A DNA stretch of 64,000 nucleotides from a virus (Duplodnaviria > Heunggongvirae > Uroviricota > Caudoviricetes), in IMG/VR virus record IMGVR_UViG_3300027851_000011. One strand, written 5' to 3'. Position numbers and translations under genes: made by a program. The notes beneath the pieces were generated by a model. It had not been told where the DNA came from and made no database searches. It saw nothing but the letters and a program-made list of their open reading frames with translations. This document shows positions 1-64,000 of the stretch, piece after piece. How positions within the stretch are numbered: the first letter of the stretch is position 1; each line of letters starts with the position of its first letter.

Positions 1-116
1 GTGGCCGTGATAGCGACGACTTCGACGTCTCCGTGATCGCCAAGCGCTTCGGCGGCGGCGGCCACAAGAAGGCAGCGGGCTTCTCTCTCCCGCTGAGTGC
101 AGCTGTCGAGATCTGA
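1..116 (+). CDS. 3' end of an upstream gene: DHH/DHHA1 phosphoesterase-like C-terminus (RecJ/NrnA family)
   Basis: Frame 3 reads ...DFDVSVIAKRFGGGGHKKAAGFSLPLSAAVEI then stop TGA 114-116. GGGHxxAAG resembles the DHHA1 signature. Confidence 0.4.
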   Translation, partial: GRDSDDFDVSVIAKRFGGGGHKKAAGFSLPLSAAVEI

Positions 117-140
117 AGCGAGCGTCAACAACAGAGATTG

Positions 141-169
141 TTGACAGCTAACACTTCTCGACCACACTG
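141..169 (+). promoter_or_regulatory. Candidate sigma70-like promoter: perfect -35 TTGACA with a weak -10, overlapping a CAACAA/TTGTTG inverted repeat
   Basis: TTGACA at 141-146 and a weak hexamer (ACACTG/CACACT) about 17 nt downstream. Lies in intergenic DNA upstream of the small basic ORF. Confidence 0.2.
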
Positions 170-203
170 ACCGACGAAAACGAGATCGAAAGGATCTCTG
201 ACC

Positions 204-296
204 ATGCCCAAGACCAAGACCGCCAAGGTGAAGTCCACCAAGGCCCCCACCACCGCCAAGGCGAAGGCCAAGGCCACCAAGCGCACCGCGCGCTGA
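204..296 (+). CDS. Small lysine/alanine/threonine-rich basic peptide (30 aa), histone-H1-like
   Basis: ATG 204 preceded by GAAAGGA. Translates MPKTKTAKVKSTKAPTTAKAKAKATKRTAR and stops TGA 294-296. Below the ORF track length cutoff. Confidence 0.35.
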   Translation: MPKTKTAKVKSTKAPTTAKAKAKATKRTAR

Positions 297-315
297 AAAC
301 GAGAAGGAACACACC

Positions 316-741
316 ATGCCCCGTGGCATCCCGAACAAGAAGCGTGCCGGCAAGGCCGCCAAGGTCTCCCCCGCCATCAAGGCCAAGGCCACCATCAAGG
401 CCCTGCGCGCCAAGCTGAAGGAGACCAAGGTCGACTTCCGCGTGACCGCCAAGGCGTCCCGCAGCGTCATGAAGCTGGCGAAGCGCGAGCAGCGCGCCGT
501 GGTCAAGGGCCTGAAGGCCGAGATCCGCGCCCAGGCGAAGGCCCTGAAGAAGGCCCTGCGCATCATCGCCCGCGCCCAGAAGGCCGCCGTCAAGGCTGCC
601 GACACCCTCGGCACCCCGGTCGTCGCGAAGGCCAAGGGCCGCGTCGCCAAGGTGAAGAAGGCCCGCGTCGCCAAGACCAAGTCGCCTCGCGTCGCCCGCA
701 AGGGCGCTGCGAAGCGCCGGGGGTCTCTTCACGCCGCCTGA
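316..741 (+). CDS. Histone H1-like / AlgP-like lysine- and alanine-rich DNA-binding protein
   Basis: 141 aa ORF with KAKA/AKKA low-complexity basic repeats and an RBS GAAGGAA upstream. Stop at 739-741 directly follows a G5 run. Confidence 0.65.
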   Translation: MPRGIPNKKRAGKAAKVSPAIKAKATIKALRAKLKETKVDFRVTAKASRSVMKLAKREQRAVVKGLKAEIRAQAKALKKALRIIARAQKAAVKAADTLGTPVVAKAKGRVAKVKKARVAKTKSPRVARKGAAKRRGSLHAA

Positions 742-990
742 CGCCAACCCCGTCGCGGTCGCTCTCCTGAGCGGCAAGAAGCCGCGCGTGGCTCGCGTCG
801 CCAAGGTTGTCGCGCCCGCCGCGCCGGCCTCCACCGACGTGATCCCGTCCACTGGCGCCGATGCGCCGCTGGCCAAGGCTCCGGCACCGGCTCCCGCCGC
901 GCCGGCCCCTGCGGCTCCCGCTGCCCCGGCTGCCGAGCCGGCAGCTGCCGCTGCCGTCTGACATCGCAACAGCCTGAAGCTGTTCGTAGC

Positions 991-1026
991 GCCCCGAGGC
1001 AGGTCTCCTGCCTCGGGGTTCTTCGT
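991..1026 (+). terminator. Rho-independent terminator hairpin with U-tract
   Basis: CCCCGAGGCAGG-tct-CCTGCCTCGGGG followed by TTCTTCGTT. Confidence 0.6.
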
Positions 1027-1027
1027 T

Positions 1028-1501
1028 ATGCCAAGCGGACAACACCGAAACTCCAGAGCAGCGGCGGCAACGATCAACTTCTCCCAACGGGAGCAGCAGA
1101 TCATCACGCAGCTACGGACAACAAACAGGCCGATGACGGATCGCGAACTCGCGGACACCATCGGGCTATTCGAACGGAACGGCGCCTCGCCGTGCATCAC
1201 AGACCTAATCCACTCGGGTGTGCTGTACGAGTTCGATGATGTCGTCTGTCCGACAACGAAAGCAGTCGTTCGACGCGTGTGGCTCCGACCCCAGCCCTGG
1301 ATAGCCAGGAAAGTCGTGACTGTGACGATCAAGCTCGTCGGCGGGACTTTAGATCTGTCTAAGATCCACGACAGCGCAGTCGAGTTTTCACGTGCCATCC
1401 ACACAGACGCCAGCGATACGGATCTAACAACGTCGATCCGATACCAAGACGGAAAAGAGTCGACCCGCGAAGAAGTGCTTCGACTACGTCCAACCAGATA
1501 G
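1028..1501 (+). CDS. Hypothetical protein with probable winged-helix DNA-binding region
   Basis: 157 aa ORF. REQQIITQLRTTNRPMTDRELADTIGL...ITDLIHSGVL resembles a MarR/wHTH helix-turn-helix. Confidence 0.4.
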   Translation: MPSGQHRNSRAAAATINFSQREQQIITQLRTTNRPMTDRELADTIGLFERNGASPCITDLIHSGVLYEFDDVVCPTTKAVVRRVWLRPQPWIARKVVTVTIKLVGGTLDLSKIHDSAVEFSRAIHTDASDTDLTTSIRYQDGKESTREEVLRLRPTR

Positions 1502-1507
1502 GAACCC

Positions 1508-2101
1508 ATGCACCTCACCAAGCTCACCGACCACGCTCACCGTGTGCACGCCTTCATGCTGCGCGCGAAGCAAACCACCCCGACTATGCCCACGCTGCCG
1601 GATGAGAAGACGCGCCTGCTGCGCGCCAAGCTCATCATGGAAGAAGCGCTGGAGACCATCGAAGCTCTCGGCGTCACCGTCGTCACGGATCAGACCGTCG
1701 ACGAAATGAAGCTCGTCTACGACATCGCGGCCGACGTCAGTCAGTCGAAGACCGAAGACGAACAGACGACCAAACTGCTCGCCTGGGTTCGCAAGCTCGC
1801 CCCGATGAAGGCCATCGACCGGAAGAAGCTCCAGTTCGCGCCCACCCACGCGCCGGATCTCATCGGCATCGTCGATGGCTGCGCCGACGTCTCCGTCGTC
1901 ACCATCGGCACGCTGCTTGCCTGCGGCGTCGAAGACAAGCCGATCCTCGAACTCGTCGACACCAACAACCTCGCCAAGTTCGGCCCCGGCCACAGCTACC
2001 GCGAAGACGGAAAGCTGATCAAGCCGCCCGGCCACCGGCCGCCAGACATCACCAAAGCCCTGATCCTTCAGGGACTCCCGCCGGTTCCGCAGCCGGCCTA
2101 G
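1508..2101 (+). CDS. Hypothetical protein, possibly all-alpha NTP pyrophosphohydrolase (MazG/HisE-like) fold
   Basis: 197 aa. RAKLIMEEALETIEALG resembles the EExxE metal-binding helix of MazG-type enzymes. Weak call. Confidence 0.35.
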   Translation: MHLTKLTDHAHRVHAFMLRAKQTTPTMPTLPDEKTRLLRAKLIMEEALETIEALGVTVVTDQTVDEMKLVYDIAADVSQSKTEDEQTTKLLAWVRKLAPMKAIDRKKLQFAPTHAPDLIGIVDGCADVSVVTIGTLLACGVEDKPILELVDTNNLAKFGPGHSYREDGKLIKPPGHRPPDITKALILQGLPPVPQPA

Positions 2102-2148
2102 CCTGCCCGGTCAACTGCTGTACCCTGAAGCAGTGACTGGAGGCAACC

Positions 2149-2592
2149 ATGAACAAGCCCGAGATCAGCACACGGCGTCTGTCCAAGCGCGTCCCCAAGG
2201 GGATGCGGGTATCGCTGTGCAGCGTCAAAGACCGCCTCGTCGAGCGCGTTGAACATCACGCGCTCGACTTCGAGGTTGAAGTGAACGCTCGGAAGTTCCA
2301 ACTGCACGTCGCGTTCTTCGATGTCGACAAGCCGGCCCTGCGAGCCGAGCACGACCGAAGCGCCGTTCTCAACATGTCGTTCACCGGGAAACTGACGCCG
2401 ACGCCGGAAGAATACGATGCTATCAAGCTCTTTGTAGCACGGCATCTCAAGCTGGCGCAGGCTGTGAAGGTCTACGACCCACACCCACACAACGAAAACG
2501 AAAACACGGAAGCATGCTCAGCCCTAAAGCCCAGGAAGGTCTTCAGCGACTCATCATCGCTCAAGTCCAAGAATCCATCGGAGACGCAGTAA
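2149..2592 (+). CDS. Hypothetical protein
   Basis: 147 aa ORF with an RBS-like GGAGG upstream, in the same orientation as its neighbours. Confidence 0.4.
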   Translation: MNKPEISTRRLSKRVPKGMRVSLCSVKDRLVERVEHHALDFEVEVNARKFQLHVAFFDVDKPALRAEHDRSAVLNMSFTGKLTPTPEEYDAIKLFVARHLKLAQAVKVYDPHPHNENENTEACSALKPRKVFSDSSSLKSKNPSETQ

Positions 2593-2597
2593 AGACG

Positions 2598-3335
2598 ATG
2601 TCCGTCAGCGCTGCGACCCAAGTACCCGTCACGCTCGACTCGCTCATCGACAAGCGCGTTCAGCATCATCTCAAGAGCGACTTCGGACGCGACGCTCTCG
2701 TCGACGCCGTCGAGGGGGCCGTCAACGACAGCCTCGACCAGAAGCTCGACGCAGCGCTCGACGAGAAGCTCGGCTCGGTTGTCGAAGAGAAGTGCGAAGA
2801 TCTCGTCGATGAAAAGATCGACAACATCGTCGAGAAAAAGCTCGATGACGTCGTCGCCGAGAAGATCGACGCCTCGGTCGACAACCGGCTGGAGAAGATC
2901 GTCGAGCAGCAGGTCGAACGCCAGATCGGCGACGAAGTCAGCTCGCGCATCGACAAGTGCGTCGAGGACGCTGTCGAGAACCATGACTTCGGCCAGCTCA
3001 TCAAGGACCAGTTCGACGTCGAAGGCATGATCGAAGAAGAGGTCCGTAGCCACAAGACGACCGAGATCATCCAGCAGTCTGTCGGCGAGCAGATCGAGCG
3101 CGCGACGCAGCGCGGCGTCATCAAGGACGCCATCGACGAAGAGCTGTCCCTCAAGATGCGGGACGTCTCTGAGACTGCGGCGGCGCTCGCCATCCGCATG
3201 GCTGCCGAAGCCCGCATCCAGTCGATCGGCCAGGACGAACTCAAGGCCATCGTCAGCAGCAACGTCACCACACAGATCACCGACGCCATCAACAGCGTCC
3301 TCGAAGCGCCAACCGCGCAGGAGAAGCCCAAGTGA
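2598..3335 (+). CDS. 11-residue tandem-repeat protein (amphipathic-helix repeats, LEA/apolipoprotein-like periodicity)
   Basis: The ORF track gives 2514..3335 with the first non-overlapping ATG at 2598. DNA shows a 33-bp period around 2690-2990. Protein repeats resemble DxxLDxKLDxxVxEK and VDEKIDNIVEKKLDDVVAEKIDASVDNRLEKIVEQQ. Confidence 0.55.
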   Translation: MSVSAATQVPVTLDSLIDKRVQHHLKSDFGRDALVDAVEGAVNDSLDQKLDAALDEKLGSVVEEKCEDLVDEKIDNIVEKKLDDVVAEKIDASVDNRLEKIVEQQVERQIGDEVSSRIDKCVEDAVENHDFGQLIKDQFDVEGMIEEEVRSHKTTEIIQQSVGEQIERATQRGVIKDAIDEELSLKMRDVSETAAALAIRMAAEARIQSIGQDELKAIVSSNVTTQITDAINSVLEAPTAQEKPK

Positions 3336-3517
3336 AGATCAGCTCCCTCATCTCCAAGCTCAAGCAGCTGGAGACCATCGCCCCGAACGCCGAGGTCGCT
3401 GTCGTCAGCGGCGAAGACGCCTTCGAGCTGAAGAACCTGAAGCTGGAGGCCGTCGTCGGCACCGAGGACGACTCGGTCACCACGATGGTCAGCATCAACG
3501 TCACCAAGGTGGCCTGA
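3332..3517 (+). CDS. Hypothetical small protein
   Basis: 61 aa ORF overlapping its neighbours by start/stop (GTGA and ATGA junctions). Confidence 0.4.
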   Translation: MKISSLISKLKQLETIAPNAEVAVVSGEDAFELKNLKLEAVVGTEDDSVTTMVSINVTKVA

Positions 3518-3999
3518 TGTCTTCTGAAGTCGCCCAACCGTCGGTCGGTGACTTCATCGTCAACCTGTTGAAGGAGAAGCAGCCGCGACTCACTGGAGAG
3601 GTCCAGGTCGCGGTTGCTGAAGCCTTCAAGAAGATGACGCCAGCGAAGACCAACAAAGAGCTTCAGCAACTCTTCGAGACCGGCGTGATCGTGAAGCGGC
3701 GCACCAAGGAACAGGATCAGGCAACCGGGAAATACTCGGACGTCTGGCACTTCCCAGGCGCCGACGACACTGTCACCTACGTTCAAGAAATCCAAGAACT
3801 CATCGACTCGAAGTGTCAGGAAACCGCCGTCGTCATCGGCACCCGGTTCCAGATGCTTCTCGCTGATCGCATCCGCAAGAGCGGTGCGCCCGACGACCTC
3901 ATCAACAAGATTCGCCCAACCCACCAGGAGCTGGTCGTTCTGATTCGCCGTTGCGTCGACGACGCTATCGCCAAGAACGAATGGCCCTGGAGCATGTGA
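3517..3999 (+). CDS. Hypothetical protein
   Basis: 160 aa ORF, tightly packed in the operon. Confidence 0.45.
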   Translation: MSSEVAQPSVGDFIVNLLKEKQPRLTGEVQVAVAEAFKKMTPAKTNKELQQLFETGVIVKRRTKEQDQATGKYSDVWHFPGADDTVTYVQEIQELIDSKCQETAVVIGTRFQMLLADRIRKSGAPDDLINKIRPTHQELVVLIRRCVDDAIAKNEWPWSM

Positions 4000-4005
4000 G
4001 AACAA

Positions 4006-4632
4006 ATGCGCACAACGATCTTCTTCGTGCTCGGGCCGACTAACGTCGGCAAGAGCACGCTTCTCGAACACGCAGCCAAGATCCCCAACGTCGGAGTCGT
4101 CGAAGTCGGCAAGATGATGCGGGCAAAGTACCTCGACCCCAAGTCGCCGCACTATGCCCCCGACCACTTCAAGGGACAGGCTGCCCCCACGCACACGGCC
4201 AACGAAGCGTGGCGCATGATGGAGGACGGCATCGAGAGCGCGATGCTGCACGGCTCAACCACGATCTTCGTGGACGGCCAGCCTCGTGACATCCAGCAGT
4301 GCGACGACATCTACACACACTTCGAGGCTCTGGCCGACAAGTTCAACGTGTGGTACGTCAATCTGTTCGCTCAGCTTGAAACTCGGAAGGCTCGCGCACA
4401 AGCACGCGACACGGATCCCGCCAAGCTCGACCTCTCGCTCCGCCGTATGGAAGGCGACTGCGTCAAGCTCTACGAGATCCTGGCACGCCTCCTGGCCCGG
4501 AACAGCAAGATCATCACGCTCGTGACTGATCACGGCTCGTTCACCCCATCTGACGCGGCAAAGCAGCTCGTCAGCAACGCCGGGCGTACGCGCACGGCAT
4601 ACATCGGGAACTACACGAACCAGGAAGTCTGA
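4006..4632 (+). CDS. P-loop nucleoside monophosphate kinase (adenylate-kinase-like), putative dNMP kinase
   Basis: Walker A GPTNVGKST at the N-terminus. VDGQPRD resembles the adenylate kinase xDGFPR motif. Confidence 0.6.
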   Translation: MRTTIFFVLGPTNVGKSTLLEHAAKIPNVGVVEVGKMMRAKYLDPKSPHYAPDHFKGQAAPTHTANEAWRMMEDGIESAMLHGSTTIFVDGQPRDIQQCDDIYTHFEALADKFNVWYVNLFAQLETRKARAQARDTDPAKLDLSLRRMEGDCVKLYEILARLLARNSKIITLVTDHGSFTPSDAAKQLVSNAGRTRTAYIGNYTNQEV

Positions 4633-4640
4633 AGGACCAC

Positions 4641-4874
4641 ATGCACATCGTCGACCAGATCAACCACATGGACATCGAGGCTGCCAGGAAAGTTCGTGTT
4701 CCTGACGGCCAGTACAAGGGGCGCACCGTAGCCGATGTCGGTCGCTCCAAGGCAGGACGCGAGTACCTGCACAATGCGCGCCAGTTGTATCCGGTCATGG
4801 AGAACGCGGACCCGACCAATCCGTCACAGGTCTTCGCGCTCGCCATCCGTGCGTATCTCGTGAAGACTGAGTAA
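4641..4874 (+). CDS. Hypothetical small protein
   Basis: 77 aa ORF. Confidence 0.4.
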   Translation: MHIVDQINHMDIEAARKVRVPDGQYKGRTVADVGRSKAGREYLHNARQLYPVMENADPTNPSQVFALAIRAYLVKTE

Positions 4875-4875
4875 C

Positions 4876-5502
4876 ATGAAAACTATCGAAGCGATGGCCC
4901 CTGAGTTCGAAGCTCAGGTGGCCACGAACTGGGATTGGCAGAAGGTCCACGCGACCTGCATGTCCAATGCCCAGAACGACCCGTCGCGTGTGGAGAACGG
5001 TGAAGCCGAGGGGCTCTGCTACCTCGGCTCGATCCTGAACATCTCCCCAAGCGGCAAGGTCTACACGCCTTGGGCCAACAGCAATGTGCGCGGCTGCCCG
5101 GCCTGCGTGGATGGGCATATGCCCTATCCACGTCGAGCCCGGCACCTGCGCAAGAAGCAGTTCAAGCGCCTCAAGCGCCGCGAAGCCCAGCTGTTCGATG
5201 ATGCCTCAAAACAGTTCGGTCTCTACATGGACTGGACGCCGCATCAACAGCGGAAGATCAAGGCAATCCGCAGCCGACTCAGCACGCTGGTGGAAACCAT
5301 GCACTGCGTCTACTGCAACGGCACAGGTAGCCGTGAAGCTGCGCTGGACGAAGTCTGGCGTGAAGCTCTCGAAGCCGAAGCCGCCAAGCACGGCCTCTTC
5401 ATCACTGGAAGCGACGGCGATGGCTGCGACGTGTGCGCAGCGATCGTGATCGACGTCCCGGAAGAAGAGGAAGAAAACCTCGAAACCACTTTACAGGAAT
5501 GA
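4876..5502 (+). CDS. Cysteine-rich hypothetical protein (CxxC pairs, one CxxCxGxG DnaJ-like zinc-finger motif)
   Basis: 208 aa. Contains CPACVDGH, CVYCNGTG and CDVCAA, with an acidic C-terminus. Confidence 0.45.
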   Translation: MKTIEAMAPEFEAQVATNWDWQKVHATCMSNAQNDPSRVENGEAEGLCYLGSILNISPSGKVYTPWANSNVRGCPACVDGHMPYPRRARHLRKKQFKRLKRREAQLFDDASKQFGLYMDWTPHQQRKIKAIRSRLSTLVETMHCVYCNGTGSREAALDEVWREALEAEAAKHGLFITGSDGDGCDVCAAIVIDVPEEEEENLETTLQE

Positions 5503-6203
5503 CCATGTCGCACGCTACCGTACTCGTTCTCACCCCACAGAAACCCGATGATGTCGACGATCTGCTCAGCGTCGCCATGGAGCCGTACAACGAAGACAAG
5601 GAAGTCGCGCCGTACACAGAGAAGTGCTTCTGTGTCGGTCGCATCGCTTCAAACGAGGCACACGCTGCTGAGAAGCCGGTGTTCGAGCTTCAGCGTGCCG
5701 CATACCACGCCAAGTACCCGGATGTCCGGCCATTCGAACAGTCGAAGGAGCAGCGTCGCGACTGGAAGAAAATCTGCGACGAGAGCGATGCACGGCAGCG
5801 CGAAGCCGAGAAGGCACACCCGCTGTTCGACAAGGTCGATCCGACATGCGAGGACTGCAAGGGAAGCGGGACGGTCATCTCGACCAGCAACCCGAAGTCC
5901 AAGTGGGACTGGTACTCGGTCGGTGGTCGCTGGGACAAGATGCTCCCCGGAGAGCGTAATGAGGCGCCGCTGTCTGAGATCATCGAATGGATCAAGACCG
6001 CAGTGGACGAAGAAGGCAAGCCGGACGCACGGACCTTCGCCCTCATGACGAGTGGTGAATGGCACGAGCGTGGACAGCTCGGCTGGTTTGGGTGCGTCTC
6101 GAACGAGAGCGACGACTGGGACACTAAGTACATCGCGCTCTGTGTCGACTACTTGGCTAAGAACCCGAACGCCTACGCCATCGTCGTCGACTACCACATC
6201 TGA
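5499..6203 (+). CDS. Hypothetical protein
   Basis: ORF track gives 5433..6203. The first ATG clear of the upstream gene gives MTMSHATVLVL..., with 4-nt ATGA-type overlap. Confidence 0.45.
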   Translation: MTMSHATVLVLTPQKPDDVDDLLSVAMEPYNEDKEVAPYTEKCFCVGRIASNEAHAAEKPVFELQRAAYHAKYPDVRPFEQSKEQRRDWKKICDESDARQREAEKAHPLFDKVDPTCEDCKGSGTVISTSNPKSKWDWYSVGGRWDKMLPGERNEAPLSEIIEWIKTAVDEEGKPDARTFALMTSGEWHERGQLGWFGCVSNESDDWDTKYIALCVDYLAKNPNAYAIVVDYHI

Positions 6204-6211
6204 AAAACAAC

Positions 6212-6239
6212 GGAGCCGGCAGCGATCGCTGCCGGCTCC
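6212..6239. terminator. Perfect 14-bp-stem palindrome between convergent genes; A-run on + side gives a U-tract for the minus-strand transcript
   Basis: GGAGCCGGCAGCGA/TCGCTGCCGGCTCC, preceded by AAAAACAA (reads TTGTTTTT on the minus strand). Confidence 0.5.
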
Positions 6240-6254
6240 GGTGTCAGACGCACG

Positions 6255-6611
6255 CTATTCCTTTACGTCGGGCGGCTGCTCTGGATACCGTTTCTTCAGC
6301 TCATCATCCGGGGCCAGTGTGCCTTCGAGTCGGTACTCGGCCCAAGCTACTTCGGCTTCCTTGCGGGTCATCGTTCCCCGTGCCACGTTGCGCTCGATGC
6401 AGATCTTGGCGTGCTCGCGTACACCAAGGTACAGCTTCAGCCCGAACGTCGCGGCCTTCACGTAGTTTGCCTCCCAGGTAGCCGCTGTCTTGTCATCCGG
6501 CAGCATGACCGGAATCTCAGGCATCGGAACCATCGGCAGGCGCTCGTAGACCATGCGGTTCTCGCAGCATCCGCTGAGCAGGATGGCGAGCAGGAGCACG
6601 AGGTATTTCAT
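6255..6611 (-). CDS. Outer-membrane lipoprotein, o-spanin (Rz1-like) candidate
   Basis: MKYLVLLLAILLSGCC has a lipobox LSGC with a proline-rich mature part. Its start overlaps the upstream i-spanin-like gene by ATGA. Confidence 0.55.
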   Translation of the reverse strand: MKYLVLLLAILLSGCCENRMVYERLPMVPMPEIPVMLPDDKTAATWEANYVKAATFGLKLYLGVREHAKICIERNVARGTMTRKEAEVAWAEYRLEGTLAPDDELKKRYPEQPPDVKE

Positions 6612-6982
6612 CGGTGTCCTTTCGTGGGAGCCCAGTGCGGGGCAGCTTGCTGCTGTTGCTGCTGGACGCCTTGCTGTTGCTGTTGCTGGATCTGCTGGTG
6701 CTGCTTCGACCGGATCTCGGTCAGCTGCTCGATCACCTCTGGATCCTTGGCCTTGGCCAGTTCGGTCTCGACGCCTTCAATGACGTCAGGACGCGTGAGC
6801 GTCTCGCCGTCCGCAGTCGAGAGATCCTGGAGCGACATGCCATCGGAGCCGATGGCGATGTTGTCGCTGATCAGGATCTTCAGGCTGATCGCCGTCAGCA
6901 CGAACAGGAGCCCGACCGAGATGATGATCCAGGCAGCCGCCGGCATCTTGGCGAGGTTCAGGTTGATGCCGGGGATCTTCAC
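6608..6982 (-). CDS. i-spanin (Rz-like) candidate: N-terminal TMD, periplasmic coiled coil, C-terminal poly-Q
   Basis: The hydrophobic segment AAAWIIISVGLLFVLTAISL is followed by a charged helical region and QQQQQQGVQQQQQQ. Confidence 0.5.
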   Translation of the reverse strand: MKIPGINLNLAKMPAAAWIIISVGLLFVLTAISLKILISDNIAIGSDGMSLQDLSTADGETLTRPDVIEGVETELAKAKDPEVIEQLTEIRSKQHQQIQQQQQQGVQQQQQQAAPHWAPTKGHR

Positions 6983-7215
6983 TTGGTCACCGCGTTCCAG
7001 GCAGCGGGCGACGACACGTCGTGCCCGAGGCGCATGGCCTCGTGAATGCGACGCTGAGCTTCAGCGTCCTCAGCGATCGAGCGCATCTTCGCTTCGAGCG
7101 CCTTCGTCTCTGCCTTCACGGCATTGCGCTCCTTGACGCCATCGACGGTCTTGCCGACGAGCAGCTCCAGGAGCGACTTCACGATGGGTCCGAAGAGGGT
7201 CAGCAGGAACGTCAT
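6979..7215 (-). CDS. Small membrane protein, possible holin/antiholin (single N-terminal TMD)
   Basis: 78 aa. MTFLLTLFGPIVKSLLELLV is hydrophobic and is followed by a charged amphipathic tail. Position in the lysis module supports the call. Confidence 0.3.
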   Translation of the reverse strand: MTFLLTLFGPIVKSLLELLVGKTVDGVKERNAVKAETKALEAKMRSIAEDAEAQRRIHEAMRLGHDVSSPAAWNAVTK

Positions 7216-7218
7216 GGC

Positions 7219-8046
7219 TTACCCCGCCTTCGCGCTGAGCTTCGACTGGATCTCGGCCTCGGCCTGCTTCTCCAGGTACTCCGTGAACTTCTTCGCACCA
7301 ACGTTCAGGCCGTACTTCACGGCCATCTCAGCGCCGCCCTCGACCAGGGCCTTGGCAGTCGGGTACTTCTGGAACGGGCTCATCTCGTCGACAGCGCTGC
7401 GGATCCAGCTCATGATCTGGTCCTCGCCGACCTCTTTGATGAGGTCGATGTCCTGGCCCTTGAAGTACACCACCACGTCGTTCAGCAGCATGGTTCCGAG
7501 CCCCTTCAGGCGCTCCTTCACGGTCGTGATGTCCTTCACCTGACCACGAGCGATGGCCTCACACAGCTCAGGCAGGTACTTCTGGTTGTAGTTCTCGACG
7601 CACCGCCAGACATATGTCTTCGCACGCGCAACAAGCCGCTGCTTGGCGTCGATGCCGGCAACCTCGGCCTCGGCCTCGGCCTTGGTGATCTGCGCACTGG
7701 TGTAGTCGTTGATCTTCTTGCGCAGCCAGACAGCCGCGAGGCCCGCCAGCATGACGATGATCTCGGTCCACCACGTCTTGGGCGCCTCTTGTGTCGTGCC
7801 AGCTACAGGCGAGGCCGGTTGTGTGGGGTGGACAGCCGGTTCACTAGAGACAACGGCCGGAGCCGCTGCCACCGGAGCCGGCGCCGCAGGCGCTGCGACC
7901 ACAGGAGCCGGCGCTGCCGGCACGGTGAAGGGATTGGCCTCGGCCGCGAACGCGGCACACGCCAGGAACAGCAGGAAGACGTACCGCATGGGATCTCCAG
8001 GGTTGGGTTGTCCCCTGAATGGTCCCCTAACACTCACGAAAAGCAA
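7219..8046 (-). CDS. Exported/membrane protein of lysis module (signal peptide, Pro/Ala-rich linker, TMD, 170-aa C-terminal domain)
   Basis: Signal-peptide-like MRYVFLLFLACAAFAAEA, then PAPVVAAPAAPAP and a TMD WWTEIIVMLAGLAAVWL. The overlapping + strand ORFs are low-complexity shadows. Confidence 0.4.
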   Translation of the reverse strand: MLFVSVRGPFRGQPNPGDPMRYVFLLFLACAAFAAEANPFTVPAAPAPVVAAPAAPAPVAAAPAVVSSEPAVHPTQPASPVAGTTQEAPKTWWTEIIVMLAGLAAVWLRKKINDYTSAQITKAEAEAEVAGIDAKQRLVARAKTYVWRCVENYNQKYLPELCEAIARGQVKDITTVKERLKGLGTMLLNDVVVYFKGQDIDLIKEVGEDQIMSWIRSAVDEMSPFQKYPTAKALVEGGAEMAVKYGLNVGAKKFTEYLEKQAEAEIQSKLSAKAG

Positions 8047-8057
8047 GGAAACGCTTC

Positions 8058-8651
8058 ATGTTCATCTCGAAGACCAGATTCTGGTCGGGCTACAACCGCG
8101 ACAGCGAACAGGTCGCTCGCGGCTTCTTCATGTACTGGCTCTCGATCTACAAGGATAGCTGGCTCTTCAACGAGAAGCCGGCCGATTATGTCGACATGGC
8201 CAGCACTGAACCGTTCTACACCCAGATTTACGCCACTGTACGGTATGTCCCGCTGCACCAACTCGGTCACTGGATGATGGGCCATGCTCGCGTCGGAGGT
8301 ATCAAGCTCTCTGCCAGCGGTTCGCTCGGCGGTGACGGCTTGCCACACACCACCGCTGAGATTGACCTCATCAAGCAACTCGGGTCGTTCACCAACCTTC
8401 GCACGTGGTTGGACAAACACTTCGAGGTCGTTCCTGAACCCGTGCATCTCGCATGGGCTAAGAGCGACGGACACAACACGTGCAACTCAACCGTCGTGCG
8501 CGACTATGGGGCTGACCTGTTCAAGCGCATGTACGAGAAGAAACGGGCTGGCAGCTGCTTCGGAGCTGCCCGCTACTGCATCAAGGACAAACCATGGGAT
8601 CTGCCGTTGCCGGCGCCTACTCCCGCATCGACTGTCTCTTCAGTTACCTGA
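8058..8651 (+). CDS. Hypothetical protein
   Basis: 197 aa ORF with RBS AAGGAAAC upstream. Confidence 0.45.
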   Translation: MFISKTRFWSGYNRDSEQVARGFFMYWLSIYKDSWLFNEKPADYVDMASTEPFYTQIYATVRYVPLHQLGHWMMGHARVGGIKLSASGSLGGDGLPHTTAEIDLIKQLGSFTNLRTWLDKHFEVVPEPVHLAWAKSDGHNTCNSTVVRDYGADLFKRMYEKKRAGSCFGAARYCIKDKPWDLPLPAPTPASTVSSVT

Positions 8652-8821
8652 AGAACGGTCGTGAGGTGTTCCACTTCGACTCACCTAAGGAGGCATACGA
8701 CTACGCCAACAAGCTGCGCGAACGCCTCTCAGTGGACGACAAGATCCGCTGCATGGTCTCAGCTGAAGGGCATCGTGTGATCCTCGCACATCGCGCATCG
8801 CAGAAAGACAAGAATGCCTGA
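8594..8821 (+). CDS. Hypothetical small protein
   Basis: 75 aa ORF overlapping the upstream gene end. Start is uncertain. Confidence 0.3.
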   Translation: MGSAVAGAYSRIDCLFSYLKNGREVFHFDSPKEAYDYANKLRERLSVDDKIRCMVSAEGHRVILAHRASQKDKNA

Positions 8822-9638
8822 AACAACCGAACCCGAGCTGCTCGACGACAAAAACGTCGACATCACGGAAAAGGACATCAAGGAAGCGCTCAAGGAACCG
8901 AGTAACTTCGCCTACTTCAAGTCGCGTGGCGAAGAGAAGATGTTCGACACCTGGGCACTCGGCCCGGTGATCCGCACACGGGATTCCGAATGCATCCAGC
9001 AGTCGAACGCCCGTGTGCTCATCAAGAAGCTGGAAAGCGACCCGACGCTCAAGGACGACTGGAGGATCACTGGATGCAGCCACTGGGCGTGCGGCTGGGT
9101 CGACCACCTGTCATTCCGTGCCGTCGAGGATGTCGATCCTGAGATCGTGAAGCAGATCGAGGTGCTCGACCGCCTCATCGAGACGCTCGAAAGCACCAGC
9201 AGCTCAGACGACCGGGCGATGGAGACCATCGTCCTCGAATCCCAGAGCACCGTCTGGAACGAGCTGCATTCGCTTGTGACACAGGTTCGCGAACGTCGCG
9301 AGGCCCTCGCTGAGACGCCACGCAAGCCGACGCGCATCTTCCGCTTCATCAAAGGCTGGTTCGACGGTCTCCGTGACTACGGGATCGCAGACGACGCAGA
9401 CTGCTCAGAACTCGCTGAAGAGCTGAGCCTCAAACACCTACCTTACATCTGCCGCAACTTACTCATCGACAATCCGCCCGAAGACTGGGCGAGTCAACTG
9501 TACACTGCACTCATCGAAGATGGCAACAACAGTACGATAGAAGAGCTTTACCCGAGCGAAGAGGAAGTACGTCCCCTCCTGAAAGAACTCGGCCTGCTCA
9601 AAGCAGATGAGGAAGAAGATGCCCCAGAGCCAGATTGA
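8814..9638 (+). CDS. Acidic hypothetical protein
   Basis: 274 aa, very acidic, overlaps the upstream stop. Confidence 0.45.
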   Translation: MPETTEPELLDDKNVDITEKDIKEALKEPSNFAYFKSRGEEKMFDTWALGPVIRTRDSECIQQSNARVLIKKLESDPTLKDDWRITGCSHWACGWVDHLSFRAVEDVDPEIVKQIEVLDRLIETLESTSSSDDRAMETIVLESQSTVWNELHSLVTQVRERREALAETPRKPTRIFRFIKGWFDGLRDYGIADDADCSELAEELSLKHLPYICRNLLIDNPPEDWASQLYTALIEDGNNSTIEELYPSEEEVRPLLKELGLLKADEEEDAPEPD

Positions 9639-10563
9639 AAACGACCACGATCACATCCGTAATCTCGCCCATACGCCGGCGATGCGCGAGATCGTTGACG
9701 ACTTCTTCAAAGTACTGAAGGAGCACAACAAGTTCAACTTCCGCGCCCTTATCAAGGTGTGCGAGATGGACATCACGGCAGTCGACATCAGCGACATGTC
9801 CTACGGCGAGGACTACGAGCTTGGCGCCTACTACAAGCCCGACGACGGTCCTGAGATCCGCGCTGATCGCATGGAAGATGCCATCGAAGCTGCCAAGGAG
9901 AAGCTCGACGAGGCTGACGACGCCGTCGGCGAGCAGGAAGACATCATCACCGAGATCGAAGACCACCCGACCATGCCCGAAGCTGAGAAGGCCATCGAGC
10001 TGGAGGCAGCCAAGGCCAAGCTCGCTGAGCTGGAGAAGGCACAGCGGGAGGCCGACGACTACCACGACGAGCTGAAGCGCTGCTATCGTCGTGGCCCCGA
10101 GACCAACGAGTGCATGTGGAACACGGTCTGGATCTACCGGCGCTTCGATGAGGATGCAGCCGAAGAGGCTGGCCTCGGCACCGGCCGCTTCCTCGACGGT
10201 GGCAAGTACGAGAGCGACGATAACTTCGTCCACCTGTTCGGCTGTGGCATGAACCTCTCGCCACACATCGCGGCCTATGAGGCGCTCGTCTACGGTGGCG
10301 TGCACCCTGATCGCGTAGAGCAGTTCAAGGACATCGGCTACTGCTCCAGCACCATGGGCGGCGACGCGCTCTTCGCCAAGGTCACCAAGATCCTCGGCAT
10401 CGACGGCTGCCTGAAGCAGATCGAGCAGGAGCAGAAGGAGCGCATGGCGGCCTTCGACGCTGCCTGCGCCAAGGCCCGGCAGATCCGCAAGGATCTCGGC
10501 GACGCCGATCCAGTGCTCGGCCAAATCGCGGCCATGGCCTGCCTGTCGCAACACCTGAAGTAA
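9607..10563 (+). CDS. Hypothetical protein (acidic, coiled-coil segment)
   Basis: 318 aa with diverse composition. The antisense 322-aa ORF is poly-Leu low complexity and is taken as a shadow. Confidence 0.45.
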   Translation: MRKKMPQSQIENDHDHIRNLAHTPAMREIVDDFFKVLKEHNKFNFRALIKVCEMDITAVDISDMSYGEDYELGAYYKPDDGPEIRADRMEDAIEAAKEKLDEADDAVGEQEDIITEIEDHPTMPEAEKAIELEAAKAKLAELEKAQREADDYHDELKRCYRRGPETNECMWNTVWIYRRFDEDAAEEAGLGTGRFLDGGKYESDDNFVHLFGCGMNLSPHIAAYEALVYGGVHPDRVEQFKDIGYCSSTMGGDALFAKVTKILGIDGCLKQIEQEQKERMAAFDAACAKARQIRKDLGDADPVLGQIAAMACLSQHLK

Positions 10564-10572
10564 CAAGGGGTA

Positions 10573-10679
10573 GGCGGGACTTCCATTCGGACGTCACAAG
10601 TCAAGAATAGTCGTCCCGCCGGCCAGCCCCTCCTGTCAGCTCCAGTCCTCTCCTGCCAGCTCCTGCCCTCTCCTGTCAC
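10573..10679. promoter_or_regulatory. Intergenic repeat region: 8-bp inverted repeat plus three CTCCTGYCA(G/C)C direct repeats at about 19-20 bp spacing
   Basis: GGCGGGAC at 10573-10580 pairs with GTCCCGCC at 10613-10620. CTCCTGTCAGCTCC at 10630, CTCCTGCCAGCTCC at 10649, CTCCTGTCACC at 10669, followed by TTGACT. Confidence 0.35.
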
Positions 10680-10710
10680 CTTCTTTCGTTGACTCACCCT
10701 GGAATACCCC

Positions 10711-11451
10711 ATGATACGAGCGAGTTCCTTCGTCGGGCTCTTAGCTGGCGCCACCAGCACTGAATACCCCCGAGTGCAGGCTCGGGGGTTTTCTTTCGAC
10801 TACCTGCGTGCAACTGCATGGCTGATCGCGGCCCTGGCCGTGGCAGCCACTACCTTCTTCTTCCTCGATCGCTTCGCCCGGCCCGAGCCGGCGCCGGTGA
10901 TCGTTGCAGCTGTCAAGAAGCAGGAGCCGGCCCCGCTGCCGGCAGTCGATGCAGCAGCGCTCTACGCGATGGTGCACACGCCGGTTGTCGAGGCACCGCC
11001 GGCTGCACCGGCTCCTGTTCTGAAGCCCGGCCAGGAGGTCTATGACGGCTACATCGGCCGCTGGGTCGATGTTGTCGCCACAGGCTACAGCCCGCATGAT
11101 CCCATCGACGGCAACTACCACGCCACGAAAGGTAAGTGGCGTTGGATCACCGCTGATGGTGAAACCAATGTGCTCGAAGAGCCGTACGGAATCGCAGTCC
11201 CGCACACGCGTGGCAAGCCCCGTTGGCGCTACGGCACCAAGATGATCGTCCCTGTTGAAAGCGGATACCTTAGCACGCGTACAAACCGCGTGTTCACTGT
11301 CGATGACACAGGCTCGACCATCAGTCGCAACACCCGGAATAAAGGAGTCGTTCACATCGACCTCCGATTCCGAACCACTGGTTGGGCACAGAAGTACGGA
11401 ACGCACAGCATCCGTGTCTTCATTGTCGAATCAGAAAACACCGGAGAATAA
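10711..11451 (+). CDS. Signal-anchored 3D-domain protein (MltA/YuiC-like cell-wall binding / lytic transglycosylase fold); endolysin candidate
   Basis: N-terminal TMD WLIAALAVAATTFFFL. The C-terminus IAVPHTRGKP...GTKMIVPV...TVDDTGSTI...GVVHIDLRF matches the 3D-domain pattern (IP.GTKV...DTGGAI...IDLFF). Confidence 0.55.
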   Translation: MIRASSFVGLLAGATSTEYPRVQARGFSFDYLRATAWLIAALAVAATTFFFLDRFARPEPAPVIVAAVKKQEPAPLPAVDAAALYAMVHTPVVEAPPAAPAPVLKPGQEVYDGYIGRWVDVVATGYSPHDPIDGNYHATKGKWRWITADGETNVLEEPYGIAVPHTRGKPRWRYGTKMIVPVESGYLSTRTNRVFTVDDTGSTISRNTRNKGVVHIDLRFRTTGWAQKYGTHSIRVFIVESENTGE

Positions 11452-12039
11452 ATGCTTGTAGCAGCAGATCTGATCAAACGCCAGTTCGACACTGGCGTCT
11501 GGAAGGCTTTCCGTCAAGACAAGCCAGTCGCCAGCTCGGACCTCAAGATCAATCCACACAGCATCGACGTGACGCTCGGTGACATCGTCACGGTCTTGCA
11601 GCCGAGGGGCAATGCCTTCCTCGACCCGCGTGACCCCGATAGCTTCACCGCCGTGCAGTTCAACGTCGACGGCTTGGTGGTTCACCCTGGCTCTTTCATG
11701 CTCGGCAGCGTTCGCGAGCGCTTCGACACGCGGAACTCGTTCATGTTCACCGGCTATCCGGTTTACGTGACGCAGCTCTACGACGGTCGCAGCACGGTCG
11801 GTCGCCTCGGCATCCAGTCGCACATGACGGCAGGCTATGGCGACTACGGCTTCCATGGGTATTTCACCCTGGAAATCGCCGTGCAGATGTCTGTCAAGCT
11901 CTACGCTGGCATGCGCATCGGTCAGGTGAGCTTCGTGCCACTCCTGACCTCGCTCACGCCGCCGGCTGCATATGATGGAGTGTACACCCAAGGGCAGCAG
12001 GGGCCGTCCGTCCCTGTCCTCGGGTCCAACCGCTTCTGA
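11452..12039 (+). CDS. dcd: dCTP deaminase / dUTPase-superfamily enzyme (Dcd-like)
   Basis: INPHSIDVTLGD matches Dcd INPxSxDLRLG. DGRSTVGRLGI matches the GRSSLARLGL motif. LEIAV...GMRIGQVSFVPL matches LEF.N...G.LIGALSFEPL. Confidence 0.65.
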   Translation: MLVAADLIKRQFDTGVWKAFRQDKPVASSDLKINPHSIDVTLGDIVTVLQPRGNAFLDPRDPDSFTAVQFNVDGLVVHPGSFMLGSVRERFDTRNSFMFTGYPVYVTQLYDGRSTVGRLGIQSHMTAGYGDYGFHGYFTLEIAVQMSVKLYAGMRIGQVSFVPLLTSLTPPAAYDGVYTQGQQGPSVPVLGSNRF

Positions 12040-12051
12040 AAAGGTAGCCAC

Positions 12052-12696
12052 ATGAAAGCTCTCCGTCTCGTTTCCAACCGCGTCGTGACTGCCGGTGATC
12101 CGCCCTTCGAGGGCTTCTTCACCCTAGAGATGGCTGAAGCTCTGATGCGCGATGATCCTGATCGGGCCATCGACATTATGACGAACCTGACGCCCAAGTC
12201 GGCGTCGCAGCTGATGACCATGATCCGCCTCGACAAGAAGCTGAAGGCCCGCTACGAGGAACTCGTCGCTCACTCGAATGCCAAGCGCCCGAAGCCGTCG
12301 AAGAATGCTCCGTTCAAAATCGAAGACATCCTCGACGAAGTTTTCGTCTTCTGCCCGCCCATCGCCTCGATTCTGTTCCTGACCGACGGGCGCCGACTGA
12401 TCCGTGAAGATCCTGACGACCTCGCTCAGACGATCACCGTCGCTGAGTACGAGAAGAAGTACGGTGAGACCGTGGACCTCGCGCTTGAGCGCATCCACGC
12501 GCAGAAGGTTGCGATCCTCGAACGTGCCATGTACCTGATGAAGGCACAGCCGCGCAAGATGGTCGTCAGCCTCGCCAACAGCGATGCTGTCTTCGACAAG
12601 ACTATCATCGCCTACGAACGCGACCAAGTCGGTGCGTTCGCCTCCCGCCTCAACACCACAGTCCTCGGCATCGAGGAAGAAGCACCAACCACATGA
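12052..12696 (+). CDS. Hypothetical protein
   Basis: 214 aa ORF. Confidence 0.45.
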   Translation: MKALRLVSNRVVTAGDPPFEGFFTLEMAEALMRDDPDRAIDIMTNLTPKSASQLMTMIRLDKKLKARYEELVAHSNAKRPKPSKNAPFKIEDILDEVFVFCPPIASILFLTDGRRLIREDPDDLAQTITVAEYEKKYGETVDLALERIHAQKVAILERAMYLMKAQPRKMVVSLANSDAVFDKTIIAYERDQVGAFASRLNTTVLGIEEEAPTT

Positions 12697-13760
12697 GCAA
12701 GATGAAGATCTACCACGCGGATCGCGACGTCGTCGCGAACGACCGCGCGTCCTCCGCGATGGCCGCCAACGGCCCGCAGTCTCCCTTCAATGGCGTCGCG
12801 CGTGATGCGCGCGGCACCCACACCGCTGCCGAGGTCATGGAGAAGTCCAACCTCGACTGGCGCGTCGATCAGCACGAGCTGTTCACCAAGGACGGCATCG
12901 CGATCCCCACGCACAAGGCCCTGCTGCGCAGCGACACCAACGCGCTGCTGGGCGTGGTGGGCGACGGCTACACCCCGCTCCAGAACGCCGAGGCATTCAG
13001 CTTCGCTGACAGCCTCGTCGACACCGGCCGCATGGAGTTCCTGAGCGCTGGCCAGTTCAGCGACGGCAAGCGCATCTTCATCCAGTGCAAGCTGAACGAC
13101 AAGGACGGCGGCCTGGGCGCGACCGAGATCGCTCCAGGTGATACGGTGCAGCCCTACTTCCTGCTCGCCAACGGCCACGACGGCTCCCTGGCTGTGCGCG
13201 TCATGCTGACCAGCATCCGCGTGATCTGCCAGAACACCTTCGCTGCTGCGATCAGCCGCGACGGCAAGAAGCGCGAGACCAGCAGCTCGATCAAGCACAC
13301 CAGGAATCTCCAGGAGCGCCTGGAAGCGACCCGCAGCCTGTTCACCTGGGCCGGTGAGACCTTCAACGAGTTCGTCAGCACCAGCCGCGTCCTGACCCGC
13401 AAGCAGGTCGGCAGCGAGACCATCCTGAAGAACTACTTCCGCAGCGTCTTCGATGTCGAGGGCGACGCCGATACCTTCAGCACGCAGCTGAAGAACCGTG
13501 AGGAACGCCTCATCGAGCTGTTCCAGGTCGGCTACGGCAATGCCGAGAAGAGCGTGCGCGGCAGCTACTGGGCTGCGGCCAACGCGGTCACCCAGTACCT
13601 CACCCACGAGAGCCGCACGGCAATCAAGGGCGTGGACACCAAGAAGATCGGCCAGGACGAGCGCGTCACGCTGGAGCGTGCCAAGCGCCTGGAGAGCAGC
13701 CTCTTCGGCGGCAACCAGCGCATCACCGAGCGCGCCCTTCAGCTCGCCATCGCGTCGTAA
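12693..13760 (+). CDS. DUF932-like phage/plasmid protein
   Basis: LLANGHDGSLAVRVMLTSIRVICQNT matches the N(S/G)HDGS...RxVCxN signature recalled for DUF932 (TIGR03299). The antisense 595-aa ORF is a shadow. Confidence 0.5.
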   Translation: MSKMKIYHADRDVVANDRASSAMAANGPQSPFNGVARDARGTHTAAEVMEKSNLDWRVDQHELFTKDGIAIPTHKALLRSDTNALLGVVGDGYTPLQNAEAFSFADSLVDTGRMEFLSAGQFSDGKRIFIQCKLNDKDGGLGATEIAPGDTVQPYFLLANGHDGSLAVRVMLTSIRVICQNTFAAAISRDGKKRETSSSIKHTRNLQERLEATRSLFTWAGETFNEFVSTSRVLTRKQVGSETILKNYFRSVFDVEGDADTFSTQLKNREERLIELFQVGYGNAEKSVRGSYWAAANAVTQYLTHESRTAIKGVDTKKIGQDERVTLERAKRLESSLFGGNQRITERALQLAIAS

Positions 13761-13788
13761 CCTCGACGCTGTTCGTAAACACAAGAGA

Positions 13789-13823
13789 CAGCCGGCGTCG
13801 CAAGACGCCGGCTGTTTCGTTTC
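13789..13823 (+). terminator. Rho-independent terminator
   Basis: CAGCCGGCGTC-gcaa-GACGCCGGCTG followed by TTTCGTTTCC. Confidence 0.6.
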
Positions 13824-13835
13824 CACGGAGCAACC

Positions 13836-14276
13836 ATGAACCGTCAACAGAAGTGGATCAACTATGGTGGCGTCGGCGAAGTCCCGCCGAACAGTGATCT
13901 GGTCAACCAGGGGCTTCCGCCTCTGTACGACGATGACATGCCCGAGCTGTACCTCGTCGATGCGCGCGTCAAGCACGTCAGTTCCGGTTCCTTCATGGGA
14001 CGTGACGACGGCTACGTGACCTATGAGGACACCATCTACTGCATCGAAGGCCGGGCAGCCCTGGAGACGACGCTGCGTGCCGACCACATCGAGGTGAAGC
14101 AGATCCGCCGCGTGCTCACGACGGAGCCGGTGGCTGTGAAGCCGTCCGAAGTTCGCGCAGTTCGCGAAGAGGCGATGCGCAGCTACGCCGAGAAGTGCAA
14201 GGCCGAGCACCTCCGAGAACTGGAAGCGAAGAAGCGGCGCATCGACGCTGAGATCGCTCGGCAGAGGGCTTCGTGA
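13836..14276 (+). CDS. Hypothetical protein
   Basis: 146 aa ORF with RBS GGAG upstream. Confidence 0.45.
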   Translation: MNRQQKWINYGGVGEVPPNSDLVNQGLPPLYDDDMPELYLVDARVKHVSSGSFMGRDDGYVTYEDTIYCIEGRAALETTLRADHIEVKQIRRVLTTEPVAVKPSEVRAVREEAMRSYAEKCKAEHLRELEAKKRRIDAEIARQRAS

Positions 14277-14509
14277 GCATCCAGATCCTTCGCATCTCAG
14301 ACAGACCGGATGGTCTGATCGCCAGACGCATCTGCGACACATGCAAGCGCGTGCTCGACGAGCGGCCAGCTGGCCCAGGCGAGCACGAAGGCACGACACT
14401 GATGGTCAACAACGTCTGTGTTCCGTGCTGCAAGCGTGCATTCCCGAAATATGACCCGCCTAACTGTCCTACCATCCCGAACCCGCCAGCCAAGACAGGA
14501 CCACTGTGA
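14273..14509 (+). CDS. Small zinc-ribbon protein
   Basis: 78 aa with CDTCKR and CVPCCKR cysteine pairs. Confidence 0.4.
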   Translation: MSIQILRISDRPDGLIARRICDTCKRVLDERPAGPGEHEGTTLMVNNVCVPCCKRAFPKYDPPNCPTIPNPPAKTGPL

Positions 14510-15387
14510 GCACCGCAACTCTCGAAAAGCCTGCCATGCAGGCGCATCACTTTGACGTCGACACGTTCACCATCGAGCCGAATGACCGCCTGTGCATCGA
14601 CGCCAAGTCGTTCACAGCCAGCATGTACGAGCTGCTGCCGTGGCTGAAGAACCACAAGCCGCTGTCGAGTTCGTCGGCGTGGGGCGAGGCCATCAGCCTG
14701 GGCGACCGCAAGAAGTTCGGTCTGCGTCCGTTCCCGACGGCTGGCAAGCACTTCCGCCATCGCTTCGACTTCACGGGCTACGACGCGCAGAACACTCTCG
14801 ACGTCTACCCCGGCGGCCGTCGAGCCTGTGTCTACTTCGATGCCGAGGTGAACATCCCGGTGATCGCGGACAACGGCGACGTCGTCATGTCCTACACGCC
14901 GATGGAGATCCTCTCCATGCGTCAGGGCTGGAAGCGTGCCAGGGGGCATGTACTCGTCGGTGGCCTCGGCCTCGGCATCATCGCCCGAAAGGCACTGATG
15001 AAGAAGACCGTGAAGCACGTCACCGTCGTCGAGATCGACAAGGCCGTCATCGACCTCGTCGGCCCATCGCTGAAGGAGGACTTCGGCGATCGTGTCACCA
15101 TCCTCCACAGCGACGTCTACCGTGTCCTCACGGGGCTGACGGACACGCTGCTGGCCGATGCACTCGGAGCGATCACGCAGCGCTCTGGCTATCTGCGCCG
15201 GCAGGCAGTGAAGACGGTCCCGCCCACGCTCTGGGACCCGGCGACCAAGTACGACTCCGTGCTGCTCGACATCTGGAATGGCGTCAGCGGCAAGTACGAC
15301 GACGGCGGCATCTTCGAGCACCTCTCCGCGACGCACAAGCACGTCTGGGGTTGGGGCTACAAACTCTACAACAACTCAAGGTACTGA
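14506..15387 (+). CDS. Class I Rossmann-fold SAM-binding protein, spermidine-synthase-like (aminopropyltransferase or methyltransferase)
   Basis: VLVGGLGLGIIARKAL (GxGxG) then VTVVEID and ILHSDVY. Resembles the spermidine synthase GGGDGG...VEID layout. Confidence 0.4.
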   Translation: MSTATLEKPAMQAHHFDVDTFTIEPNDRLCIDAKSFTASMYELLPWLKNHKPLSSSSAWGEAISLGDRKKFGLRPFPTAGKHFRHRFDFTGYDAQNTLDVYPGGRRACVYFDAEVNIPVIADNGDVVMSYTPMEILSMRQGWKRARGHVLVGGLGLGIIARKALMKKTVKHVTVVEIDKAVIDLVGPSLKEDFGDRVTILHSDVYRVLTGLTDTLLADALGAITQRSGYLRRQAVKTVPPTLWDPATKYDSVLLDIWNGVSGKYDDGGIFEHLSATHKHVWGWGYKLYNNSRY

Positions 15388-15647
15388 TGACTGACCTCAG
15401 CACATTCAGTGAAGACGAACTCCAGCGCGAACTCGATCGTCGGCACAACCAGCGCATCGACGAGATCATCGAAGAGCGCATCATCGTTCAGAAGTTCGTC
15501 GCAGCCAACAAAGAAGCCTTCATTCACTTCTTCCGGGTTGGTGGATGCACCTACCCGGAGGATGCGGTGAACGCGATCGCCAACGACATCAACTACCGGC
15601 CCGAAGCCCAAGCGCTTCGCGTCGACCTTCCCGAGAAGCGGCTCTAA
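15387..15647 (+). CDS. Hypothetical small protein
   Basis: In-frame ATG at 15387 gives MTDLSTFSEDELQ...; the longer 14592 ORF upstream is Arg-rich shadow. Confidence 0.4.
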   Translation: MTDLSTFSEDELQRELDRRHNQRIDEIIEERIIVQKFVAANKEAFIHFFRVGGCTYPEDAVNAIANDINYRPEAQALRVDLPEKRL

Positions 15648-16456
15648 TGGGATACACCACCAACTTCGAGGGCAACCTCGTGCTGTCGCCAAAGCTGAGC
15701 GACGCACAGGCTGCCTTCATCAACAAGCTCGCCGACACCCGCCGCATGAAGCGTAGCTTCATGCGGCTCGTCGGCGTTCCTGATCCGATTCGTGAAGCCG
15801 TCGGGCTTCCGCCCGGTGACGAGGGCGAGTTCTTCGTCGGCGAACCCGGCGACTTCGGCCAGGGCGACCACTTCAAGTCAGTCCTCGACAACAACCGCCC
15901 ACCGGGCACGCAGCCCGGCCTCTGGTGTCAGTGGATCATCGACGATGACGGCGATCTCGTCTGGAATGGCGGCGAGAAGTTCTACAAGTACACCGAGTGG
16001 CTCGAATACCTCATCGAGAAGCTCTTCAAGCCATGGGGCATCAAGGCCAACGGCCAGTTCATCTGGCAAGGCGAAGAGACCGGCGACGTCGGCACGATCG
16101 TCGTCGAAGACAACGTCGTGACGGTGCACAAGAACGTGCAGCTCAAGGCTGACTCCGATACGACGATGACGTTCAATGCCTACGCACAGGGCGTCCCGAA
16201 GCTGCCGAACACTGCGCTCGGGTCGCTCGGCTATAGTGCGCTCGGCCTCGCCGGTAAGTCCGGTGAGATCGCGTCCCTCATCAAGAAAGCCACGCGCGAC
16301 GCCAACGGCATCCCGAAAGACGTTCTGTGCGTCGAACTCGGCAACGCATTGTTCTACCTCAATGCCGTCGCCATCAGCGCCGGCCTCACCCTCGATGAAG
16401 TCGCTGGAGCCAGTCTCAAGCGTCTCGCTCAGAAGTACGGAAATCACCATGTCTGA
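15647..16456 (+). CDS. Protein with C-terminal MazG-like nucleotide pyrophosphohydrolase domain
   Basis: GKSGEIASLIKKA...VLCVELGNALFYLNAVAISAGLTLDEV...LKRLAQKYG resembles the MazG EExxE/helix core. Confidence 0.5.
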   Translation: MGYTTNFEGNLVLSPKLSDAQAAFINKLADTRRMKRSFMRLVGVPDPIREAVGLPPGDEGEFFVGEPGDFGQGDHFKSVLDNNRPPGTQPGLWCQWIIDDDGDLVWNGGEKFYKYTEWLEYLIEKLFKPWGIKANGQFIWQGEETGDVGTIVVEDNVVTVHKNVQLKADSDTTMTFNAYAQGVPKLPNTALGSLGYSALGLAGKSGEIASLIKKATRDANGIPKDVLCVELGNALFYLNAVAISAGLTLDEVAGASLKRLAQKYGNHHV

Positions 16457-17102
16457 ACTCGCATCTGTCCCCACTGCAACGTCCGGCGCCTATGGCATCG
16501 CCTACGACTTCGAGACCGGCGGCCTCAGCCCGGAGAAGAATCCGCCGCTCCAGCTCGCCATGGTCGTCGTGACTGCTGCGCTCGACGAGATCGACGCGCT
16601 CAGCGTGAAGATCAAGCCGGTGCCCGGCCTCATCATCGAGCCCGGAGCTGCTGCTGTGAACGGCTACACCGAAGCTGGCTGGGCGAACGCCATGCCGCTG
16701 AAGGAAGCCGAAGTCTTCTTCGCGAAGTACATCCGGCAGTGGTTCCCCGACCAGAAGCCCGTCAGCATCGGGCACAACATCCGTCGCTTCGACGTGACGT
16801 TCCTCCAGAAGTTCTTCCCGATGTGCGCGATGATGTTCTCACCGGACATGGTCGACACCCTCGTCGAGTTCAAGGAGTGGCGCAAGAAGAACAACATGCT
16901 GAAGGTGCGCGATCCGGCAACGGGCGCACTCGTGAACGGCAAGAACAACCTCGGCACGCTCGCGAAGTACGCGGGCTACAACATCGAGAAGGCTCACGAC
17001 GCGAAGTACGACTGCCGCGCTTCAATCGCTGGGCTCAAGTGGATGCTCAGCGGCGAAGGCATGCGCGCAGCGCCTGCGGACGATGGAGCAGACCGCGAAT
17101 AG
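16449..17102 (+). CDS. DEDDh 3'-5' exonuclease (DnaQ/epsilon-like)
   Basis: Exo I YDFETGGL and Exo III HDAKYD motifs. Start ATG overlaps the upstream stop (ATGTCTGA). Confidence 0.65.
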   Translation: MSELASVPTATSGAYGIAYDFETGGLSPEKNPPLQLAMVVVTAALDEIDALSVKIKPVPGLIIEPGAAAVNGYTEAGWANAMPLKEAEVFFAKYIRQWFPDQKPVSIGHNIRRFDVTFLQKFFPMCAMMFSPDMVDTLVEFKEWRKKNNMLKVRDPATGALVNGKNNLGTLAKYAGYNIEKAHDAKYDCRASIAGLKWMLSGEGMRAAPADDGADRE

Positions 17103-17165
17103 CCGGAATATAGGCCAATACACGGCAATAGCGGGCAATACCAGGGAATGCAGCGTAATGCACGC
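17103..17165. repeat. Six tandem 10-bp repeats G(C/G)AAT(A/G)nnn(g), helically phased
   Basis: AATA at 17107, 17117, 17127 and 17137; AATG at 17147 and 17157; spacing exactly 10 bp. Starts immediately after the exonuclease stop. Confidence 0.55.
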
Positions 17166-17321
17166 GTGCTACCCGTGGTGGTCTGCACTTATGACGCCAC
17201 AACATGTGGCGGCTTGACGGCCTTGCCCATCAGCTAGGCTTACAGGTCCCGGCAGCACACACTGCCCGCTATCCAAAGCCGGCTTGGCCTCCGGCTTCTC
17301 ACCCGACGAAGGAAAAACTCA

Positions 17322-20144
17322 ATGAATGCCGTGAACACGGTGCCGGAACCGGCACCAAGTGGCGAACCCGTCATCAAGCACCCGGATGATTACACCGGCC
17401 CGATGTTCAGCCGGGAAGTGATCGAAGAGTTTCAGAAGTTCTCGAAGGAGCCCTGGCTCGCTGTTGTTCGTCGTGCCTCGACATGGCACTACCACACGCA
17501 GCAGAACCCCACGCTCCCGAAGGTCGAAGAGCTGACGCCGTTCGATGTTCCGGCTGTGCGCGCCATTCGCGGAATCAGCCCAGGCGAGACCTGGGAACAG
17601 TTCGCGAAGAAGTGCAACCTGAACCTCTCGCGTCGTCTCGATGAGACCAACCCGTGGCTGCCGGGATTCGTGAATAAGAGCGATGATCGCCCGACGTCAT
17701 GGAACCGTAGCAACGCTGGATCTCCACTCGCTGACAATGCAGGATGCCAAGAGGCATTCGTCAAGATGCTCAAAGAGGACTGCCCATTCGGCGCCTCAAC
17801 AGGTCTCGGAGCTGCTGGCAACACGCTGGCACACTCCGCGATCGGCACGATGGTGACTGAAGACATCGTGACACTCGGAGAGATCGTCGACCAGCTCGCC
17901 AAGCTCCATCGCTTCTGGTTCAAGCCTCTCGGCGCCGAGTATCTCGACGCCGAGTTTCGTTATGGGAAGCATCTGTGCCTGCTCACGGGCCTCGGCTTCG
18001 GTGTCGTTCGTGCTGTCGCAAGCCGGCTGAAGGACTACTACGAGGGCCTCGACTTCTGGGAGACCTGCCACGAAGACCAGCTGCGTGAGTCCGCTATGGT
18101 CGCACGCCGAATCCATGGCTACCCCATGGGTCTGCTGCGCGTCGACGGTGCAAAGCTGACTGCGTTCCTCGAACGCCGTTCGTGTGCTCCCGGTGACTGG
18201 TTCACGCTCGTCATCCTCACGCACATCCTGAAGTACGCGCGGTTCAGCCATGTCAGTGACCGTGGCTGCCCCGTCGTGCAGGTGATCCGCGACGGGCGTC
18301 GCAACCTGTTCTACCTCGACGCAACACAGCTGCGGGCATCGTTCGGTATGTCGCAGAACACCAAGCTGCGCATCGACGTTCTCAAGGCCCTCGGCCTGCC
18401 GACGTCAGTCAATGCTGACTTCCCGCCGCCGTCGACGAGCGTCCTGGGCATCTTCGACATGCTGCGCCCGACTGATCTGTGCGAGCTTCGTTCGCTCGAT
18501 GATCTGATTCACCTCGCTGTTCCACGGGCTGTCGAACTGGTCCCCACCATGAAGTACATCGGGGAATACATGTTCGTCGATTACGGCATCGGCGCGACCA
18601 ACGTCGCACACATCGACTACGACAGCGGAAAGGTCGTGATCGAAGAGATCCTCACGGGTCTCGACATCGGTGCGATCCAGTGGCCTGAAGGCGCGCTCAC
18701 GAAGTCCGAACTCATGACCTGGAAGTCCTGTCTCCCGAAAGAGGTGAAGCCGATGCTCCCGTCCGAAACCGTCTTCAAGTACATCCGCAACTGCAATGAC
18801 CTGGGCATGGTCCGGGCACGCAACGCGATCTTCGACACCTGGATCCTGCTGAATCTGGCTCGCCCCAAGCTGGCTGGTACGAAGCTCGGCAACTCCATGG
18901 TGAACGAGTACCCTATCGGCATGATCCTCCCCATGGGTCATACGAAGGAAGAGACGACCAATCAGGGCAAGACCAATCTGGGCCGCATCATGCTGCACAC
19001 GATCTGCCCGAACGTTCCTGTCATCATCCCGTCGCGCTCGTCGAGCGCACCTGCTCAGCGCGCTGCGGCTTCGCCGCTCGACGACTACGGCACCGCGATC
19101 TACGACGAGTTCCAGCTGCCGTCGAGCCATGAGCACTTCCTGGCTCAGGCCGGACTCCAGTCGCTGGCAACGGGTGGCACGGTCACGCCGGGCCGCGCCA
19201 TGGAAAACAGCAAGGGCGTCAAGCTCAAGCACTCCATGGTCATCTGCGCGAAGATCAGCGCGTTCCCTGTCGACATCCGCAACCGTTCGTTCTGCTTCTT
19301 CATGGACACTATCGACGACAAGTCGCGGTGCACCGACGAAGAGCTGACGATCATCGGCACTGGCGTCGCTGCCAGCACCGTGCGCATGAACGCGCTCGCG
19401 TGGATGGACCGCATCGGCTTCGTCGAGAAGCTGAACACCATCGTCCCGAAGGCCAGCAAGCACAACCGCTTCTCTGCGTTCATCGCAGTTGCCGTGGCTC
19501 TGTGTCAGGCTGCTGGTGGCACTGAGAAGGAGGTCTACGACTACTTCGAGGCATGTGCCAACAAGTGTGAGGACCAGCATCTCAAGGCCACCGAAAGCGG
19601 ACTGGCTGATGAGATCGGTGCGAACGGCGAGTTCTCGGCCCGCCACTTCTTCAGCCAGTGCACCGTCAGCACGCTGGAGATCATCGCTCGCAACGATGGC
19701 AAGATGTGGGGCGCTGCCGAAATGCTGCGCAAGATGGTCGAAGACCAGGATCAGCGCCGCTATTCCGACGTTCTCCGCGAGTACCACATCAAGGAGAGCA
19801 CGGCGGTGCAGAAGTTCTGCAACGCTGTGAAGGACGGCAAGATGGTGATCGACGGTTGGAAGATCGAGTCGTACCACGACCCGCGCTCCCCGACCGAGAA
19901 GCGCCGCTACTACCGCATGGTGCGCGGCAACTTCAACTGTGATCCCACGGCTCCGTCTGCTGAGGAACTGAACGCGCACTTCAAGGCCGGCGAAGCCCCC
20001 GTGGCCGCACAGGCTCCGACTGGAACGCAGGCCGACGTCATCAAGGACAACCTGAAGCGCGACACGGCCTCAGACATCAAGGACGTGGCGCAGAACCCCG
20101 ACAAGTACGGCAGCGACAAGCCGCAGCCGAACCGCAACAAGTAA
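17322..20144 (+). CDS. Large (940 aa) protein of unknown function in the replication module
   Basis: Long + ORF with RBS GGAAAAACTCAATG. No Walker/helicase or polymerase motifs recognised. The antisense 524-aa ORF is a shadow. Confidence 0.5.
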   Translation: MNAVNTVPEPAPSGEPVIKHPDDYTGPMFSREVIEEFQKFSKEPWLAVVRRASTWHYHTQQNPTLPKVEELTPFDVPAVRAIRGISPGETWEQFAKKCNLNLSRRLDETNPWLPGFVNKSDDRPTSWNRSNAGSPLADNAGCQEAFVKMLKEDCPFGASTGLGAAGNTLAHSAIGTMVTEDIVTLGEIVDQLAKLHRFWFKPLGAEYLDAEFRYGKHLCLLTGLGFGVVRAVASRLKDYYEGLDFWETCHEDQLRESAMVARRIHGYPMGLLRVDGAKLTAFLERRSCAPGDWFTLVILTHILKYARFSHVSDRGCPVVQVIRDGRRNLFYLDATQLRASFGMSQNTKLRIDVLKALGLPTSVNADFPPPSTSVLGIFDMLRPTDLCELRSLDDLIHLAVPRAVELVPTMKYIGEYMFVDYGIGATNVAHIDYDSGKVVIEEILTGLDIGAIQWPEGALTKSELMTWKSCLPKEVKPMLPSETVFKYIRNCNDLGMVRARNAIFDTWILLNLARPKLAGTKLGNSMVNEYPIGMILPMGHTKEETTNQGKTNLGRIMLHTICPNVPVIIPSRSSSAPAQRAAASPLDDYGTAIYDEFQLPSSHEHFLAQAGLQSLATGGTVTPGRAMENSKGVKLKHSMVICAKISAFPVDIRNRSFCFFMDTIDDKSRCTDEELTIIGTGVAASTVRMNALAWMDRIGFVEKLNTIVPKASKHNRFSAFIAVAVALCQAAGGTEKEVYDYFEACANKCEDQHLKATESGLADEIGANGEFSARHFFSQCTVSTLEIIARNDGKMWGAAEMLRKMVEDQDQRRYSDVLREYHIKESTAVQKFCNAVKDGKMVIDGWKIESYHDPRSPTEKRRYYRMVRGNFNCDPTAPSAEELNAHFKAGEAPVAAQAPTGTQADVIKDNLKRDTASDIKDVAQNPDKYGSDKPQPNRNK

Positions 20145-20154
20145 CGGAGCATGC

Positions 20155-22437
20155 ATGCTGACTGAACCGACCACGGTGCAAACCGTGGCCTCGGTCACGT
20201 GCGCCCGTCGGCGCTACGCGACCGAGGGACCACTGTCGACGCTGATTCCAGTCTTCGTCGACGTTGAAACGTACATGAATGAGCGACGCGGCATCTCGCT
20301 GTCGTCGATGACGCTCAGGCAGTACATCAAGAACAGCTATCTCACGTCAATCGCTGTTGCCATTGCAGACAGCGCGACTGAGGTGTGGCTGACGCCGAAC
20401 GGTGAGGCGCCCAAAGACCTCATCGCGCTACTCACTGAGCTGGCTAAGGACCCGCGCTACGTCTTCGTCTGTCACAATGCGGCCTTCGACATTCGTGTGC
20501 TCCGCTTCATGCTGGGCATCCCGCAGCCGAAGAACGTGTGGTGCACCGTCGAGGGCGCTATGGGTGCGTGGCCTGAGTGCGTTGGTGGCTACAGCCTGAA
20601 GGCGCTCGGCGCGTTCCTTCAGCTTCCTGTCCACATGCTGAAGATCGACGTCGAAGAGGCTTTTGGCAAGACGCTGGAGCAGCTGACTGGTGCCGAAATG
20701 GCCCAGTACAACACCCGCGACGTCGATTCGATGCGAGAGATCTACTACTACCAGATCGCCTGCCTCTCTGCACGGGAGCAGGAGATCGCACTGATGACGC
20801 ACCACGTCCGTCAGTTCAACTTCGTCGTAGATCCAGATGCGCTCGTGAAGCTCATTGAGAAGCTGGACTTGAATGCCAACGATGCTCAGGAGAACGCGTC
20901 CGAACTGCTCTCTATGGAGCAGCTCGCAGAAGTGTTCAACCGCAACACGGGCGACGGGTCCCTCCGTTCCGTACGTGTTCAGCGCCTGAGCAAGCTCATC
21001 ACCGAGAAGTGGAACGTCACGCTTCCGACGACGAGCCTGAAGAAGCTCAGCCCGATCCTCCAGGCCAAGTACCCGGAGGTGACGAACCTGCTGAAGCAGA
21101 CCAGCCGTGCCAACAAGATGATCAGCCACGGTCGTCGATCCAAGATCTTCCGTGGCGTTCCTGAAGTCGACGTTGAGCTTGGCTTTGCCCGTGCTCACAC
21201 GTTCCGCTTCAGCTCTCCATCATCTGGCAAGGGCCTGAACCTGCACAACGTGCCGAAGCACGACAAGTCGGTTGCTGAACCGATCCGTCGCGTGTTCCGC
21301 ATGCCGCCAGACAAGTGTCTGGTGCGTGGTGACCTCGCGAACGTCGAGTTCCGCGTCGAAGGATGGCTGACGGACTCCAAGAATGTGTTCAAGATGTTCG
21401 ACCCTGCCCTTGGCGGCGACATCAACAACGATCCGTACTGCATGACGTGGAAGGCCATGACGTCGATCGCGATCACCAAGAAGGATCCCGTTCGTCAGGT
21501 CGCCAAGTCTGCTGTGCTCGGCCTCGGCTACTGCATGGGTGCCGCAGGCTACGCAAACGTCCTACTGGGCGTTCTCGCGGACAAGAAGAGCAAGGTGACT
21601 GAAGAGAAGTTGAATGAGATGCGTCTGTCTCTTGGGTGGGAGAAGAGCAAGCGGCTCAACTACATCATGGAGAAGACCAACTGCACCGAGATTACAGCTC
21701 TCGCTGCATATCACATTCACCGTCTGTTCAACGAAGCGTACCCCGAGTACACCCGCGTGGCTGATTGGCTGCTCCGCTTGGTTGAGAACGTCTCTGCGTG
21801 CGGCGACAGTGCTGCCAACGCACAGTACGAAATCGACCGGATGTACCAGTCGCACTATGCTCCTGATCGAAACAAGATCGGCATCGAACTCGATCCCGAC
21901 GAAACAACAGGAGTTAGCCTTCGCGTTCGTTGTGGCCCGTGGACTCCGACGGTGTGCTGGCGTCAGCCGCTCGTCCGTTCGATCTTCACGAACAACCACT
22001 CGGAACCAAGGCTCACCATCCTCAAGGCGACCGGCGAAGAGAAGCCGTTCACCAAGCAGCTCGCGATTGAGAACGTCACCCAGTCGGCAGCGCGCAACGC
22101 GCTCTGCTACGGGCTTCTCGAACTCAAGAAGCGCGGCGTCGTGGACATCCTGCACATCCACGACGAAGTCATGATCATCACCGATCGGAAGCGTGAGGCT
22201 GTGCTCCAGGCACGGCAGCACCTCATCGACGTCTTCGGGCCTGGGAACAACCACCCGATGAACTGGGCTATCCTCATCAAGCCTGAAGAGATCACGGTCA
22301 CCGAGTCCATGTACGAAGACGAGATGGACGTCGCTGTGCCCAAGCTGAACAAAGAAACCGGAAAGATGTCCGAAGGCAACGATCGCTGGGGTAAGATCCT
22401 GCGCAACGAGCCCGACATGTTCCTCAACCTCACCTGA
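20155..22437 (+). CDS. Family A DNA polymerase with N-terminal 3'-5' proofreading exonuclease domain
   Basis: Exo motifs FVDVETY and HNAAFD. Pol motif A DLANVEFRV, motif B RQVAKSAVLGLGYCMG, motif C LHIHDEV. Confidence 0.8.
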   Translation: MLTEPTTVQTVASVTCARRRYATEGPLSTLIPVFVDVETYMNERRGISLSSMTLRQYIKNSYLTSIAVAIADSATEVWLTPNGEAPKDLIALLTELAKDPRYVFVCHNAAFDIRVLRFMLGIPQPKNVWCTVEGAMGAWPECVGGYSLKALGAFLQLPVHMLKIDVEEAFGKTLEQLTGAEMAQYNTRDVDSMREIYYYQIACLSAREQEIALMTHHVRQFNFVVDPDALVKLIEKLDLNANDAQENASELLSMEQLAEVFNRNTGDGSLRSVRVQRLSKLITEKWNVTLPTTSLKKLSPILQAKYPEVTNLLKQTSRANKMISHGRRSKIFRGVPEVDVELGFARAHTFRFSSPSSGKGLNLHNVPKHDKSVAEPIRRVFRMPPDKCLVRGDLANVEFRVEGWLTDSKNVFKMFDPALGGDINNDPYCMTWKAMTSIAITKKDPVRQVAKSAVLGLGYCMGAAGYANVLLGVLADKKSKVTEEKLNEMRLSLGWEKSKRLNYIMEKTNCTEITALAAYHIHRLFNEAYPEYTRVADWLLRLVENVSACGDSAANAQYEIDRMYQSHYAPDRNKIGIELDPDETTGVSLRVRCGPWTPTVCWRQPLVRSIFTNNHSEPRLTILKATGEEKPFTKQLAIENVTQSAARNALCYGLLELKKRGVVDILHIHDEVMIITDRKREAVLQARQHLIDVFGPGNNHPMNWAILIKPEEITVTESMYEDEMDVAVPKLNKETGKMSEGNDRWGKILRNEPDMFLNLT

Positions 22438-22460
22438 ACCCATCCGTTCGAAAGGAACGC

Positions 22461-22925
22461 ATGTCCATTCCCAAAGCCAAGTCCCCCAAGGCGAAGCTCG
22501 CTGCGCTGAAGCGTGAGCAGAAGAAGAAGCCGAAGGTCAAGCTCGTCGCTCCCATCATGGACGCCGAGACGGCCTGCCTCATCCAGCGCCTCAACGACCG
22601 CATCACCAAGCTGGAGGCCGAGCGCTCGAAGCCCAAGTCGCTCCGCGACTTCCTGGCCGAGCGCATGAGCAACAGCCACACCCACTTCCAGCTCGGCCAC
22701 ATCAGCTACGACGCCAAGAACCACGGCGCCCGCTGGGACTACAATGCCGATCAGAGCCTCTGCTCGAAGTTCCAGTGCGGCAACAAGGATCTCGTCGTCC
22801 TCGGCAAGATGTTCGGCCGCACCCCGTTCGCGGTCTTCGCCCACCTCGTCAAGCTCGGTCAGATCAACGAGACCGACTGCTACGAGCTGTGGGCCGGCGT
22901 GACCGACAAGGCGCGGGGTCTCTAA
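22461..22925 (+). CDS. Hypothetical protein with basic N-terminus
   Basis: 154 aa, begins KAKSPKAKLAALKREQKKKPK. Confidence 0.45.
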   Translation: MSIPKAKSPKAKLAALKREQKKKPKVKLVAPIMDAETACLIQRLNDRITKLEAERSKPKSLRDFLAERMSNSHTHFQLGHISYDAKNHGARWDYNADQSLCSKFQCGNKDLVVLGKMFGRTPFAVFAHLVKLGQINETDCYELWAGVTDKARGL

Positions 22926-23323
22926 TGGCCGACGAGCCTGTCAGCATGTCGGGAGACGAAGTCCTGAAGGAAGTCCCGACGCCGCGCACGATCCGCCGGA
23001 TCGAGCGTTTCATCGACAACATGGGCCGCATGATCGAGGTCTTCACCGAGTTCGATCCGGCGGCTCCGTTCGGCATGTCGGTGTCGATTCCCGACTACGT
23101 CGGACAGGGCTTCGTAACTGGCATCGTGAACACCCCGCAGGGTGCACGCCGCCAGGAGCAGCCCTTCCGCTTCAAGATCGAAGCCACCAATCTCGCCGAA
23201 GCCTTCGACCGCTTCGACGAATCGGCCCAGGCCGAGATCAAGAACATGGAAGAAGCACAGCGGAAAGCCATGCTCGCGGCCGGTGGCCGCGTGATGCTCC
23301 CGCCCAACGGCCACAAACACTGA
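22925..23323 (+). CDS. Hypothetical protein
   Basis: In-frame ATG at 22925 (MADEPVSMSG...) overlapping the upstream stop. Confidence 0.4.
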   Translation: MADEPVSMSGDEVLKEVPTPRTIRRIERFIDNMGRMIEVFTEFDPAAPFGMSVSIPDYVGQGFVTGIVNTPQGARRQEQPFRFKIEATNLAEAFDRFDESAQAEIKNMEEAQRKAMLAAGGRVMLPPNGHKH

Positions 23324-23334
23324 AGGAGACGAAC

Positions 23335-23841
23335 ATGAGCGATGATCCCGAGAGCGACAACGTCGAACGCGAGGCCCAGTCGGACCTCGCCAAGATGATC
23401 GCCGGAGCTGAGGCAGCCATGAAGAAGCGTGCCCAGGAAGAGATGGCTAAGCGCGAAGCAGCCATGGCTGCTGAGGCGTCGCTGACGCGCACCCTGAACA
23501 CGCCCGAGGCCCTCGACGCGATGGCACGGACCTACTTCACCAACCCCGAACCGTTCCAGCAGTACGACGTCGTGGATTGGAAGGGTGAGATCTTCAAGGA
23601 TCGCCGCTCGTACGGTCCCTTCATCGTGCTGAAGGTTGTCGAACGCATGAAGGGCCACGTGCTGTCCTCAGCGGACGGCGACAACTTCGAGCCCGGCACC
23701 CCGCTGTGGGGACAGGTTCTCGATCTCTGTGTGGCCCAGATCGCATCCGACAAGAGCATGCGCGTGATGTGGGTCGACAGCTACCGCATGACGAAGTACA
23801 CCGCTCCGGCGGTTCGCAACGAGTCGACCAAGCCAGCCTGA
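23335..23841 (+). CDS. Hypothetical protein
   Basis: 168 aa ORF with RBS GGAGACG upstream. Confidence 0.45.
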   Translation: MSDDPESDNVEREAQSDLAKMIAGAEAAMKKRAQEEMAKREAAMAAEASLTRTLNTPEALDAMARTYFTNPEPFQQYDVVDWKGEIFKDRRSYGPFIVLKVVERMKGHVLSSADGDNFEPGTPLWGQVLDLCVAQIASDKSMRVMWVDSYRMTKYTAPAVRNESTKPA

Positions 23842-23849
23842 ACAACGCA

Positions 23850-23873
23850 CCCTGCCGGCGAAAGCCGGCAGGG
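23850..23873 (+). terminator. GC-rich hairpin (terminator-like, no clear U-tract)
   Basis: CCCTGCCGGC-gaaa-GCCGGCAGGG. Confidence 0.35.
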
Positions 23874-23895
23874 ACCTTCCAACGAAAACGAAAAC

Positions 23896-25278
23896 ATGAC
23901 CGCATCTAACGACATCGAAGTGACGATGGAGAAGCTGAAGATCCAGGTGCGCGATCTTCAGATGACCAACGAGAGACTGGCGCATGAGCTGGAGCAGGAG
24001 AAGCAGACCAGCAAGACGCAGCGCGAGCTGACGGGTCAATCGCATGATGCCAAGGTGGCAGTCGAGCGCCTCAACACCGAGCTGCGTGCCAAGCTGGTGA
24101 AACAAGACGAGTTCATCGCACATCTCCAGAAGCGATGCAAGGACGAGTCCGACGCCAACGACCGGATTCACGACAACCTGAAGGAACTCGCGAAGACCTG
24201 CGATGGCCTGCGCGCGGAGCTGCGGGACTACAACCCGTCGTTCATCGAGATGGAGAAGGCCGCGTACGAGACCCTCAAGGTGCTCGGCATCGACTCTCCG
24301 TTCACGCAGACCAAGAAGGAGACGATTCTGGAGGCGTTCAAGCGCATCCAGGCATGGCAGTGCCAGACGGAGCACCGCACCATCTCCGGTGTCATGATCG
24401 ACACGGCTCGCAGCATCGTGACCCGGTTCGACCTGCCAATCCAGTACGACATCTCACGGCCTGTGCGCGAGTTCATCCTCCATACGCTCACGGCGCTCGA
24501 CGAGAAGCTGCGCAAGAACATCGAAGACCGCAAGTTCGCGGATCTGAAGTTCGTCAAGGACATGGCCTCGACGAACACACAGCTGCTCGGCAAGGCACTC
24601 GTCACGGAGACCAATCATCCGCGCGACAACCTGCGCCTGCTGTTCGGTCAGCTGCATGACGCGATCCGTGCCAGCTTCAAGACGATTGAGAACAAGGACG
24701 CTCGCCTCGACGCGCGAGTCAGGACGATAGAAGAGGTCGTTGCCGAGCGCGATCGCCTGCGCGAAGAGCTGGAGTTCGAGCGCGAAGGCTGGGGAAAGCT
24801 CGGCATCGCGTTCTTCAACGACGAGACCAAGACGATGGAGGACTGCCTCATCGAAGCCAACCGCATCGCTGCACAGGGACGGAAGCAGGCCGAGTTCACC
24901 ATCAACATGGACGTGTTCACCGACAGCTGCCGCACGCACGCTGGCGATGGGCTGAATGATCTCGGATGGCCGACCGTGAAGACGGCTGGCACGCTGCTGA
25001 CGTCGATCAAAGCGAGCTGTGAGGCACTGCGCGCCTACCGCTCGACACTGATCAAGATCCAGTGTGCTGTCAAGGGCTCCACCAAGCTCAAGACGCTGGA
25101 CTACCACTGCAAGGTTGGTGATCTCGACCAGCTCGTCGAGGCCGTCAATGACTGCATCAGCATCGAGGCAAGCAACACGCGTGTGGTCGTCCGTGACGCC
25201 ATCGCGATGATCGAGAAGATCGAGAACACGGGTATGGACGCGCGCCGTCGCCTCCAGGCCCTCATCCCCAAGGGGTAA
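23896..25278 (+). CDS. Coiled-coil hypothetical protein (460 aa)
   Basis: Long heptad-like charged helical sequence. Confidence 0.45.
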   Translation: MTASNDIEVTMEKLKIQVRDLQMTNERLAHELEQEKQTSKTQRELTGQSHDAKVAVERLNTELRAKLVKQDEFIAHLQKRCKDESDANDRIHDNLKELAKTCDGLRAELRDYNPSFIEMEKAAYETLKVLGIDSPFTQTKKETILEAFKRIQAWQCQTEHRTISGVMIDTARSIVTRFDLPIQYDISRPVREFILHTLTALDEKLRKNIEDRKFADLKFVKDMASTNTQLLGKALVTETNHPRDNLRLLFGQLHDAIRASFKTIENKDARLDARVRTIEEVVAERDRLREELEFEREGWGKLGIAFFNDETKTMEDCLIEANRIAAQGRKQAEFTINMDVFTDSCRTHAGDGLNDLGWPTVKTAGTLLTSIKASCEALRAYRSTLIKIQCAVKGSTKLKTLDYHCKVGDLDQLVEAVNDCISIEASNTRVVVRDAIAMIEKIENTGMDARRRLQALIPKG

Positions 25279-25281
25279 CCA

Positions 25282-27195
25282 ATGGGACTACCGGCTATCA
25301 TGATCGACCCGCATCGGGCTTGGCCCGAGGTGCCGTCGAAGATTCAGAGCTGTCAGGATGCCACGAGGCCGGTAGCTGTTCTCACCCTGTACGCGGCGTA
25401 CCTGCTGTCAGGTACGCCGCTGACAGGGCCGGCAGCTGACTACCCGATGGAGACGCTCACGCAGAAGCTCGAAGAGGGCTGCAAGGAACACGGCGTCGAT
25501 GTGCAGCGGGTGCTCGACTGGGCCGAATCCATCAACCTCGAATACACGACCATGACCGACCCGCTCGGTCTCGTGCCGTCGTTCCTCGAATACAAGGGCT
25601 TCACGCTCCGACCGTACCAGCACGAGTCCGCAGTCTGGTCGGCATCCAGGCTTGGCTCGATCCTGGCGCTCTCCTGTGGCGTCGGCAAGACGCTCACGGC
25701 GACCGCAGCGGCCATCGGTGCCGCCAAACTGGGCAAGTGCAGCACTGACCGCTGCTACATCTTCGCGCCGCTCAATGCCATGGGGACTTGGGAATCCTAC
25801 TGCGCTGATCTGCGCACGGTCTACAAGGACGTGAAGATTCTGTCGATCGACAGCGCACACCGCTGGACTGGGCTGCCTCGCCATCTTGGTGGCGCCATGA
25901 TCATCGACGAGCTGCACAACACGAAGGGCGAAGAGCGCCGCCGCTCGCAAGCGATAGCCAAAATCCGTGCAGCCTTCCAGTGGTGCGTCGGCCTCACTGG
26001 CACGCTGCTCCATGCAGGCCCCGAAGGCATCCTCCAGGTGCAGGACATTGTTCTGCCCGGTTCATCCCGCTTCTTCGATAAGTGGGCATTCGGCGATGCC
26101 TTCAACTGCATTGTCGAGACGAAGTTCGGCAGGCAGAAGAAGAAGTCCCTCGTCATCCCGCCCGCAGATAAGCAGGGACCGTTCTGTAGCTACATGGCTC
26201 GGTTCGTGAAGTCGCTGTCCGAGTCGTCGCCCGACGTCGCCGACGTTCTCAAGCTGCCCGGTCTGACGTCTATCGGCGTCGACACCTGGGAAGAGCCCAA
26301 GTGGATCACCGATCTCCGGGCTACCATGCTCAAAGAGAACAGTGACAACCGCGTCTGGTGGCCTGGGAACCTCACAGGCAACGCTGCTCGTCTCTATATC
26401 GGTGCTTTCACGCTCGCCCTCGCTCAGCAGATCGAGGACACCGAAGAGCCCGACAGTGAACCGACGGAAGCTGAGAAGGCCGAAGCAGAACAGTACCGTG
26501 CTGACGCTGGCATTCCGCTTGGCGTTGAAGGCGAAGGCGGTCCTGAGCTGCCGTCGCTGGCCCGCGTGCTGAGCGCGCTCCGCAAGGAAGGCATCTACGA
26601 TCGTTGCATCGTCAAGACTCTGAAGTCTGACGGCATGCCGCACTACGAGTTCCGGTACGCCAACAACGACCCGCTCGCGCCACCGATCGGCCCGAAGATC
26701 ACGTGGGTGCTCAACTGGCTGCGGGATAACCCGGATGAGCCGCTCGTCGTCGCTGCCTACCACAAGGAGACTGTTCAGCTCATCTCTGACCAGTTCACCA
26801 AGCTCGGCATCAAACACCGCATCATCCGTGGCGGGACACCGCGACAGGATCGCAAGACGTTCATCGCCGATTTCCAGGAAGGGCGTGCTCGCGTGATGCT
26901 CATGCAGCAGCGCGCTGGCTCCGAATCCATCGAACTCACACGCGCTGCGAACTCCATGCTCGTCGAGCATGCGTGGATTCCGGCGACCTACACGCAGTTC
27001 ATGGCTCGTACGTATCGCGGAGGCCAAGAGCGGCCCTGCAACCACTACGACCTCATGTTCGGCGAGTTCCAACTGCACATGGTCCGCAAGCTGATCCGTG
27101 GCGAGGGCTTCGACGCCGCCGTCCGTCAGCAGCTGGAGAACATGTGGAAGTTCCAGACCACCGTCCATAACGCCGTCCTTGGCGTAGAAGGATAG
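25282..27195 (+). CDS. Superfamily-2 helicase, SNF2-like
   Basis: Motif I SCGVGKTLT, motif II IIDELHN, motif VI QFMARTYRGGQ. Confidence 0.65.
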   Translation: MGLPAIMIDPHRAWPEVPSKIQSCQDATRPVAVLTLYAAYLLSGTPLTGPAADYPMETLTQKLEEGCKEHGVDVQRVLDWAESINLEYTTMTDPLGLVPSFLEYKGFTLRPYQHESAVWSASRLGSILALSCGVGKTLTATAAAIGAAKLGKCSTDRCYIFAPLNAMGTWESYCADLRTVYKDVKILSIDSAHRWTGLPRHLGGAMIIDELHNTKGEERRRSQAIAKIRAAFQWCVGLTGTLLHAGPEGILQVQDIVLPGSSRFFDKWAFGDAFNCIVETKFGRQKKKSLVIPPADKQGPFCSYMARFVKSLSESSPDVADVLKLPGLTSIGVDTWEEPKWITDLRATMLKENSDNRVWWPGNLTGNAARLYIGAFTLALAQQIEDTEEPDSEPTEAEKAEAEQYRADAGIPLGVEGEGGPELPSLARVLSALRKEGIYDRCIVKTLKSDGMPHYEFRYANNDPLAPPIGPKITWVLNWLRDNPDEPLVVAAYHKETVQLISDQFTKLGIKHRIIRGGTPRQDRKTFIADFQEGRARVMLMQQRAGSESIELTRAANSMLVEHAWIPATYTQFMARTYRGGQERPCNHYDLMFGEFQLHMVRKLIRGEGFDAAVRQQLENMWKFQTTVHNAVLGVEG

Positions 27196-27199
27196 TTCT

Positions 27200-27350
27200 A
27201 TGAGCGACAAGCAATGGGGACATGGCTACAACACCGGCAAGGCCGAAGCCGAGAAGAAGGCTGAGGCTGTCATCGTCGTCGTAGCAGCCGCAGCGGTTGC
27301 CGTCGGCGTCGCCGGCAAGTGGGCCTATGACAAGTGGATCAAGAAGTGAA
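27200..27350 (+). CDS. Small membrane peptide (about 50 aa)
   Basis: Translates MSDKQWGHGYNTGKAEAEKKAEAVIVVVAAAAVAVGVAGKWAYDKWIKK. Below the ORF-track cutoff. Confidence 0.3.
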
Positions 27351-27618
27351 GCACATCAACGTCTACCACACGGATCGTGAGCGCTTCACGGTCAGCGGCT
27401 TCGGCGACGTCCGCACCTACAAGTACGTCGAAGATCTCGCAGAAGCCCTGCTGTTCATCAAGGGGATGATCAGCGGGTCGGCTGAGCAGGACGATGATGT
27501 CATCGTCTATGTTGATCAGCACCGCGAGGGAAACGACTACAAGAGCTGCGCTGGCTATGACTCGACGGACATCGCACTCATGATCGGCGAGATGCGGGAG
27601 GCGCGCAATAATGGCTAA
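27346..27618 (+). CDS. Hypothetical small protein
   Basis: GTG at 27346 overlaps the upstream TGA (GTGA). The ORF track lists 27334..27618. Confidence 0.35.
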   Translation: MKHINVYHTDRERFTVSGFGDVRTYKYVEDLAEALLFIKGMISGSAEQDDDVIVYVDQHREGNDYKSCAGYDSTDIALMIGEMREARNNG

Positions 27619-28081
27619 ACGTAAGACGAAGGATGCCGTCGAAGAAGTCGTTGAGAACGATTGGAAGCTCGCGGAAGGCAGTGATGGCCCGTTCAAGGCC
27701 AGCATCTCGCGCGTCCGCTGCAATCCATACCGCTATGGACCGAGCGGTGACATTGACTTTCAGGTCGAACTCCTGTTCGACAGCGGGAATGGCACAGAAG
27801 GCATGAAGCCGCTCCCGTTCTACATGGACTGGTCGTCAATAAAGCCAGCGCCAACGGTCAGCGACATCATCGACTTCATGGTCACCAAGATTGTCGCTGT
27901 CGGCGCTTCAGCAGAGGCTAAGGCCCTCCCGATCCAGGCGCCTGGGAACGACAAGTGGGAGCGCTGGTTCCATGTTCGTCACTGCAAACGACTGACGTCA
28001 GAGTTCAAAACCATGATTGGCGATGACATGTTCAGCGCCATCGCAGCACCGGATGTGCCCAATGAGCCAGCAAGCACCTGA
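27611..28081 (+). CDS. Hypothetical protein
   Basis: 156 aa ORF. Confidence 0.45.
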   Translation: MAKRKTKDAVEEVVENDWKLAEGSDGPFKASISRVRCNPYRYGPSGDIDFQVELLFDSGNGTEGMKPLPFYMDWSSIKPAPTVSDIIDFMVTKIVAVGASAEAKALPIQAPGNDKWERWFHVRHCKRLTSEFKTMIGDDMFSAIAAPDVPNEPAST

Positions 28082-28427
28082 TGACGAAAAGACCTCGCTC
28101 TTCGAGATCGAGGTTGCACCACTGCTGACCAAGGCCGCTGCCATCTGCAAAAAGCACAACATCAGCTTCGCGGCCTTCGTCGAGCTGACCAACAACACGG
28201 CCGAAGCCAGCTACTACACAAAGGATATGACCTTTGCGTTCCAACTCGGCGCTCTGGCTTTCCGGTGCGGCGGCAACATCGACGCTCTGACCGTGAAGCT
28301 GATCGAGATCGCCAAGAAGAACGGACACAAGTCTGCATACCTGAAGGCCCTCGGGATTCCTGAGGTGCCTGAAGCACCGACTGTACCACCTGTACCACCT
28401 GACACATCCAACACCACAGGACCATGA
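28062..28427 (+). CDS. Hypothetical protein
   Basis: In-frame Met within ORF 28017..28427. Start is uncertain. Confidence 0.35.
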   Translation: MSQQAPDDEKTSLFEIEVAPLLTKAAAICKKHNISFAAFVELTNNTAEASYYTKDMTFAFQLGALAFRCGGNIDALTVKLIEIAKKNGHKSAYLKALGIPEVPEAPTVPPVPPDTSNTTGP

Positions 28428-28918
28428 CCATGTTCAACACACACCAGTTCATGATGCCGATCACGCCCGACGATCCCGACGGCTATGGACTGATCCCCGA
28501 ACACACGCTGTACTCGCTGCGCATGTACATCGCCGAGGGGCAACCCCTCGGCGGCTTTCTCGAAAAGGTCGTCTCTGGTGACGCGACGAGAGCGTCGACT
28601 GACGCCGACCTCGAAAACAAGCGAGGCTTCCACGCTATCTGTCGCTGGATCGCAGTCCGTGCTCCGATGTGCTGCTATGGCAGCGCCTTCAAGTACGACC
28701 TGTGGCTCACTATCGGCGGCCTGAAGCACTATGCCGAGTACGACGCTGCTCGCATGGGACGCGCGAGTGATCTCGATCCCGAGATCATCGAGCGGCTGCG
28801 TCGGCTGCATGCCGACTATGCCAAGAAGTTCCGCGAGCAAGCCCAGGAACACACTGACTGGCAGATGCAGCTCGGCATGAGCAAGACGGCTGTTCCTGAG
28901 GTGGCCCATGGGCGGTAA
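28424..28918 (+). CDS. Hypothetical protein
   Basis: 164 aa ORF. Confidence 0.45.
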   Translation: MTMFNTHQFMMPITPDDPDGYGLIPEHTLYSLRMYIAEGQPLGGFLEKVVSGDATRASTDADLENKRGFHAICRWIAVRAPMCCYGSAFKYDLWLTIGGLKHYAEYDAARMGRASDLDPEIIERLRRLHADYAKKFREQAQEHTDWQMQLGMSKTAVPEVAHGR

Positions 28919-29948
28919 TGCTCTCGCCCACCTCGGTGTCGGCAGAGCCGACACCAGGACCGTGATCAACCTCTACAACCGGATCTGCCGGCTCGGCGCC
29001 CTCTACGGGATGCGACTGCATCTCGTTCCGTGGGTCGAAGAGAAGGATGACCATGGTGACATCGACGTGCTCACCGACTACGTCCCAGGTGGCGTGGCGT
29101 GCTTCATGAAGCACAACTTCGGAATCGCTGAGAACGAGATGAGCACCAACGGCAACGTCATCAGCGTGGCCGTGCCATACGATTCCAAGCTGAAGATCCA
29201 GGTCGATTTCATCACGACGCCAGACGAGGACATGCCGTTCTCGATGTTCTACTATGCTGGCGGCGACCTCGGCTCGCTCGTTGGTCGCATCGCGGCTGCA
29301 AAGGGTTATACCTTCGCGACCAACGGCTTCCGACTGCGTGCTGATCATGAACGCGGGATTCTCGAAGACATCAAGCTCCCGGTGAAGATGGTGCGGGCGC
29401 TGGATCTGCTTGGCTTCAAGACGATGCCAGATGCTGAGACGTTCAAGACGTACCACAACATGTGGACCTACGTCATGTCGTCAGAGCTGGTGCACCCGGC
29501 GATGTTCATGCCGGACGCGACGAACTCTGAGAATCGCAGCCGCGACAAGCAGCGGCGGATGATCGGCAAGTTCCAGGACTGGATTCGCAGCCAGTATCCC
29601 GATGACTGCGAGAAGCTCGGTGACTACCAGCGCTTCACCGGCGCTGAACGCCTGCACTGCATGCCCGAGGATCTGAGCACGCATGCTCAGAAGGTTCTGG
29701 CACAGCGCGAACGCGACGAAGAGAACCGTGCAGGACGCTCTGCCTGTTATGGCCGAAAGGCCGTGTTCGAAGTCTTTGGAACACTCAGCAATGAAGACAT
29801 GGGAGCTATCATCCGTGAGATGCAGCCGCTGCTGCCGACCAAGAATGACCGCGAGGATCTATGGAAGCTGAACAAGGACATGGCACTGATGCTGTCGAAG
29901 AATGCAGCGCGAGCCGCTGGACTCAAACTCGGGTTCAATCCGCGCTAG
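28908..29948 (+). CDS. Hypothetical protein, possible nucleotidyltransferase-fold enzyme
   Basis: 346 aa. HLGVG...DDHGDIDVL loosely resembles the Pol-beta-like NTase G[SG]...DxD pattern. Weak call. Confidence 0.4.
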   Translation: MGGNALAHLGVGRADTRTVINLYNRICRLGALYGMRLHLVPWVEEKDDHGDIDVLTDYVPGGVACFMKHNFGIAENEMSTNGNVISVAVPYDSKLKIQVDFITTPDEDMPFSMFYYAGGDLGSLVGRIAAAKGYTFATNGFRLRADHERGILEDIKLPVKMVRALDLLGFKTMPDAETFKTYHNMWTYVMSSELVHPAMFMPDATNSENRSRDKQRRMIGKFQDWIRSQYPDDCEKLGDYQRFTGAERLHCMPEDLSTHAQKVLAQRERDEENRAGRSACYGRKAVFEVFGTLSNEDMGAIIREMQPLLPTKNDREDLWKLNKDMALMLSKNAARAAGLKLGFNPR

Positions 29949-29959
29949 ACGAAGCACAG

Positions 29960-30451
29960 AACGCGTACCTGCCGCTGGTTCGTTTCCGATTCCTCGGTAA
30001 CGGCCACGCGGCAGGTGTCACCGGGCACATGCACATATCGTGGGATCCAGACGCTGAAGTCTGGACCATCAAGTATTGGCGAAAAGCTGATGCGATGCAT
30101 GAGTTCGACGAAGGCAGCGAGCCACACGATGGCGGCGCACGTTTCGTCGAACAGCTCGGAACGTTCTGGAGTGAATGGCGACAGAAACAGCAGGCTGCCA
30201 TCGACGACAACTACAAGCGGTCACGGGTTCTCAAGCCAGACGACAAGTTCGTCCGTCCTGGGTTCCGCCCGATACCGCTGTGGAAGAACTGGCAGGAGTA
30301 TGAGCGCGGCGTCGTGAAAGAAGCTGCTCTCATTGAACAAGACGTGCAAGCAACTCTCGCCAAGCTCTGGCGAGGGAAGTGGTGCGTCGAAGAACCCAAG
30401 CTGACGATCCCACAACTCGTGTTCCTCAACCCATGGGGACAGAAAGGCTGA
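29960..30451 (+). CDS. Hypothetical protein (start uncertain)
   Basis: ORF 29861..30451 overlaps the upstream gene. The true start is probably just after 29948. Confidence 0.35.
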   Translation, partial: NAYLPLVRFRFLGNGHAAGVTGHMHISWDPDAEVWTIKYWRKADAMHEFDEGSEPHDGGARFVEQLGTFWSEWRQKQQAAIDDNYKRSRVLKPDDKFVRPGFRPIPLWKNWQEYERGVVKEAALIEQDVQATLAKLWRGKWCVEEPKLTIPQLVFLNPWGQKG

Positions 30452-30452
30452 G

Positions 30453-30638
30453 ATGGCTGACAAGACGTTCAAGATCAAGCTCACCAACCCCGACGGCGCC
30501 AAGACTGGGTGCCGGTTCATGACCCTGAGCATCAAGGCAGCCGATCGCAAGACAGCGCAGGCTGTGGCTCTGGCGCATGCGCACAAGACGAACCCCGTCT
30601 GGCGCCTGCACGACGACGACGAGCAGCAGAAGTCATGA
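30453..30638 (+). CDS. Hypothetical small protein
   Basis: 61 aa ORF. Confidence 0.4.
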   Translation: MADKTFKIKLTNPDGAKTGCRFMTLSIKAADRKTAQAVALAHAHKTNPVWRLHDDDEQQKS

Positions 30639-31021
30639 TCTACGATCCGAACAAGCCGATCTTCATTCTCGTGCTGAACCCCATGCAGGGGAACACCGAG
30701 AACCGCTGCATCGTGGCCTGGAGCCACAGCAAGGAGGCTCTCGAAGCCTTCTGTGCAGCAGAGACTGTCGAGCCGTACCGTGACGATGGCCCCGACGCCT
30801 TCGAGCGCGGCGCCTCGAAGAGCTACTACAAGACCTACCGCAAGGGCGGGCCTCTGGAGTGGTTCAACCGGCACGATGATCCGATCTATTGTGGCGAGAA
30901 CCACGATCAGGGCGGCATCATCGAACAGCTCCCACTCGCAACCATTCGTGCGCAAGCCGCAGACGCTGCGGAGATGCGCTACGACAACTGGCTCAACCAG
31001 GGCCAGTACATCTCAGGCTGA
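30635..31021 (+). CDS. Hypothetical protein
   Basis: ATG at 30635 overlaps the upstream stop (ATGA) and gives MIYDPNKPIFILV... Confidence 0.45.
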   Translation: MIYDPNKPIFILVLNPMQGNTENRCIVAWSHSKEALEAFCAAETVEPYRDDGPDAFERGASKSYYKTYRKGGPLEWFNRHDDPIYCGENHDQGGIIEQLPLATIRAQAADAAEMRYDNWLNQGQYISG

Positions 31022-31030
31022 AAGGAGCCA

Positions 31031-31285
31031 ATGCGCAACATCCTCATGTTCGTGCTGATCTTTGTCCCGCTTCTCATCGGCATCCTGGTGGTCTACACCA
31101 AGATGTTCAAGAAGCATGCACTGCCGCCGGAGGCCCCGAAGCCGCCGACGCGCCACGACGAGCTGCTGAAGCTGCGTGCTGAACTCAACCAGAAGCTGAC
31201 CGAGCTGTCGGACGAGAAGGAGATCCGTGATCTCCGGTATCGCCTGAACGAAGTCGAGCGACAGATCACGTCCAGCGGTTTGTAG
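31031..31285 (+). CDS. Small membrane protein with C-terminal coiled coil
   Basis: A TMD ILMFVLIFVPLLIGILVVY is followed by a charged helix. Lies directly upstream of the SPFH gene. Confidence 0.45.
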   Translation: MRNILMFVLIFVPLLIGILVVYTKMFKKHALPPEAPKPPTRHDELLKLRAELNQKLTELSDEKEIRDLRYRLNEVERQITSSGL

Positions 31286-31435
31286 CCCGTGGCTACGAAC
31301 AGAGGCCCAGACGGGCGCTTCAAGTCGGGGGCCAACTGGCCCTTCGACGAAGGCCCTGTGCGGCGATCGCCGCCACGGCCACCACAACCACCTGAGCCGC
31401 CACCCTGGCGGCCTCATCGTCCCGAAAGGACACCC

Positions 31436-32719
31436 ATGGAACTGTCAGGCAAGGCCCTCATCTTCATCATTGGAGTCATACTCTCCATCATCGCCGCGTT
31501 CGTGGTGACCACGAACATGTACGAGTACGTCGATGCGGGTACTTACCACATCACCCAGTCCCCGTTCGGCAGCTCAGTGCGTGCACAGATGCAGCCCGGA
31601 TCGTACCAGCAGAACTTCCACAACATCACGGTGTGGCCTGTCGGCGAGTCCTACGAGTTCACCGATCCTGACAAGGACGGCCCGCAGGACGATCGCATCA
31701 CCGTCACCTTCAATGACGGTGCGACCGCTCAGCTGTCCGGCACCATCCGCATCGACCTTCCCCGTTCGGAGAAGGAAGCTGTGGATCTCGTCGTGGATCA
31801 CGGCTTCCGCACGTTCGATCAGCTCGAATCCAAGCTGATTCTGCGGTCACTGCGCAACGCGCTGAACATGACGGCCAACCTGATGAGCAGCCGCGACTCG
31901 TACAGCGAGCGCCGTGCTGACTTCCTCCGGCTGGCAAAGGATCAGATCGAGAACGGCGTCTACGTCACCAAGGACGAAGCCGTCAAGGAGACCGATCCCG
32001 TCAGCGGCCAGGAAGTCACCAGGATCAAGAAGGTCCCGGTGGTCGACAAGGACGGCAAGCCGCAGCGCGAACCGAGCCCGTTCACCCAGTTCGGCCTCCG
32101 TGCCTACGGCCTGGAGATCAAGGACTGGCACTACGAGGAACGCGTCGTCAACCAGATGAAGGCCCAGCAGGAAGCCGTGATGGCTGTTCAGACCGCGAAG
32201 GCCAAGAGCCTTCAGGCCGAGCAGGAAGCCAAGACCATCAAGGCACAGGGCGAGGCCAAGGTGATGACGGTCAAGTACGAAGCCGAGCAGGTGAAGGAGA
32301 AGGATACGGTCAACGCACAGCGTGAAGCCGCCGTCGCCAACATCGCTGCTCAGAAGGAAGTCGACGTCGCCAAGCTCGGTGCCGAGCAGGCCAAGGTCAA
32401 GGGCGAGCAGCTCAAGATGGTCGCGCAGTTGGAACTGGATGCTGCGAAGCTCCAGGCCGCTCGCACGCTGGAGCTGGCGCAGGCCGAAGCCAAGAGCCGC
32501 GAGCTGATCCTCGCTGCTGACGGCGCGCTCGACAAGAAGCTCGAAGCATTCAAGGATGTGAACGCGAAGTGGGCTGACGCCTATGCTCGCCAGAACGTCC
32601 CTGGTGTGATGATGGGCGGTGCTGGCCGTGACAGCGCTGCAACGGTGATGGACTTCATCGGCATCAAGGCAGCCAAGGAGATGGCCCTCGATCCGCACGT
32701 CCAGGCGCCGAAGAAGTAA
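31436..32719 (+). CDS. SPFH/band-7 (prohibitin/flotillin/HflKC-like) membrane protein
   Basis: N-terminal TMD ALIFIIGVILSIIAAFVV, then a globular domain and a long Ala/Glu/Lys-rich coiled coil. The Pro-rich N-terminal extension in ORF 31289 is probably not translated. Confidence 0.55.
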   Translation: MELSGKALIFIIGVILSIIAAFVVTTNMYEYVDAGTYHITQSPFGSSVRAQMQPGSYQQNFHNITVWPVGESYEFTDPDKDGPQDDRITVTFNDGATAQLSGTIRIDLPRSEKEAVDLVVDHGFRTFDQLESKLILRSLRNALNMTANLMSSRDSYSERRADFLRLAKDQIENGVYVTKDEAVKETDPVSGQEVTRIKKVPVVDKDGKPQREPSPFTQFGLRAYGLEIKDWHYEERVVNQMKAQQEAVMAVQTAKAKSLQAEQEAKTIKAQGEAKVMTVKYEAEQVKEKDTVNAQREAAVANIAAQKEVDVAKLGAEQAKVKGEQLKMVAQLELDAAKLQAARTLELAQAEAKSRELILAADGALDKKLEAFKDVNAKWADAYARQNVPGVMMGGAGRDSAATVMDFIGIKAAKEMALDPHVQAPKK

Positions 32720-32728
32720 CAACAACGG

Positions 32729-32764
32729 CGCCGGCAGTGAAAGCTGCCGGCGCCACCTTTTCCA
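32729..32764 (+). terminator. Rho-independent terminator
   Basis: GGCGCCGGCAG-tgaaa-GCTGCCGGCGCC followed by ACCTTTTCC. Confidence 0.55.
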
Positions 32765-32772
32765 AGGACAAC

Positions 32773-33336
32773 ATGAGAATCTACCTCGACATGGACGGTG
32801 TGATCGCGAACTGGGTGAACGGCGTCATGTCAGCCTTCAACATGAAGGATGTCGACGAAGCCAACTTCACCAACTCGCGCGTCGATGACTACCTCGGCTA
32901 CAGCTACCGCCAGTTCTGGGACATTCTCAACCTGAAGGGCGAGAGCTTCTGGACTGGGCTGAAGCGATACCCGTGGAGCGACGCTGTCGTCGACATCTGC
33001 CACTCGTTCGATCCCAGCTTCCGTTTTCTGACCTCGCCGTCCGAGAGCCCGCTGGCCTGTTCGGGCAAGCTGAAGTGGCTGCAAGCCTACTACCCAGAGC
33101 ATGCCAATCGCTACATCTTCACCAAGCGCAAGGAAGACCTCAGCGGCCCTGGCCGTGTGCTCATCGACGACAGCGAGCACTACGAGGACGACTGGGCTGA
33201 AGCCGGCGGCTGCTTCATCCTGTTTCCACGGCCCTGGAACCGGCTGCGTGCCAACGCTGACCCAAACGAGATGGTCTTCTATCTGCGCGCACACCTGCGT
33301 GCGCACGACGACCGCATCAGCGGCGTGAAGCTGTGA
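32773..33336 (+). CDS. HAD-superfamily 5'(3')-deoxyribonucleotidase-like
   Basis: MRIYLDMDGVIANW carries the DxDGV motif I and resembles the NT5C family N-terminus. The start lies downstream of the terminator. Confidence 0.55.
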   Translation: MRIYLDMDGVIANWVNGVMSAFNMKDVDEANFTNSRVDDYLGYSYRQFWDILNLKGESFWTGLKRYPWSDAVVDICHSFDPSFRFLTSPSESPLACSGKLKWLQAYYPEHANRYIFTKRKEDLSGPGRVLIDDSEHYEDDWAEAGGCFILFPRPWNRLRANADPNEMVFYLRAHLRAHDDRISGVKL

Positions 33337-33569
33337 GCGAAGAGATAGACCCTGAAGATGTCTTCACAGCGCTACGACGGCCCATGCCGCCACGGAGCGT
33401 CTCGAAGAACGACATCATGTCGCTGACGCGCAAGATGCACAGCCTGCAACAACTCGGCCTCGATTATGTCAATCGTGGCAATGGAGACGACTACATGCTC
33501 CGCGTGGAGATGCTCGGCCTCCAACAACACCTCGAAGAGATCCTGAAACGATCGGAGAAACCCAAGTGA
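33333..33569 (+). CDS. Hypothetical small protein
   Basis: 78 aa ORF. Confidence 0.4.
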   Translation: MSEEIDPEDVFTALRRPMPPRSVSKNDIMSLTRKMHSLQQLGLDYVNRGNGDDYMLRVEMLGLQQHLEEILKRSEKPK

Positions 33570-34660
33570 ACACTCTCACCGACCCGGTGACCGGCGACCA
33601 GATGGTCGACGTCCTCGCTACCATCGCGCCTGAGCTGCTGAACCAGAAGTGCCTGGACCACGGCTTCGTCAAGATCCTGGACTGCATGCCGCGCCTCGTG
33701 CCGCTGCCAAAGGTCGACGGCGGAGGCCCCAACGACAACGGCGTGCCGTCCTGCGACTTTGCCATCGCTGACGCCGCTCGCATCAGCTACCAGAAGGGCA
33801 CCCGCAAGGTCAGCGCTGATGCTGGCCTGATCGACCACCTCATCCGCAACCAACACACCAGCCCAATCGAGATGGGCGAGCTGAAGTTCCACATCCGTCT
33901 GCCGATCTTCGTGATGCGGCAGCACGTGCGTCACCGCACGGCGAGCCTGAACGAAGAGTCCGCGCGCTACAGTGAGCTGGCCTCTGACTTCTACATCCCG
34001 GATGCCAAGGACTGGGCGCTGAACACGGCAGCTGACAAGCAGGCAACCGTCAAGTACAGCATCTCGCCGCTCCAGGCGCAGTGCCTGCACGACATGCTGA
34101 AGAAGCACAACGACCTGTCCTACAGCCTCTACCAGCAGTTCCTCGAAGGGTCGCTCGACGGCGAACTCGGCGATTCGCGCTATGGCGGTTCCAGCAACGC
34201 GCAGCCGTTCAACGGCCAGAGCCCGCTCGATCAGCTGCTCGCCAAGGTGCCGATCGCCCGAGAGCAGGCCCGTGCCGTGCTCGGCGTCAACATCTACACG
34301 CAGTGCGTGTGGAAGATCGACCTGAAGAACATGCTGCACTACCTGAAGCTGCGCACCGACAAGCATGCCCAGTACGAGATCCGCGTCTTCGCCGACGCCA
34401 TGGCCCGTGTGGTCGACGCCCTGTTCCCGCGCAGCTGGGAGAGCCACAAGGACAACTTCATCGACGGGGTGAACTTCTCCGGCAAGGAGCTGATCGTCCT
34501 CAACGGCATACTCAACGGCTTCGAACTCAACGCTGTGACGAGCAGCGGGTGGACCAAGCGCCGCTTCGACGAGTTCGCTGGCAAGCTGCGCCGCAGCAAG
34601 CTGGTGAGCGACGAGAAGATCGTCAACATCATCCACGAAGTCTGGCCGTCGGCAGTCTAA
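33566..34660 (+). CDS. thyX: Flavin-dependent thymidylate synthase ThyX
   Basis: ThyX signature RHRTASLNEESARY (RHR-x7-S). Confidence 0.8.
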   Translation: MNTLTDPVTGDQMVDVLATIAPELLNQKCLDHGFVKILDCMPRLVPLPKVDGGGPNDNGVPSCDFAIADAARISYQKGTRKVSADAGLIDHLIRNQHTSPIEMGELKFHIRLPIFVMRQHVRHRTASLNEESARYSELASDFYIPDAKDWALNTAADKQATVKYSISPLQAQCLHDMLKKHNDLSYSLYQQFLEGSLDGELGDSRYGGSSNAQPFNGQSPLDQLLAKVPIAREQARAVLGVNIYTQCVWKIDLKNMLHYLKLRTDKHAQYEIRVFADAMARVVDALFPRSWESHKDNFIDGVNFSGKELIVLNGILNGFELNAVTSSGWTKRRFDEFAGKLRRSKLVSDEKIVNIIHEVWPSAV

Positions 34661-35229
34661 TGGCTAACAACTACATGCTGTCGTCGTCGAGCATCGACAT
34701 CGGCGGCGCCGACCAGAACGCGATCCTGGCTGCTATGATCATGATCGAGAAGGCTCACGAACTCTACGGGACTGGCGACCCGGACGACAAGTCCGTCGAC
34801 GATGTCGATGCGTTCATTAAGAGCCTCGAACCTCCCGGCGACAAGCCGCTCCTGTTCGACAACCTCGACACGAAGAAGCGCGCTCAGCGCGTCATGAAGG
34901 TCGTGAAGAGCTGGAAGCTCGAATGGGAATACCTCGGATTCGACTGGCAGCTCGACGCCAAAGACATCTGGGTGAAGGCTGACGAGAGCATCGACGTCGA
35001 CTCTGCTGTCCGCTGCCTCCAGCTCCTGGCTACCGTCGTTCCCGAGATGCAGTCAGCTGCGCCCTGGTACATGACCTGGGCGTGCACGTGCTCCAAGATG
35101 CGCGTCGACGAGTTCGACGGTGGCGCTGTCGTGTTCACGCACCGCCGCGCCAAGTGGATGAACTCAAGCAGCTGGGCGAGCCGCACCGTCGAACAGTTCA
35201 AGAAGCAGATGAAGAAGGGAAAGAAGTAG
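34660..35229 (+). CDS. Hypothetical protein
   Basis: TAATG overlap with thyX, giving MANNYMLSSSSIDIGG... Confidence 0.45.
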   Translation: MANNYMLSSSSIDIGGADQNAILAAMIMIEKAHELYGTGDPDDKSVDDVDAFIKSLEPPGDKPLLFDNLDTKKRAQRVMKVVKSWKLEWEYLGFDWQLDAKDIWVKADESIDVDSAVRCLQLLATVVPEMQSAAPWYMTWACTCSKMRVDEFDGGAVVFTHRRAKWMNSSSWASRTVEQFKKQMKKGKK

Positions 35230-35559
35230 ATGGGCTACCGCTCACAGGTTGTCGTCGCCCTGAAGCCGGAGGTCGAAGTACCTCCGGCTATCCTCAAGCA
35301 CCTGCGCAGTCTCTTCAGCCACGCTGACGAAGGCCCAGACGGCAAGCTGTTCTTCGATAAGCACCTGAAGTGGTACATCGACGAGCCCGATTACTTCCCG
35401 GAGTGTCGTGCGATCCACGAGTACCTCCTGGATCTCGACGACGATCTGTACTACTTCGTTCGTGTCGGCGAGAACACTGCCGATGTCGACACGGCAGGTA
35501 GCTGGCACGAAGGCTTCGAAATCGACGTCTGCACACGCATCACGTTCAAAGGACAATAA
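35230..35559 (+). CDS. Hypothetical protein
   Basis: 109 aa ORF. Confidence 0.45.
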   Translation: MGYRSQVVVALKPEVEVPPAILKHLRSLFSHADEGPDGKLFFDKHLKWYIDEPDYFPECRAIHEYLLDLDDDLYYFVRVGENTADVDTAGSWHEGFEIDVCTRITFKGQ

Positions 35560-35730
35560 CCGTGCTCATCAGCGACTGGACAGCCATTACGCTGTCGCTC
35601 ACCACGCACTGGCGCATCGTCAGTCGTGGGTCTCAGATCATGTGGGTCACCCCACATCGCATCTGCGGCAGCTGGCTCGTCCAGTCGCCGACGCCCATCA
35701 TCCCCTGCTATGCCCACGAAGGAGACTGAC

Positions 35731-36129
35731 ATGCCGCCTATCGCAGAGACCGTCGACCGGCACAACAACCTCGTCACCGCAGTCGACGAGTTCCTGACCC
35801 AGATGACGGCGTACCTGCTGCTGCCGTCGCTTGGCTTCAAGCCAGACCCGAAGGACAGCCCACTCCGCAAGAAGGTCTACCAGGACATGATCGCGGCGTG
35901 CCACCATGCCAAGAGCTTCAAGCCGTACGACGACGCGCGTGTCCGTGGGCTCGATACCGAAGTCGAGACGCTGCGCACCTGGGGGAACAAGGACTGCACA
36001 GCCATGGCTGACAGCCAGGGCGGCCTCGACGCGTTCCACAAGAATCTGGAGATGCTGGCGCTCCAGTGCGAAGACGTCGATGACCTCTCGGTCGCCGATC
36101 CCGACGAGAACACGCCATGCTCCGGCTGA
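35731..36129 (+). CDS. Hypothetical protein
   Basis: In-frame ATG at 35731 with GGAGACTGAC upstream. Confidence 0.4.
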   Translation: MPPIAETVDRHNNLVTAVDEFLTQMTAYLLLPSLGFKPDPKDSPLRKKVYQDMIAACHHAKSFKPYDDARVRGLDTEVETLRTWGNKDCTAMADSQGGLDAFHKNLEMLALQCEDVDDLSVADPDENTPCSG

Positions 36130-36473
36130 ACATCGACCATCCCGTGGTCGAAACGCTCGTCGACACGCTGCTCACCATCAAGGTGACGGCTGACCGAGCG
36201 CCGAGCCACGTGCCATACGTGAAAGCCTTCTCGAAGAAGGCAGAAGAAGCCATCGCTGCCTATCGCGCCGAGCGCGACAAGGTCAATGGCGCCAAGGTCC
36301 GCACATCGAAGGAGTTGATCGACGGTCTCCAGAACCTCGTCAATGCCTTCGACACCGCTGCCCATCTCGTGAAGCTGGGCGGTTCCAACGAAGAGGCTGC
36401 GCTCTTCAAGCTCGATCAACAAACCCTCATCGGAATCATCCGAGAACTGAAGGTCCATCATGGGCTCGGATGA
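36117..36473 (+). CDS. Hypothetical protein
   Basis: 118 aa ORF. Confidence 0.4.
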   Translation: MLRLNIDHPVVETLVDTLLTIKVTADRAPSHVPYVKAFSKKAEEAIAAYRAERDKVNGAKVRTSKELIDGLQNLVNAFDTAAHLVKLGGSNEEAALFKLDQQTLIGIIRELKVHHGLG

Positions 36474-37233
36474 GGACGAGAAAGCGAAGAACGAACGACT
36501 TCTCCAGAAGCTGCGTGAGTATGGGACGAAGCATCCGATGCAGCGTCCTGCTGATCCTCTTCCGTATTTCAGTGAAAAGCTATATATCGAGTACATCGTT
36601 CCGAAGCTGAAGCAGTGGTTCACGGTCTATACACAGGTGAATGCCTTCCACTACTCTGGCCGTAGCTTGAGGTACGATCTGCTCGTCATTCCGACCGACG
36701 AGGCCGTCGGTCGTGTTTGCCAGTTTCCTTGGTTCGTCATCGAGACGAAGTTAGACATCTACAACAACAAATACAAGGAAATCAGCGAAGCATACATGCA
36801 GGCGTACGAGTACCGTAACACGGTTGTCAACGACACGCGATTCGTTGGCACTCCGCTTCATGGCGTTCGCCCACCAGCAGTCATGCTGTGCTCTGACATA
36901 ACGGGCAGGCTCTTCAAAGACGAAGGGCGCCGTGAGTGGGACTGGATCAGCCGGACATTCGGACGACGCGGTGTGTACTCGTTCTACGTCGACGACGCCA
37001 CAGCTATGGCTTTCACGCACCATGGTCACGTCTTCAACTACATGGGACAGCGACTCTGTAACATGAAGAATCATTCTGCCCTCCGCTTTAGCGGCGGGAT
37101 AGCTGACTGGTCCTCGTTCAAGTTACTTCTGACGTCAGACGGAGAATACCGAGAGATGACGGAAGAACTCATGACCATTGCTCGTGAAACGCAGAAACCA
37201 CCCGAAACCCCCGATGCCTGTCTAGGCAGTTAG
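36460..37233 (+). CDS. PD-(D/E)xK-like nuclease candidate in a low-GC stretch
   Basis: DLLVIPTDE...FVIETKL fits the D...ExK core. Codon usage is visibly AT-richer (aaa, tta, ata codons) than its neighbours. Confidence 0.45.
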   Translation: MGSDEDEKAKNERLLQKLREYGTKHPMQRPADPLPYFSEKLYIEYIVPKLKQWFTVYTQVNAFHYSGRSLRYDLLVIPTDEAVGRVCQFPWFVIETKLDIYNNKYKEISEAYMQAYEYRNTVVNDTRFVGTPLHGVRPPAVMLCSDITGRLFKDEGRREWDWISRTFGRRGVYSFYVDDATAMAFTHHGHVFNYMGQRLCNMKNHSALRFSGGIADWSSFKLLLTSDGEYREMTEELMTIARETQKPPETPDACLGS

Positions 37234-37243
37234 GAACATCACC

Positions 37244-37651
37244 ATGGCATTCCGTAAGTCCGGCCAGTACTACTGGTCAGATCCTGACGCCGGCAGCTGC
37301 TCTGCCGACGTCTTCGTCGTCAAGGAAGACGGCGAGAAGGTCACCGTCACCCACAAGCTGAAGAGCAAGTGCGCTGAAGGCGAATACACCGAGTTCGAGG
37401 TGCTCGCCAGCGAGCTATGTGCTATCAGCCAGTCCAACAAGCCGCGCTACGTGATCGCTGGCGTCAACCAGATCGACAGCGACACCGGCGAGCCGAAGTT
37501 CTGGTCGACGGAGCACGGCTGGACCAAGCTGGTCAAGGCCGACGCGCTGTCGATCCGCACCTACGACAACCTGAAGGCCGGTCGTGGCACCGTTGCTGGT
37601 GACTACGTCGTCCTCCAGCTGCCGGCTGACGTCGTCATCGCCCTCGCGTGA
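37244..37651 (+). CDS. Hypothetical protein
   Basis: 135 aa ORF with RBS GGAACATCACC upstream. Confidence 0.45.
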   Translation: MAFRKSGQYYWSDPDAGSCSADVFVVKEDGEKVTVTHKLKSKCAEGEYTEFEVLASELCAISQSNKPRYVIAGVNQIDSDTGEPKFWSTEHGWTKLVKADALSIRTYDNLKAGRGTVAGDYVVLQLPADVVIALA

Positions 37652-37815
37652 AGAAGCTCAAGCTGCTGAAGAAGAACGTCATCAAGCTCCCGCCGAAGGC
37701 ATTCAAGCAAGTCCTCAAGATCATCAACGATCCGAAGCCACCGAACGCGGCACTGAAGCGCGCAGCGCGGAAGTACCGTGACGAGGTGAAGGCCGGAAAG
37801 CTGAAAAGCACATGA
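37650..37815 (+). CDS. Small basic protein (about 54 aa)
   Basis: GTG start overlaps the upstream stop. Translates VKKLKLLKKNVIKLPPKAFKQVLKIIND... Confidence 0.25.
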
Positions 37816-38387
37816 ACATCATCCTCCGGGCCGCCAAGTTCGCTGAGATCGCCCACCATGGGCAGAAGCGGAAGGGCATGGACCTTCCGTACATCATCCA
37901 CCCTGGCCGCGTCGCTGCACGCATCTCGCGCCTCGACAACGCCACCGAAGAGATGGTCGCTGCCGCGTGGTGTCACGACATTCTCGAAGACACCACCGTC
38001 CCGGCCAACGACATCGGCAACAGCCTCAACTTCGGAACCATGCAGCTGGTTCTCGAACTGACGAACCCGTCGCACAAGCCCGAGAACAAGGCTCTGAATC
38101 GTGCTGCCCGCAAGCAGCTCGATCGAGAGCACCTGTCAAAGGTCAGCCTCGAAGCCAAGTGCATCAAGCTCGCGGACAGGGCTGATAACCTGCGCGAGAT
38201 GGGGCACTTCGCTGATTCATTCAAGCGTCTGTACGCGTCCGAGTCCCGGCTGCTGTACAACGCTCTCAGTGAGGACAACGGCATCACGTCGTCTGCCGTT
38301 TCGAGCCTCGCAACCATGCCGCTCTTTGACGAACTCGATGCTGCCATCCGGTGGCTCGAACAGACCATCGACCCCGAGCACTACTGA
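37812..38387 (+). CDS. HD-domain phosphohydrolase of the RelA/SpoT (Mesh1/SAH-like) type, putative (p)ppGpp hydrolase
   Basis: HHGQKRKGMDLPYIIHPGRVA...AAWCHDILEDT matches the SpoT hydrolase HxGQxR...PYxxHP...HDxxED pattern. Confidence 0.6.
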   Translation: MNIILRAAKFAEIAHHGQKRKGMDLPYIIHPGRVAARISRLDNATEEMVAAAWCHDILEDTTVPANDIGNSLNFGTMQLVLELTNPSHKPENKALNRAARKQLDREHLSKVSLEAKCIKLADRADNLREMGHFADSFKRLYASESRLLYNALSEDNGITSSAVSSLATMPLFDELDAAIRWLEQTIDPEHY

Positions 38388-38397
38388 AAGGCTCACC

Positions 38398-38700
38398 GTG
38401 AACATCTTCAAGTACATCATCCCCCACAAGAACCGCTCTGTCGTGCAGATGCCGGCCGGCGCCAAGATCACCCACGTGGCCCCGCAGGTCAACGCGGAGA
38501 CCGGCGAGACCCAGATCTGTGCCTGGGCGCTCGTGCCCGAGAACGTCGAGGGCGACTGCGCCGAGGTGAAGTTCCAGATCGTGGGCACCGGCGGCAAGGC
38601 GCCCGCTGGCTACACCTACGCTGGCATCCTGATCCTTCACAACACCACGATCATCCAGCACGTCTTCTTCGACAGCACCGCGCCCATCGTCAAGATCTGA
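38398..38700 (+). CDS. Hypothetical protein
   Basis: GTG start within ORF 38101..38700 after the upstream stop. Confidence 0.35.
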   Translation: MNIFKYIIPHKNRSVVQMPAGAKITHVAPQVNAETGETQICAWALVPENVEGDCAEVKFQIVGTGGKAPAGYTYAGILILHNTTIIQHVFFDSTAPIVKI

Positions 38701-38701
38701 C

Positions 38702-38917
38702 ATGGCCAAGCGGCGCTTCGTTGAGCTGACGCTGGCCGATCCCCGGCCAGTGGCAGCTCCTGGCCGCGCTGTGATGGTGGTCCGGCGTCACGTCCTGTAC
38801 GTGACGCCGGCTCTTCACCCACTGCGGCGAGACAAGGTGAGCACCATCGTGATGCGCGACAGCGTGAGCATCGACGTCGAAGGCAGTGCTATCGACGTAG
38901 CAAAGAGGCTGGAATGA
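38702..38917 (+). CDS. Hypothetical small protein
   Basis: 71 aa ORF. Confidence 0.35.
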   Translation: MAKRRFVELTLADPRPVAAPGRAVMVVRRHVLYVTPALHPLRRDKVSTIVMRDSVSIDVEGSAIDVAKRLE

Positions 38918-39777
38918 CAACTTCGACCACGACACGCAAGCTCTACTTCACGATCCATGGCGAGTGGCTGACGAACTTCTGCCGCTCCCGGTGGGCCGAT
39001 GAAGACGAGCCGTTCCACGCTGTGAAGGTGCTCACCTCGGCTTTCCCCGAGTTCAGCATGCAGCGCATCTTCCAGATCCTGACGGGTTCTCTGAAGCTCG
39101 CAGGCAAGTCGAGTGGCCCCGACTCCGACATGCACCTCGAAGATGACAACGTCACAGTGAGCGAGCATGGCAACTTGCTGTCGTTCTCTGACGTGATGTC
39201 CAAGACGCTGACGCGCATGATCGACAAAGCCGCCGAGAAGCGGCTGGCCGAGCCGCTGCGTCTGCTCAGCATTGCCATCGAAGAAGAGGACGAGAGACGG
39301 CGTGACCAGCGCGTGCGCATGGCCATCCAGTTCGCTGACCAGTCGGTGGCAGAACCCAAGCTCGATAGCTTCAGAATCGGCGGAGCCCTCGTTCCGCGTG
39401 AGATCCTGAAGGATCCGAACGCCATGTTCTTCATGCAGTACATGGGCGCTACGGCTGAAACCGTCAAACCAGAGCCAGGGCCACTGAAGGGCAACTGGTG
39501 CGGTTGGATCAAAAAGGACGGGGTCTTCTTCCCGTGCAAGTACTTCCAGCACGACGCACTCGCTGATGCGCTGGGGTACAAGAACGGTGACGAGATGCTC
39601 AAACAAGGATGGGTGAAAGTCCAGGAAGCAAACCAGGGCCTCATCAAGAAGCCTGCTGACCTCTATTGGCACACCAAGCCAACCCAGTCGCAGATCGACA
39701 CGATCTGGGATTGGTGCAAAGACAACAACCGTGAGTTCCCAAAGGACCAACTCGATGAGTACCAAGATCATCCCTGA
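38914..39777 (+). CDS. Hypothetical protein
   Basis: 287 aa ORF. Confidence 0.45.
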   Translation: MTTSTTTRKLYFTIHGEWLTNFCRSRWADEDEPFHAVKVLTSAFPEFSMQRIFQILTGSLKLAGKSSGPDSDMHLEDDNVTVSEHGNLLSFSDVMSKTLTRMIDKAAEKRLAEPLRLLSIAIEEEDERRRDQRVRMAIQFADQSVAEPKLDSFRIGGALVPREILKDPNAMFFMQYMGATAETVKPEPGPLKGNWCGWIKKDGVFFPCKYFQHDALADALGYKNGDEMLKQGWVKVQEANQGLIKKPADLYWHTKPTQSQIDTIWDWCKDNNREFPKDQLDEYQDHP

Positions 39778-40162
39778 AACCATCATCAAGCGCGGCTACG
39801 TCACCACTGACGAGTACGAGGCGATGAGTGCCAGCAAGAAGCTGGAGAAGGTGAACCTCGGCAAGCGAAAGGCCGGCTCCGACGAGCAAGAGGATGTCGA
39901 AGGCATCTGGGTCTACCCGCTCGAATCGACCGACACGCCTGGAACGAAGTTCCACTTCGTCCTCTTCAACGACCCGGTCTTCACGCGGGGCCCGCGTCCA
40001 CTCGCTGGCATGGTCGGCGTCGGCCACGCCACGGGCAGGGACTCGCGTGGCCGGGCCTACACCGACGAGTGCATCGAACTCTTCAAGAAGGCTGGTCAGG
40101 CGGCCATCGACTACCACAACTCGGTCGTCGCGGCCGAGAATGCCAAGAAAGAGAAGAACTGA
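39755..40162 (+). CDS. Hypothetical protein
   Basis: In-frame Met within ORF 39731..40162. Confidence 0.4.
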   Translation: MSTKIIPETIIKRGYVTTDEYEAMSASKKLEKVNLGKRKAGSDEQEDVEGIWVYPLESTDTPGTKFHFVLFNDPVFTRGPRPLAGMVGVGHATGRDSRGRAYTDECIELFKKAGQAAIDYHNSVVAAENAKKEKN

Positions 40163-41422
40163 ATGGTCGATGTCATGCCGGACAAGGTCGTCATCGTGTG
40201 CGTGAGCACTGAGGCGACCTCAACGTCTAAGAACAACAGCAACAAGTTCCATAAGTGGGAGAAGCAGGCCGACGGCCAGTTCCTCCACAGCTATGGACGC
40301 GTCGGTGACCCCGGCGTCACGCATCTCGTCAGCGAGAGCAAGGCACGCGCGAAGCTGAAGAGCGCGCTGAAGGACGGCTACAAGGAGGTGGCGATCGCTG
40401 GTGCAGAGCCAGCACAGCCGCAGACCAAGGGCGCTGCTACGGCGAAGACCGCCGTCGACGAGATCGCTAAAGGCGATCCGACCATCGCCAAGCTGGTTAC
40501 CTTCCTCAGCGAGCAGAACGTCCACAACATCTCGTCGGCTACTACGCTGAAGTACGACAAGGTGTCGGGCCTGTTCAGCACGCCGCTCGGCATCGTCAGC
40601 CAGGACTCGATCGACGAAGCACGCGAGCGTCTCGCGGAGATTCAGCATGTGCTGACAGCGCCGGGTATGGTAGTGGAAGCTGATGTCAACAAGCTGGCTG
40701 CTGCCTACATGATGCTCATCCCGACGGACATAGGCCGTGACCGGCCGACGTTCAATCGGATGTTTCCGAACCTCGACGCTGTGCAGAAGCAGAACGACAT
40801 CCTCGAATCCCTCGAAGGTTCGCTGGAGATGGCTGCCAAGCCAGTGAAGAGCAAGAAGGCACCGAAGGCACCTCGCGTGTGGGACATTGACATCAAGAAG
40901 ATGCTCGACACGACCGAGATCGAGCGCATCCGCACCAAGTTCAAGAAGACCTACGAGTACGGACGCCCCGACATGGATGTTCGCAACGTCTACGACGTGA
41001 CGATCAACCATATGAAGAAGGCGTTCGACAAGGAGGGCAAGAAGATCGGCAACGTCGAAGAGATGTGGCACGGCACCAGCGTCGGCAACGTCCTCTCCAT
41101 CTTCGCCAAGGGCCTCATCATCCCTGCCCACTGCTCGAACGGTCGCAACTTTGGCAACGGCGTCTATGCCAGCCGCCAGAGCCACAAGAGCATGAGCTAC
41201 GCCGGGCAGTTCCGCTCGTCGGTTCGTCGCAGCTGCTACATGTTCCTGGTCGAAGTCGCGATGGGCAAGGGCTTCATCCCGAAGTCCCGCGTCCAGAGCC
41301 CGCCTGCGGGCTACGATTCTGTCGACGTCGTCCCAGGCGCCGCCGGATTCAGCGCGCATGAAGCGATCGTCTACAAGACGAGCCAGACCAACGTGGTTCG
41401 TCTGATCGAGTTCGCTGCGTGA
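40163..41422 (+). CDS. PARP-family ADP-ribosyltransferase with N-terminal WGR domain
   Basis: WGR region KWEKQADGQFLHSYGRVGDPG. Catalytic H-Y-E elements MWHGTSVGNVLSIFAKGL, GNGVYASRQSHKSMSYA and YMFLVEVAMG. Confidence 0.7.
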   Translation: MVDVMPDKVVIVCVSTEATSTSKNNSNKFHKWEKQADGQFLHSYGRVGDPGVTHLVSESKARAKLKSALKDGYKEVAIAGAEPAQPQTKGAATAKTAVDEIAKGDPTIAKLVTFLSEQNVHNISSATTLKYDKVSGLFSTPLGIVSQDSIDEARERLAEIQHVLTAPGMVVEADVNKLAAAYMMLIPTDIGRDRPTFNRMFPNLDAVQKQNDILESLEGSLEMAAKPVKSKKAPKAPRVWDIDIKKMLDTTEIERIRTKFKKTYEYGRPDMDVRNVYDVTINHMKKAFDKEGKKIGNVEEMWHGTSVGNVLSIFAKGLIIPAHCSNGRNFGNGVYASRQSHKSMSYAGQFRSSVRRSCYMFLVEVAMGKGFIPKSRVQSPPAGYDSVDVVPGAAGFSAHEAIVYKTSQTNVVRLIEFAA

Positions 41423-41718
41423 GGAACAAGTTCCCAGGCCGCTGCCTCCGCTGCGATGCAGAGGTGGCAGCGGGCCAGGGGTTCTTCGAGAAGGTCGACG
41501 CGACCAACGAACACGCGGCGCTCCATGTAAAAATGAAGCGCCGCAAGTGGGCGATACGCTGCATCAACTGCGTTGGCAAAGGCCACTCGCATCACCCTGG
41601 AAAGGCACCAGATGCTCCTAGTCATCTATCAACACTCTGGCAGCAAGTACGTCAGCAAAGAGAATGCGACCCAGCAGGACCTCGCGAACTGGATTTCACG
41701 GAAGACGAAAGACGATGA
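41419..41718 (+). CDS. Small zinc-ribbon protein (C-terminal extent uncertain)
   Basis: CLRCDAE...CINCVGKG. The ORF overruns the likely start of the next gene. Confidence 0.35.
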   Translation: MRNKFPGRCLRCDAEVAAGQGFFEKVDATNEHAALHVKMKRRKWAIRCINCVGKGHSHHPGKAPDAPSHLSTLWQQVRQQRECDPAGPRELDFTEDERR

Positions 41719-41842
41719 TGACTGGGACATCGACTGGAACGGCCCGAACGAGTGCGAGATCACCCACCCCAACCTAGCGTCCGGCTTCAAGGCAAAACTT
41801 CGCCCTGACGACTGGCCGATCACGAACGGAGAACCAGCATGA
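41612..41842 (+). CDS. Hypothetical small protein
   Basis: MLLVIYQHSGSKYVSKENATQQDLANW... within ORF 41573..41842. Confidence 0.35.
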   Translation: MLLVIYQHSGSKYVSKENATQQDLANWISRKTKDDDDWDIDWNGPNECEITHPNLASGFKAKLRPDDWPITNGEPA

Positions 41843-43218
41843 GTACTTCATCACCAGCGTCAGACGCACCGCTACTGAACTCGGTGCTACAGAAACTGCT
41901 CGATTCGTCGGGCGACGCGAACCTCGATCTCGTGGCATCGACATTCGGGCTTCCCCGGATGTCCGAGATGCCGCGACCCGGACTCGTCAGGGCCTGGGAC
42001 TTCGACGAGTGGAAGGCATGGGCAGAACCGTACGGCCTCGTGGAACTGCCGAGAACAACGCACAGCTACGTGCTGTGCCACCCGAAGCTGAAGATGCTTC
42101 GCGTCGCCATGTCCTCGTCGACCGGCGATGTGAAGTCACGACTCAACCTCGGAAGTGACGTCAGGCAGGCATTCCGATTCGAATACTCACGTATCGCAAA
42201 CTACTGCTGCCACCTCGTCGACAGGTACATCCAGAGGCACGAGGATCGCACTGCGTTCAACAACGAGCAGGAGATCATGCTCGCACTCCGAGACGAGGTG
42301 CTGGAGACCCGTCACACCGACAAGTATTCGGAGCGGCCAGATGGCAAGGACGCTCGTGATCGTATCGAAGCCGTCGAAGACCTGATCGGAGCGCCGAAGG
42401 CCAAAGCCGCGTCGCTGAAGCGGCTGCTGATGAAGGCATCGGACGTCACAGGCCAGCCAGCACGAAGTGTCGTGAAACGGCTCGTGGCTCTGTCGATGTC
42501 TGACATCGACGCAGGCGATCCAGCGTCACGCGAGAAAGTCGCTGAGCGTGTCTACAAGGTCATCATCGACGAACTCGGTGTGCGGCACTCGTCGTGCGAG
42601 CTGTTCATGGATGCCCTGAAGGACATCATCGAGACCCACGAGGCCATCGAAGAAGAACAGAAGCGAGCCAAACTCGAAGCTCGTGAAGCTGCGCGTGCCG
42701 AGCGTCAGAAGGTCAGCAAGCAAGATGCGCAGGCTCTCGTCACTGACGATCCTGCTGCCTTCGCCAAGGCCATGGCTGACATCCGTGGATCGTTCCTGAA
42801 GCATACCGGGCCGCTGCTGACTACGATGAACGAGGCAATGACGCAAGTGCGAGCACTCGCCGAGCACTCGGCGAGCTTCCCGTCGCCGTCGTACCCAACA
42901 GCCAAGCTGGCTGAACTCGGGACTGCCAACGCCATGCTGTTCGAGAGGGCGTCGTCCCTCGAAGACCAGCTCGAAGACATGAAGACCGCCAAGGATGCGG
43001 TCGATGTCGAACTGAAGCGGCTGAAGGATGAGCACGCCATTGCAGAGCAAATGCTTGCCGAAGCCGGCACGCACTCTGACTGGCGAGGCGCATACGCCGA
43101 ACTTGTCACCACGCTGGACGCTGCTCTCGCGAGCAGTGACTTCCTCCAGCTGGCTGTCGGTGTGCAAACAGCACGGCAGGCCCTTGTCGCTGCCAAAGCA
43201 AAGATCGCGCAGTCATGA
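41839..43218 (+). CDS. Coiled-coil hypothetical protein (459 aa)
   Basis: Long ORF whose C-terminal half is helical and charged. Confidence 0.45.
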   Translation: MSTSSPASDAPLLNSVLQKLLDSSGDANLDLVASTFGLPRMSEMPRPGLVRAWDFDEWKAWAEPYGLVELPRTTHSYVLCHPKLKMLRVAMSSSTGDVKSRLNLGSDVRQAFRFEYSRIANYCCHLVDRYIQRHEDRTAFNNEQEIMLALRDEVLETRHTDKYSERPDGKDARDRIEAVEDLIGAPKAKAASLKRLLMKASDVTGQPARSVVKRLVALSMSDIDAGDPASREKVAERVYKVIIDELGVRHSSCELFMDALKDIIETHEAIEEEQKRAKLEAREAARAERQKVSKQDAQALVTDDPAAFAKAMADIRGSFLKHTGPLLTTMNEAMTQVRALAEHSASFPSPSYPTAKLAELGTANAMLFERASSLEDQLEDMKTAKDAVDVELKRLKDEHAIAEQMLAEAGTHSDWRGAYAELVTTLDAALASSDFLQLAVGVQTARQALVAAKAKIAQS

Positions 43219-43520
43219 GCTTCTACCGTGAGAAGCTGGTCCTCACGAAGAAACCGCACCGCTGCTTCGGCTGCTGGCGGAAGTTCCCGGAGAAGACCAA
43301 GCTGTGGTATGTGACGGGGATGGGGGAGGAAGGCTTCTGCGCCAACTACGAATGCCCCACATGTCACGAGATCTTCAAGACCATGGACCAAGACGAATGT
43401 GCGGAAACCTCACCCGGAGATCTTCTCGATCTCGCACTCAAGAAAGAAAACGAGCATGTCACTGCGCTGCCTGTTGGGCTTCCACAAGTTCCGAGTGCTG
43501 ACGAAGGAACACGGGTTTGA
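43215..43520 (+). CDS. Small zinc-ribbon protein
   Basis: CFGCWRK...CPTCHEI. Confidence 0.4.
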   Translation: MSFYREKLVLTKKPHRCFGCWRKFPEKTKLWYVTGMGEEGFCANYECPTCHEIFKTMDQDECAETSPGDLLDLALKKENEHVTALPVGLPQVPSADEGTRV

Positions 43521-43770
43521 TCTGAAGGTCGGAGGTCTCGACGACGAGATGGACCCGTCACAGTACTTACACATGGAGGGCTGCGACCGATGCGGGAAGT
43601 TGAACGCACGTGTTTCAGAACGGTACTGGACCGATCGCAACGAGACGCTCTTCATGCGAATGCCGACTCTCGACGAGGTCATTCAGGGCCTCGTCGAAGT
43701 CGATCACGACTTCTGGCTCGAACACATCAAAACCATCAAGGAACAATATGGAAACGCCAATGCTGAGTGA
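43456..43770 (+). CDS. Hypothetical protein
   Basis: In-frame Met (MSLRCLLGFHKF...) within ORF 43399..43770. Confidence 0.35.
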   Translation: MSLRCLLGFHKFRVLTKEHGFDLKVGGLDDEMDPSQYLHMEGCDRCGKLNARVSERYWTDRNETLFMRMPTLDEVIQGLVEVDHDFWLEHIKTIKEQYGNANAE

Positions 43771-44398
43771 ATCAAAGTGCTGCGAGCCGTCGAAGCCGAC
43801 CAAGTTCGGCCTCAGCAGCGATGAACGCAACCAGATGTACTGGGGACGAAACCCGGACATGGTCGCACCGACGCGTCAGGTCATCATCAACCGCGATGGT
43901 GTCACCATCGAGCTATGGGACGCTTCGTTTGTCCGTGCGACCGTACTGGTCGCTCGTGAAGGTGCGCTCGGCACCATCAACGCCGAGTACGATTCGAATC
44001 TCATGGGTGATGGGCTGCCGCGCTGCTACCTGCTTTGGCAGGCGCTCACCGGCGGCAAGGGCAGCTTCTGCTACATCAGTGATCTGTGGGTCGCCCGCGA
44101 GTTCCGTCGCAAGGGCCTCGGATCTTGGATGCTCAAGCAGATCCTGAGCGGTTCCCCGTTCCAGCGCATCTACCTCGCGTCGAACTCGCACGGTGCGATG
44201 AGCAACTACGAGCTGTACACGTTCTACGAGAAGCACGGCTTCCGCCGTGTCGACAGCGATGTTTCGCTCATGGAATATGTGCGTGGCAACGAACCGAAGA
44301 TCAAGCCCACTGGGCTGGCTGAGGTCGCGTGTCAGCTCGACTCGGTCATCAATGCGAAGAAACAGGATTCTGTGGGGATGGCATGCCGCGCACCATAG
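43760..44398 (+). CDS. GNAT-family N-acetyltransferase
   Basis: Motif A ISDLWVAREFRRKGLGSWMLKQIL with YEKHGF near the C-terminus. Confidence 0.55.
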   Translation: MLSESKCCEPSKPTKFGLSSDERNQMYWGRNPDMVAPTRQVIINRDGVTIELWDASFVRATVLVAREGALGTINAEYDSNLMGDGLPRCYLLWQALTGGKGSFCYISDLWVAREFRRKGLGSWMLKQILSGSPFQRIYLASNSHGAMSNYELYTFYEKHGFRRVDSDVSLMEYVRGNEPKIKPTGLAEVACQLDSVINAKKQDSVGMACRAP

Positions 44399-45096
44399 AA
44401 GTGACTCTGTTCACCTACAAGGAGCTGACAGGCAAAGCCAAGGAACGCGCGAAGGAGTGGATGAACGAACGGTATACGGATAGCAGCGATGATCTGCACC
44501 ACTGCTTCATCGCCTACCTGCATGAGTGGGGCTATCCAACGTGCGACATTGGCTTCCGGTACAGTTACAGCCAGGGTGATGGCATGGCCTTCTACACCGG
44601 CAGTCGCTGCGCTCCTGACTTCTCGAAAGGCAAGGACAGTCGGCTTGACTGGGCATGGCACTGCCACGGACCAGACAAGGCGAGTTCGTGCGTGAACCTG
44701 GAGAAGGTGTGGTGGCGTCGTGGCCTCTGGAAGAACTACACCAAGGACGAGCGGAAGCAGATCTATCGGCTGTACAACACGTACCTGAATGACGGCTTCG
44801 AGCTTGAGATCAGCATCACCAGGAACAGCTACGGGTCGCATTATTCACACTACAACACGATGTCCGTGTCGCTCTATGCGCGCGTGTACAACGGGGTGCC
44901 AGAAGAAGATGCGAATCTCATCGAATCCTTCGCTGACCGCGTCGAACGAGATCTCCAGGACGACGTTCGCGATGCTTCGAAGGAACTGGATGTCGAAGCC
45001 GACAAGATCATCGAGAGCAAGCAAACGGATGCATACTTCGATGAACTGGCTGAGTCCAACGAGTTCGAGTTCACTGAGACAGGAGACCCCGCATGA
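44383..45096 (+). CDS. Hypothetical protein
   Basis: In-frame Met (MPRTIEVTLF...) in ORF 44329..45096. Confidence 0.45.
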   Translation: MPRTIEVTLFTYKELTGKAKERAKEWMNERYTDSSDDLHHCFIAYLHEWGYPTCDIGFRYSYSQGDGMAFYTGSRCAPDFSKGKDSRLDWAWHCHGPDKASSCVNLEKVWWRRGLWKNYTKDERKQIYRLYNTYLNDGFELEISITRNSYGSHYSHYNTMSVSLYARVYNGVPEEDANLIESFADRVERDLQDDVRDASKELDVEADKIIESKQTDAYFDELAESNEFEFTETGDPA

Positions 45097-45320
45097 CGAC
45101 AGCGACTGTCGAAGTCGTGACCGACGGAGGCCCAGACATGGTCTGGGCCTCTGACCTTGAGACAGTCCCGGTGGTCGAACTGATCAAGGCTAAGGAAGCC
45201 TTCGCGCTTACCAAAGTGTGCAGCTGTTCGACGAAGCGCCGCTTCATAATCGACACGCCGGGGTATCCGTACGATCTGCGTGATTGCGCAGTCTGTGGGC
45301 GCAGCCTGGGCTCTGTATGA
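45093..45320 (+). CDS. Small zinc-ribbon protein
   Basis: CSCSTKRR...CAVCGRS. Confidence 0.4.
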   Translation: MTTATVEVVTDGGPDMVWASDLETVPVVELIKAKEAFALTKVCSCSTKRRFIIDTPGYPYDLRDCAVCGRSLGSV

Positions 45321-45634
45321 CGCCACGCTACACGCACGACTGTCCGGCCTGTTTATTCATGGGCAGGCATGGACAGTATGACACCTACTTCTGTCCGAAG
45401 TCACAAGGTGATGGCGACTCAGGTTCGGTCATCGCCCGATACGGCAACGAAGGACATGAGTACGCCAGTTCACCAACGAGCTGTGCGCTCGCATGTGATC
45501 TGAACCTCGAAGAACACAAGGATGCTGCCCATGTGGCCTATGTCCGGCTGGCGCGTCGCCTGCTGCACGAGGGCTACTTCAACCTGACGGTGAACGCCAC
45601 GCGCGTTGCCGAACGAAAGAGCTGGGACACATGA
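45317..45634 (+). CDS. Cysteine-containing hypothetical protein
   Basis: ATGA overlap; MTPRYTHDCPACLFMGRHGQYDTYFCPKSQ... Confidence 0.4.
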   Translation: MTPRYTHDCPACLFMGRHGQYDTYFCPKSQGDGDSGSVIARYGNEGHEYASSPTSCALACDLNLEEHKDAAHVAYVRLARRLLHEGYFNLTVNATRVAERKSWDT

Positions 45635-45797
45635 ACTACATCATCATCGAGGCGATCGGCACCAAGCTGCTCGCCGAGAAGGTCAACGAGGCCATGCTCT
45701 GCGGCTTCTGTCCGATCGGAGGACCGTTCTACGTCCATGGCGGCGAACGCGGCGACTTCTGGTACGGCCAAGCCATGATCAAGAAACCTGTCTGACG
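45631..45797 (+). CDS. Small protein (about 54 aa)
   Basis: ATGA overlap; MNYIIIEAIGTKLLAEKVNEAMLCGFCPIGG... Confidence 0.3.
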
Positions 45798-45837
45798 TCC
45801 TAACCACTTTACTCCCTGTACTCTAAGGAATCATACC

Positions 45838-46533
45838 ATGCCCACCGGCTACACCGCTGCACTCGCCAAACGCAACTACAACATCAAGACGTGGTTGCTC
45901 AACGACGTCGTCAGAGCCATCGGCGTCTGCGTCATGCTCCGCGATGAGAGCAACGACCTCAACTGCAACCAGATCCGTGCCAAGCTGGTCGAACACGTCG
46001 AATACGCTGAAAAGCAGAAGGCCAAGCTCACCGAAGCTGTCGAGCGGCATCAGCAGTACCAGAACATGTCCAACGCAGCGTGGCAGACGTCATTCGTCGC
46101 TGACGCCGAGCGCGTCCGCAAGGAGAATGAAAAGCGTCGTCAGGAGTTCGAGGCTGGCGAACGCGCCCATCGTACAGCGCTGAACAAGCTGCGTCACATT
46201 CGCGACGAAGCGAATCACGAAGTGACCGTTGGCGTCTTGAAGTTCGCTATCGAGCAGGTCAACAGTGCCATCGGATTCGATTTCAACAGCTGCTACCAGG
46301 AGAAGGAATACGACAGCGTTGAGTCGTACCGCGCTGCCAAGCTCGAAGATGCTGCACGCGAGATCAAGTACTCGAAGGAAAATGCAGACGAATGCCTCAA
46401 CCGTGCTGTCGAACGCCTCAAGGCATTCGATGCCTATGTCGACGAGATCGACAAGCTGATCCCTGGCGAAGTTGAGAAGTCGATGTCCAAACCCATCAAG
46501 AAGGCGACGAAGCCAAAGAAAGGCAAGAAGTGA
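45838..46533 (+). CDS. Hypothetical protein with lysine-rich C-terminal tail
   Basis: 231 aa, preceded by a 40-bp AT-richer intergenic region and RBS AAGGAATC. Confidence 0.45.
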   Translation: MPTGYTAALAKRNYNIKTWLLNDVVRAIGVCVMLRDESNDLNCNQIRAKLVEHVEYAEKQKAKLTEAVERHQQYQNMSNAAWQTSFVADAERVRKENEKRRQEFEAGERAHRTALNKLRHIRDEANHEVTVGVLKFAIEQVNSAIGFDFNSCYQEKEYDSVESYRAAKLEDAAREIKYSKENADECLNRAVERLKAFDAYVDEIDKLIPGEVEKSMSKPIKKATKPKKGKK

Positions 46534-46838
46534 AGCGCGCGTTCACCCTCATCGAACTGATGATCGTCATCGCGATCATTGCCATCATCGCTGCCATCGC
46601 CATGTCGAAGTTCGACAAGATGAAGGTCGGCGCGACGGTCTACGTCTCGGCGACTGGGCAACAGGTCGTTATCATGCGCGAGGAAGCGCAGGGCGGCCAG
46701 CTCATCTACAGCTGCCGGGTCGACAACGGCCCGGAAGCCAAGGAGCGCTTCACCGAAGTGCGATTCTTCAGGTCCGAACTGGTCCTGGAGCTGCCGGCAG
46801 CGAAGAAGCCCTGGTCGCCGGACGTCGAACGGCGATGA
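46530..46838 (+). CDS. Type IV pilin-like / pseudopilin-like protein (class III prepilin signal)
   Basis: MKRAFTLIELMIVIAIIAIIAAIAM matches the prepilin leader plus FTLIELMIV N-methylation/TM consensus. Confidence 0.5.
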   Translation: MKRAFTLIELMIVIAIIAIIAAIAMSKFDKMKVGATVYVSATGQQVVIMREEAQGGQLIYSCRVDNGPEAKERFTEVRFFRSELVLELPAAKKPWSPDVERR

Positions 46839-47119
46839 GCCGGCACACCATCCCGCGAAACAGGAAGCTCGGAAAGTTGATCGTCGGCTATGACAGGCCG
46901 CTGCGCGAGTTCTTCTGTCAGGTATGGTCCAGGGCTGGGCGCATGTCCCAGTCTTGGACCACCAAGAGCATCGACGAACTGTTCATCGGCATCGGTGTCT
47001 GCAACGCCGATGCACCGAAGGGTCTCTACCAGCGTCTCGAAGATGAGACGCTCGGAAAGGCTCCGACGAATGTCCTGGTCGACTGGTCCACCAACCCACC
47101 CACGGAGCACACGGTATGA
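46835..47119 (+). CDS. Hypothetical protein
   Basis: ATGA overlap; MSRHTIPRNRKLGKLIVGYD... Confidence 0.4.
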   Translation: MSRHTIPRNRKLGKLIVGYDRPLREFFCQVWSRAGRMSQSWTTKSIDELFIGIGVCNADAPKGLYQRLEDETLGKAPTNVLVDWSTNPPTEHTV

Positions 47120-47613
47120 GATCCAACAACCCGCTCGCTGACGACATCGAGAAGGTCGTCTCGGCCTACGCTGACGTCAAGAACTCCGAAGCCTCCCGCA
47201 AGGACGATGTCATCGCTGGGCTCAGGGCGCTGAAGCCCGAACAGCTTGTCGCGCTTGCCTATGATGCCTGCCAACTCATCGACGAACTCGACACGCAGGG
47301 TTTCGACTATTCCGTCGCCATGCTGGAGCAGCATGTCGAACGCCCCGGTGACACCCGCTGCATGTGGGTCGTGTCGCAGGGCGACGTCAACGGTGCCTTC
47401 AACAAGATGGAAAAGTCGTTCGGCGCCACGTGCGAACCACGCGGTGAGGACGGCCCGAAACTGTCTGTCCATCTCGCGGTCTTCCACACCTGGGAAGCTG
47501 CGAAGGGCTTCCTGGACGCTCAGCCTGTCGGCTGCGCCGCGAACCGTATCTACCCAGTCGTCGTGATCGCTGGCCGCGAGCCGCGTACGACGCCACCACT
47601 GAGCAAATCATGA
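47116..47613 (+). CDS. Hypothetical protein
   Basis: 165 aa ORF. Confidence 0.45.
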   Translation: MRSNNPLADDIEKVVSAYADVKNSEASRKDDVIAGLRALKPEQLVALAYDACQLIDELDTQGFDYSVAMLEQHVERPGDTRCMWVVSQGDVNGAFNKMEKSFGATCEPRGEDGPKLSVHLAVFHTWEAAKGFLDAQPVGCAANRIYPVVVIAGREPRTTPPLSKS

Positions 47614-48125
47614 CCAACCTCGCTGCACAGACGATGGTCGGCCTCCCGCCGGAGGCCGTCTACAAGACGATCTTCACCGAACTGCCCGATGGCACCAAGC
47701 TCCCGCAGCTCTTCCAGCTCGTCCGCTACCCGGATGGCTCTGAGAAGTGGGAGCTGACCAGCGAACGCATCCGTGCGTTCGAAGAATCGTTTGGTGACAC
47801 CAAGACGATCCCAGCGAACTGGAGCGCACCGGATACCGAGGTGCTCAGCCGCAATGATCCGATCACGACGTCGCGCGAGACCATCGACACGGTCAAACTC
47901 GGCGGCATGACGCGCATCGACCTGCGCCGCATCCTGATCCTGAACCTGGGCGATCCCCAGGCCATCATCAGGCAGAAGGGGCTCGACAGCCAGCGGCTGG
48001 CGCGCTTCGAGAAGGACAAAGCGTTCTTCACAACGCTGTGCATGATGGCCCATGAGCACGGCGGCGAATGGCGCAAGGCGCGCGAGTTCCTGCATCCGGC
48101 CTATCCTGACACGGGTGCGACGTGA
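47610..48125 (+). CDS. Hypothetical protein
   Basis: 171 aa ORF. Confidence 0.45.
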   Translation: MTNLAAQTMVGLPPEAVYKTIFTELPDGTKLPQLFQLVRYPDGSEKWELTSERIRAFEESFGDTKTIPANWSAPDTEVLSRNDPITTSRETIDTVKLGGMTRIDLRRILILNLGDPQAIIRQKGLDSQRLARFEKDKAFFTTLCMMAHEHGGEWRKAREFLHPAYPDTGAT

Positions 48126-48319
48126 AGTTGCGTCGCCTCGTGTCGAGGACGCTGCTGCGTATCGCATTCGGCACGCAGCCGCCGCCTATCGACCCATACA
48201 AGAAGTTCGCGCAGCATGTGTATGCACGGACGCCCGGCAAGTCGACCACGCTCGCTGCTGCCCGCGTCATCAAGAAGCACGAAGCCCTCGCCATGGGCTA
48301 CGGCGGAGGTGGCAAGTAA
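48122..48319 (+). CDS. Hypothetical small protein
   Basis: 65 aa ORF. Confidence 0.35.
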   Translation: MKLRRLVSRTLLRIAFGTQPPPIDPYKKFAQHVYARTPGKSTTLAAARVIKKHEALAMGYGGGGK

Positions 48320-48573
48320 TGTACGGCTGCACCGTCTGCGGCAAGACGATCCACGATCCCGACGAGGATCGTCTCTGCACCTCCTGCGTGAACAAGGCGA
48401 TCATCGCCTACATCGACGCTCACAAACCCAAACCCAAGAAGGAAACCGATGGACATCGTAGCTCTGACGGACGATCTGGCGAAGCTGGACGGCCTGCCTC
48501 CGCACGACAAGCCCTCAAACCCGTGCTTGGGCGACGGCTACTTCGCGGCTTCGATCCAACGGAAGTACGGTAA
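48319..48573 (+). CDS. Small zinc-ribbon protein (3' end uncertain)
   Basis: MYGCTVCGK...CTSCVNK. GC3 drops after about 48450, where another ORF with high GC3 begins. Confidence 0.3.
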   Translation: MYGCTVCGKTIHDPDEDRLCTSCVNKAIIAYIDAHKPKPKKETDGHRSSDGRSGEAGRPASARQALKPVLGRRLLRGFDPTEVR

Positions 48574-48652
48574 GCCGATTGAAGCGCTCCGCGAAATCCG
48601 TGACCGCGAGGTCGGCGTCCCCACCAAAACATTCGAATACAAGAAAGGCTGA
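48449..48652 (+). CDS. Hypothetical small protein
   Basis: 67 aa with high third-position GC. Confidence 0.4.
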   Translation: MDIVALTDDLAKLDGLPPHDKPSNPCLGDGYFAASIQRKYGKPIEALREIRDREVGVPTKTFEYKKG

Positions 48653-48653
48653 C

Positions 48654-49211
48654 ATGTCGAAAGAAACGCTGTTTGCCAACGAACTCGTCGAAGCACACAA
48701 GAATGGAAAGATCGACCTGAACACGCTTCCGAAGGCGCGGCGTGCCATCGTCGATGCAGGTGTGAAACTCCCCGACGGTCTCGAACCGCCGGTTTACACC
48801 CATGACTTCGACGTGGTCGCTTCACTCGTGTCCAAGCACGAGAACTTCGACGATGTTCCGTTCCTCGAACGGTTCAATGCGATGCAGAAGCGGCTGCGCG
48901 GCCTCGCTGGTAAGCCGGAAGAGAGCGGCGATGCCTTCGGGCATGTCGGCACCAATGACGGCAACGTCGATGGTCGTGCACTCGAAGCCGACTCTGATGA
49001 TGATGGCACAGATCCACTGTGCCCACACTGTCAGAAGCCGTTCCCGATCCCGGAAGTTGTGCGTGCAAACCACGACAACTACCAGAACTATGGGTTCACG
49101 CTCCGTCATGCGTGTGGCAAGATGGTTCGCATGTGTCTCACAAGGACCGTGACCGCTGAGTGCTTCGTCGCGCCGGACTCAGCCCAAGACGACTTCGACG
49201 GGAGGCACTGA
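48654..49211 (+). CDS. Hypothetical protein with CPHC/C...C cluster
   Basis: In-frame ATG at 48654 right after the upstream stop, giving MSKETLFANE... Confidence 0.45.
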   Translation: MSKETLFANELVEAHKNGKIDLNTLPKARRAIVDAGVKLPDGLEPPVYTHDFDVVASLVSKHENFDDVPFLERFNAMQKRLRGLAGKPEESGDAFGHVGTNDGNVDGRALEADSDDDGTDPLCPHCQKPFPIPEVVRANHDNYQNYGFTLRHACGKMVRMCLTRTVTAECFVAPDSAQDDFDGRH

Positions 49212-49212
49212 C

Positions 49213-49536
49213 ATGGGCCGCCCGAAGTACCGCGTGAAGATCATCTGCCACGCGCCGCCGCAGCACAACGTCTACATCCCGCAGTACCGCGTGTGGTGGT
49301 GGCCGTTCTGGCAGGACACAGCAACGAGCATGAACGAAGGTGGCGGCGTCACGTCGCACACCTGCGGCAGCTCGAAGGACGCGTGGAAGGTCAACCTTGA
49401 CCACCTGCGCAAGCTCAAGACTCCGACCGTCGAGATCGAGAACGAGTGCGACTTCAACCACCACTATGCTGAAGAGGCCATGGAGAAGGATGAAGATCCT
49501 GACGCCAGCCCGCTCAGCCCTGAAAAACGCTACTGA
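49213..49536 (+). CDS. Hypothetical protein
   Basis: 107 aa ORF. Confidence 0.45.
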   Translation: MGRPKYRVKIICHAPPQHNVYIPQYRVWWWPFWQDTATSMNEGGGVTSHTCGSSKDAWKVNLDHLRKLKTPTVEIENECDFNHHYAEEAMEKDEDPDASPLSPEKRY

Positions 49537-49545
49537 AAGGATCAC

Positions 49546-50070
49546 ATGGACCCGCATGGACTGATGAAGAGAGAACATACCTGTCTCTGCTGCGGCACCG
49601 AGCGCCTGATGGTCACGGAGATGGGTGTCGGCATGCACGGCAAGCGAACAACCAAGTTCAAGTGCCAGAACCCGGCGTGCGAGGCAAAGGGCCAGATCTC
49701 GAACATGCCTCCGTGGCGTGGCTACGAGCTGTCCAAGAAGAAGCTGGAGGCCATCTTTGAGATGGCGGGCATCCGAATCCTCGACGTGCGCGAACTCAAG
49801 AACCAGTACTGGGGTGATCTGCCTGATGGCGCATACCCCTGGTGGTTCGTGAAGACCGAAGTCGGCTGGATCGAGATCGGCTGGCGCAAGCGCGTCATCT
49901 CCATTGACTGGAGCGACACGTCGATCCGGCACGTTGTGACCACCGAAGAAGTGACCAAGAGCACGTCGTGCGTCCACGCGTGGTCTGAAGAGAAGGCCAT
50001 CGAGTACCTGAAGGTGCTTGGTGAGCAGCTCAAGCTCGTCAACAAGCCTGTTCCCACCAGCGCGTTCTGA
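49546..50070 (+). CDS. Hypothetical protein with zinc-ribbon motifs
   Basis: CLCCGTERL...CQNPACEAKG. Confidence 0.45.
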   Translation: MDPHGLMKREHTCLCCGTERLMVTEMGVGMHGKRTTKFKCQNPACEAKGQISNMPPWRGYELSKKKLEAIFEMAGIRILDVRELKNQYWGDLPDGAYPWWFVKTEVGWIEIGWRKRVISIDWSDTSIRHVVTTEEVTKSTSCVHAWSEEKAIEYLKVLGEQLKLVNKPVPTSAF

Positions 50071-50086
50071 GAAAAGGAACAGCACC

Positions 50087-50476
50087 ATGATGTACAAATG
50101 CTCGTCGCTGATCACGGCACAGGCGATCATCGAGATCGCCATGCAGATCATCAACAGCGATGAAAACATGCCTGCTGAACTGTACACCAAGGAACATTCA
50201 GACTTTCGCATCTGCATCGAATGCTACCAGAATGGACGAGAACACGGTTTCCTGGCGTGGCCGATGTTCAAGTCAGACACTGCGTACTACATCTGTGAAG
50301 CGCGGCGATCAGATTCGCCGTGCATCTACAAGGGTGACTACGCGATGCAGAGCATCTCTGAAGATGCGTACACGCACTCGAATACGTTTGACAGTGTTCA
50401 CGATGCTGCCGTTTGGCTCGTCACAGACCTGATCGAACTCTACAACGCGGTGCAGATCGCGAAGGAGAAGAAGTAA
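50087..50476 (+). CDS. Hypothetical protein
   Basis: MMYKCSSLITAQAIIEIAMQ... with CIECYQ. Confidence 0.45.
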   Translation: MMYKCSSLITAQAIIEIAMQIINSDENMPAELYTKEHSDFRICIECYQNGREHGFLAWPMFKSDTAYYICEARRSDSPCIYKGDYAMQSISEDAYTHSNTFDSVHDAAVWLVTDLIELYNAVQIAKEKK

Positions 50477-50889
50477 TGGGCGGAGTCAACGTGGCATGTC
50501 AGGATTGCGACTGGACGGGCACAGAGAGCCAGTGCAAGGAGATCGACGATTTCCACGAGCGTGTGAGCGCAGGCGAGATCATGCCGTATGGCCAGTGCCC
50601 TGAATGTGGGGCGCTGTGCCACGCGGAAGCGCCGGACTACGTGCCGACAACGCTCTACCTGTCAGCAGCCGACCATGTGAGGACTGGGAAGACGAAGACG
50701 TTCGCGATGGAACTCTGCCACGAACCATCGAGCCTGAAGATCGCGCTCCCAGGACTCTACGTCGGCTTCGTCGTCTGCATCAACAACTATGATGGCGTTC
50801 CCTCTCTAGCTGTGTTCAGTGACCCGAAACAGACTGCTGCAACCATCCGCATGGACCTGCGTGGCGGCAAGAAGAAGAAGAGGGGTTGA
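50476..50889 (+). CDS. Hypothetical protein with zinc-ribbon motifs
   Basis: TAATG overlap; CQDCDW...CPECGALC. Confidence 0.45.
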   Translation: MGGVNVACQDCDWTGTESQCKEIDDFHERVSAGEIMPYGQCPECGALCHAEAPDYVPTTLYLSAADHVRTGKTKTFAMELCHEPSSLKIALPGLYVGFVVCINNYDGVPSLAVFSDPKQTAATIRMDLRGGKKKKRG

Positions 50890-50890
50890 T

Positions 50891-51124
50891 ATGGCTGTGT
50901 CGAAGAAGACCAAAGACGCGTTCATCACGCGTTGGATCGTCATCTATTCACGCGGACCATACTGGTACACAGCGCACTTCGAACGGCGCGAGCGAGCCAG
51001 GACTGAAATCCGCTTCCTGAAGCGCGACTGTACTGACAAGAACATCGACAACATACAACTCCATCGCGTGGTCCTATGGCCGCGCACAACCACACGGAAA
51101 ACCAATGCCCGCTGCAACCGTTGA
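50891..51124 (+). CDS. Hypothetical small protein
   Basis: MAVSKKTKDAFITRW... Confidence 0.35.
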   Translation: MAVSKKTKDAFITRWIVIYSRGPYWYTAHFERRERARTEIRFLKRDCTDKNIDNIQLHRVVLWPRTTTRKTNARCNR

Positions 51125-51743
51125 AACCCCACGCTCTGGTGTCCTGCCGCGCACTGGGCTTCCTGATCTGGTCCTGTTCAAGAACCAGTACGGAAAGCAC
51201 CGCCTCGGCGAGATCGAGACGTACCCCGAAGACGATGTGAACCGTGCCTACGCGCAGAACTGCTACATCATCACCGACATCATCACTGGCTCGCCCTACA
51301 AGATGCGCATCGGTGCCGTGCAGGAGATCAAGCCGCCGAAGGGCGCCTTCGGCGAGAAGAGCTACATGCCGGAATACATGGTCATCACCGACGCGTGGCG
51401 TGACCACTGGCTGAGCAAGGCCATCGAGATCGACAATGAGCTGAAGGAGTTCGGCGTCGGCTCACACTTCACGGTGCCTGTCGGCGATGGCGCTGCCCAC
51501 TACGTCGTGACGGCGATGAAGAAGACCACCTGTACCGTCGAGTGGCGCGGCTTCAGCGCTGACAACTGGAGCGACCAGCGCCTCGGCGGTGGTGGCAGCT
51601 TCCGCATCAAGGACATCGCTCCGCTGTGCGGGCGCTACCCAGTCCCGGCAACCCACCGTATGGCCCGCCGGCACTCGCCGTTCTTCAAGACCTGGGCCGA
51701 AATCGAGGCGACCGGGCTGGTGCCGAAGGGCATGGTCGATTGA
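51105..51743 (+). CDS. Hypothetical protein
   Basis: 212 aa ORF. Confidence 0.45.
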   Translation: MPAATVETPRSGVLPRTGLPDLVLFKNQYGKHRLGEIETYPEDDVNRAYAQNCYIITDIITGSPYKMRIGAVQEIKPPKGAFGEKSYMPEYMVITDAWRDHWLSKAIEIDNELKEFGVGSHFTVPVGDGAAHYVVTAMKKTTCTVEWRGFSADNWSDQRLGGGGSFRIKDIAPLCGRYPVPATHRMARRHSPFFKTWAEIEATGLVPKGMVD

Positions 51744-51879
51744 CGCCTGACCAACGCCGCGAGCTGATCAAGGCGAACATCGCCAAGCAGCTCGCGGCAG
51801 CCAAGAAGGCTGCTGCGACTGGCGCGAAGCGGCCGATGAAACGCGAGACGATTCACCCACATCCGAACATAGGAAAACC

Positions 51880-52368
51880 ATGAGCGCTGTACTCGACGCC
51901 CTCGAAGTCCTCAAGACGCACATCGTTCCGTCAGAAGAGAAGCTCCAGCAGTACCGCGACGCCATAAACCGCCACTGCGACGAGAAGTCGAGCTGGCGGC
52001 AGCGAGCCGAGACAGCTGAGAAGCAGGTCGCGACTGTCACAGCTGCGTTGAACAAACTCGGCTACAACCATCCGGCATACACAATCGGTGAACTCGGCTA
52101 CCGAGTCGAATGTGCGATTACGGAGTCGCGCCGAAACCTGGAACACGAGTTGAAGAAGGCACGCGAGCTTTGGCAGGCTCGTGACAGGGCACGAGAAGAC
52201 CTCCGACATCATGCCACGTGCCTGTGCAAGCTCTACAACAAGGCTGCTGGCCACGTGCTGTTCAAGCTCGGCGCCGAGCCTGATCTGTTCGAGATCCGCA
52301 CGGCCATCGACGCTGCCATCGAAGCCGCAGTCCAAGAACGACTCAACACCATGAAGGAAACCACGTGA
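51880..52368 (+). CDS. Hypothetical protein
   Basis: 162 aa ORF. Confidence 0.45.
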   Translation: MSAVLDALEVLKTHIVPSEEKLQQYRDAINRHCDEKSSWRQRAETAEKQVATVTAALNKLGYNHPAYTIGELGYRVECAITESRRNLEHELKKARELWQARDRAREDLRHHATCLCKLYNKAAGHVLFKLGAEPDLFEIRTAIDAAIEAAVQERLNTMKETT

Positions 52369-52811
52369 AGAAGCTCGACGTCAAGCTGCGTGAAGCCGCT
52401 GAGGCCATGCAGTCGCACATGACCAACTACAAGGAAGAGTGCGAAGCCGGCTGGCGCCACGAGGTCAACAAGCGGCTGCTGCACGAGAAGATGGACACGC
52501 AGGGCCGTGAGGTTGCCAACACCATCGCCAAGCGCATCCGTTCCAGGATCAGCACAGCGTTCATCGGCGTCGAGGTGCGCTGTTCGTCCAGCGTCGATCA
52601 CCGTGACTACACGGTGAAGCCGTTCCTGAACATCAAGATCACCGGCCAGTGCCGCCGCATCAGCGGACTCGGGAAGCTCGAAGCCTTCGGGTCATTCGAG
52701 GCCGAGTGGCGTCTCAGCGATCCGTCGATCTACAAGATCGAAGAGGCCATCGACATGGCCGTCACCACCGCCCGGCTCATCGCCGGCCAACACCACCAGG
52801 AGTGCACATGA
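52365..52811 (+). CDS. Hypothetical protein
   Basis: 148 aa ORF with GTGA overlap. Confidence 0.45.
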   Translation: MKKLDVKLREAAEAMQSHMTNYKEECEAGWRHEVNKRLLHEKMDTQGREVANTIAKRIRSRISTAFIGVEVRCSSSVDHRDYTVKPFLNIKITGQCRRISGLGKLEAFGSFEAEWRLSDPSIYKIEEAIDMAVTTARLIAGQHHQECT

Positions 52812-53233
52812 ACATCCACGACTACGTCGCCAAGCACACCCAGCAGGGCGAGTGCATCTGTGGCAAGTGCCTGCCGATCCCTGACGCCGGAACGTCGAAG
52901 TTCTACATGCAGCAGGGACGACACACCATCAACATGGAGTTCTTCAAGGTCGCCATCGTCGGCGAGCCGAACAAGGACGAGTACCTGAAGCTGATGGCTG
53001 AACACAAAGGCCACCACTGCGACTGCAACCCGATCGACGGTGGCGAACACGGCTACATGGAGCTGGGCGGCTGGATCGGCGACCAGGGCGAGGCGATGTG
53101 CTTCATGGCCCTCGGCGTCCACCTCGGCGTCTTCAAGCTCTTGACGCCCAACACCGTCATGCCGCACCTCCCTGACGATCTGAAGAAGCAGATGATCGGC
53201 GCCGGCTTGGTCTGCGTGCAGAAGGCAGCCTGA
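52808..53233 (+). CDS. Hypothetical Cys/His-rich protein
   Basis: ATGA overlap; MNIHDYVAKHTQQGECICGKC...HHCDCNP. Confidence 0.45.
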   Translation: MNIHDYVAKHTQQGECICGKCLPIPDAGTSKFYMQQGRHTINMEFFKVAIVGEPNKDEYLKLMAEHKGHHCDCNPIDGGEHGYMELGGWIGDQGEAMCFMALGVHLGVFKLLTPNTVMPHLPDDLKKQMIGAGLVCVQKAA

Positions 53234-53235
53234 CC

Positions 53236-53754
53236 GTGCCCAACGAGAACTGCCTCGAAGGGTTCCGCTGCCCCGAATGTGGGCATGAAGACGACTTCAT
53301 GATCGACGGCACGACGACGTTCAGCGTTGAAGACGCTGGAACGGGCGACACGCAGGACGTTCACTGGGACGATCATTCGTTCTGCGCATGCGGCGACTGC
53401 CAGCACAGTGGAATCGTGAAGGACTTCCAGATCGACACGCAAGTCGTCGAGCCTGGAATCCCATGTGACCCGATCGACGCTGTGGCGCCGAAGATCGAGT
53501 CAGTTGCCGCGCTACTCTACGACTACCTTGTGCAGCGGGATCTTACGTCTGACGCGAAGGAAGAGGTCGAAGCTGGCACCAAGGATGTCCTGCATGCCCT
53601 CAAGCACACGAACGGTGATCCGCTCGCGATGTGCTTGTACCTGTACAAGATGTGTGACTGGGGCATCGACAACGATGTCTACGCAGCACTCCAACTCGTC
53701 CCACACTTCCGCTACATTGCCCGGCGCAAGGAGCGGTGCATTCTGAAAGTCTGA
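53236..53754 (+). CDS. Hypothetical protein with zinc-ribbon motifs
   Basis: FRCPECGHE...CACGDCQH. Confidence 0.45.
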   Translation: MPNENCLEGFRCPECGHEDDFMIDGTTTFSVEDAGTGDTQDVHWDDHSFCACGDCQHSGIVKDFQIDTQVVEPGIPCDPIDAVAPKIESVAALLYDYLVQRDLTSDAKEEVEAGTKDVLHALKHTNGDPLAMCLYLYKMCDWGIDNDVYAALQLVPHFRYIARRKERCILKV

Positions 53755-53755
53755 C

Positions 53756-54565
53756 ATGACTGCATGCAATACGCTGGAACTGATCGCCGCAGCCTACGAA
53801 AAGGCTGTGGCGACACTCCAGAAGCACTGTCTCGCCAAGAACACGGCGAAGGCCAAGATCGAAGAGCTGAAGGCAGACAAAACCAGGGTTGGAACGTCTA
53901 TCTTCCGCTCGCTCACCGAAGCATACTCCTACTACGCGCGCCAGCATATCCATCGCAAGGGCGTCGACGAGAAGGTGCGCGACGGCGAAATCGCTATCCA
54001 ATACCACCCGGAGGGAGTTGGCGCGTTCGATTCGGATGGTCGCTGGCACAAGAACTACAACGACGCGCAGATCCAGGCGCTCATGCTCGAAGCGTCAGAC
54101 GCTGCGAATGCTGAGTACCACGCGGAGCAGCGCTGCCGCGAGCTGTGCCTCGCTCGCGACGTAATCTTCCGCGTGAACCACGCTACGGTCGAGACCATCA
54201 GCTTCACGTCCAAGGCAGCACTTGAGCGGACGATCCGCGAGTGCTTCACGATGCGCTGGAACACGCTCGATGAGTGGTACTGTGGCCGTGGCCAGCCTCT
54301 CTACACCAGCGAGCACTTCGAGAAAGTGCACAAGGACCCACGGAACAATCGCGTGAAGGTCTTCGTTGACAAGTCCGGTGTCCACCACACGGTGGCGTTC
54401 CTGCACAAGATCGGGCCTTCGACAGACATCCACTGGGGTATGCGCAGCCTCGGAACGAACATGTACTACATCGGTGACGAAGTCGAGCAGATGTTCTCCA
54501 TGCGCGAACTCGTTGAGAGGATCACCAATGGGAAACCCACACCCGACGCGCAGCAAGCCGTGTAA
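53756..54565 (+). CDS. Hypothetical protein
   Basis: 269 aa ORF. Confidence 0.45.
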   Translation: MTACNTLELIAAAYEKAVATLQKHCLAKNTAKAKIEELKADKTRVGTSIFRSLTEAYSYYARQHIHRKGVDEKVRDGEIAIQYHPEGVGAFDSDGRWHKNYNDAQIQALMLEASDAANAEYHAEQRCRELCLARDVIFRVNHATVETISFTSKAALERTIRECFTMRWNTLDEWYCGRGQPLYTSEHFEKVHKDPRNNRVKVFVDKSGVHHTVAFLHKIGPSTDIHWGMRSLGTNMYYIGDEVEQMFSMRELVERITNGKPTPDAQQAV

Positions 54566-54731
54566 AATCGGACGGAAGCACACGGGTGCTCCGCGCGAGA
54601 AAGAGAAGGCGCGGAAGCGCCAAGCCCAGAAGATCCACCTTCGCATCAAAGTCGCTCGTCGACGGAAGCGCAACGCAGAGATCGCGAAGTACTTCCGTGG
54701 CGAGCGACCTTACCACCCGGAGAAACAATGA
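54528..54731 (+). CDS. Small highly basic protein
   Basis: MGNPHPTRSKPCKIGRKHTGAPREKEKARKRQAQK..., overlapping the upstream gene end. Confidence 0.3.
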   Translation: MGNPHPTRSKPCKIGRKHTGAPREKEKARKRQAQKIHLRIKVARRRKRNAEIAKYFRGERPYHPEKQ

Positions 54732-54919
54732 GCAGATCCAAGCGCGGGGCCAAAGGCCCTGGCTACGAGTACTGGACTGCTCGCCCCGGCAACAAGCAGG
54801 GCGGGCAGCCAGGGAAGGCGACGAAGAAGGCGACACATAAGGCTGAGCGCCGGCTCGCCAAGCCACACACGACTGGGCACCTCGTGCGCCGGTTCGGACA
54901 ACGGGAGGACGAAACATGA
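54728..54919 (+). CDS. Small basic protein starting MSRSKRG
   Basis: 63 aa. Its first 14 nt (atgagcagatccaa) are identical to the start of the ORF at 55277. Confidence 0.4.
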   Translation: MSRSKRGAKGPGYEYWTARPGNKQGGQPGKATKKATHKAERRLAKPHTTGHLVRRFGQREDET

Positions 54920-55275
54920 TAGACATGTCAGATGCAGCTAGTTGCAAACGACTCACACAGCGAGCTGTTGCCGAGTTGTTTCCATCCTTTGGCCGCTGGA
55001 TCATAGGTCGTGGTTGGACGAAGAAGAACATCGAGATAATCCGTGGACTACTGAGGTCTGGCCCGCTTACTGCTGAAGAGGCTCGTCGTGTTCGTCTCGC
55101 CATCTGGCACAACCACTACGGCTGTCGGTATGACATAGCATACCACATCACGGGTCATCCATTCTGTGACGCCGTTCGTGCTCGAAACGTATTCAACGGT
55201 TACGTTTTTCATATTCTCGACATGCATGCAAAAGAGATGCTCGAATATACCGGAAGGCCGAAGGACTATTACTAG
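54916..55275 (+). CDS. Low-GC gene: HTH-containing protein, possible freestanding homing-endonuclease-like ORF
   Basis: Composition is markedly AT-richer than its flanks. IEIIRGLLRSGPLTAEEARRV is HTH-like and WHNHYGCRYDIAYHITGHPFCD is His/Cys-rich. Confidence 0.4.
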   Translation: MIDMSDAASCKRLTQRAVAELFPSFGRWIIGRGWTKKNIEIIRGLLRSGPLTAEEARRVRLAIWHNHYGCRYDIAYHITGHPFCDAVRARNVFNGYVFHILDMHAKEMLEYTGRPKDYY

Positions 55276-55276
55276 C

Positions 55277-55420
55277 ATGAGCAGATCCAACAACAGCCGC
55301 CGTGGTTCGACGAATAAACACGGCAAGCGCCACAAGCAGTGCGGGGATCGCAACTGCGAATACTGTGCGCGCAACTTCCACCACTCCACTGAGAAGCAGA
55401 AAGAACCACGTGAACGATAA
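55277..55420 (+). CDS. Small basic Cys-containing protein starting MSRSNNS (47 aa)
   Basis: Paralogous start to the 54728 ORF; contains CGDRNCEYC. Confidence 0.3.
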   Translation: MSRSNNSRRGSTNKHGKRHKQCGDRNCEYCARNFHHSTEKQKEPRER

Positions 55421-55805
55421 GATCATCCAGTTCCCTGGCTCCGGCCGCCACGTCAAGAAGCCCGATGCTGTCGAGGTTAAGGCCGCTGAGCCGTCCCCGG
55501 AGCCTGCACCGACTGACGAACAGCTGGTGCAGGCTGCCACCGATCCGGCTGACCCGAACGGTGAGAAGGTCGCCATGGTCATGCAGCGGCCCGACGGAAC
55601 TACCGTCGAGATGACGCCTGCACAGCAGAAAGCGTTCCAGCTACTCGTCAGCGGCATGACCTTCGTCATGGTCGGCATCCGGCCTGGACCGACTGGCGCC
55701 GACTTCTTCACTGCGATCCACGGAGATCACACCGATCTGCGCAACGCGCAAGATCACCTGCCTGACATCATCAACCGCGCCTATGGGCGAGAGGGCATCT
55801 CATGA
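55410..55805 (+). CDS. Hypothetical protein
   Basis: GTG start within ORF 55302..55805 after the upstream gene. Confidence 0.4.
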   Translation: MNDKIIQFPGSGRHVKKPDAVEVKAAEPSPEPAPTDEQLVQAATDPADPNGEKVAMVMQRPDGTTVEMTPAQQKAFQLLVSGMTFVMVGIRPGPTGADFFTAIHGDHTDLRNAQDHLPDIINRAYGREGIS

Positions 55806-56263
55806 TCGAGGCATTTTCGGCGTCCAGCATGTTCGATCAGGCATTCGGCACGCACGAGCACCACCGTACGGTGATGCAGCAGGTCAACGCCGATGCGAAA
55901 CGTGGCGATGTCAGCACGGTCCTCTGGCGGTGCCTTGTCGCCAAGGACATCAGCGCTCGCGACTCGCAGTTCGAGTACACCAAGGAACTCGGCTCGGGCA
56001 CCATCGACGACATCCTGCACAAGCGGCCGGTGTCGTGTGACAAGAGCCTCGCCTTCTACTTCCCAGAACGATACATGTCGCCGTGGGAACAGCAGCGGTT
56101 CACGTGGTGCATCGCCAAGCACCCACAGTTCGCGGGCCTCGGCCTCTGCGTCGACATCCTGACCGGAAGCCCGCTCATCGTGGGCAGCTTCCGTCGTGAA
56201 GAGGTCCGAATCCTTCAAAACGATGAACTGCGAGCTGCCCAAGTCGCAGCATGGGGGAGCTGA
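55802..56263 (+). CDS. Hypothetical protein
   Basis: 153 aa ORF. Confidence 0.45.
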   Translation: MIEAFSASSMFDQAFGTHEHHRTVMQQVNADAKRGDVSTVLWRCLVAKDISARDSQFEYTKELGSGTIDDILHKRPVSCDKSLAFYFPERYMSPWEQQRFTWCIAKHPQFAGLGLCVDILTGSPLIVGSFRREEVRILQNDELRAAQVAAWGS

Positions 56264-56445
56264 TGGACTCTGGACCGACCGATGAAGAATGGCTCCGCGC
56301 CAGCGCCTCCAACGTGCGCGGACCACAGCGCATGATGATCGACGCTCAGATCGCCCAGTTCGAGGCGATGAAACAGATGAACCGGGCCAACGAGAAGGCC
56401 CTCTACGCACAAATCCAAGCTGCCATCGCTATGGCAAAGGCATAA
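56251..56445 (+). CDS. Hypothetical small protein
   Basis: 64 aa ORF. Confidence 0.35.
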   Translation: MGELMDSGPTDEEWLRASASNVRGPQRMMIDAQIAQFEAMKQMNRANEKALYAQIQAAIAMAKA

Positions 56446-56447
56446 CC

Positions 56448-57176
56448 GTGAGCACCCCATACACCTACTATCGCATCATCCCCGGCAGCCCGGCTGCTGA
56501 GATCGTCAAGACCTACATCGCTGCGCGCGAGAAGCAGCGCAAGGCGGCGAAGAAGTTCGGCGACACGTGGCTCCCGACCAAAGACTACCACCTCGTCTCA
56601 AACGATGCCTACATCGTCGGCTTCGCGCCGAAGGATCTGTCCTGGCAGAACTTCCGCGCTGCACTCGGCGAGAAGGCTGCTCTCTGGGTCGAGAAGGAAG
56701 ACAAGAACGTTCGCTGGATTCGCCCGCGTGCGAACGTCGCTGGTAACCCTGACTCGATCAAGATGAACGACGAGTGGGCCAAGCTCCCGGTCCTCGAAAC
56801 CTGGGATGCCATCGCTGTGAAGATGTTCGGCATGAGCCGCTTCATGGACGGCCTGCGCATCTACGGCATGGTCGCCAGCTGGAACAAGAAGAACAACATC
56901 GTCGGTGTCCCGTGGCTGGCTGCACAGGGAGCCCTCACCGACTTCAATGGTCGCCCCGACTTCAAGCCCATGGAAGGTCTGAAGGCGATCCCGATCGAAG
57001 AGGCGCTGCACATCATGTACGATGAGCGCATCAAGAAGGACAAGGCCGCGATCGCCAAGAAGGCAAAGGAGCGCGTGGCCTACGAGAAGAAGCGTGAGAA
57101 GGAACGCAAGGAGATGGCAGCGAAGACCGCTGCTGATCTCCGCCAGAAGGCGATGACGGCGCCGAAGAAGCCGTGA
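56448..57176 (+). CDS. Hypothetical protein with lysine-rich C-terminus
   Basis: GTG start after the upstream stop, giving VSTPYTYYRIIPG... Confidence 0.45.
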   Translation: MSTPYTYYRIIPGSPAAEIVKTYIAAREKQRKAAKKFGDTWLPTKDYHLVSNDAYIVGFAPKDLSWQNFRAALGEKAALWVEKEDKNVRWIRPRANVAGNPDSIKMNDEWAKLPVLETWDAIAVKMFGMSRFMDGLRIYGMVASWNKKNNIVGVPWLAAQGALTDFNGRPDFKPMEGLKAIPIEEALHIMYDERIKKDKAAIAKKAKERVAYEKKREKERKEMAAKTAADLRQKAMTAPKKP

Positions 57177-57469
57177 GCCGTACGCGCATCTTCATCTTCG
57201 ATCTGCTGTGCCTGATCGGCTTCGTGCTCATGATCTTCGGGTCGGCCTTCGGTGAGAAGGTCGGCCTGACGATCGGAGCGCAGTGGTACGTCATCGCAGC
57301 CTTCTGGCTCGGTTTCGGCCACCACGTCTTCCAGCGGAAGGCCATCGAAGCCCGCTGGATGGGGCACAACAAACCCGGCACTGCCACGGACACGTCGTCG
57401 ACGTTCGCAGAGCTGGCAGAACTGCGCAAGCAGTACAACGGGGAGAAACAAGAACATGGGCCTCGCTGA
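57173..57469 (+). CDS. Small membrane protein
   Basis: GTG start; two hydrophobic segments IFIFDLLCLIGFVLMIF and WYVIAAFWLGF. Confidence 0.4.
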   Translation: MSRTRIFIFDLLCLIGFVLMIFGSAFGEKVGLTIGAQWYVIAAFWLGFGHHVFQRKAIEARWMGHNKPGTATDTSSTFAELAELRKQYNGEKQEHGPR

Positions 57470-57620
57470 ATACCTCATGGCCGCGCCATGGTGGCACTGG
57501 CTGTTCTTCTTCCTGATCGCCATCGCACTGTCGCGGTGGCGCCCGTTCAAAATCATCAAACGCAACGAGACACACACGCATGAGCACCGACACGTCCACA
57601 CCAAAGAGTCCAGCGACTGA
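57456..57620 (+). CDS. Small membrane peptide (about 54 aa)
   Basis: Translates MGLAEYLMAAPWWHWLFFFLIAIALSRW... Confidence 0.25.
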   Translation: MGLAEYLMAAPWWHWLFFFLIAIALSRWRPFKIIKRNETHTHEHRHVHTKESSD

Positions 57621-58197
57621 GGCTGCTGAGCGCCAGATCTGGGATCGTGCACTTCAGAGCCTGCCGGCGACACACCGGCAGGCTCTTCTGTGTTTTGCAG
57701 ACCGTGCCAACTGGGGCCGCATCAACGACAAGAACGGCTGCCACTGGACCTGGAAAGGTATCGTGGTTCCGCCGTACGAGCTGGCGCAGCACGCTGTAGC
57801 CGGCCCGATCAGCGCTGCGACGCTGCGCACCTTCAACCCGAAGGCGTCGCTCGATCTGACTGATGCCTTCATCAAGGAACGTTGGTGCCCGCCTGGGCAC
57901 GATCGCCTCGGCTGGGACATCTTCGACCTCGACAGCACAGGTGTGCTAGAGATCGAGCGCATCGACGAAGACTCGGAGAAACCGAATGGCTTCCATACGG
58001 ATAAAGAGGCTGCGCACCACGTTACCCGTGTTGCCGCAGAGAACTCACCTCCCGAGGCTCTCGCGCTGCTGCATCTCTTTTCGAAAGTGCTCGCCGATGT
58101 CATCCAGGACGCACAAGCGGTCTCGGACGGCGAACGCCTCACGTACACGTTCAATGCCGAAACAACCCAAACCATCAAGCGCATGAGGTACTGGTGA
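57580..58197 (+). CDS. Hypothetical protein
   Basis: 205 aa ORF. Confidence 0.45.
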   Translation: MSTDTSTPKSPATEAAERQIWDRALQSLPATHRQALLCFADRANWGRINDKNGCHWTWKGIVVPPYELAQHAVAGPISAATLRTFNPKASLDLTDAFIKERWCPPGHDRLGWDIFDLDSTGVLEIERIDEDSEKPNGFHTDKEAAHHVTRVAAENSPPEALALLHLFSKVLADVIQDAQAVSDGERLTYTFNAETTQTIKRMRYW

Positions 58198-58463
58198 GCA
58201 ACCAAAACGAAGAGAACGAAGACGTCCTCGAAGCTCTCATCTGCGCAGTAGACGCAGCTGAGGGCGCAGGACACTTCGAACTGACGCGTCGTCTGCGCTT
58301 CGAGACGGCGCAGTTCGTGTACGCGAACAAGATCCCGATCACGCGGTACGAGGCCATCGCACGCAAGTGTGGATGGGAGTGGGACGGCAAAGCCTCCCCG
58401 CTGAAAGACATCGCCCATTCACTCGGACTCGCGAAGTCCCATGTCCAGGAGCACTGCAAGTGA
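58194..58463 (+). CDS. Hypothetical protein
   Basis: 89 aa ORF. Confidence 0.4.
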   Translation: MSNQNEENEDVLEALICAVDAAEGAGHFELTRRLRFETAQFVYANKIPITRYEAIARKCGWEWDGKASPLKDIAHSLGLAKSHVQEHCK

Positions 58464-58792
58464 AGATCACTATCAAAGATCCCATCGTCTCTGTCGGCAT
58501 CGGTCAGGTGCAGCCGGGCGAGTTCTTCCGTTTCACCAATGGCAAGGAGACCGAGTCGGCGTTCATCGCCATCTCGCGAACCAAGGAGGGTTACAACACC
58601 ATCCTGCTGTGCCGTGACCTCGGTGCGAACAAGCTGCGTCGCCTCTACGTGAACACACGCAAGGAGCGACAGGTCAACTTCCTTGTCCCGGAAGAGATCG
58701 TCTTCCGCGACATCATGCCGCCGCTGGAGGCCCAGGTGCCCGTCGAAGACGATGAGGTGCCAGAGAACAAAGACCAGCCGGAGGCCCGGTGA
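58460..58792 (+). CDS. Hypothetical protein
   Basis: GTGA overlap start, giving VKITIKDPIV... Confidence 0.4.
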   Translation: MKITIKDPIVSVGIGQVQPGEFFRFTNGKETESAFIAISRTKEGYNTILLCRDLGANKLRRLYVNTRKERQVNFLVPEEIVFRDIMPPLEAQVPVEDDEVPENKDQPEAR

Positions 58793-59310
58793 ATCCTGAA
58801 CTGAAGCTGAAGCGCGTCAAAGTCAGCTACGACATCCTGATGCCGGTCGACGACGTCGTCGGTGACATGGACCTCGATGGTATCTACCACGAGTGCATGC
58901 ACGGCAGCTGGTCTGGGCGCAACCTCAAGATCGAGAGCGAAGAGATCCTCACGGACCTCACCAAGATCCAGGCGGCCTGCCACGAGCACGCGACTGACCT
59001 GGAGTTCTTCTTCGACGAGGACGACCTCTGCGAGCTGATCCACCGCGTCATCGCGATCGACTTTCCGCTCGATGAACAGATCAAGAACCAGGACGAACTT
59101 GCACGCATCGTCGGCGCCAACGGCAACGGCGATCGTCGCAAGGAGATCTCGGAAGTGATCTTCAACAACACGGACATTGGACTGACCTGCCAGTACGAGA
59201 ATGACACGTTCAAGATCATGAACGTCGACGACATCGAAGAACTCACCTATCCGTTCACCGTGATGCAGCTCTCCAAGGCGCTGCTTCGCTTAGACCAGGA
59301 ACCGAAATGA
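58789..59310 (+). CDS. Hypothetical protein
   Basis: 173 aa ORF. Confidence 0.45.
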   Translation: MNPELKLKRVKVSYDILMPVDDVVGDMDLDGIYHECMHGSWSGRNLKIESEEILTDLTKIQAACHEHATDLEFFFDEDDLCELIHRVIAIDFPLDEQIKNQDELARIVGANGNGDRRKEISEVIFNNTDIGLTCQYENDTFKIMNVDDIEELTYPFTVMQLSKALLRLDQEPK

Positions 59311-59975
59311 ACGAACCGAACGACGCCTATCCGGCGCGCAGCGACGTCTACATCAAGAAGCCGGACCTCATCGTCCGTGGCATCTACAAGCTCAAGGCAC
59401 GCAATCTCGTCACGGGCGTCTGGGACGGCAAAGCCTTCCTCGGCTCCCGCTCGAAGTTCGACAGCACGTTCGTCGACAGTGAGTTCCACTGGGACGACGA
59501 TCATGGCTGTGCCACCGTGCAGCCGAAGACGCTGATCGGCATGCTGGATGTGAGCGTCGCCCTCGACGAGCGCATCCCGTACACCCCGCCGAACCCGCGT
59601 CCGAGCACCATCTATGGGTTCGACAACGTCATGCTGCGCTACGCGCTGAGCGAAGCGTACAAGGCATGGCTTGATGCCGCACAGCCGGCGTCGATGTCCG
59701 ACATCAAGACCTACGACGGCGAGACCGAGAAGCGCCGCGTGATCAAGACCAGCGGCATCATGCACAAGTACGTGGTCCTCAAGGGCGACGGAACGCCCAA
59801 AGAGGAAGGCGCCGAGTACTTCGTGCTCCGCCTCGACGAGGGCGGCAGTGACAAGCGGCACATCTCGGCGTGTCGCGACGCGATTATCACGTATGCACTC
59901 CGCATCCGTGACCACCTGCCGAAGCTCGCCGAAGAGCTACTGGCCAAGTACGGAAAGGACGATGCACATGGGTAG
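59307..59975 (+). CDS. Hypothetical protein
   Basis: 222 aa ORF. Confidence 0.45.
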   Translation: MNEPNDAYPARSDVYIKKPDLIVRGIYKLKARNLVTGVWDGKAFLGSRSKFDSTFVDSEFHWDDDHGCATVQPKTLIGMLDVSVALDERIPYTPPNPRPSTIYGFDNVMLRYALSEAYKAWLDAAQPASMSDIKTYDGETEKRRVIKTSGIMHKYVVLKGDGTPKEEGAEYFVLRLDEGGSDKRHISACRDAIITYALRIRDHLPKLAEELLAKYGKDDAHG

Positions 59976-60627
59976 CATGCTGTCGACGCTCCAGGCAAAG
60001 CAGAGCGAACACGCGGCTAAGGTCCAGCTCAACATGGCCACGCTCGCCCGCCGGGCAGCGGTCCTGGACGAGCGGTACAAGGCACTCGCGCCGTTCATCG
60101 ACGAGTTCAACGATCTGCGCTACGAGCTGAAGAGCACGGTGGCGCTCGACACCTACTGCCACCTCAACCGTGTGGTGTGCAACAACGGCGCACCGCTGGA
60201 GCTGCGCTCGTACCTGCTCTGGGATCCGGCACCGTGTGAAGGATGCTCGGTGTCGCTGTACGTCGTGTACAATAGCCTCGATGCCATCCAGGACAGCCTC
60301 GCGGCCAATCACCCGGAGATCTTCACTGGGATGCCGAAGTTCATGTCGGTCGAACAGACCCGCATGATCCTGAAGAAGATGTACGAGACGACAAAGCACA
60401 TGGTGATGTCGTCGAAGTTCTCCAAGCGGCTGTTCTCAATCGAAACGGATGGTCGCTTCAAGCACTGGGAGGACTATCGCAAGCTCGAACCGACGTTCTT
60501 CCCCGACGAGGCGATGAACTGGGTCGCTGACGAACTGTTCCGGCACATGATCCTGCGGCCAGATCCGCAGGCTGTTGCCAGCGGCGATGCCATGCTCGCA
60601 GGCAAGGGTCGCCGGAAGAAGTCGTGA
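59968..60627 (+). CDS. Hypothetical protein
   Basis: In-frame ATG overlapping the upstream stop, giving MGSMLSTLQAK... Confidence 0.45.
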   Translation: MGSMLSTLQAKQSEHAAKVQLNMATLARRAAVLDERYKALAPFIDEFNDLRYELKSTVALDTYCHLNRVVCNNGAPLELRSYLLWDPAPCEGCSVSLYVVYNSLDAIQDSLAANHPEIFTGMPKFMSVEQTRMILKKMYETTKHMVMSSKFSKRLFSIETDGRFKHWEDYRKLEPTFFPDEAMNWVADELFRHMILRPDPQAVASGDAMLAGKGRRKKS

Positions 60628-60869
60628 GGTGCTGCGACTGCGATGCCGATGTTGGTGACCCCGACATCGGCGACCCACACCAGGGCGGCACACCTGTAGC
60701 TATCGGCTGCGTGGTGTGCCGCTCGTGCCTCGAAGAACGAAACCGTCGTGATCGTGCGCGTCTCGAAGCTGAGGAAGCAGAGGACGCGCGCAACCAGTTC
60801 ACCATCAACTTCGGCGGGACCACCGTTCTCTGCGATGACAGAGACGACACGCCGGCACACCTGGAGTAG
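60624..60869 (+). CDS. Small zinc-ribbon protein
   Basis: CCDCDAD...CVVCRSC. Confidence 0.4.
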   Translation: MRCCDCDADVGDPDIGDPHQGGTPVAIGCVVCRSCLEERNRRDRARLEAEEAEDARNQFTINFGGTTVLCDDRDDTPAHLE

Positions 60870-60872
60870 CAC

Positions 60873-61118
60873 ATGGACCTCGAAGATCCCGATGCCCGTG
60901 ACCGTGAAACCAAAGCGGCAGGGCTCATCAAAGGCGTGAGCGCCTGCAATCGCCGCGCCTGCCAGACCCCGCTGACCGTCGGCCTGCGGTGGTTCAACGT
61001 GTCGACGCGACAGTGGTACTGCGCGTCATGCGCCCGGCGCATCAACGACCCGTTCAACAACACAGAACAGATCTGCTTTCCCGAAGGGAGCGTTCCATGC
61101 CATCAGGCCCAGCAGTAG
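60873..61118 (+). CDS. Small zinc-ribbon protein
   Basis: CNRRAC...CASCARR. Confidence 0.4.
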   Translation: MDLEDPDARDRETKAAGLIKGVSACNRRACQTPLTVGLRWFNVSTRQWYCASCARRINDPFNNTEQICFPEGSVPCHQAQQ

Positions 61119-61345
61119 AAGAAGAGTACTGCAATGTCACCTTCGACATCTCGCAGAAGTCGACAACCCACCTGTCCATCACGTGCAAAGTCCCGGTGTC
61201 TGTCGCGCAGAAGGGCGACGATGCCGTGGCGCGCTGGCTGAAGCGCAATGACTGGAAGGACGACGAACAGGAGGTCACTGAGACCACCTATGGCTCGTAC
61301 GACTTCAAGACCCTGCACGTCACGTACAACGAGAAGGCACCATGA
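61097..61345 (+). CDS. Hypothetical small protein
   Basis: MPSGPAVEEEYCNVTF... Confidence 0.35.
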   Translation: MPSGPAVEEEYCNVTFDISQKSTTHLSITCKVPVSVAQKGDDAVARWLKRNDWKDDEQEVTETTYGSYDFKTLHVTYNEKAP

Positions 61346-61629
61346 GCGACGAAATCACGTTCGACGAGGCCGTGAAGCTGCTCCAGAAAGCCGACGTCGT
61401 TGTCATCTACCCGCAGAACGATGCACCGACCAAAGCCGACTTCGTCGGCTGGGAAGAAGAGGGCAACGAGAACTCGGACTTCATCGTTGGTGCCGACGGC
61501 TTCGACGATCTGTACATCTGCCGTCCAAAGCAGGATGGCGATGATCCGATTGTCGGAACCTTCGTTGCAGGGCGCCTGTTCACAGCCGGGAACTGCCCGA
61601 TCGGGCTCTACGTGAAGATGGAGCGCTGA
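61342..61629 (+). CDS. Hypothetical small protein
   Basis: 95 aa ORF. Confidence 0.4.
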   Translation: MSDEITFDEAVKLLQKADVVVIYPQNDAPTKADFVGWEEEGNENSDFIVGADGFDDLYICRPKQDGDDPIVGTFVAGRLFTAGNCPIGLYVKMER

Positions 61630-61631
61630 TC

Positions 61632-61883
61632 ATGAGCGCGTCTGATGCACAGAAATGTACGACAGACGAGCTGATCACTGAGCTGTCTCGTCGAGGTGTC
61701 CAGCTTGTTGCGCGCGTCCCCGGATTCGACGGGCACATCGTAACACCGCCCGGATCGCCGCTCGGATCCGTGACAGTCAGTGGTCCAGATGGCTTGAAAC
61801 TCTTCGAACACATCAACAACAGCCCGTCAGCGATCGACGTTGGCACTGTGAAAGGAGCACTCGATGCCAAAGTTCCGAGTTGA
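61632..61883 (+). CDS. Hypothetical small protein
   Basis: 83 aa ORF. Confidence 0.4.
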   Translation: MSASDAQKCTTDELITELSRRGVQLVARVPGFDGHIVTPPGSPLGSVTVSGPDGLKLFEHINNSPSAIDVGTVKGALDAKVPS

Positions 61884-62052
61884 GATGACCACGCTCGCAC
61901 GCATGCGTGGCTTCATCATCGTCGATGCTGACGACGCGTGCCACGCCGAAGACAAAGCCCTCGAACGCGCAGGAGACGTGTCCTGGAAGTACGAGGGCAC
62001 CTGTGATAGTCACGACGGCCCGCAGGTTCACCACGTCAACCAAGAAGGATAG
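61864..62052 (+). CDS. Hypothetical small protein
   Basis: 62 aa ORF. Confidence 0.35.
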   Translation: MPKFRVEMTTLARMRGFIIVDADDACHAEDKALERAGDVSWKYEGTCDSHDGPQVHHVNQEG

Positions 62053-62056
62053 GACT

Positions 62057-62368
62057 GTGCCACAAATACCAACGGTACGAATCCAGTACCAGCGGCTGAC
62101 GGACCAGATCAAGTCGATTGCGAATCTTCGCGATAGCATTGCGAAGGTTCCAGTAGCCCCAGAAGACAAAGAGGCATCGGACAGCGCCATCGAGTCTCTC
62201 GAATACGCGCAGGCGTTCATGACGAGCATCCTGCTCCATGCCGTTGGTGCTCTGACAAACGAGCACGGCGTCGAAGAAGAGAAGGCTGCCGTTGCAGCCT
62301 GGATGGCAGCACAGAAGCCCACAGGGCAGCTCATGCTGCGTCCTGTTTCTGTTGTCATCACACCCTAG
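62057..62368 (+). CDS. Hypothetical protein
   Basis: GTG start within ORF 61907..62368. Confidence 0.35.
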   Translation: MPQIPTVRIQYQRLTDQIKSIANLRDSIAKVPVAPEDKEASDSAIESLEYAQAFMTSILLHAVGALTNEHGVEEEKAAVAAWMAAQKPTGQLMLRPVSVVITP

Positions 62369-62496
62369 CCCATCACCTCACACCGAGGTTGCCAAGAGAA
62401 CAGACCGGAGCTTAGACCCCGGCGCGTCGCGGCAGTAAGTGGGAACACGCAAGAAGTTGCTGGCCTCTTTCGGACGAAAGTCCAAAGGAGCCAGTC

Positions 62497-63159
62497 ATGG
62501 CTGATTACGTTCTGTACATCCAACACGTCTACGGCAATGCCACTGACAACCACCTCGCACTGCGCGCGGCGGCAAAGAAGACGGAAGACCCGCTTCAGCG
62601 TAAGTGGCTGAACCCGTGGAAGATCCCGACCGAGATCCTGACGAAATGCGGCGGCCTCATGGTCGACCGCGAGTTCGTCGCCCGTCAGCGCGGCCACGGT
62701 GACTGGAGCTACAGCTCTGGTCGCTCTGGCTACGGCTGCCGTGGTTGGATCGAAGTCGAGATCGAGGTCGACGATCTGTCGGTGTCGCACACCGAACTCG
62801 ATCTCTCGATCGACAACAAGTGGAGCCTCTGGTCTCGCTGGGGCCTTGATGGCGGTTACGACTTCGTCGAGCCACTGTTCAAGTGCATGCCCATCGGATC
62901 AGTGATCCACACGCGACTCGCCTGCTGGAAGGAAATCCGGTACGGGTCGTTCAACATCTTCCGCAACAAGAGCGGATGGCACTGTGCTGGCGAGATGCAC
63001 ACCTGCTGGGACGACGATTCGATGACGGAGCACTGCTTCGACTGGAATCGCCGAGCTGTGAAGCACGTCATGAAGCAACTGGATCACGAAGAAGACCACC
63101 TGCTGAAGATGGACGCGCATCGGTCGAAGACCGAACCCATGGTCGAAGACGACGAATAA
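62497..63159 (+). CDS. Hypothetical Trp/Cys-containing protein
   Basis: 220 aa, preceded by a 125-bp intergenic region and RBS AAGGAGCC. Confidence 0.45.
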   Translation: MADYVLYIQHVYGNATDNHLALRAAAKKTEDPLQRKWLNPWKIPTEILTKCGGLMVDREFVARQRGHGDWSYSSGRSGYGCRGWIEVEIEVDDLSVSHTELDLSIDNKWSLWSRWGLDGGYDFVEPLFKCMPIGSVIHTRLACWKEIRYGSFNIFRNKSGWHCAGEMHTCWDDDSMTEHCFDWNRRAVKHVMKQLDHEEDHLLKMDAHRSKTEPMVEDDE

Positions 63160-63172
63160 CCACTAACAACAT

Positions 63173-63198
63173 CCTGCGGCAGTGAACGCTGCCGCAGG
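63173..63198 (+). terminator. GC-rich hairpin downstream of the 62497 gene
   Basis: CCTGCGGCAG-tgaacg-CTGCCGCAGG. Confidence 0.35.
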
Positions 63199-63214
63199 GC
63201 ATTGAAAGGACCAC

Positions 63215-64000
63215 ATGAAGACGCCGAGACCACACCAGAAAGAAGCCATCGAGGCTGTCGTGAACGGGTTCAAAGCCCACAACCGAGGCAAGCTCATCAT
63301 GGCTTGCGGAACTGGCAAGACGCTCGTCGCGAACTGGGTTCGGGAGGGACTGTCGGCTGTACGAACCATCGTTTTTGTTCCGTCGATAGCGCTGATAGCA
63401 CAAACGATACGTGAATGGACAGCTGCATGCTCAGATAACTTCGAGGCACTGGCTGTTTGTTGTGACGCGACAGTAGCCGATTCAGGAACGTCGACAGTCG
63501 ACGGCGACGAAGATGAATCAACAGCTAATGTGGAAGCTGCTGTCACTACTGATTATCGTTCCATATCGGCGTTCCTTCAGAAGCCTGGGCATCGTGTCGT
63601 CTTCTCGACGTATCAATCATCAGAGACTGTAGCAGAGGCACTTAGCCTTGCTGGTACTCCGCAGTGTGATCTAGTAATCGCAGATGAAGCACACAGAACG
63701 GCTGGAGCACTCGGCGGCCTATTCACTACTGTTCTCGACGACAACCGAGTTCCATCGGTGCATAAGTTGTTCATGACTGCAACGCCACGGCTGTATCATG
63801 AAAACTCAGATACTCCAATAGCTTCGATGGATGACGAGAAACTATATGGTCCTGAGTTCCATCGTCTTGATCTCGCAGATGCAGTAGCCCGTGGACTTTT
63901 GTCAGACTACGAGATTCTCATAGTATTTGCCACGACGAAAGAGGCCAGGGACCTCCTGAAGAAGAATCCGCGTCTACGCGTTCGTGATCGCGCATTACAG
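63215..64000 (+). CDS. Superfamily-2 DEAH helicase, 5' portion, running off the window end; low-GC composition
   Basis: Not in the ORF track because no stop falls within the window. Translation gives MKTPRPHQKEAIEAV... with motif I MACGTGKT, motif II DLVIADEAHR and motif III LFMTATP. Local GC is clearly lower. Confidence 0.6.
   Translation, partial: MKTPRPHQKEAIEAVVNGFKAHNRGKLIMACGTGKTLVANWVREGLSAVRTIVFVPSIALIAQTIREWTAACSDNFEALAVCCDATVADSGTSTVDGDEDESTANVEAAVTTDYRSISAFLQKPGHRVVFSTYQSSETVAEALSLAGTPQCDLVIADEAHRTAGALGGLFTTVLDDNRVPSVHKLFMTATPRLYHENSDTPIASMDDEKLYGPEFHRLDLADAVARGLLSDYEILIVFATTKEARDLLKKNPRLRVRDRALQ

Follow-up and report, generated by a model that had tools for sequence, protein, structure and literature searches.

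A complete WGR-HD-ART PARP gene in the replication arm of a large uncultured phage

An uncultured phage of ~200 kb carries, in its replication and nucleotide-metabolism arm, a 419-aa ORF that encodes a complete minimal PARP, built as a PARP2/3-like WGR-HD-ART module. The protein is very probably an active PARP-family ADP-ribosyltransferase (ART) of the H-Y-E, diphtheria-toxin-like type, which would be activated by DNA breaks and act on DNA-associated proteins during infection. The stretch of DNA analyzed, referred to here as the window, is 64,000 nucleotides long, and the features discussed below are listed in Table 1.

The domain architecture is carried by profile matches and by the predicted fold. 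The C-terminal PARP catalytic core proposed in the first-pass annotation is a clear match to PF00644 (E=3.6e-18; 66.2 bits against a Pfam cutoff of 26.7). Among proteins of known structure, the best phmmer match is PARP3 (3c49, E=1.3e-15), with further sequence matches to PARP1, PARP2, PARP4 and the tankyrases. The AF2 model (pLDDT 87.4, pTM 0.81) has the PARP fold and superimposes over its whole length on WGR-CAT chains of PARP1 (4opx_C/4dqy_C; E ~5e-25, TMq 0.71), the best Foldseek matches, in a structure that is bound to a double-strand break; WGR-CAT chains of PARP2 are also among the best matches. A helical regulatory domain (HD, PARP_reg), missing from the first-pass description, is matched by PF02877 at aa 106-234 (E=9.5e-10; 39.1 bits, with the cutoff at 26.8), and the model places helices at aa 92-225. 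The WGR region that had been read at the N-terminus stays under the Pfam cutoff (16.3 vs 22 bits, E=0.011), yet it is confirmed by the Foldseek superposition and by the family profile, which aligns to PARP2 over the full length (E=5.6e-49), including the PARP2 WGR sequence 'NNNKYY...WGRVG', and also to PARP1 WGR-CAT. In the phage protein, the motif reads Y44-G45-R46 with 'NSNKF' in front of it, and G45, R46, N27 and K28 are conserved in at least 97% of 114 homologues. Most bacterial PARPs have a Tyr at the first position of this motif, often in place of Trp (PMC5966428).

The ORF is a real gene, as had been assumed, and it evolves under purifying selection, with a dN/dS of 0.14-0.27 against relatives across three phage lineages. 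A scan for promoters and terminators around it gave no signal above shuffled expectation.

Table 1. Positions of the PARP gene, its domains and key codons, and the neighboring genes in the window.
Feature	Position	Strand	Remarks
HD_4 (SpoT/RelA-type HD) phosphohydrolase gene	37812-38387	+	PF13328, E=1.9e-13; phrog_990
DUF7352-subfamily gene, 100 aa, all-beta, candidate PARP partner	38398-38700	+	
Lineage-specific gene, 287 aa, DUF7352-to-PARP interval	38914-39777	+	conserved in L127
Lineage-specific gene, 135 aa, DUF7352-to-PARP interval	39755-40162	+	conserved in L127
PARP gene, 419 aa, WGR-HD-ART	40163-41422	+	ATG start, TGA stop; Pfam, PDB phmmer, AF2, Foldseek
WGR domain, aa ~8-73	40184-40381	+	fold and family-profile alignment; Pfam sub-threshold
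Helical regulatory (HD/PARP_reg) domain, aa ~92-234	40436-40864	+	PF02877, model helices
ART catalytic domain, aa 242-419	40886-41419	+	PF00644, invariant columns, PARP1-4 alignments
H303 codon	41069-41071	+	triad His, 'WHGT'
Y335 codon	41165-41167	+	triad Tyr, 'GVYAS'
E364 codon, non-catalytic Glu	41252-41254	+	variable column, 'LVEVAMG'
E400 codon	41360-41362	+	triad Glu, 'AHEAIVY'
Zinc-ribbon ORF (CxxC...CxxC)	41419-41718	+	99-aa ORF conserved in L127; synonymous changes at Cys codons

All three residues of the H-Y-E triad are present and aligned, in agreement with the earlier reading, but one of them had been assigned to the wrong position. The triad His and Tyr are H303 and Y335, as proposed, and both are invariant in 114 of 114 homologues. 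The Glu of 'LVEVAMG' (E364), which had been named as the third member, was rejected: its column varies across the family (D75/E10/N9/Q6/R3) and in alignments falls on the PARP1/3 beta-strand 'LGEVALG'. The catalytic Glu is instead E400, likewise invariant (114/114), and its segment aligns with PARP1 'YNEYIVY' (E988), PARP2 'YNEYIVY', PARP3 'SEYLIY' and PARP4 'DEFVVY'. The nicotinamide pocket, lined by K342, S343 and Y346, is intact as well. Across the same 114 homologues, K342 and Y346 are invariant, G304 is kept in 113, and position 343 is Ser in 91 and Ala in 23. From the alignment and the established numbering, we take these residues to be the counterparts of PARP1 G863, K903, S904 and Y907.

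Relatives of the protein place it within a known group. PARP homologues had been described as rare in bacteria and their viruses; this holds for cultured phages, where relatives occur in 7 of 50,697 records, but not overall, given at least 91 IMG/VR viral contigs and at least 199 protein clusters. Of the best 80 relatives on viral contigs, 47 lie on contigs of at least 100 kb, and one relative's contig also bears a T4-type portal. The novelty that the first-pass annotation implied for a phage PARP was exaggerated. GenBank already labels the protein as PARP in phages XacN1, Xoo-sp13 and FBKp34 and as 'ADP-ribosylation' in 05F01, and phage PARPs were listed and described by Perina in 2014 (PMC4245714) and by Iyer in 2021 (PMC7824862) and 2022 (PMC9503650); in the 2022 survey, the PARP/PART family is one of the viral ART families seen most often. 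The PARP analyzed here is a divergent further member of these described phage PARPs. The phage itself is distant from cultured ones: a search for near-identical DNA in cultured phages found none, and the DNA polymerase of the window shares only ~25% identity with any counterpart in cultured phages.

The phage context is marked by genes for DNA polymerase A, an SNF2-type helicase and ThyX, by a dCTP-deaminase-like gene, by numerous small ORFs in the same orientation and by PHROG matches. Most likely, the PARP gene would be expressed together with these replication and nucleotide-metabolism genes. Closer to it is the HD_4 phosphohydrolase gene, whose homologues recur in 7 of 89 loci at no more than 6 kb from PARP, and also in L127. 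The 135-aa gene ends on a stop that abuts the PARP ATG, and the 287-aa gene is also found in L011; both have only weak PHROG matches of unknown function and no Pfam match. On the other side, the zinc-ribbon gene pointed out in the first-pass annotation is real and conserved, even though gene calling in the source collection had left it out. It begins with a GTG that shares bases with the PARP stop (GTGA) and runs at its 3' end into the next gene (41612-41842); among the PARP loci compared, it is restricted to the lineage of the window, L001 and L127. Pfam, PHROG and PADLOC searches gave no informative match for the two lineage-specific genes, the zinc-ribbon ORF or the genes at 41612-41842, 41839-43218 and 43215-43520. 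Defence profiles of PADLOC-DB v2 (E<=0.01) matched neither the PARP nor nine neighboring genes.

The conserved neighbor in the window's PARP clade is the DUF7352-subfamily gene, which every locus of the clade has upstream of PARP. Its product is confidently predicted as all-beta, and no PDB structure matches it. DUF7352 as a whole was rejected as a PARP-specific family: at E<=1e-3 the superfamily comprises 4,228 representative clusters, one distant member (P0150) comes from a locus that has no PARP, and the linkage is limited to a close subfamily of 27 clusters at E<=1e-10. The clade-wide upstream DUF7352 gene and the zinc-ribbon ORF that starts on the PARP stop seem to be undescribed observations. 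It is conceivable, if unlikely, that PARP and DUF7352 form a two-gene module in which the small protein sets specificity or activates the enzyme in the manner of HPF1, or is the dedicated substrate. In that case, PARPs of prokaryotes and phages would as a rule work with partners, small accessory proteins that determine which targets are chosen, and a phage PARP might counter defence by acting on DNA ends or break-bound proteins. To our knowledge, no HPF1 is known in prokaryotes.

Other PARP loci have other neighbors. In roughly half of the remaining loci, phage and bacterial, the gene directly downstream of PARP encodes a ~200-aa putative DNA-binding protein for which Pfam and the PDB hold no match; homology of this protein to DUF7352 was considered and rejected (hhalign probability ~0). 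Within a few kb of PARP, other phage loci carry an ATP-dependent DNA ligase (7 loci), an Rnl1-type RNA ligase (11 loci) or an NAD-dependent DNA ligase (L128), which would fit a connection with breaks in nucleic acids; the association could also merely mirror placement in DNA/RNA-metabolism modules. HMMs of the downstream partner, the ligases and the macrodomain had no match in a six-frame translation of the window.

Erasers of ADP-ribosylation were not found. The first-pass annotation had seen no macrodomain or PARG-like partner nearby and had suggested a profile search of the flanking ORFs. Extended to the 102 genes of the 64-kb window, this search detected no Macro, PARG, DUF2263, NUDIX or ARH domain (Pfam, E<=1e-3), and the right flank, followed as far as the end of the contig and bringing the genome covered to ~70 kb, contains no eraser gene either. 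A TARG1-like macrodomain adjoins PARP in 10 other phage loci, and an HMM built from these found no match in the six-frame window. NAD+-salvage genes are likewise absent from the window and right flank. A complete reversible PAR metabolism, with PARP and eraser, was not found within the window and right flank.

The complete WGR-HD-ART module makes DNA-break-dependent activation the default expectation. The WGR domain would bind a DNA nick or end, this binding would destabilize the helical domain and open the NAD+ site, and the enzyme would then ADP-ribosylate itself and nearby proteins. Its substrates would most likely be DNA-associated host or phage proteins, modified during the breakdown of host DNA and the replication of phage DNA. 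By analogy with HaPARP and CdPARP, which are of similar size, the product is probably oligo- or poly-ADP-ribose. The triad Glu, from which poly- or at least mono-ADP-ribosylation had been suggested, is needed for PAR chain elongation and is insufficient by itself; PARP3 and PARP4 are mono-transferases despite keeping H-Y-E. In most family members, the segment from the 'VEVAMG' strand to the catalytic Glu measures 36-38 residues, ~27 fewer than the ~65 of PARP1. Because of this short segment and the precedent of PARP3 and PARP4, polymer synthesis is uncertain. Further considerations count against the break-activated model: the NAD+ drain caused by such a PARP would be a cost to the phage, and the absence of an eraser would be unusual in a reversible signalling system. 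A literature search found no experimental work or enzyme assays on any phage PARP.

The lack of an eraser in the DNA covered fits an irreversible modification of host targets. The PARP could, in a possible but doubtful alternative, be a host-takeover effector comparable to T4 Alt/ModA/ModB: it would redirect the cell by ADP-ribosylating the RNA polymerase, translation factors or nucleoid proteins of the host, and DNA breaks would be inessential. Iyer et al. proposed such a role for jumbo-phage PARPs (PMC7824862), and the gene does sit among non-structural genes. However, both the WGR and the autoinhibitory HD are kept, with key residues conserved family-wide, and this retention favors a regulated, nucleic-acid-triggered activity over a constitutive toxin-like ART. 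Moreover, the PARP differs from many injected phage ARTs in lying away from head or packaging genes and in having no MuF fusion (PMC9503650).

A role as a DNA-end modifier appears quite improbable. Terminal phosphates at DNA breaks or at the ends of the genome would be ADP-ribosylated, either marking or protecting phage DNA or blocking host ends, against nucleases such as RecBCD. PARP3 is the closest solved relative by sequence, and PARP2 and PARP3 are reported to ADP-ribosylate DNA break termini in vitro (PMC5861426); the conserved WGR residues, the short acceptor region and the ligases that adjoin PARP in other phages point in the same direction. Yet the argument is purely inferential, the window contains nothing that bears on DNA-end modification, and the literature search found no report of DNA modification by a bacterial or phage PARP. 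An inactive or decaying passenger gene of bacterial origin, with no role in infection, is already disfavored and highly improbable: homologues do occur in many bacterial phyla, and homing endonucleases or IS elements often flank PARP loci, so the gene is mobile, but every catalytic residue is intact, dN/dS stays at 0.14-0.27 in three phage lineages and the same DUF7352 neighbor is kept in every locus of the clade.

A break-sensing NAD+ consumer in a bacterial virus would bear on NAD+-centred phage-host conflict and on the origin of eukaryotic PARP signalling. Such a gene is to be expected from published surveys, and finding it leaves current understanding unchanged; it offers an example that is clean, compact and intact, in a large phage that is very divergent. 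The comparative data also yield testable partner hypotheses, namely the clade-specific DUF7352-PARP pair, the ~200-aa downstream partner elsewhere, and the occasional TARG1-like macrodomains and ligases.

The closest known systems include the annotated phage PARPs, together with the family that Iyer et al. (2022) call 'PART'. Among the annotated ones are those of Xanthomonas phages XacN1 (BBA65562.1) and Xoo-sp13, Klebsiella phages 05F01, FBKp34 and KP13-16, and Stenotrophomonas phages CM1 and RAS14. These come from large phages and share the full-length architecture (94-99% of the query covered) at 29-33% identity, and PHROG 23333 matches the protein with E=2e-40. Their gene neighborhoods are unlike that of the window, whose clade has DUF7352 upstream and lacks the downstream partner seen in half of the other PARP loci.

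Among bacterial enzymes, HaPARP of Herpetosiphon aurantiacus and CdPARP of Clostridioides difficile CD160 have the same WGR-PARP_reg-PARP organization (PMC5966428) and a similar size (47 and 52 kDa, vs ~46 kDa here), and the H-Y-E spacing matches (H322/Y359/E428 in CdPARP vs H303/Y335/E400). Both make PAR from NAD+ when activated DNA is present and are blocked by PARP inhibitors (PMC5966428; PMC8120803). Their genomes encode PARG (DUF2263) and MacroD for reversible PAR, whereas no eraser was found in the ~70 kb covered here and the gene is phage-borne. The human enzymes PARP2, PARP3 and PARP1 WGR-CAT are the best structural and sequence matches at ~18-23% identity. They share the 'NNNK..WGRVG'-type WGR motif, the HD, the H-Y-E triad and the K/S/Y pocket; the phage protein differs in having no N-terminal extension, zinc fingers or BRCT. 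T4 Alt/ModA/ModB are R-S-E (cholera-toxin-like) mono-ARTs, partly head-packaged and without WGR or HD (PMC8120803); although their homology to the PARP described here is limited to the ART superfamily, they are likewise phage-encoded, NAD+-dependent modifiers used in infection.

The 419-aa ORF that the first-pass annotation described as a phage-encoded WGR-PARP with an H-Y-E triad was confirmed, and the overall call is correct save for one mis-assigned residue (E364 for E400). Pfam recovered the catalytic core at the C-terminus (ART; PF00644, E=3.6e-18, aa 251-387) and a helical regulatory domain (HD; PARP_reg, PF02877, E=9.5e-10, aa 106-234), both over their curated cutoffs, and a WGR domain under its cutoff (PF05406, E=0.011, aa 22-63). 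A PDB sequence search returned PARP3 first (E=1.3e-15), followed by PARP1, PARP4, PARP2 and the tankyrases. A family profile from 114 sequences (alignment A4) aligned over its full length with PARP2 (E=5.6e-49) and also with PARP1 WGR-CAT, the WGR motif block included. The AlphaFold2 model built from A4 is confident (pLDDT 87.4, pTM 0.81); its top Foldseek matches, which bear out the N-terminal WGR-like region, are the human PARP1 WGR-CAT chain on a DNA double-strand break (4opx_C, 4dqy_C; E ~5e-25, TMq 0.71) and PARP2 WGR-CAT on a bridged break (6x0m). Together, these searches and the model identify the phage protein as a complete minimal WGR-HD-ART PARP. The HD was missing from the first description.

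The triad is intact, with H303 ('WHGT') and Y335 ('GVYAS') as originally named and invariant in 114 homologues. The glutamate had been misplaced: E364 ('LVEVAMG') falls in a variable column (D75/E10/N9/Q6/R3) and lines up with strand 'LGEVALG' in PARP1 and PARP3. The triad residue is E400 ('AHEAIVY'), kept in 114/114 homologues and aligned with PARP4 'DEFVVY', PARP3 'SEYLIY' and 'YNEYIVY' of PARP2 and PARP1. In the family alignment K342 and Y346 are invariant and G304 and S343 highly conserved; these four correspond to the PARP1 nicotinamide-pocket residues. As for chain length, the sequence by itself does not tell poly from mono activity, because PARP3 and PARP4 retain H-Y-E yet are mono-transferases.

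The window PARP adds a new, divergent member to a phage family that had been recognised before and that PHROG 23333 covers. The PARPs of Aeromonas phage Aeh1 and Cellulophaga phage phi4:1 (Perina 2014, PMC4245714) and of jumbo phages such as XacN1 (Iyer 2021, PMC7824862) are on record, and among viral ARTs the PART/PARP family is one of the commonest (Iyer 2022, PMC9503650). Full-length relatives (29-33% identity) occur in 7 of 50,697 cultured-phage records; three of the seven bear the annotation poly(ADP-ribose) polymerase and one is labelled 'ADP-ribosylation'. An IMG/VR pattern scan confirmed at least 91 viral PARP loci; among the 80 kept, the contig reaches 100 kb or more in 47 cases and 200 kb or more in 25. 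At least 199 PARP clusters are present in the 5.8-billion-protein collection, and a strict motif scan found 38 bacterial species genomes with PARP, the bacterial carriers including Armatimonadota, Blastocatellia, cyanobacteria, mycobacteria and megaplasmids.

The window spans approximately positions 131-195 kb of a metagenomic contig of 200,766 bp. It has ~60% G+C and some 111 genes, almost all of them plus-strand; the exception is a four-gene block. Products include a family-A DNA polymerase, an SNF2-type helicase, ThyX, a dCTP-deaminase-like protein, DUF932, an HD_4 phosphohydrolase, GNAT, NT5C and many small ORFs. The window itself contains no structural genes and has no DNA similarity among cultured phages, and its DNA polymerase shares only ~25% identity with the polymerase of any cultured phage. 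Assignment to a phage is based on gene content, PHROG matches and PARP-clade relatives on IMG/VR viral contigs, one of which bears a T4-type portal. A 940-aa protein lacking a PHROG match is paired with the polymerase, as in the related locus L004 (860 aa, then an 822-aa polymerase), and may be an unrecognised replication protein.

Coordinates of the PARP gene, its neighbours and features of compared loci (window unless a locus is named)
Feature	Position	Strand	Remark
Four-gene block	6255-7989	-
940-aa protein	17322-20144	+	directly upstream of DNA polymerase
HD_4 phosphohydrolase	37812-38387
DUF7352-subfamily gene	38398-38700	+	upstream of PARP
Upstream gene	39755-40162		stop codon abuts PARP ATG
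PARP ORF	40163-41422	+	419 aa, ATG to TGA
Zinc-ribbon ORF (CxxC...CxxC)	41419-41718	+	99 aa; GTG start overlaps PARP stop (GTGA)
Next gene	41612-41842	+	other frame
HD_4, long form	L127:703-1689		328 aa; directly upstream of DUF7352
Macrodomain examples	L003:470-1093; L057:14623-15135		plus 8 other loci
X examples	L034:13506-14162; L089:6287-6967	same as PARP	among L012-L126
Mobile-element-flanked loci	L006:2085-3263, 6243-6788; L007:9284-9865; L010, L017, L053

All 11 loci examined in the window's clade (PARP identity of at least 43%) have a DUF7352-subfamily gene upstream of PARP on the same strand, either adjacent or with a GNAT gene, a 163-aa gene or (in the window) three genes in between. 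In the reciprocal direction, 17 subfamily members emerged from 5.8 billion proteins searched by profile, and PARP follows in every one with usable context (L127, L128, L129, L130 and L132, the last with an intervening AAA ATPase). For P0130 and P0135, the length of the contig agrees with that of a contig bearing PARP. Loci with the pair include the window, L004, L006, L007, L010, L011, L127, L128, L130 and L132. The link is subfamily-specific, because the superfamily is large (4,228 representative clusters, of which 27 form the PARP-linked subfamily at E<=1e-10) and a distant member occurs in a PARP-less locus; shared ancestry could partly account for it. The subfamily protein is confidently predicted as a seven-strand all-beta domain with no PDB neighbour.

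The clustering of ORFs within 6 kb of PARP across 127 loci also showed a second association. A ~200-aa putative partner, X, is encoded on the PARP strand, mostly immediately downstream, in 63 of these phage and bacterial loci (13 of them bacterial, from 38 bacterial loci). It combines a conserved N-terminal 'FTAFDVT...H..V...Y.RT...VYHP' module with, by eye, C-terminal AbrB-like 'GR.RIP' repeats or a second helical module. X has no match in Pfam or PDB and is missing from the window and its whole PARP clade. The DUF7352-PARP pair and X are the only observations here absent from the literature searched; they are leads, not conclusions.

Other genes within 6 kb of viral PARPs encode Rnl1-type RNA ligase (11 loci), ATP-dependent DNA ligase (7) and 2H phosphoesterase (7). 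Seven of 89 viral loci, the window among them, have an HD_4 gene (SpoT/RelA-type phosphohydrolase) close to PARP, and L128 has a nearby NAD-dependent ligase. The zinc-ribbon gene reported downstream is real: L127 retains it, and the changes there at the CxxC...CxxC codons are synonymous. It is limited to the window's lineage and uncalled by the gene callers of the source collections, and its last ~107 nt overlap the next gene; in that overlap (41612-41718) the other frame looks better conserved. Mobile elements (IS605 OrfB/TnpB and, by eye, HNH or GIY-YIG homing endonucleases) flank PARP in several phage loci, which suggests either that insertions are frequent at this locus or that such elements and the gene move together.

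The reported lack of a macrodomain or PARG-like partner holds over ~70 kb, the right-hand part of the contig beyond its first ~131 kb. Among 102 window genes screened with Pfam, none has a Macro, PARG/DUF2263, NUDIX, ARH or NAD+-salvage domain. Outside the window, 10 of 89 viral loci carry a TARG1/Poa1p-like macrodomain (PDB profile E down to 3e-37) no more than 6 kb away from PARP. Pfam-only screens can miss it, because Pfam-A at E<=0.01 failed to detect a representative. A macrodomain HMM was therefore run on the six-frame window and found no match; the 7 kb from the window to the contig end likewise held no eraser. One macrodomain locus is that of Klebsiella phage 05F01, where the annotation reads 'putative phosphatase'.

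What is shown is the protein's architecture, fold and residues; its activity, DNA dependence, chain length and targets we infer. The reading with most support is an ADP-ribosyltransferase switched on by DNA breaks in the manner of PARP2 and PARP3: the WGR domain would bind a DNA break, relieving HD autoinhibition, and auto- and trans-modification would ensue. One rival reading is a T4 Alt/Mod-like role in host takeover, which has been suggested (Iyer 2021, PMC7824862); another, by analogy with PARP2 and PARP3, is that DNA ends themselves would be ADP-ribosylated. A decaying passenger gene is disfavoured by conservation and by dN/dS values of 0.14 against L127 (83% identical) and 0.27 against L004 (74% identical), which place the gene under purifying selection.

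The literature search found no experimental study of any phage PARP, and the assayed relatives are solely the bacterial minimal PARPs of Herpetosiphon aurantiacus (HaPARP) and Clostridioides difficile CD160 (CdPARP), both of which make PAR given NAD+ and activated DNA (PMC5966428; PMC8120803). In most family members 36-38 residues separate the 'VEVAMG' strand from E400, whereas PARP1 has ~27 extra residues between the equivalent strand and its catalytic glutamate. The spacing of the phage triad H303/Y335/E400 matches that of the C. difficile enzyme, H322/Y359/E428 (PMC5966428).

Follow-up and report, generated by a model that had tools for sequence, protein, structure and literature searches.

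A lower-GC gene for a nuclease-less, Type ISP-like putative translocase within the mosaic accessory region of a ~200 kb uncultivated phage

Genes and features of the helicase locus

The window referred to below is the whole stretch of phage DNA analysed, 64,000 nt in length. Sequence past its right-hand edge was taken from the ENA assembly ERZ27247451 (contig k141_1839023, 200,766 bp), which was located through the protein of the gene upstream of the helicase and in which the window occupies positions 131075-195074. The portion read was the last 69.7 kb of this 200.8 kb contig, and the locus L001 supplies the part past the window, up to where the contig ends, with 52496 being added to an L001 coordinate to give that of the window. 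The contig is phage-like, having nearly all of its genes on the same strand, many small ORFans, a family-A DNA polymerase and an SNF2-like helicase. The DNA polymerase of the window has only ~25% identity to that of any GenBank phage (the Liberibacter phages), while a megablast search with positions 60000-64000 gave no match to GenBank phages, and a 50-mer taken from the end of the window had no exact match in IMG/VR. No ortholog of the helicase described here was found in GenBank phages either, the best tblastn match being to Listeria phage fragments with 29% identity. The lineage is an uncultivated one, with a genome of ~200 kb and no cultured relative for a comparison of synteny.

The helicase gene opens close to the end of the window (Table 1). 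From the ATG at 63215-63217 its reading frame continues for 262 codons without a stop codon up to the window end, and this part of the protein matches the Pfam families ResIII (E-value 4.9e-20) and DEAD (E-value 5.9e-11), well above chance. The full protein matches ResIII (E-value 5.8e-19) and Helicase_C (E-value 5.9e-10), and its translation shows intact Walker A (GTGKT), DEAH, TATP, motif V and motif VI (QxxGRxxR) segments. A sequence-only reading of the window had reported an ORF starting at 63215 with the GTGKT, DEAH and TATP motifs and had proposed its classification by profiles; translation and the ResIII/DEAD matches bear this out, the protein being of the SF2 helicase type. The same reading had placed a hairpin at 63173-63198 ahead of the ORF, which is indeed present, one nucleotide longer at either end. 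A gene caller selected a later ATG (63299) as the helicase start, with which the Q-motif region is lost; the ATG at 63215, with its ribosome binding site, is the better start.

Table 1. Positions of features at the helicase locus, in window coordinates
Feature	Position	Strand	Details
Upstream neighbor	62497..63159	+	220-aa ORFan; GC3 0.78, native composition; stop codon 63157-63159
Hairpin	63172-63199	+	12-bp stem (10 Watson-Crick and 2 G-U pairs), 4-nt GAAC loop
Shine-Dalgarno-like GAAAGGA	63204-63210	+	4 nt 5' of ATG 63215; read from the sequence
Helicase gene	63215-65692 (window-equivalent; L001 10719-13196)	+	825 aa; 5' third inside the window
First ~46 helicase codons (Q-motif region and motif I)	63215..63352	+	GC3 0.74, native-like
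Motif I, GTGKT	63308-63322	+	Helicase aa 32-36
Low-GC helicase body (RecA1 lobe with DEAH and TATP)	63353..64000, continuing past the window to 65692	+	From translation, GC/GC3 and Pfam
Motif II, DEAH	63683-63694	+	Helicase aa 157-160
Motif III, TATP	63776-63787	+	Helicase aa 188-191

The hairpin, which is GC-rich (dG -24.7 kcal/mol, z -4.1 against shuffles), sits between the stop codon of the upstream gene and the helicase ribosome binding site, in the 55 nt of intergenic sequence which separate the two genes. As the + strand lacks a U-run (T-run) behind it, it does not qualify as a canonical intrinsic terminator of the + strand genes, and a consensus scan rated it as terminator-like on the - strand only. 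It was also considered as a possible repeated element, which was rejected, as it is present as a single copy with no second one within the window. The 220-aa product of the upstream gene had no match in Pfam, PHROG, NCBIfam or PADLOC and bears no resemblance to the Mrr nuclease domain (hhalign probability 6.7%).

At the other end of the helicase gene, its stop codon overlaps the start codon of the next gene (TAATG). Eight genes were called past it, all of normal composition, with seven lacking a Pfam match and one having a weak DnaJ domain; these downstream genes are phage ORFans of normal GC content. No methylase or nuclease genes were found in the 4 kb downstream or the 10 kb upstream of the helicase, and Pfam gave no methyltransferase match in the helicase or in the scanned downstream genes. 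Among the helicase neighbors, resemblance to an Mrr domain was absent, as were DISARM partner genes. There was also no Pfam match to the HTH/DUF1870 (Aca-like) domains in nine neighboring small genes (eight located upstream or immediately downstream and one ~3.3 kb downstream) or in the other downstream genes, it being noted that novel Acr and Aca proteins escape Pfam.

Motor domain, C-terminal tail and known relatives

The protein has three parts, namely a motor, a linker and a tail. Residues 1-435 form a complete SF2 motor (ResIII and Helicase_C) with the Q, I, II, III, V, and VI motifs all intact, and the ATPase motifs are invariant in an alignment of 50 homologs. The best PADLOC model for the protein was PDLC03597 (REase_MTase_IIG, a single-chain REase-MTase labeled Type IIG; E-value 8.5e-86), with the match restricted to positions 166-641 of the 1646 in the model. 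A phmmer search of the PDB identified the Type ISP enzymes LlaGI (E-value 2.3e-48) and LlaBIII (E-value 3.8e-48), with the next match at 8.6e-07, and identity between the phage motor and that of LlaGI is roughly 30%. An AlphaFold2 model was built from the 50-sequence alignment, in which pLDDT values of the motor are mostly 85-97. When searched with Foldseek, this model gave the entries 4xqk and 5ffj at the top, with LlaBIII (5.6e-25) as best match, together with LlaGI (1.7e-18), and XPB and RadD as runners-up at about 1e-10, which leaves the top match ahead by 14 orders of magnitude. By these homologies the motor is assigned to the Type ISP/COG4889 lineage.

Likeness to LlaGI and LlaBIII extends over both RecA lobes of the SF2 helicase-like ATPase, with all ATPase motifs being kept. 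However, the phage helicase is only about half the size of LlaGI (825 aa and ~1570 aa, respectively) and is devoid of the N-terminal Mrr (PD-(D/E)xK) nuclease, because its ORF begins, with the Q motif, where the nuclease of LlaBIII ends. No nuclease domain was identified in it, nor was there a Pfam match to Mrr_cat. It further lacks the coupler, the gamma-class N6-adenine methyltransferase and the TRD of these enzymes, the protein ending at aa 825 with a helical, HA-like tail of 390 aa in their place. According to PMC4666363, the Type ISP motor translocates on dsDNA using ATP; by analogy, the phage helicase is most likely an ATP-driven dsDNA translocase that does not unwind its substrate, a function which is considered putative.

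Type III Res and the DISARM proteins DrmD and DrmA share with the phage helicase the generic SF2 ResIII/Helicase_C fold. Unlike Type III Res, it has no Mod partner and no C-terminal PD-(D/E)xK nuclease, its C-terminus being helical and HA-like. Unlike DISARM, it is not part of a set of DrmA/DrmB/DrmC with either DrmD or DrmMI/MII, and its scores lie far below curated cut-offs, with 15.9 bits for the NCBIfam DrmD model (cut-off 610) and an E-value of 0.006 for the PADLOC DrmA model. In its working, the protein would be comparable to the motor module alone of the Type ISP enzymes. Its classification as a Type ISP RM enzyme, as Type III Res or as part of DISARM is rejected, the defining features of these having been searched for and not found. 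On its own, it is predicted to be incapable of DNA restriction or modification.

The motor is followed by a linker of low confidence in the model (aa ~436-490) and by a tail (aa ~490-825) predicted to be all-helical and fast-evolving. The C-terminal 390 aa had no Pfam match, even at E-values of up to 10 and with HA included. Among 1.84 billion representative proteins the tail matched just three, these being the helicase itself, its phage homolog P0124 and P0241, an HA-repeat protein (PF03457, E-value 1e-25), to five of whose repeats helicase residues 697-765 align. Its identity as HA was examined through this bridging protein and by profile-profile comparison. A profile of the tails of the phage clade aligned at aa 494-549 with an HA profile made from cellular homologs (hhalign probability 86%, E-value 5e-6), and two of the phage homologs (P0126 and P0127) have a Pfam HA domain at the position aligned with this first HA unit. 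A third, weak match to the HA profile lies at about aa 629-661. For the helicase alone, a custom HA HMM gave an insignificant match (iE 0.21) and single-sequence hhalign against HA a probability of 2%. The tail is best read as diverged HA (PF03457) repeats, with two units supported and more being plausible, a reading that is weak for the single protein. That HA domains have a structure pointing to DNA binding is indicated by the title of a 2013 paper by Mills et al., which PMC12191111 cites.

The nearest relatives of the helicase are seven proteins of 677-804 aa (P0122-P0128), which have 40-49% identity to it and are all without Mrr. Their genes lie within phage-like series of small ORFs sharing one strand, including contigs of 198 and 200 kb. 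In all, homologs were found in at least seven phage-like contigs, in which the helicase is also located alone among small ORFans. The architectures of the full-length homologs were obtained in a search with the complete 825-aa protein; with the 262-aa part as query, the matches listed did not exceed 458 aa. A scan of IMG/VR with the helicase alignment identified 80 loci, the best with 42% identity over the motor only and none in the jumbo-phage group, while scans with the upstream 220-aa protein and a downstream 310-aa protein provided no useful match.

A second tier of homologs is formed by a very large cellular family of proteins of ~1000-1250 aa, possessing Mrr_cat_2, the motor and multiple HA repeats. 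These are annotated as 'DEAD/DEAH box helicase / Helicase associated domain protein' and are frequent in Mycobacteriaceae and other Actinobacteria. Their motors have 45-47% identity to that of the phage helicase, and the order of domains after the motor is the same, with a conserved 'IADWFV.RV'-type segment and HA repeats, the latter being diverged in the phage protein. The differences are that Mrr_cat_2 is absent from the phage helicase and from all seven of its closest homologs in the phage clade, that the HA repeats of the phage helicase are too diverged for Pfam, and that the phage protein belongs to a separate, phage-only clade on the motor tree. In this tree (neighbor joining, no bootstrap) the nuclease-less phage proteins lie apart from the cellular Mrr forms, with the helicase being basal within the phage clade. 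The cellular proteins are standalone, having no methylase partner, and are found on mobile elements. Two were looked up; one is standalone in an island with ThsB-TIR, TIR/SEFIR, GmrSD and integrases adjoining, and the other, also standalone, is carried by a conjugative element that has TrwC and TraG.

Helicases of the COG4889+HA kind are reported in a 2026 bioRxiv preprint to be the most frequent non-Acr domain of acr-aca2 operons, and competition with host helicases is proposed there (10.64898/2026.07.27.740549). By description only, these resemble the phage helicase in their two modules (COG4889 and HA), in being encoded by MGEs and in being anti-defense candidates. In contrast to them, neither an Aca2/HTH regulator nor any known acr gene was detected in the neighborhood of the phage helicase. 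The helicase is considered, from its domains and its place on the tree, to be a new and divergent member of this already noted kind, representing a phage-only, nuclease-less branch of it.

Base composition and synteny

In windows of 200 nt, the GC content falls from 0.56-0.63 to 0.49-0.51 past about 63400. Over the 69.7 kb read, windows of gene size (2478 nt) have a mean GC content of 0.599 (sd 0.012). The window of this size starting at 63231 is the global minimum with 0.510, followed by one with 0.565, and at 0.510 the helicase itself lies 7 sd under the local mean. Its GC3 is 0.507, while the upstream gene has a GC3 of 0.78 and the five genes downstream have values of 0.68-0.87. The GC content is back to 0.57-0.61 within ~200 nt of the helicase stop codon, and the low-GC tract consists of the helicase gene alone, ending at its stop codon. 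The next lowest-GC long ORF of the window is situated at 36460-37233 (GC 0.531).

The compositional shift at the 5' side is intragenic and does not coincide with the start codon, GC3 being 0.74 in the first ~47 codons and 0.40-0.51 thereafter. The maximum-likelihood change point for GC3 is helicase codon 47 (permutation p about 0.03), and the difference between codons 1-45 and the rest has a p-value of 0.002 (Fisher). Such a step is absent in four of five orthologs, with GC3 in the fifth (L088) declining along the gene. These results lend moderate support to a 5' recombination junction, which may lie near codon 47 inside the conserved segment coding for motif I. The 3' junction is at the helicase stop codon, overlapping the next start.

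In related phages the gene has a different setting. Both flanks of the helicase are collinear among the loci L002, L003/L004/L005 and L087, and their copies (L002, L003, and L087) have 42-48% identity to the one described here. The orthologs have a GC content of 0.58 and a GC3 of 0.68-0.72, near to those of their flanks, in four of five cases (these three loci and L086), with L088 being lower (GC 0.542, GC3 0.575). In L002, L003, and L087 the helicase looks like a stable resident, and in this sister subclade it is located upstream of genes for Pyr_excise, DHHA1 and ThyX/ThyA, neighbors which are compatible with a role in DNA repair or metabolism. The helicase locus of our phage is not syntenic with that of the subclade, and homologs of the genes which follow the helicase there are found at positions 8814-9638 and 41839-43218 of the window. 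The overlap of the stop codon with the start of the next gene is common to this phage, L002 and the contig of P0122, in the latter case by gene calls.

The upstream 220-aa gene has homologs with 61-93% identity at four other loci (L089, L093, L094, and L095), at which it is followed by unrelated genes and never, within the sequence available, by the helicase. L089 has 90.6% nucleotide identity to the window, with similarity stopping at 63155, before the stop codon of the upstream gene and the hairpin; beyond this point it has unrelated genes of normal GC content. The upstream gene marks the left edge of a variable site, and the site itself is interpreted from these comparisons as a mosaic hot spot, with the helicase as its cargo.

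Origin and possible role of the helicase

Taken jointly, these findings make it probable that a putative dsDNA translocase belonging to a nuclease-less phage clade was acquired horizontally, as a single gene, in a mosaic accessory region. The incoming gene would have stemmed from a clade member of lower GC content and have arrived by itself. The role of its product may be in DNA repair or recombination, or in conflict between mobile elements. Its SF2 motor would hydrolyze ATP and translocate along dsDNA rather than unwinding it, with DNA contacts possibly being supplied by the HA repeats of the tail. No donor was identified (best identity 49%), and the evidence for a recent transfer thus consists of composition and lost synteny. 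A second, native copy of the helicase may be present elsewhere in the 200.8 kb contig, outside the last 69.7 kb read.

A rather unlikely alternative for the role of the gene is that of an anti-defense decoy, in which the phage version of a Mrr-helicase-HA enzyme of the host, lacking the nuclease, would blunt cleavage of phage DNA. It would do so in one of two ways, namely competition for the same DNA sites or partners or collision with a translocating host enzyme. The N-terminal Mrr nuclease of the cellular relatives and their location on mobile elements would agree with this, as would the lack of a nuclease in every member of the phage clade, the mosaic surroundings of the helicase with their small ORFans and the above-mentioned preprint on acr-aca2 operons. 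In addition, according to PMC3553963, for Type ISP enzymes a partner lacking the nuclease changes DNA cleavage after two translocating enzymes collide. However, neither an Aca-like HTH nor any known Acr gene adjoins the helicase (Pfam, nine small neighbors), and the model presupposes a host that carries the cellular enzyme. Moreover, the defense role of the cellular family is guilt by association from two cases, and the repair and nucleotide-metabolism neighbors in the sister subclade fit a role in DNA metabolism equally well. More broadly, large (~200 kb) phages might keep a clade of nuclease-less, Type ISP-like motors with hypervariable HA-repeat tails as mimics or decoys of host Mrr-helicase-HA enzymes, which might occupy the DNA entry sites of the latter or collide with them, thereby preventing double-strand breaks. 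Fast evolution of the tails and swapping of the gene between phages, as observed here, would then reflect an arms race, to which we give a small chance only.

It is also improbable that the gene is a vertically inherited housekeeping helicase (for replication, recombination or repair) which owes its low GC content to gene-specific constraint or drift. Homologs in at least seven phage-like contigs, three of them sharing synteny and native composition, the intact motifs and the same translational coupling by stop/start overlap as in L002 and the P0122 contig would be expected of such a gene. Against this, the GC3 of 0.51 contrasts with 0.68-0.87 in the neighbors and with 0.68-0.72 in four of five orthologs (0.575 in L088), synteny with the sister subclade is lost, and relatives of the upstream gene are not followed by a helicase. 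The window also encodes another SF2/SNF2-like helicase (25282-27195), which adjoins the DNA polymerase. Comparison with related phages, proposed in the sequence-only reading as a means of telling a conserved core gene from an acquired one, gave a divided answer: the helicase is resident, syntenic and of native GC content in the sister subclade, but foreign in composition and non-syntenic in this phage. It can be called a conserved core gene by half, while the genes downstream of it are ordinary and have normal GC content.

The sequence-only reading had itself put forward a further possibility, in which the helicase might open a horizontally acquired block past the window edge, such as a type III restriction res-like, DISARM-like or other helicase-nuclease module. 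Its observation that the gene is AT-richer than the genome background holds (GC content of 0.510 against a mean of 0.599, the lowest of the region), and this foreign composition is consistent with horizontal acquisition. The block itself is contradicted by the sequence past the edge, which was to be inspected: the low-GC tract ends with this one gene and its neighbors are ordinary, so it is a single-gene island followed by normal-GC ORFans. It is very unlikely that a multi-gene defense module begins here. The Pfam ResIII match, the foreign GC content and weak matches to DrmD, DrmA and Type I/III R-subunit models had spoken for one. However, low GC is limited to one gene, there is no methylase or nuclease among the eight downstream genes, no Mrr-like neighbor and no mod, methyltransferase or DISARM partner, the DrmD score is 15.9 bits against 610, and homologous phage loci carry the helicase alone among small ORFans. 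A metagenome assembly chimera, with foreign reads joined into the contig, is hardly credible despite the short-read k141 assembly and the abrupt compositional shift, as the frame is unbroken across the 5' compositional step, the stop codon overlaps the next ATG, and an identical protein (P0121) is present in JGI, Logan and ENA, in contigs of 200,781 bp and 200,766 bp, a small difference in length that points to at least two assemblies.

With regard to what these results mean for such phages, a suspected defense or anti-defense block can be struck off, as nothing past the window edge forms a system with the helicase. The preferred reading, acquisition of one gene, would make this locus a clear case in which one gene was exchanged, possibly with a junction in the segment coding for motif I, within the mosaic accessory region of an uncultivated phage lineage of ~200 kb. 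The analysis also documents what appears to be a phage-only, nuclease-less branch of COG4889/Type ISP motors, the HA-like tail of which evolves very fast. Should the Mrr-helicase-HA proteins of cells prove to be defense enzymes, the phage copies would be natural candidates for counter-defense.

Genomic surroundings of the edge helicase and its relatives

In L086, a related phage-like contig carrying an orthologue of the low-GC DEAH helicase found at the window edge, the helicase is directly followed by an oppositely oriented gene for an IS605 OrfB/TnpB protein, and a restriction-alleviation gene (Lar) lies 5 kb beyond it. Both genes suggest that mobile and anti-restriction cargo has a hot spot around the helicase. 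In L089, where a relative of the gene upstream of the helicase shares 90.6% nucleotide identity with its window counterpart, two unrelated genes of normal GC stand in place of the helicase, and neither has a homolog in the readable 69.7 kb of this phage. By eye, the product of the first of these has a winged-helix-like appearance.

The cellular Mrr-helicase-HA homolog on the Mycolicibacterium parafortuitum chromosome (L096, 1-6900) belongs to an uncharacterised family and is located directly 3′ of a ThsB-TIR, TIR_2/SEFIR, GmrSD_C and HIT gene cluster, with two integrases nearby, a defence-island type of setting.

A gene 1.2 kb 3′ of the edge helicase encodes a protein with a C-terminal DnaJ match, its score (27.8 bits) being exactly the Pfam cut-off.

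Features of the window, the source contig (L001) and related contigs
Feature	Location	Strand	Characteristics
DUF932 protein	window 12693-13760	+	phrog_1221
Family-A DNA polymerase	window 20155-22437	+	phrog_17
Second SF2/SNF2-like helicase	window 25282-27195	+	phrog_62, Helicase_C
SPFH/Band-7 domain protein	window 31289-32719	+	phrog_11908
Long ORF, 257 aa	window 36460-37233	+	GC 0.531, GC3 0.65
PARP-domain protein, 419 aa	window 40163-41422	+	PF00644, PF02877, phrog_23333
Phage protein, 310 aa	L001 14395-15327 (window-equivalent 66891-67823)		DnaJ (J-domain), Pfam
IS605 OrfB/TnpB	L086 10508-11716	-	Cas12f-like
Lar restriction alleviation	L086 15059-15514	+	
First gene at helicase position	L089 503-994		normal GC, unrelated
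Second gene at helicase position	L089 1037-1680		normal GC, unrelated

Replication and other window genes

The family-A DNA polymerase, with only ~25% identity to any GenBank phage polymerase, and the nearby SF2/SNF2-like helicase probably form a replication module; the edge helicase is therefore not the sole helicase in the genome. Phage genes of the window also include those for SPFH/Band-7 and DUF932 proteins. The 257-aa ORF has the second-lowest GC among long ORFs of the readable region, gave no Pfam match and may be one of the other low-GC genes mentioned in the sequence-only reading.

PARP-like protein

The 419-aa protein, labelled "polymerase" by PHROG, matches the PARP catalytic (E-value 3.6e-18) and regulatory (E-value 9.5e-10) domains and is encoded on a phage-like contig. 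A large phage with this eukaryote-type PARP architecture may merit a separate study.
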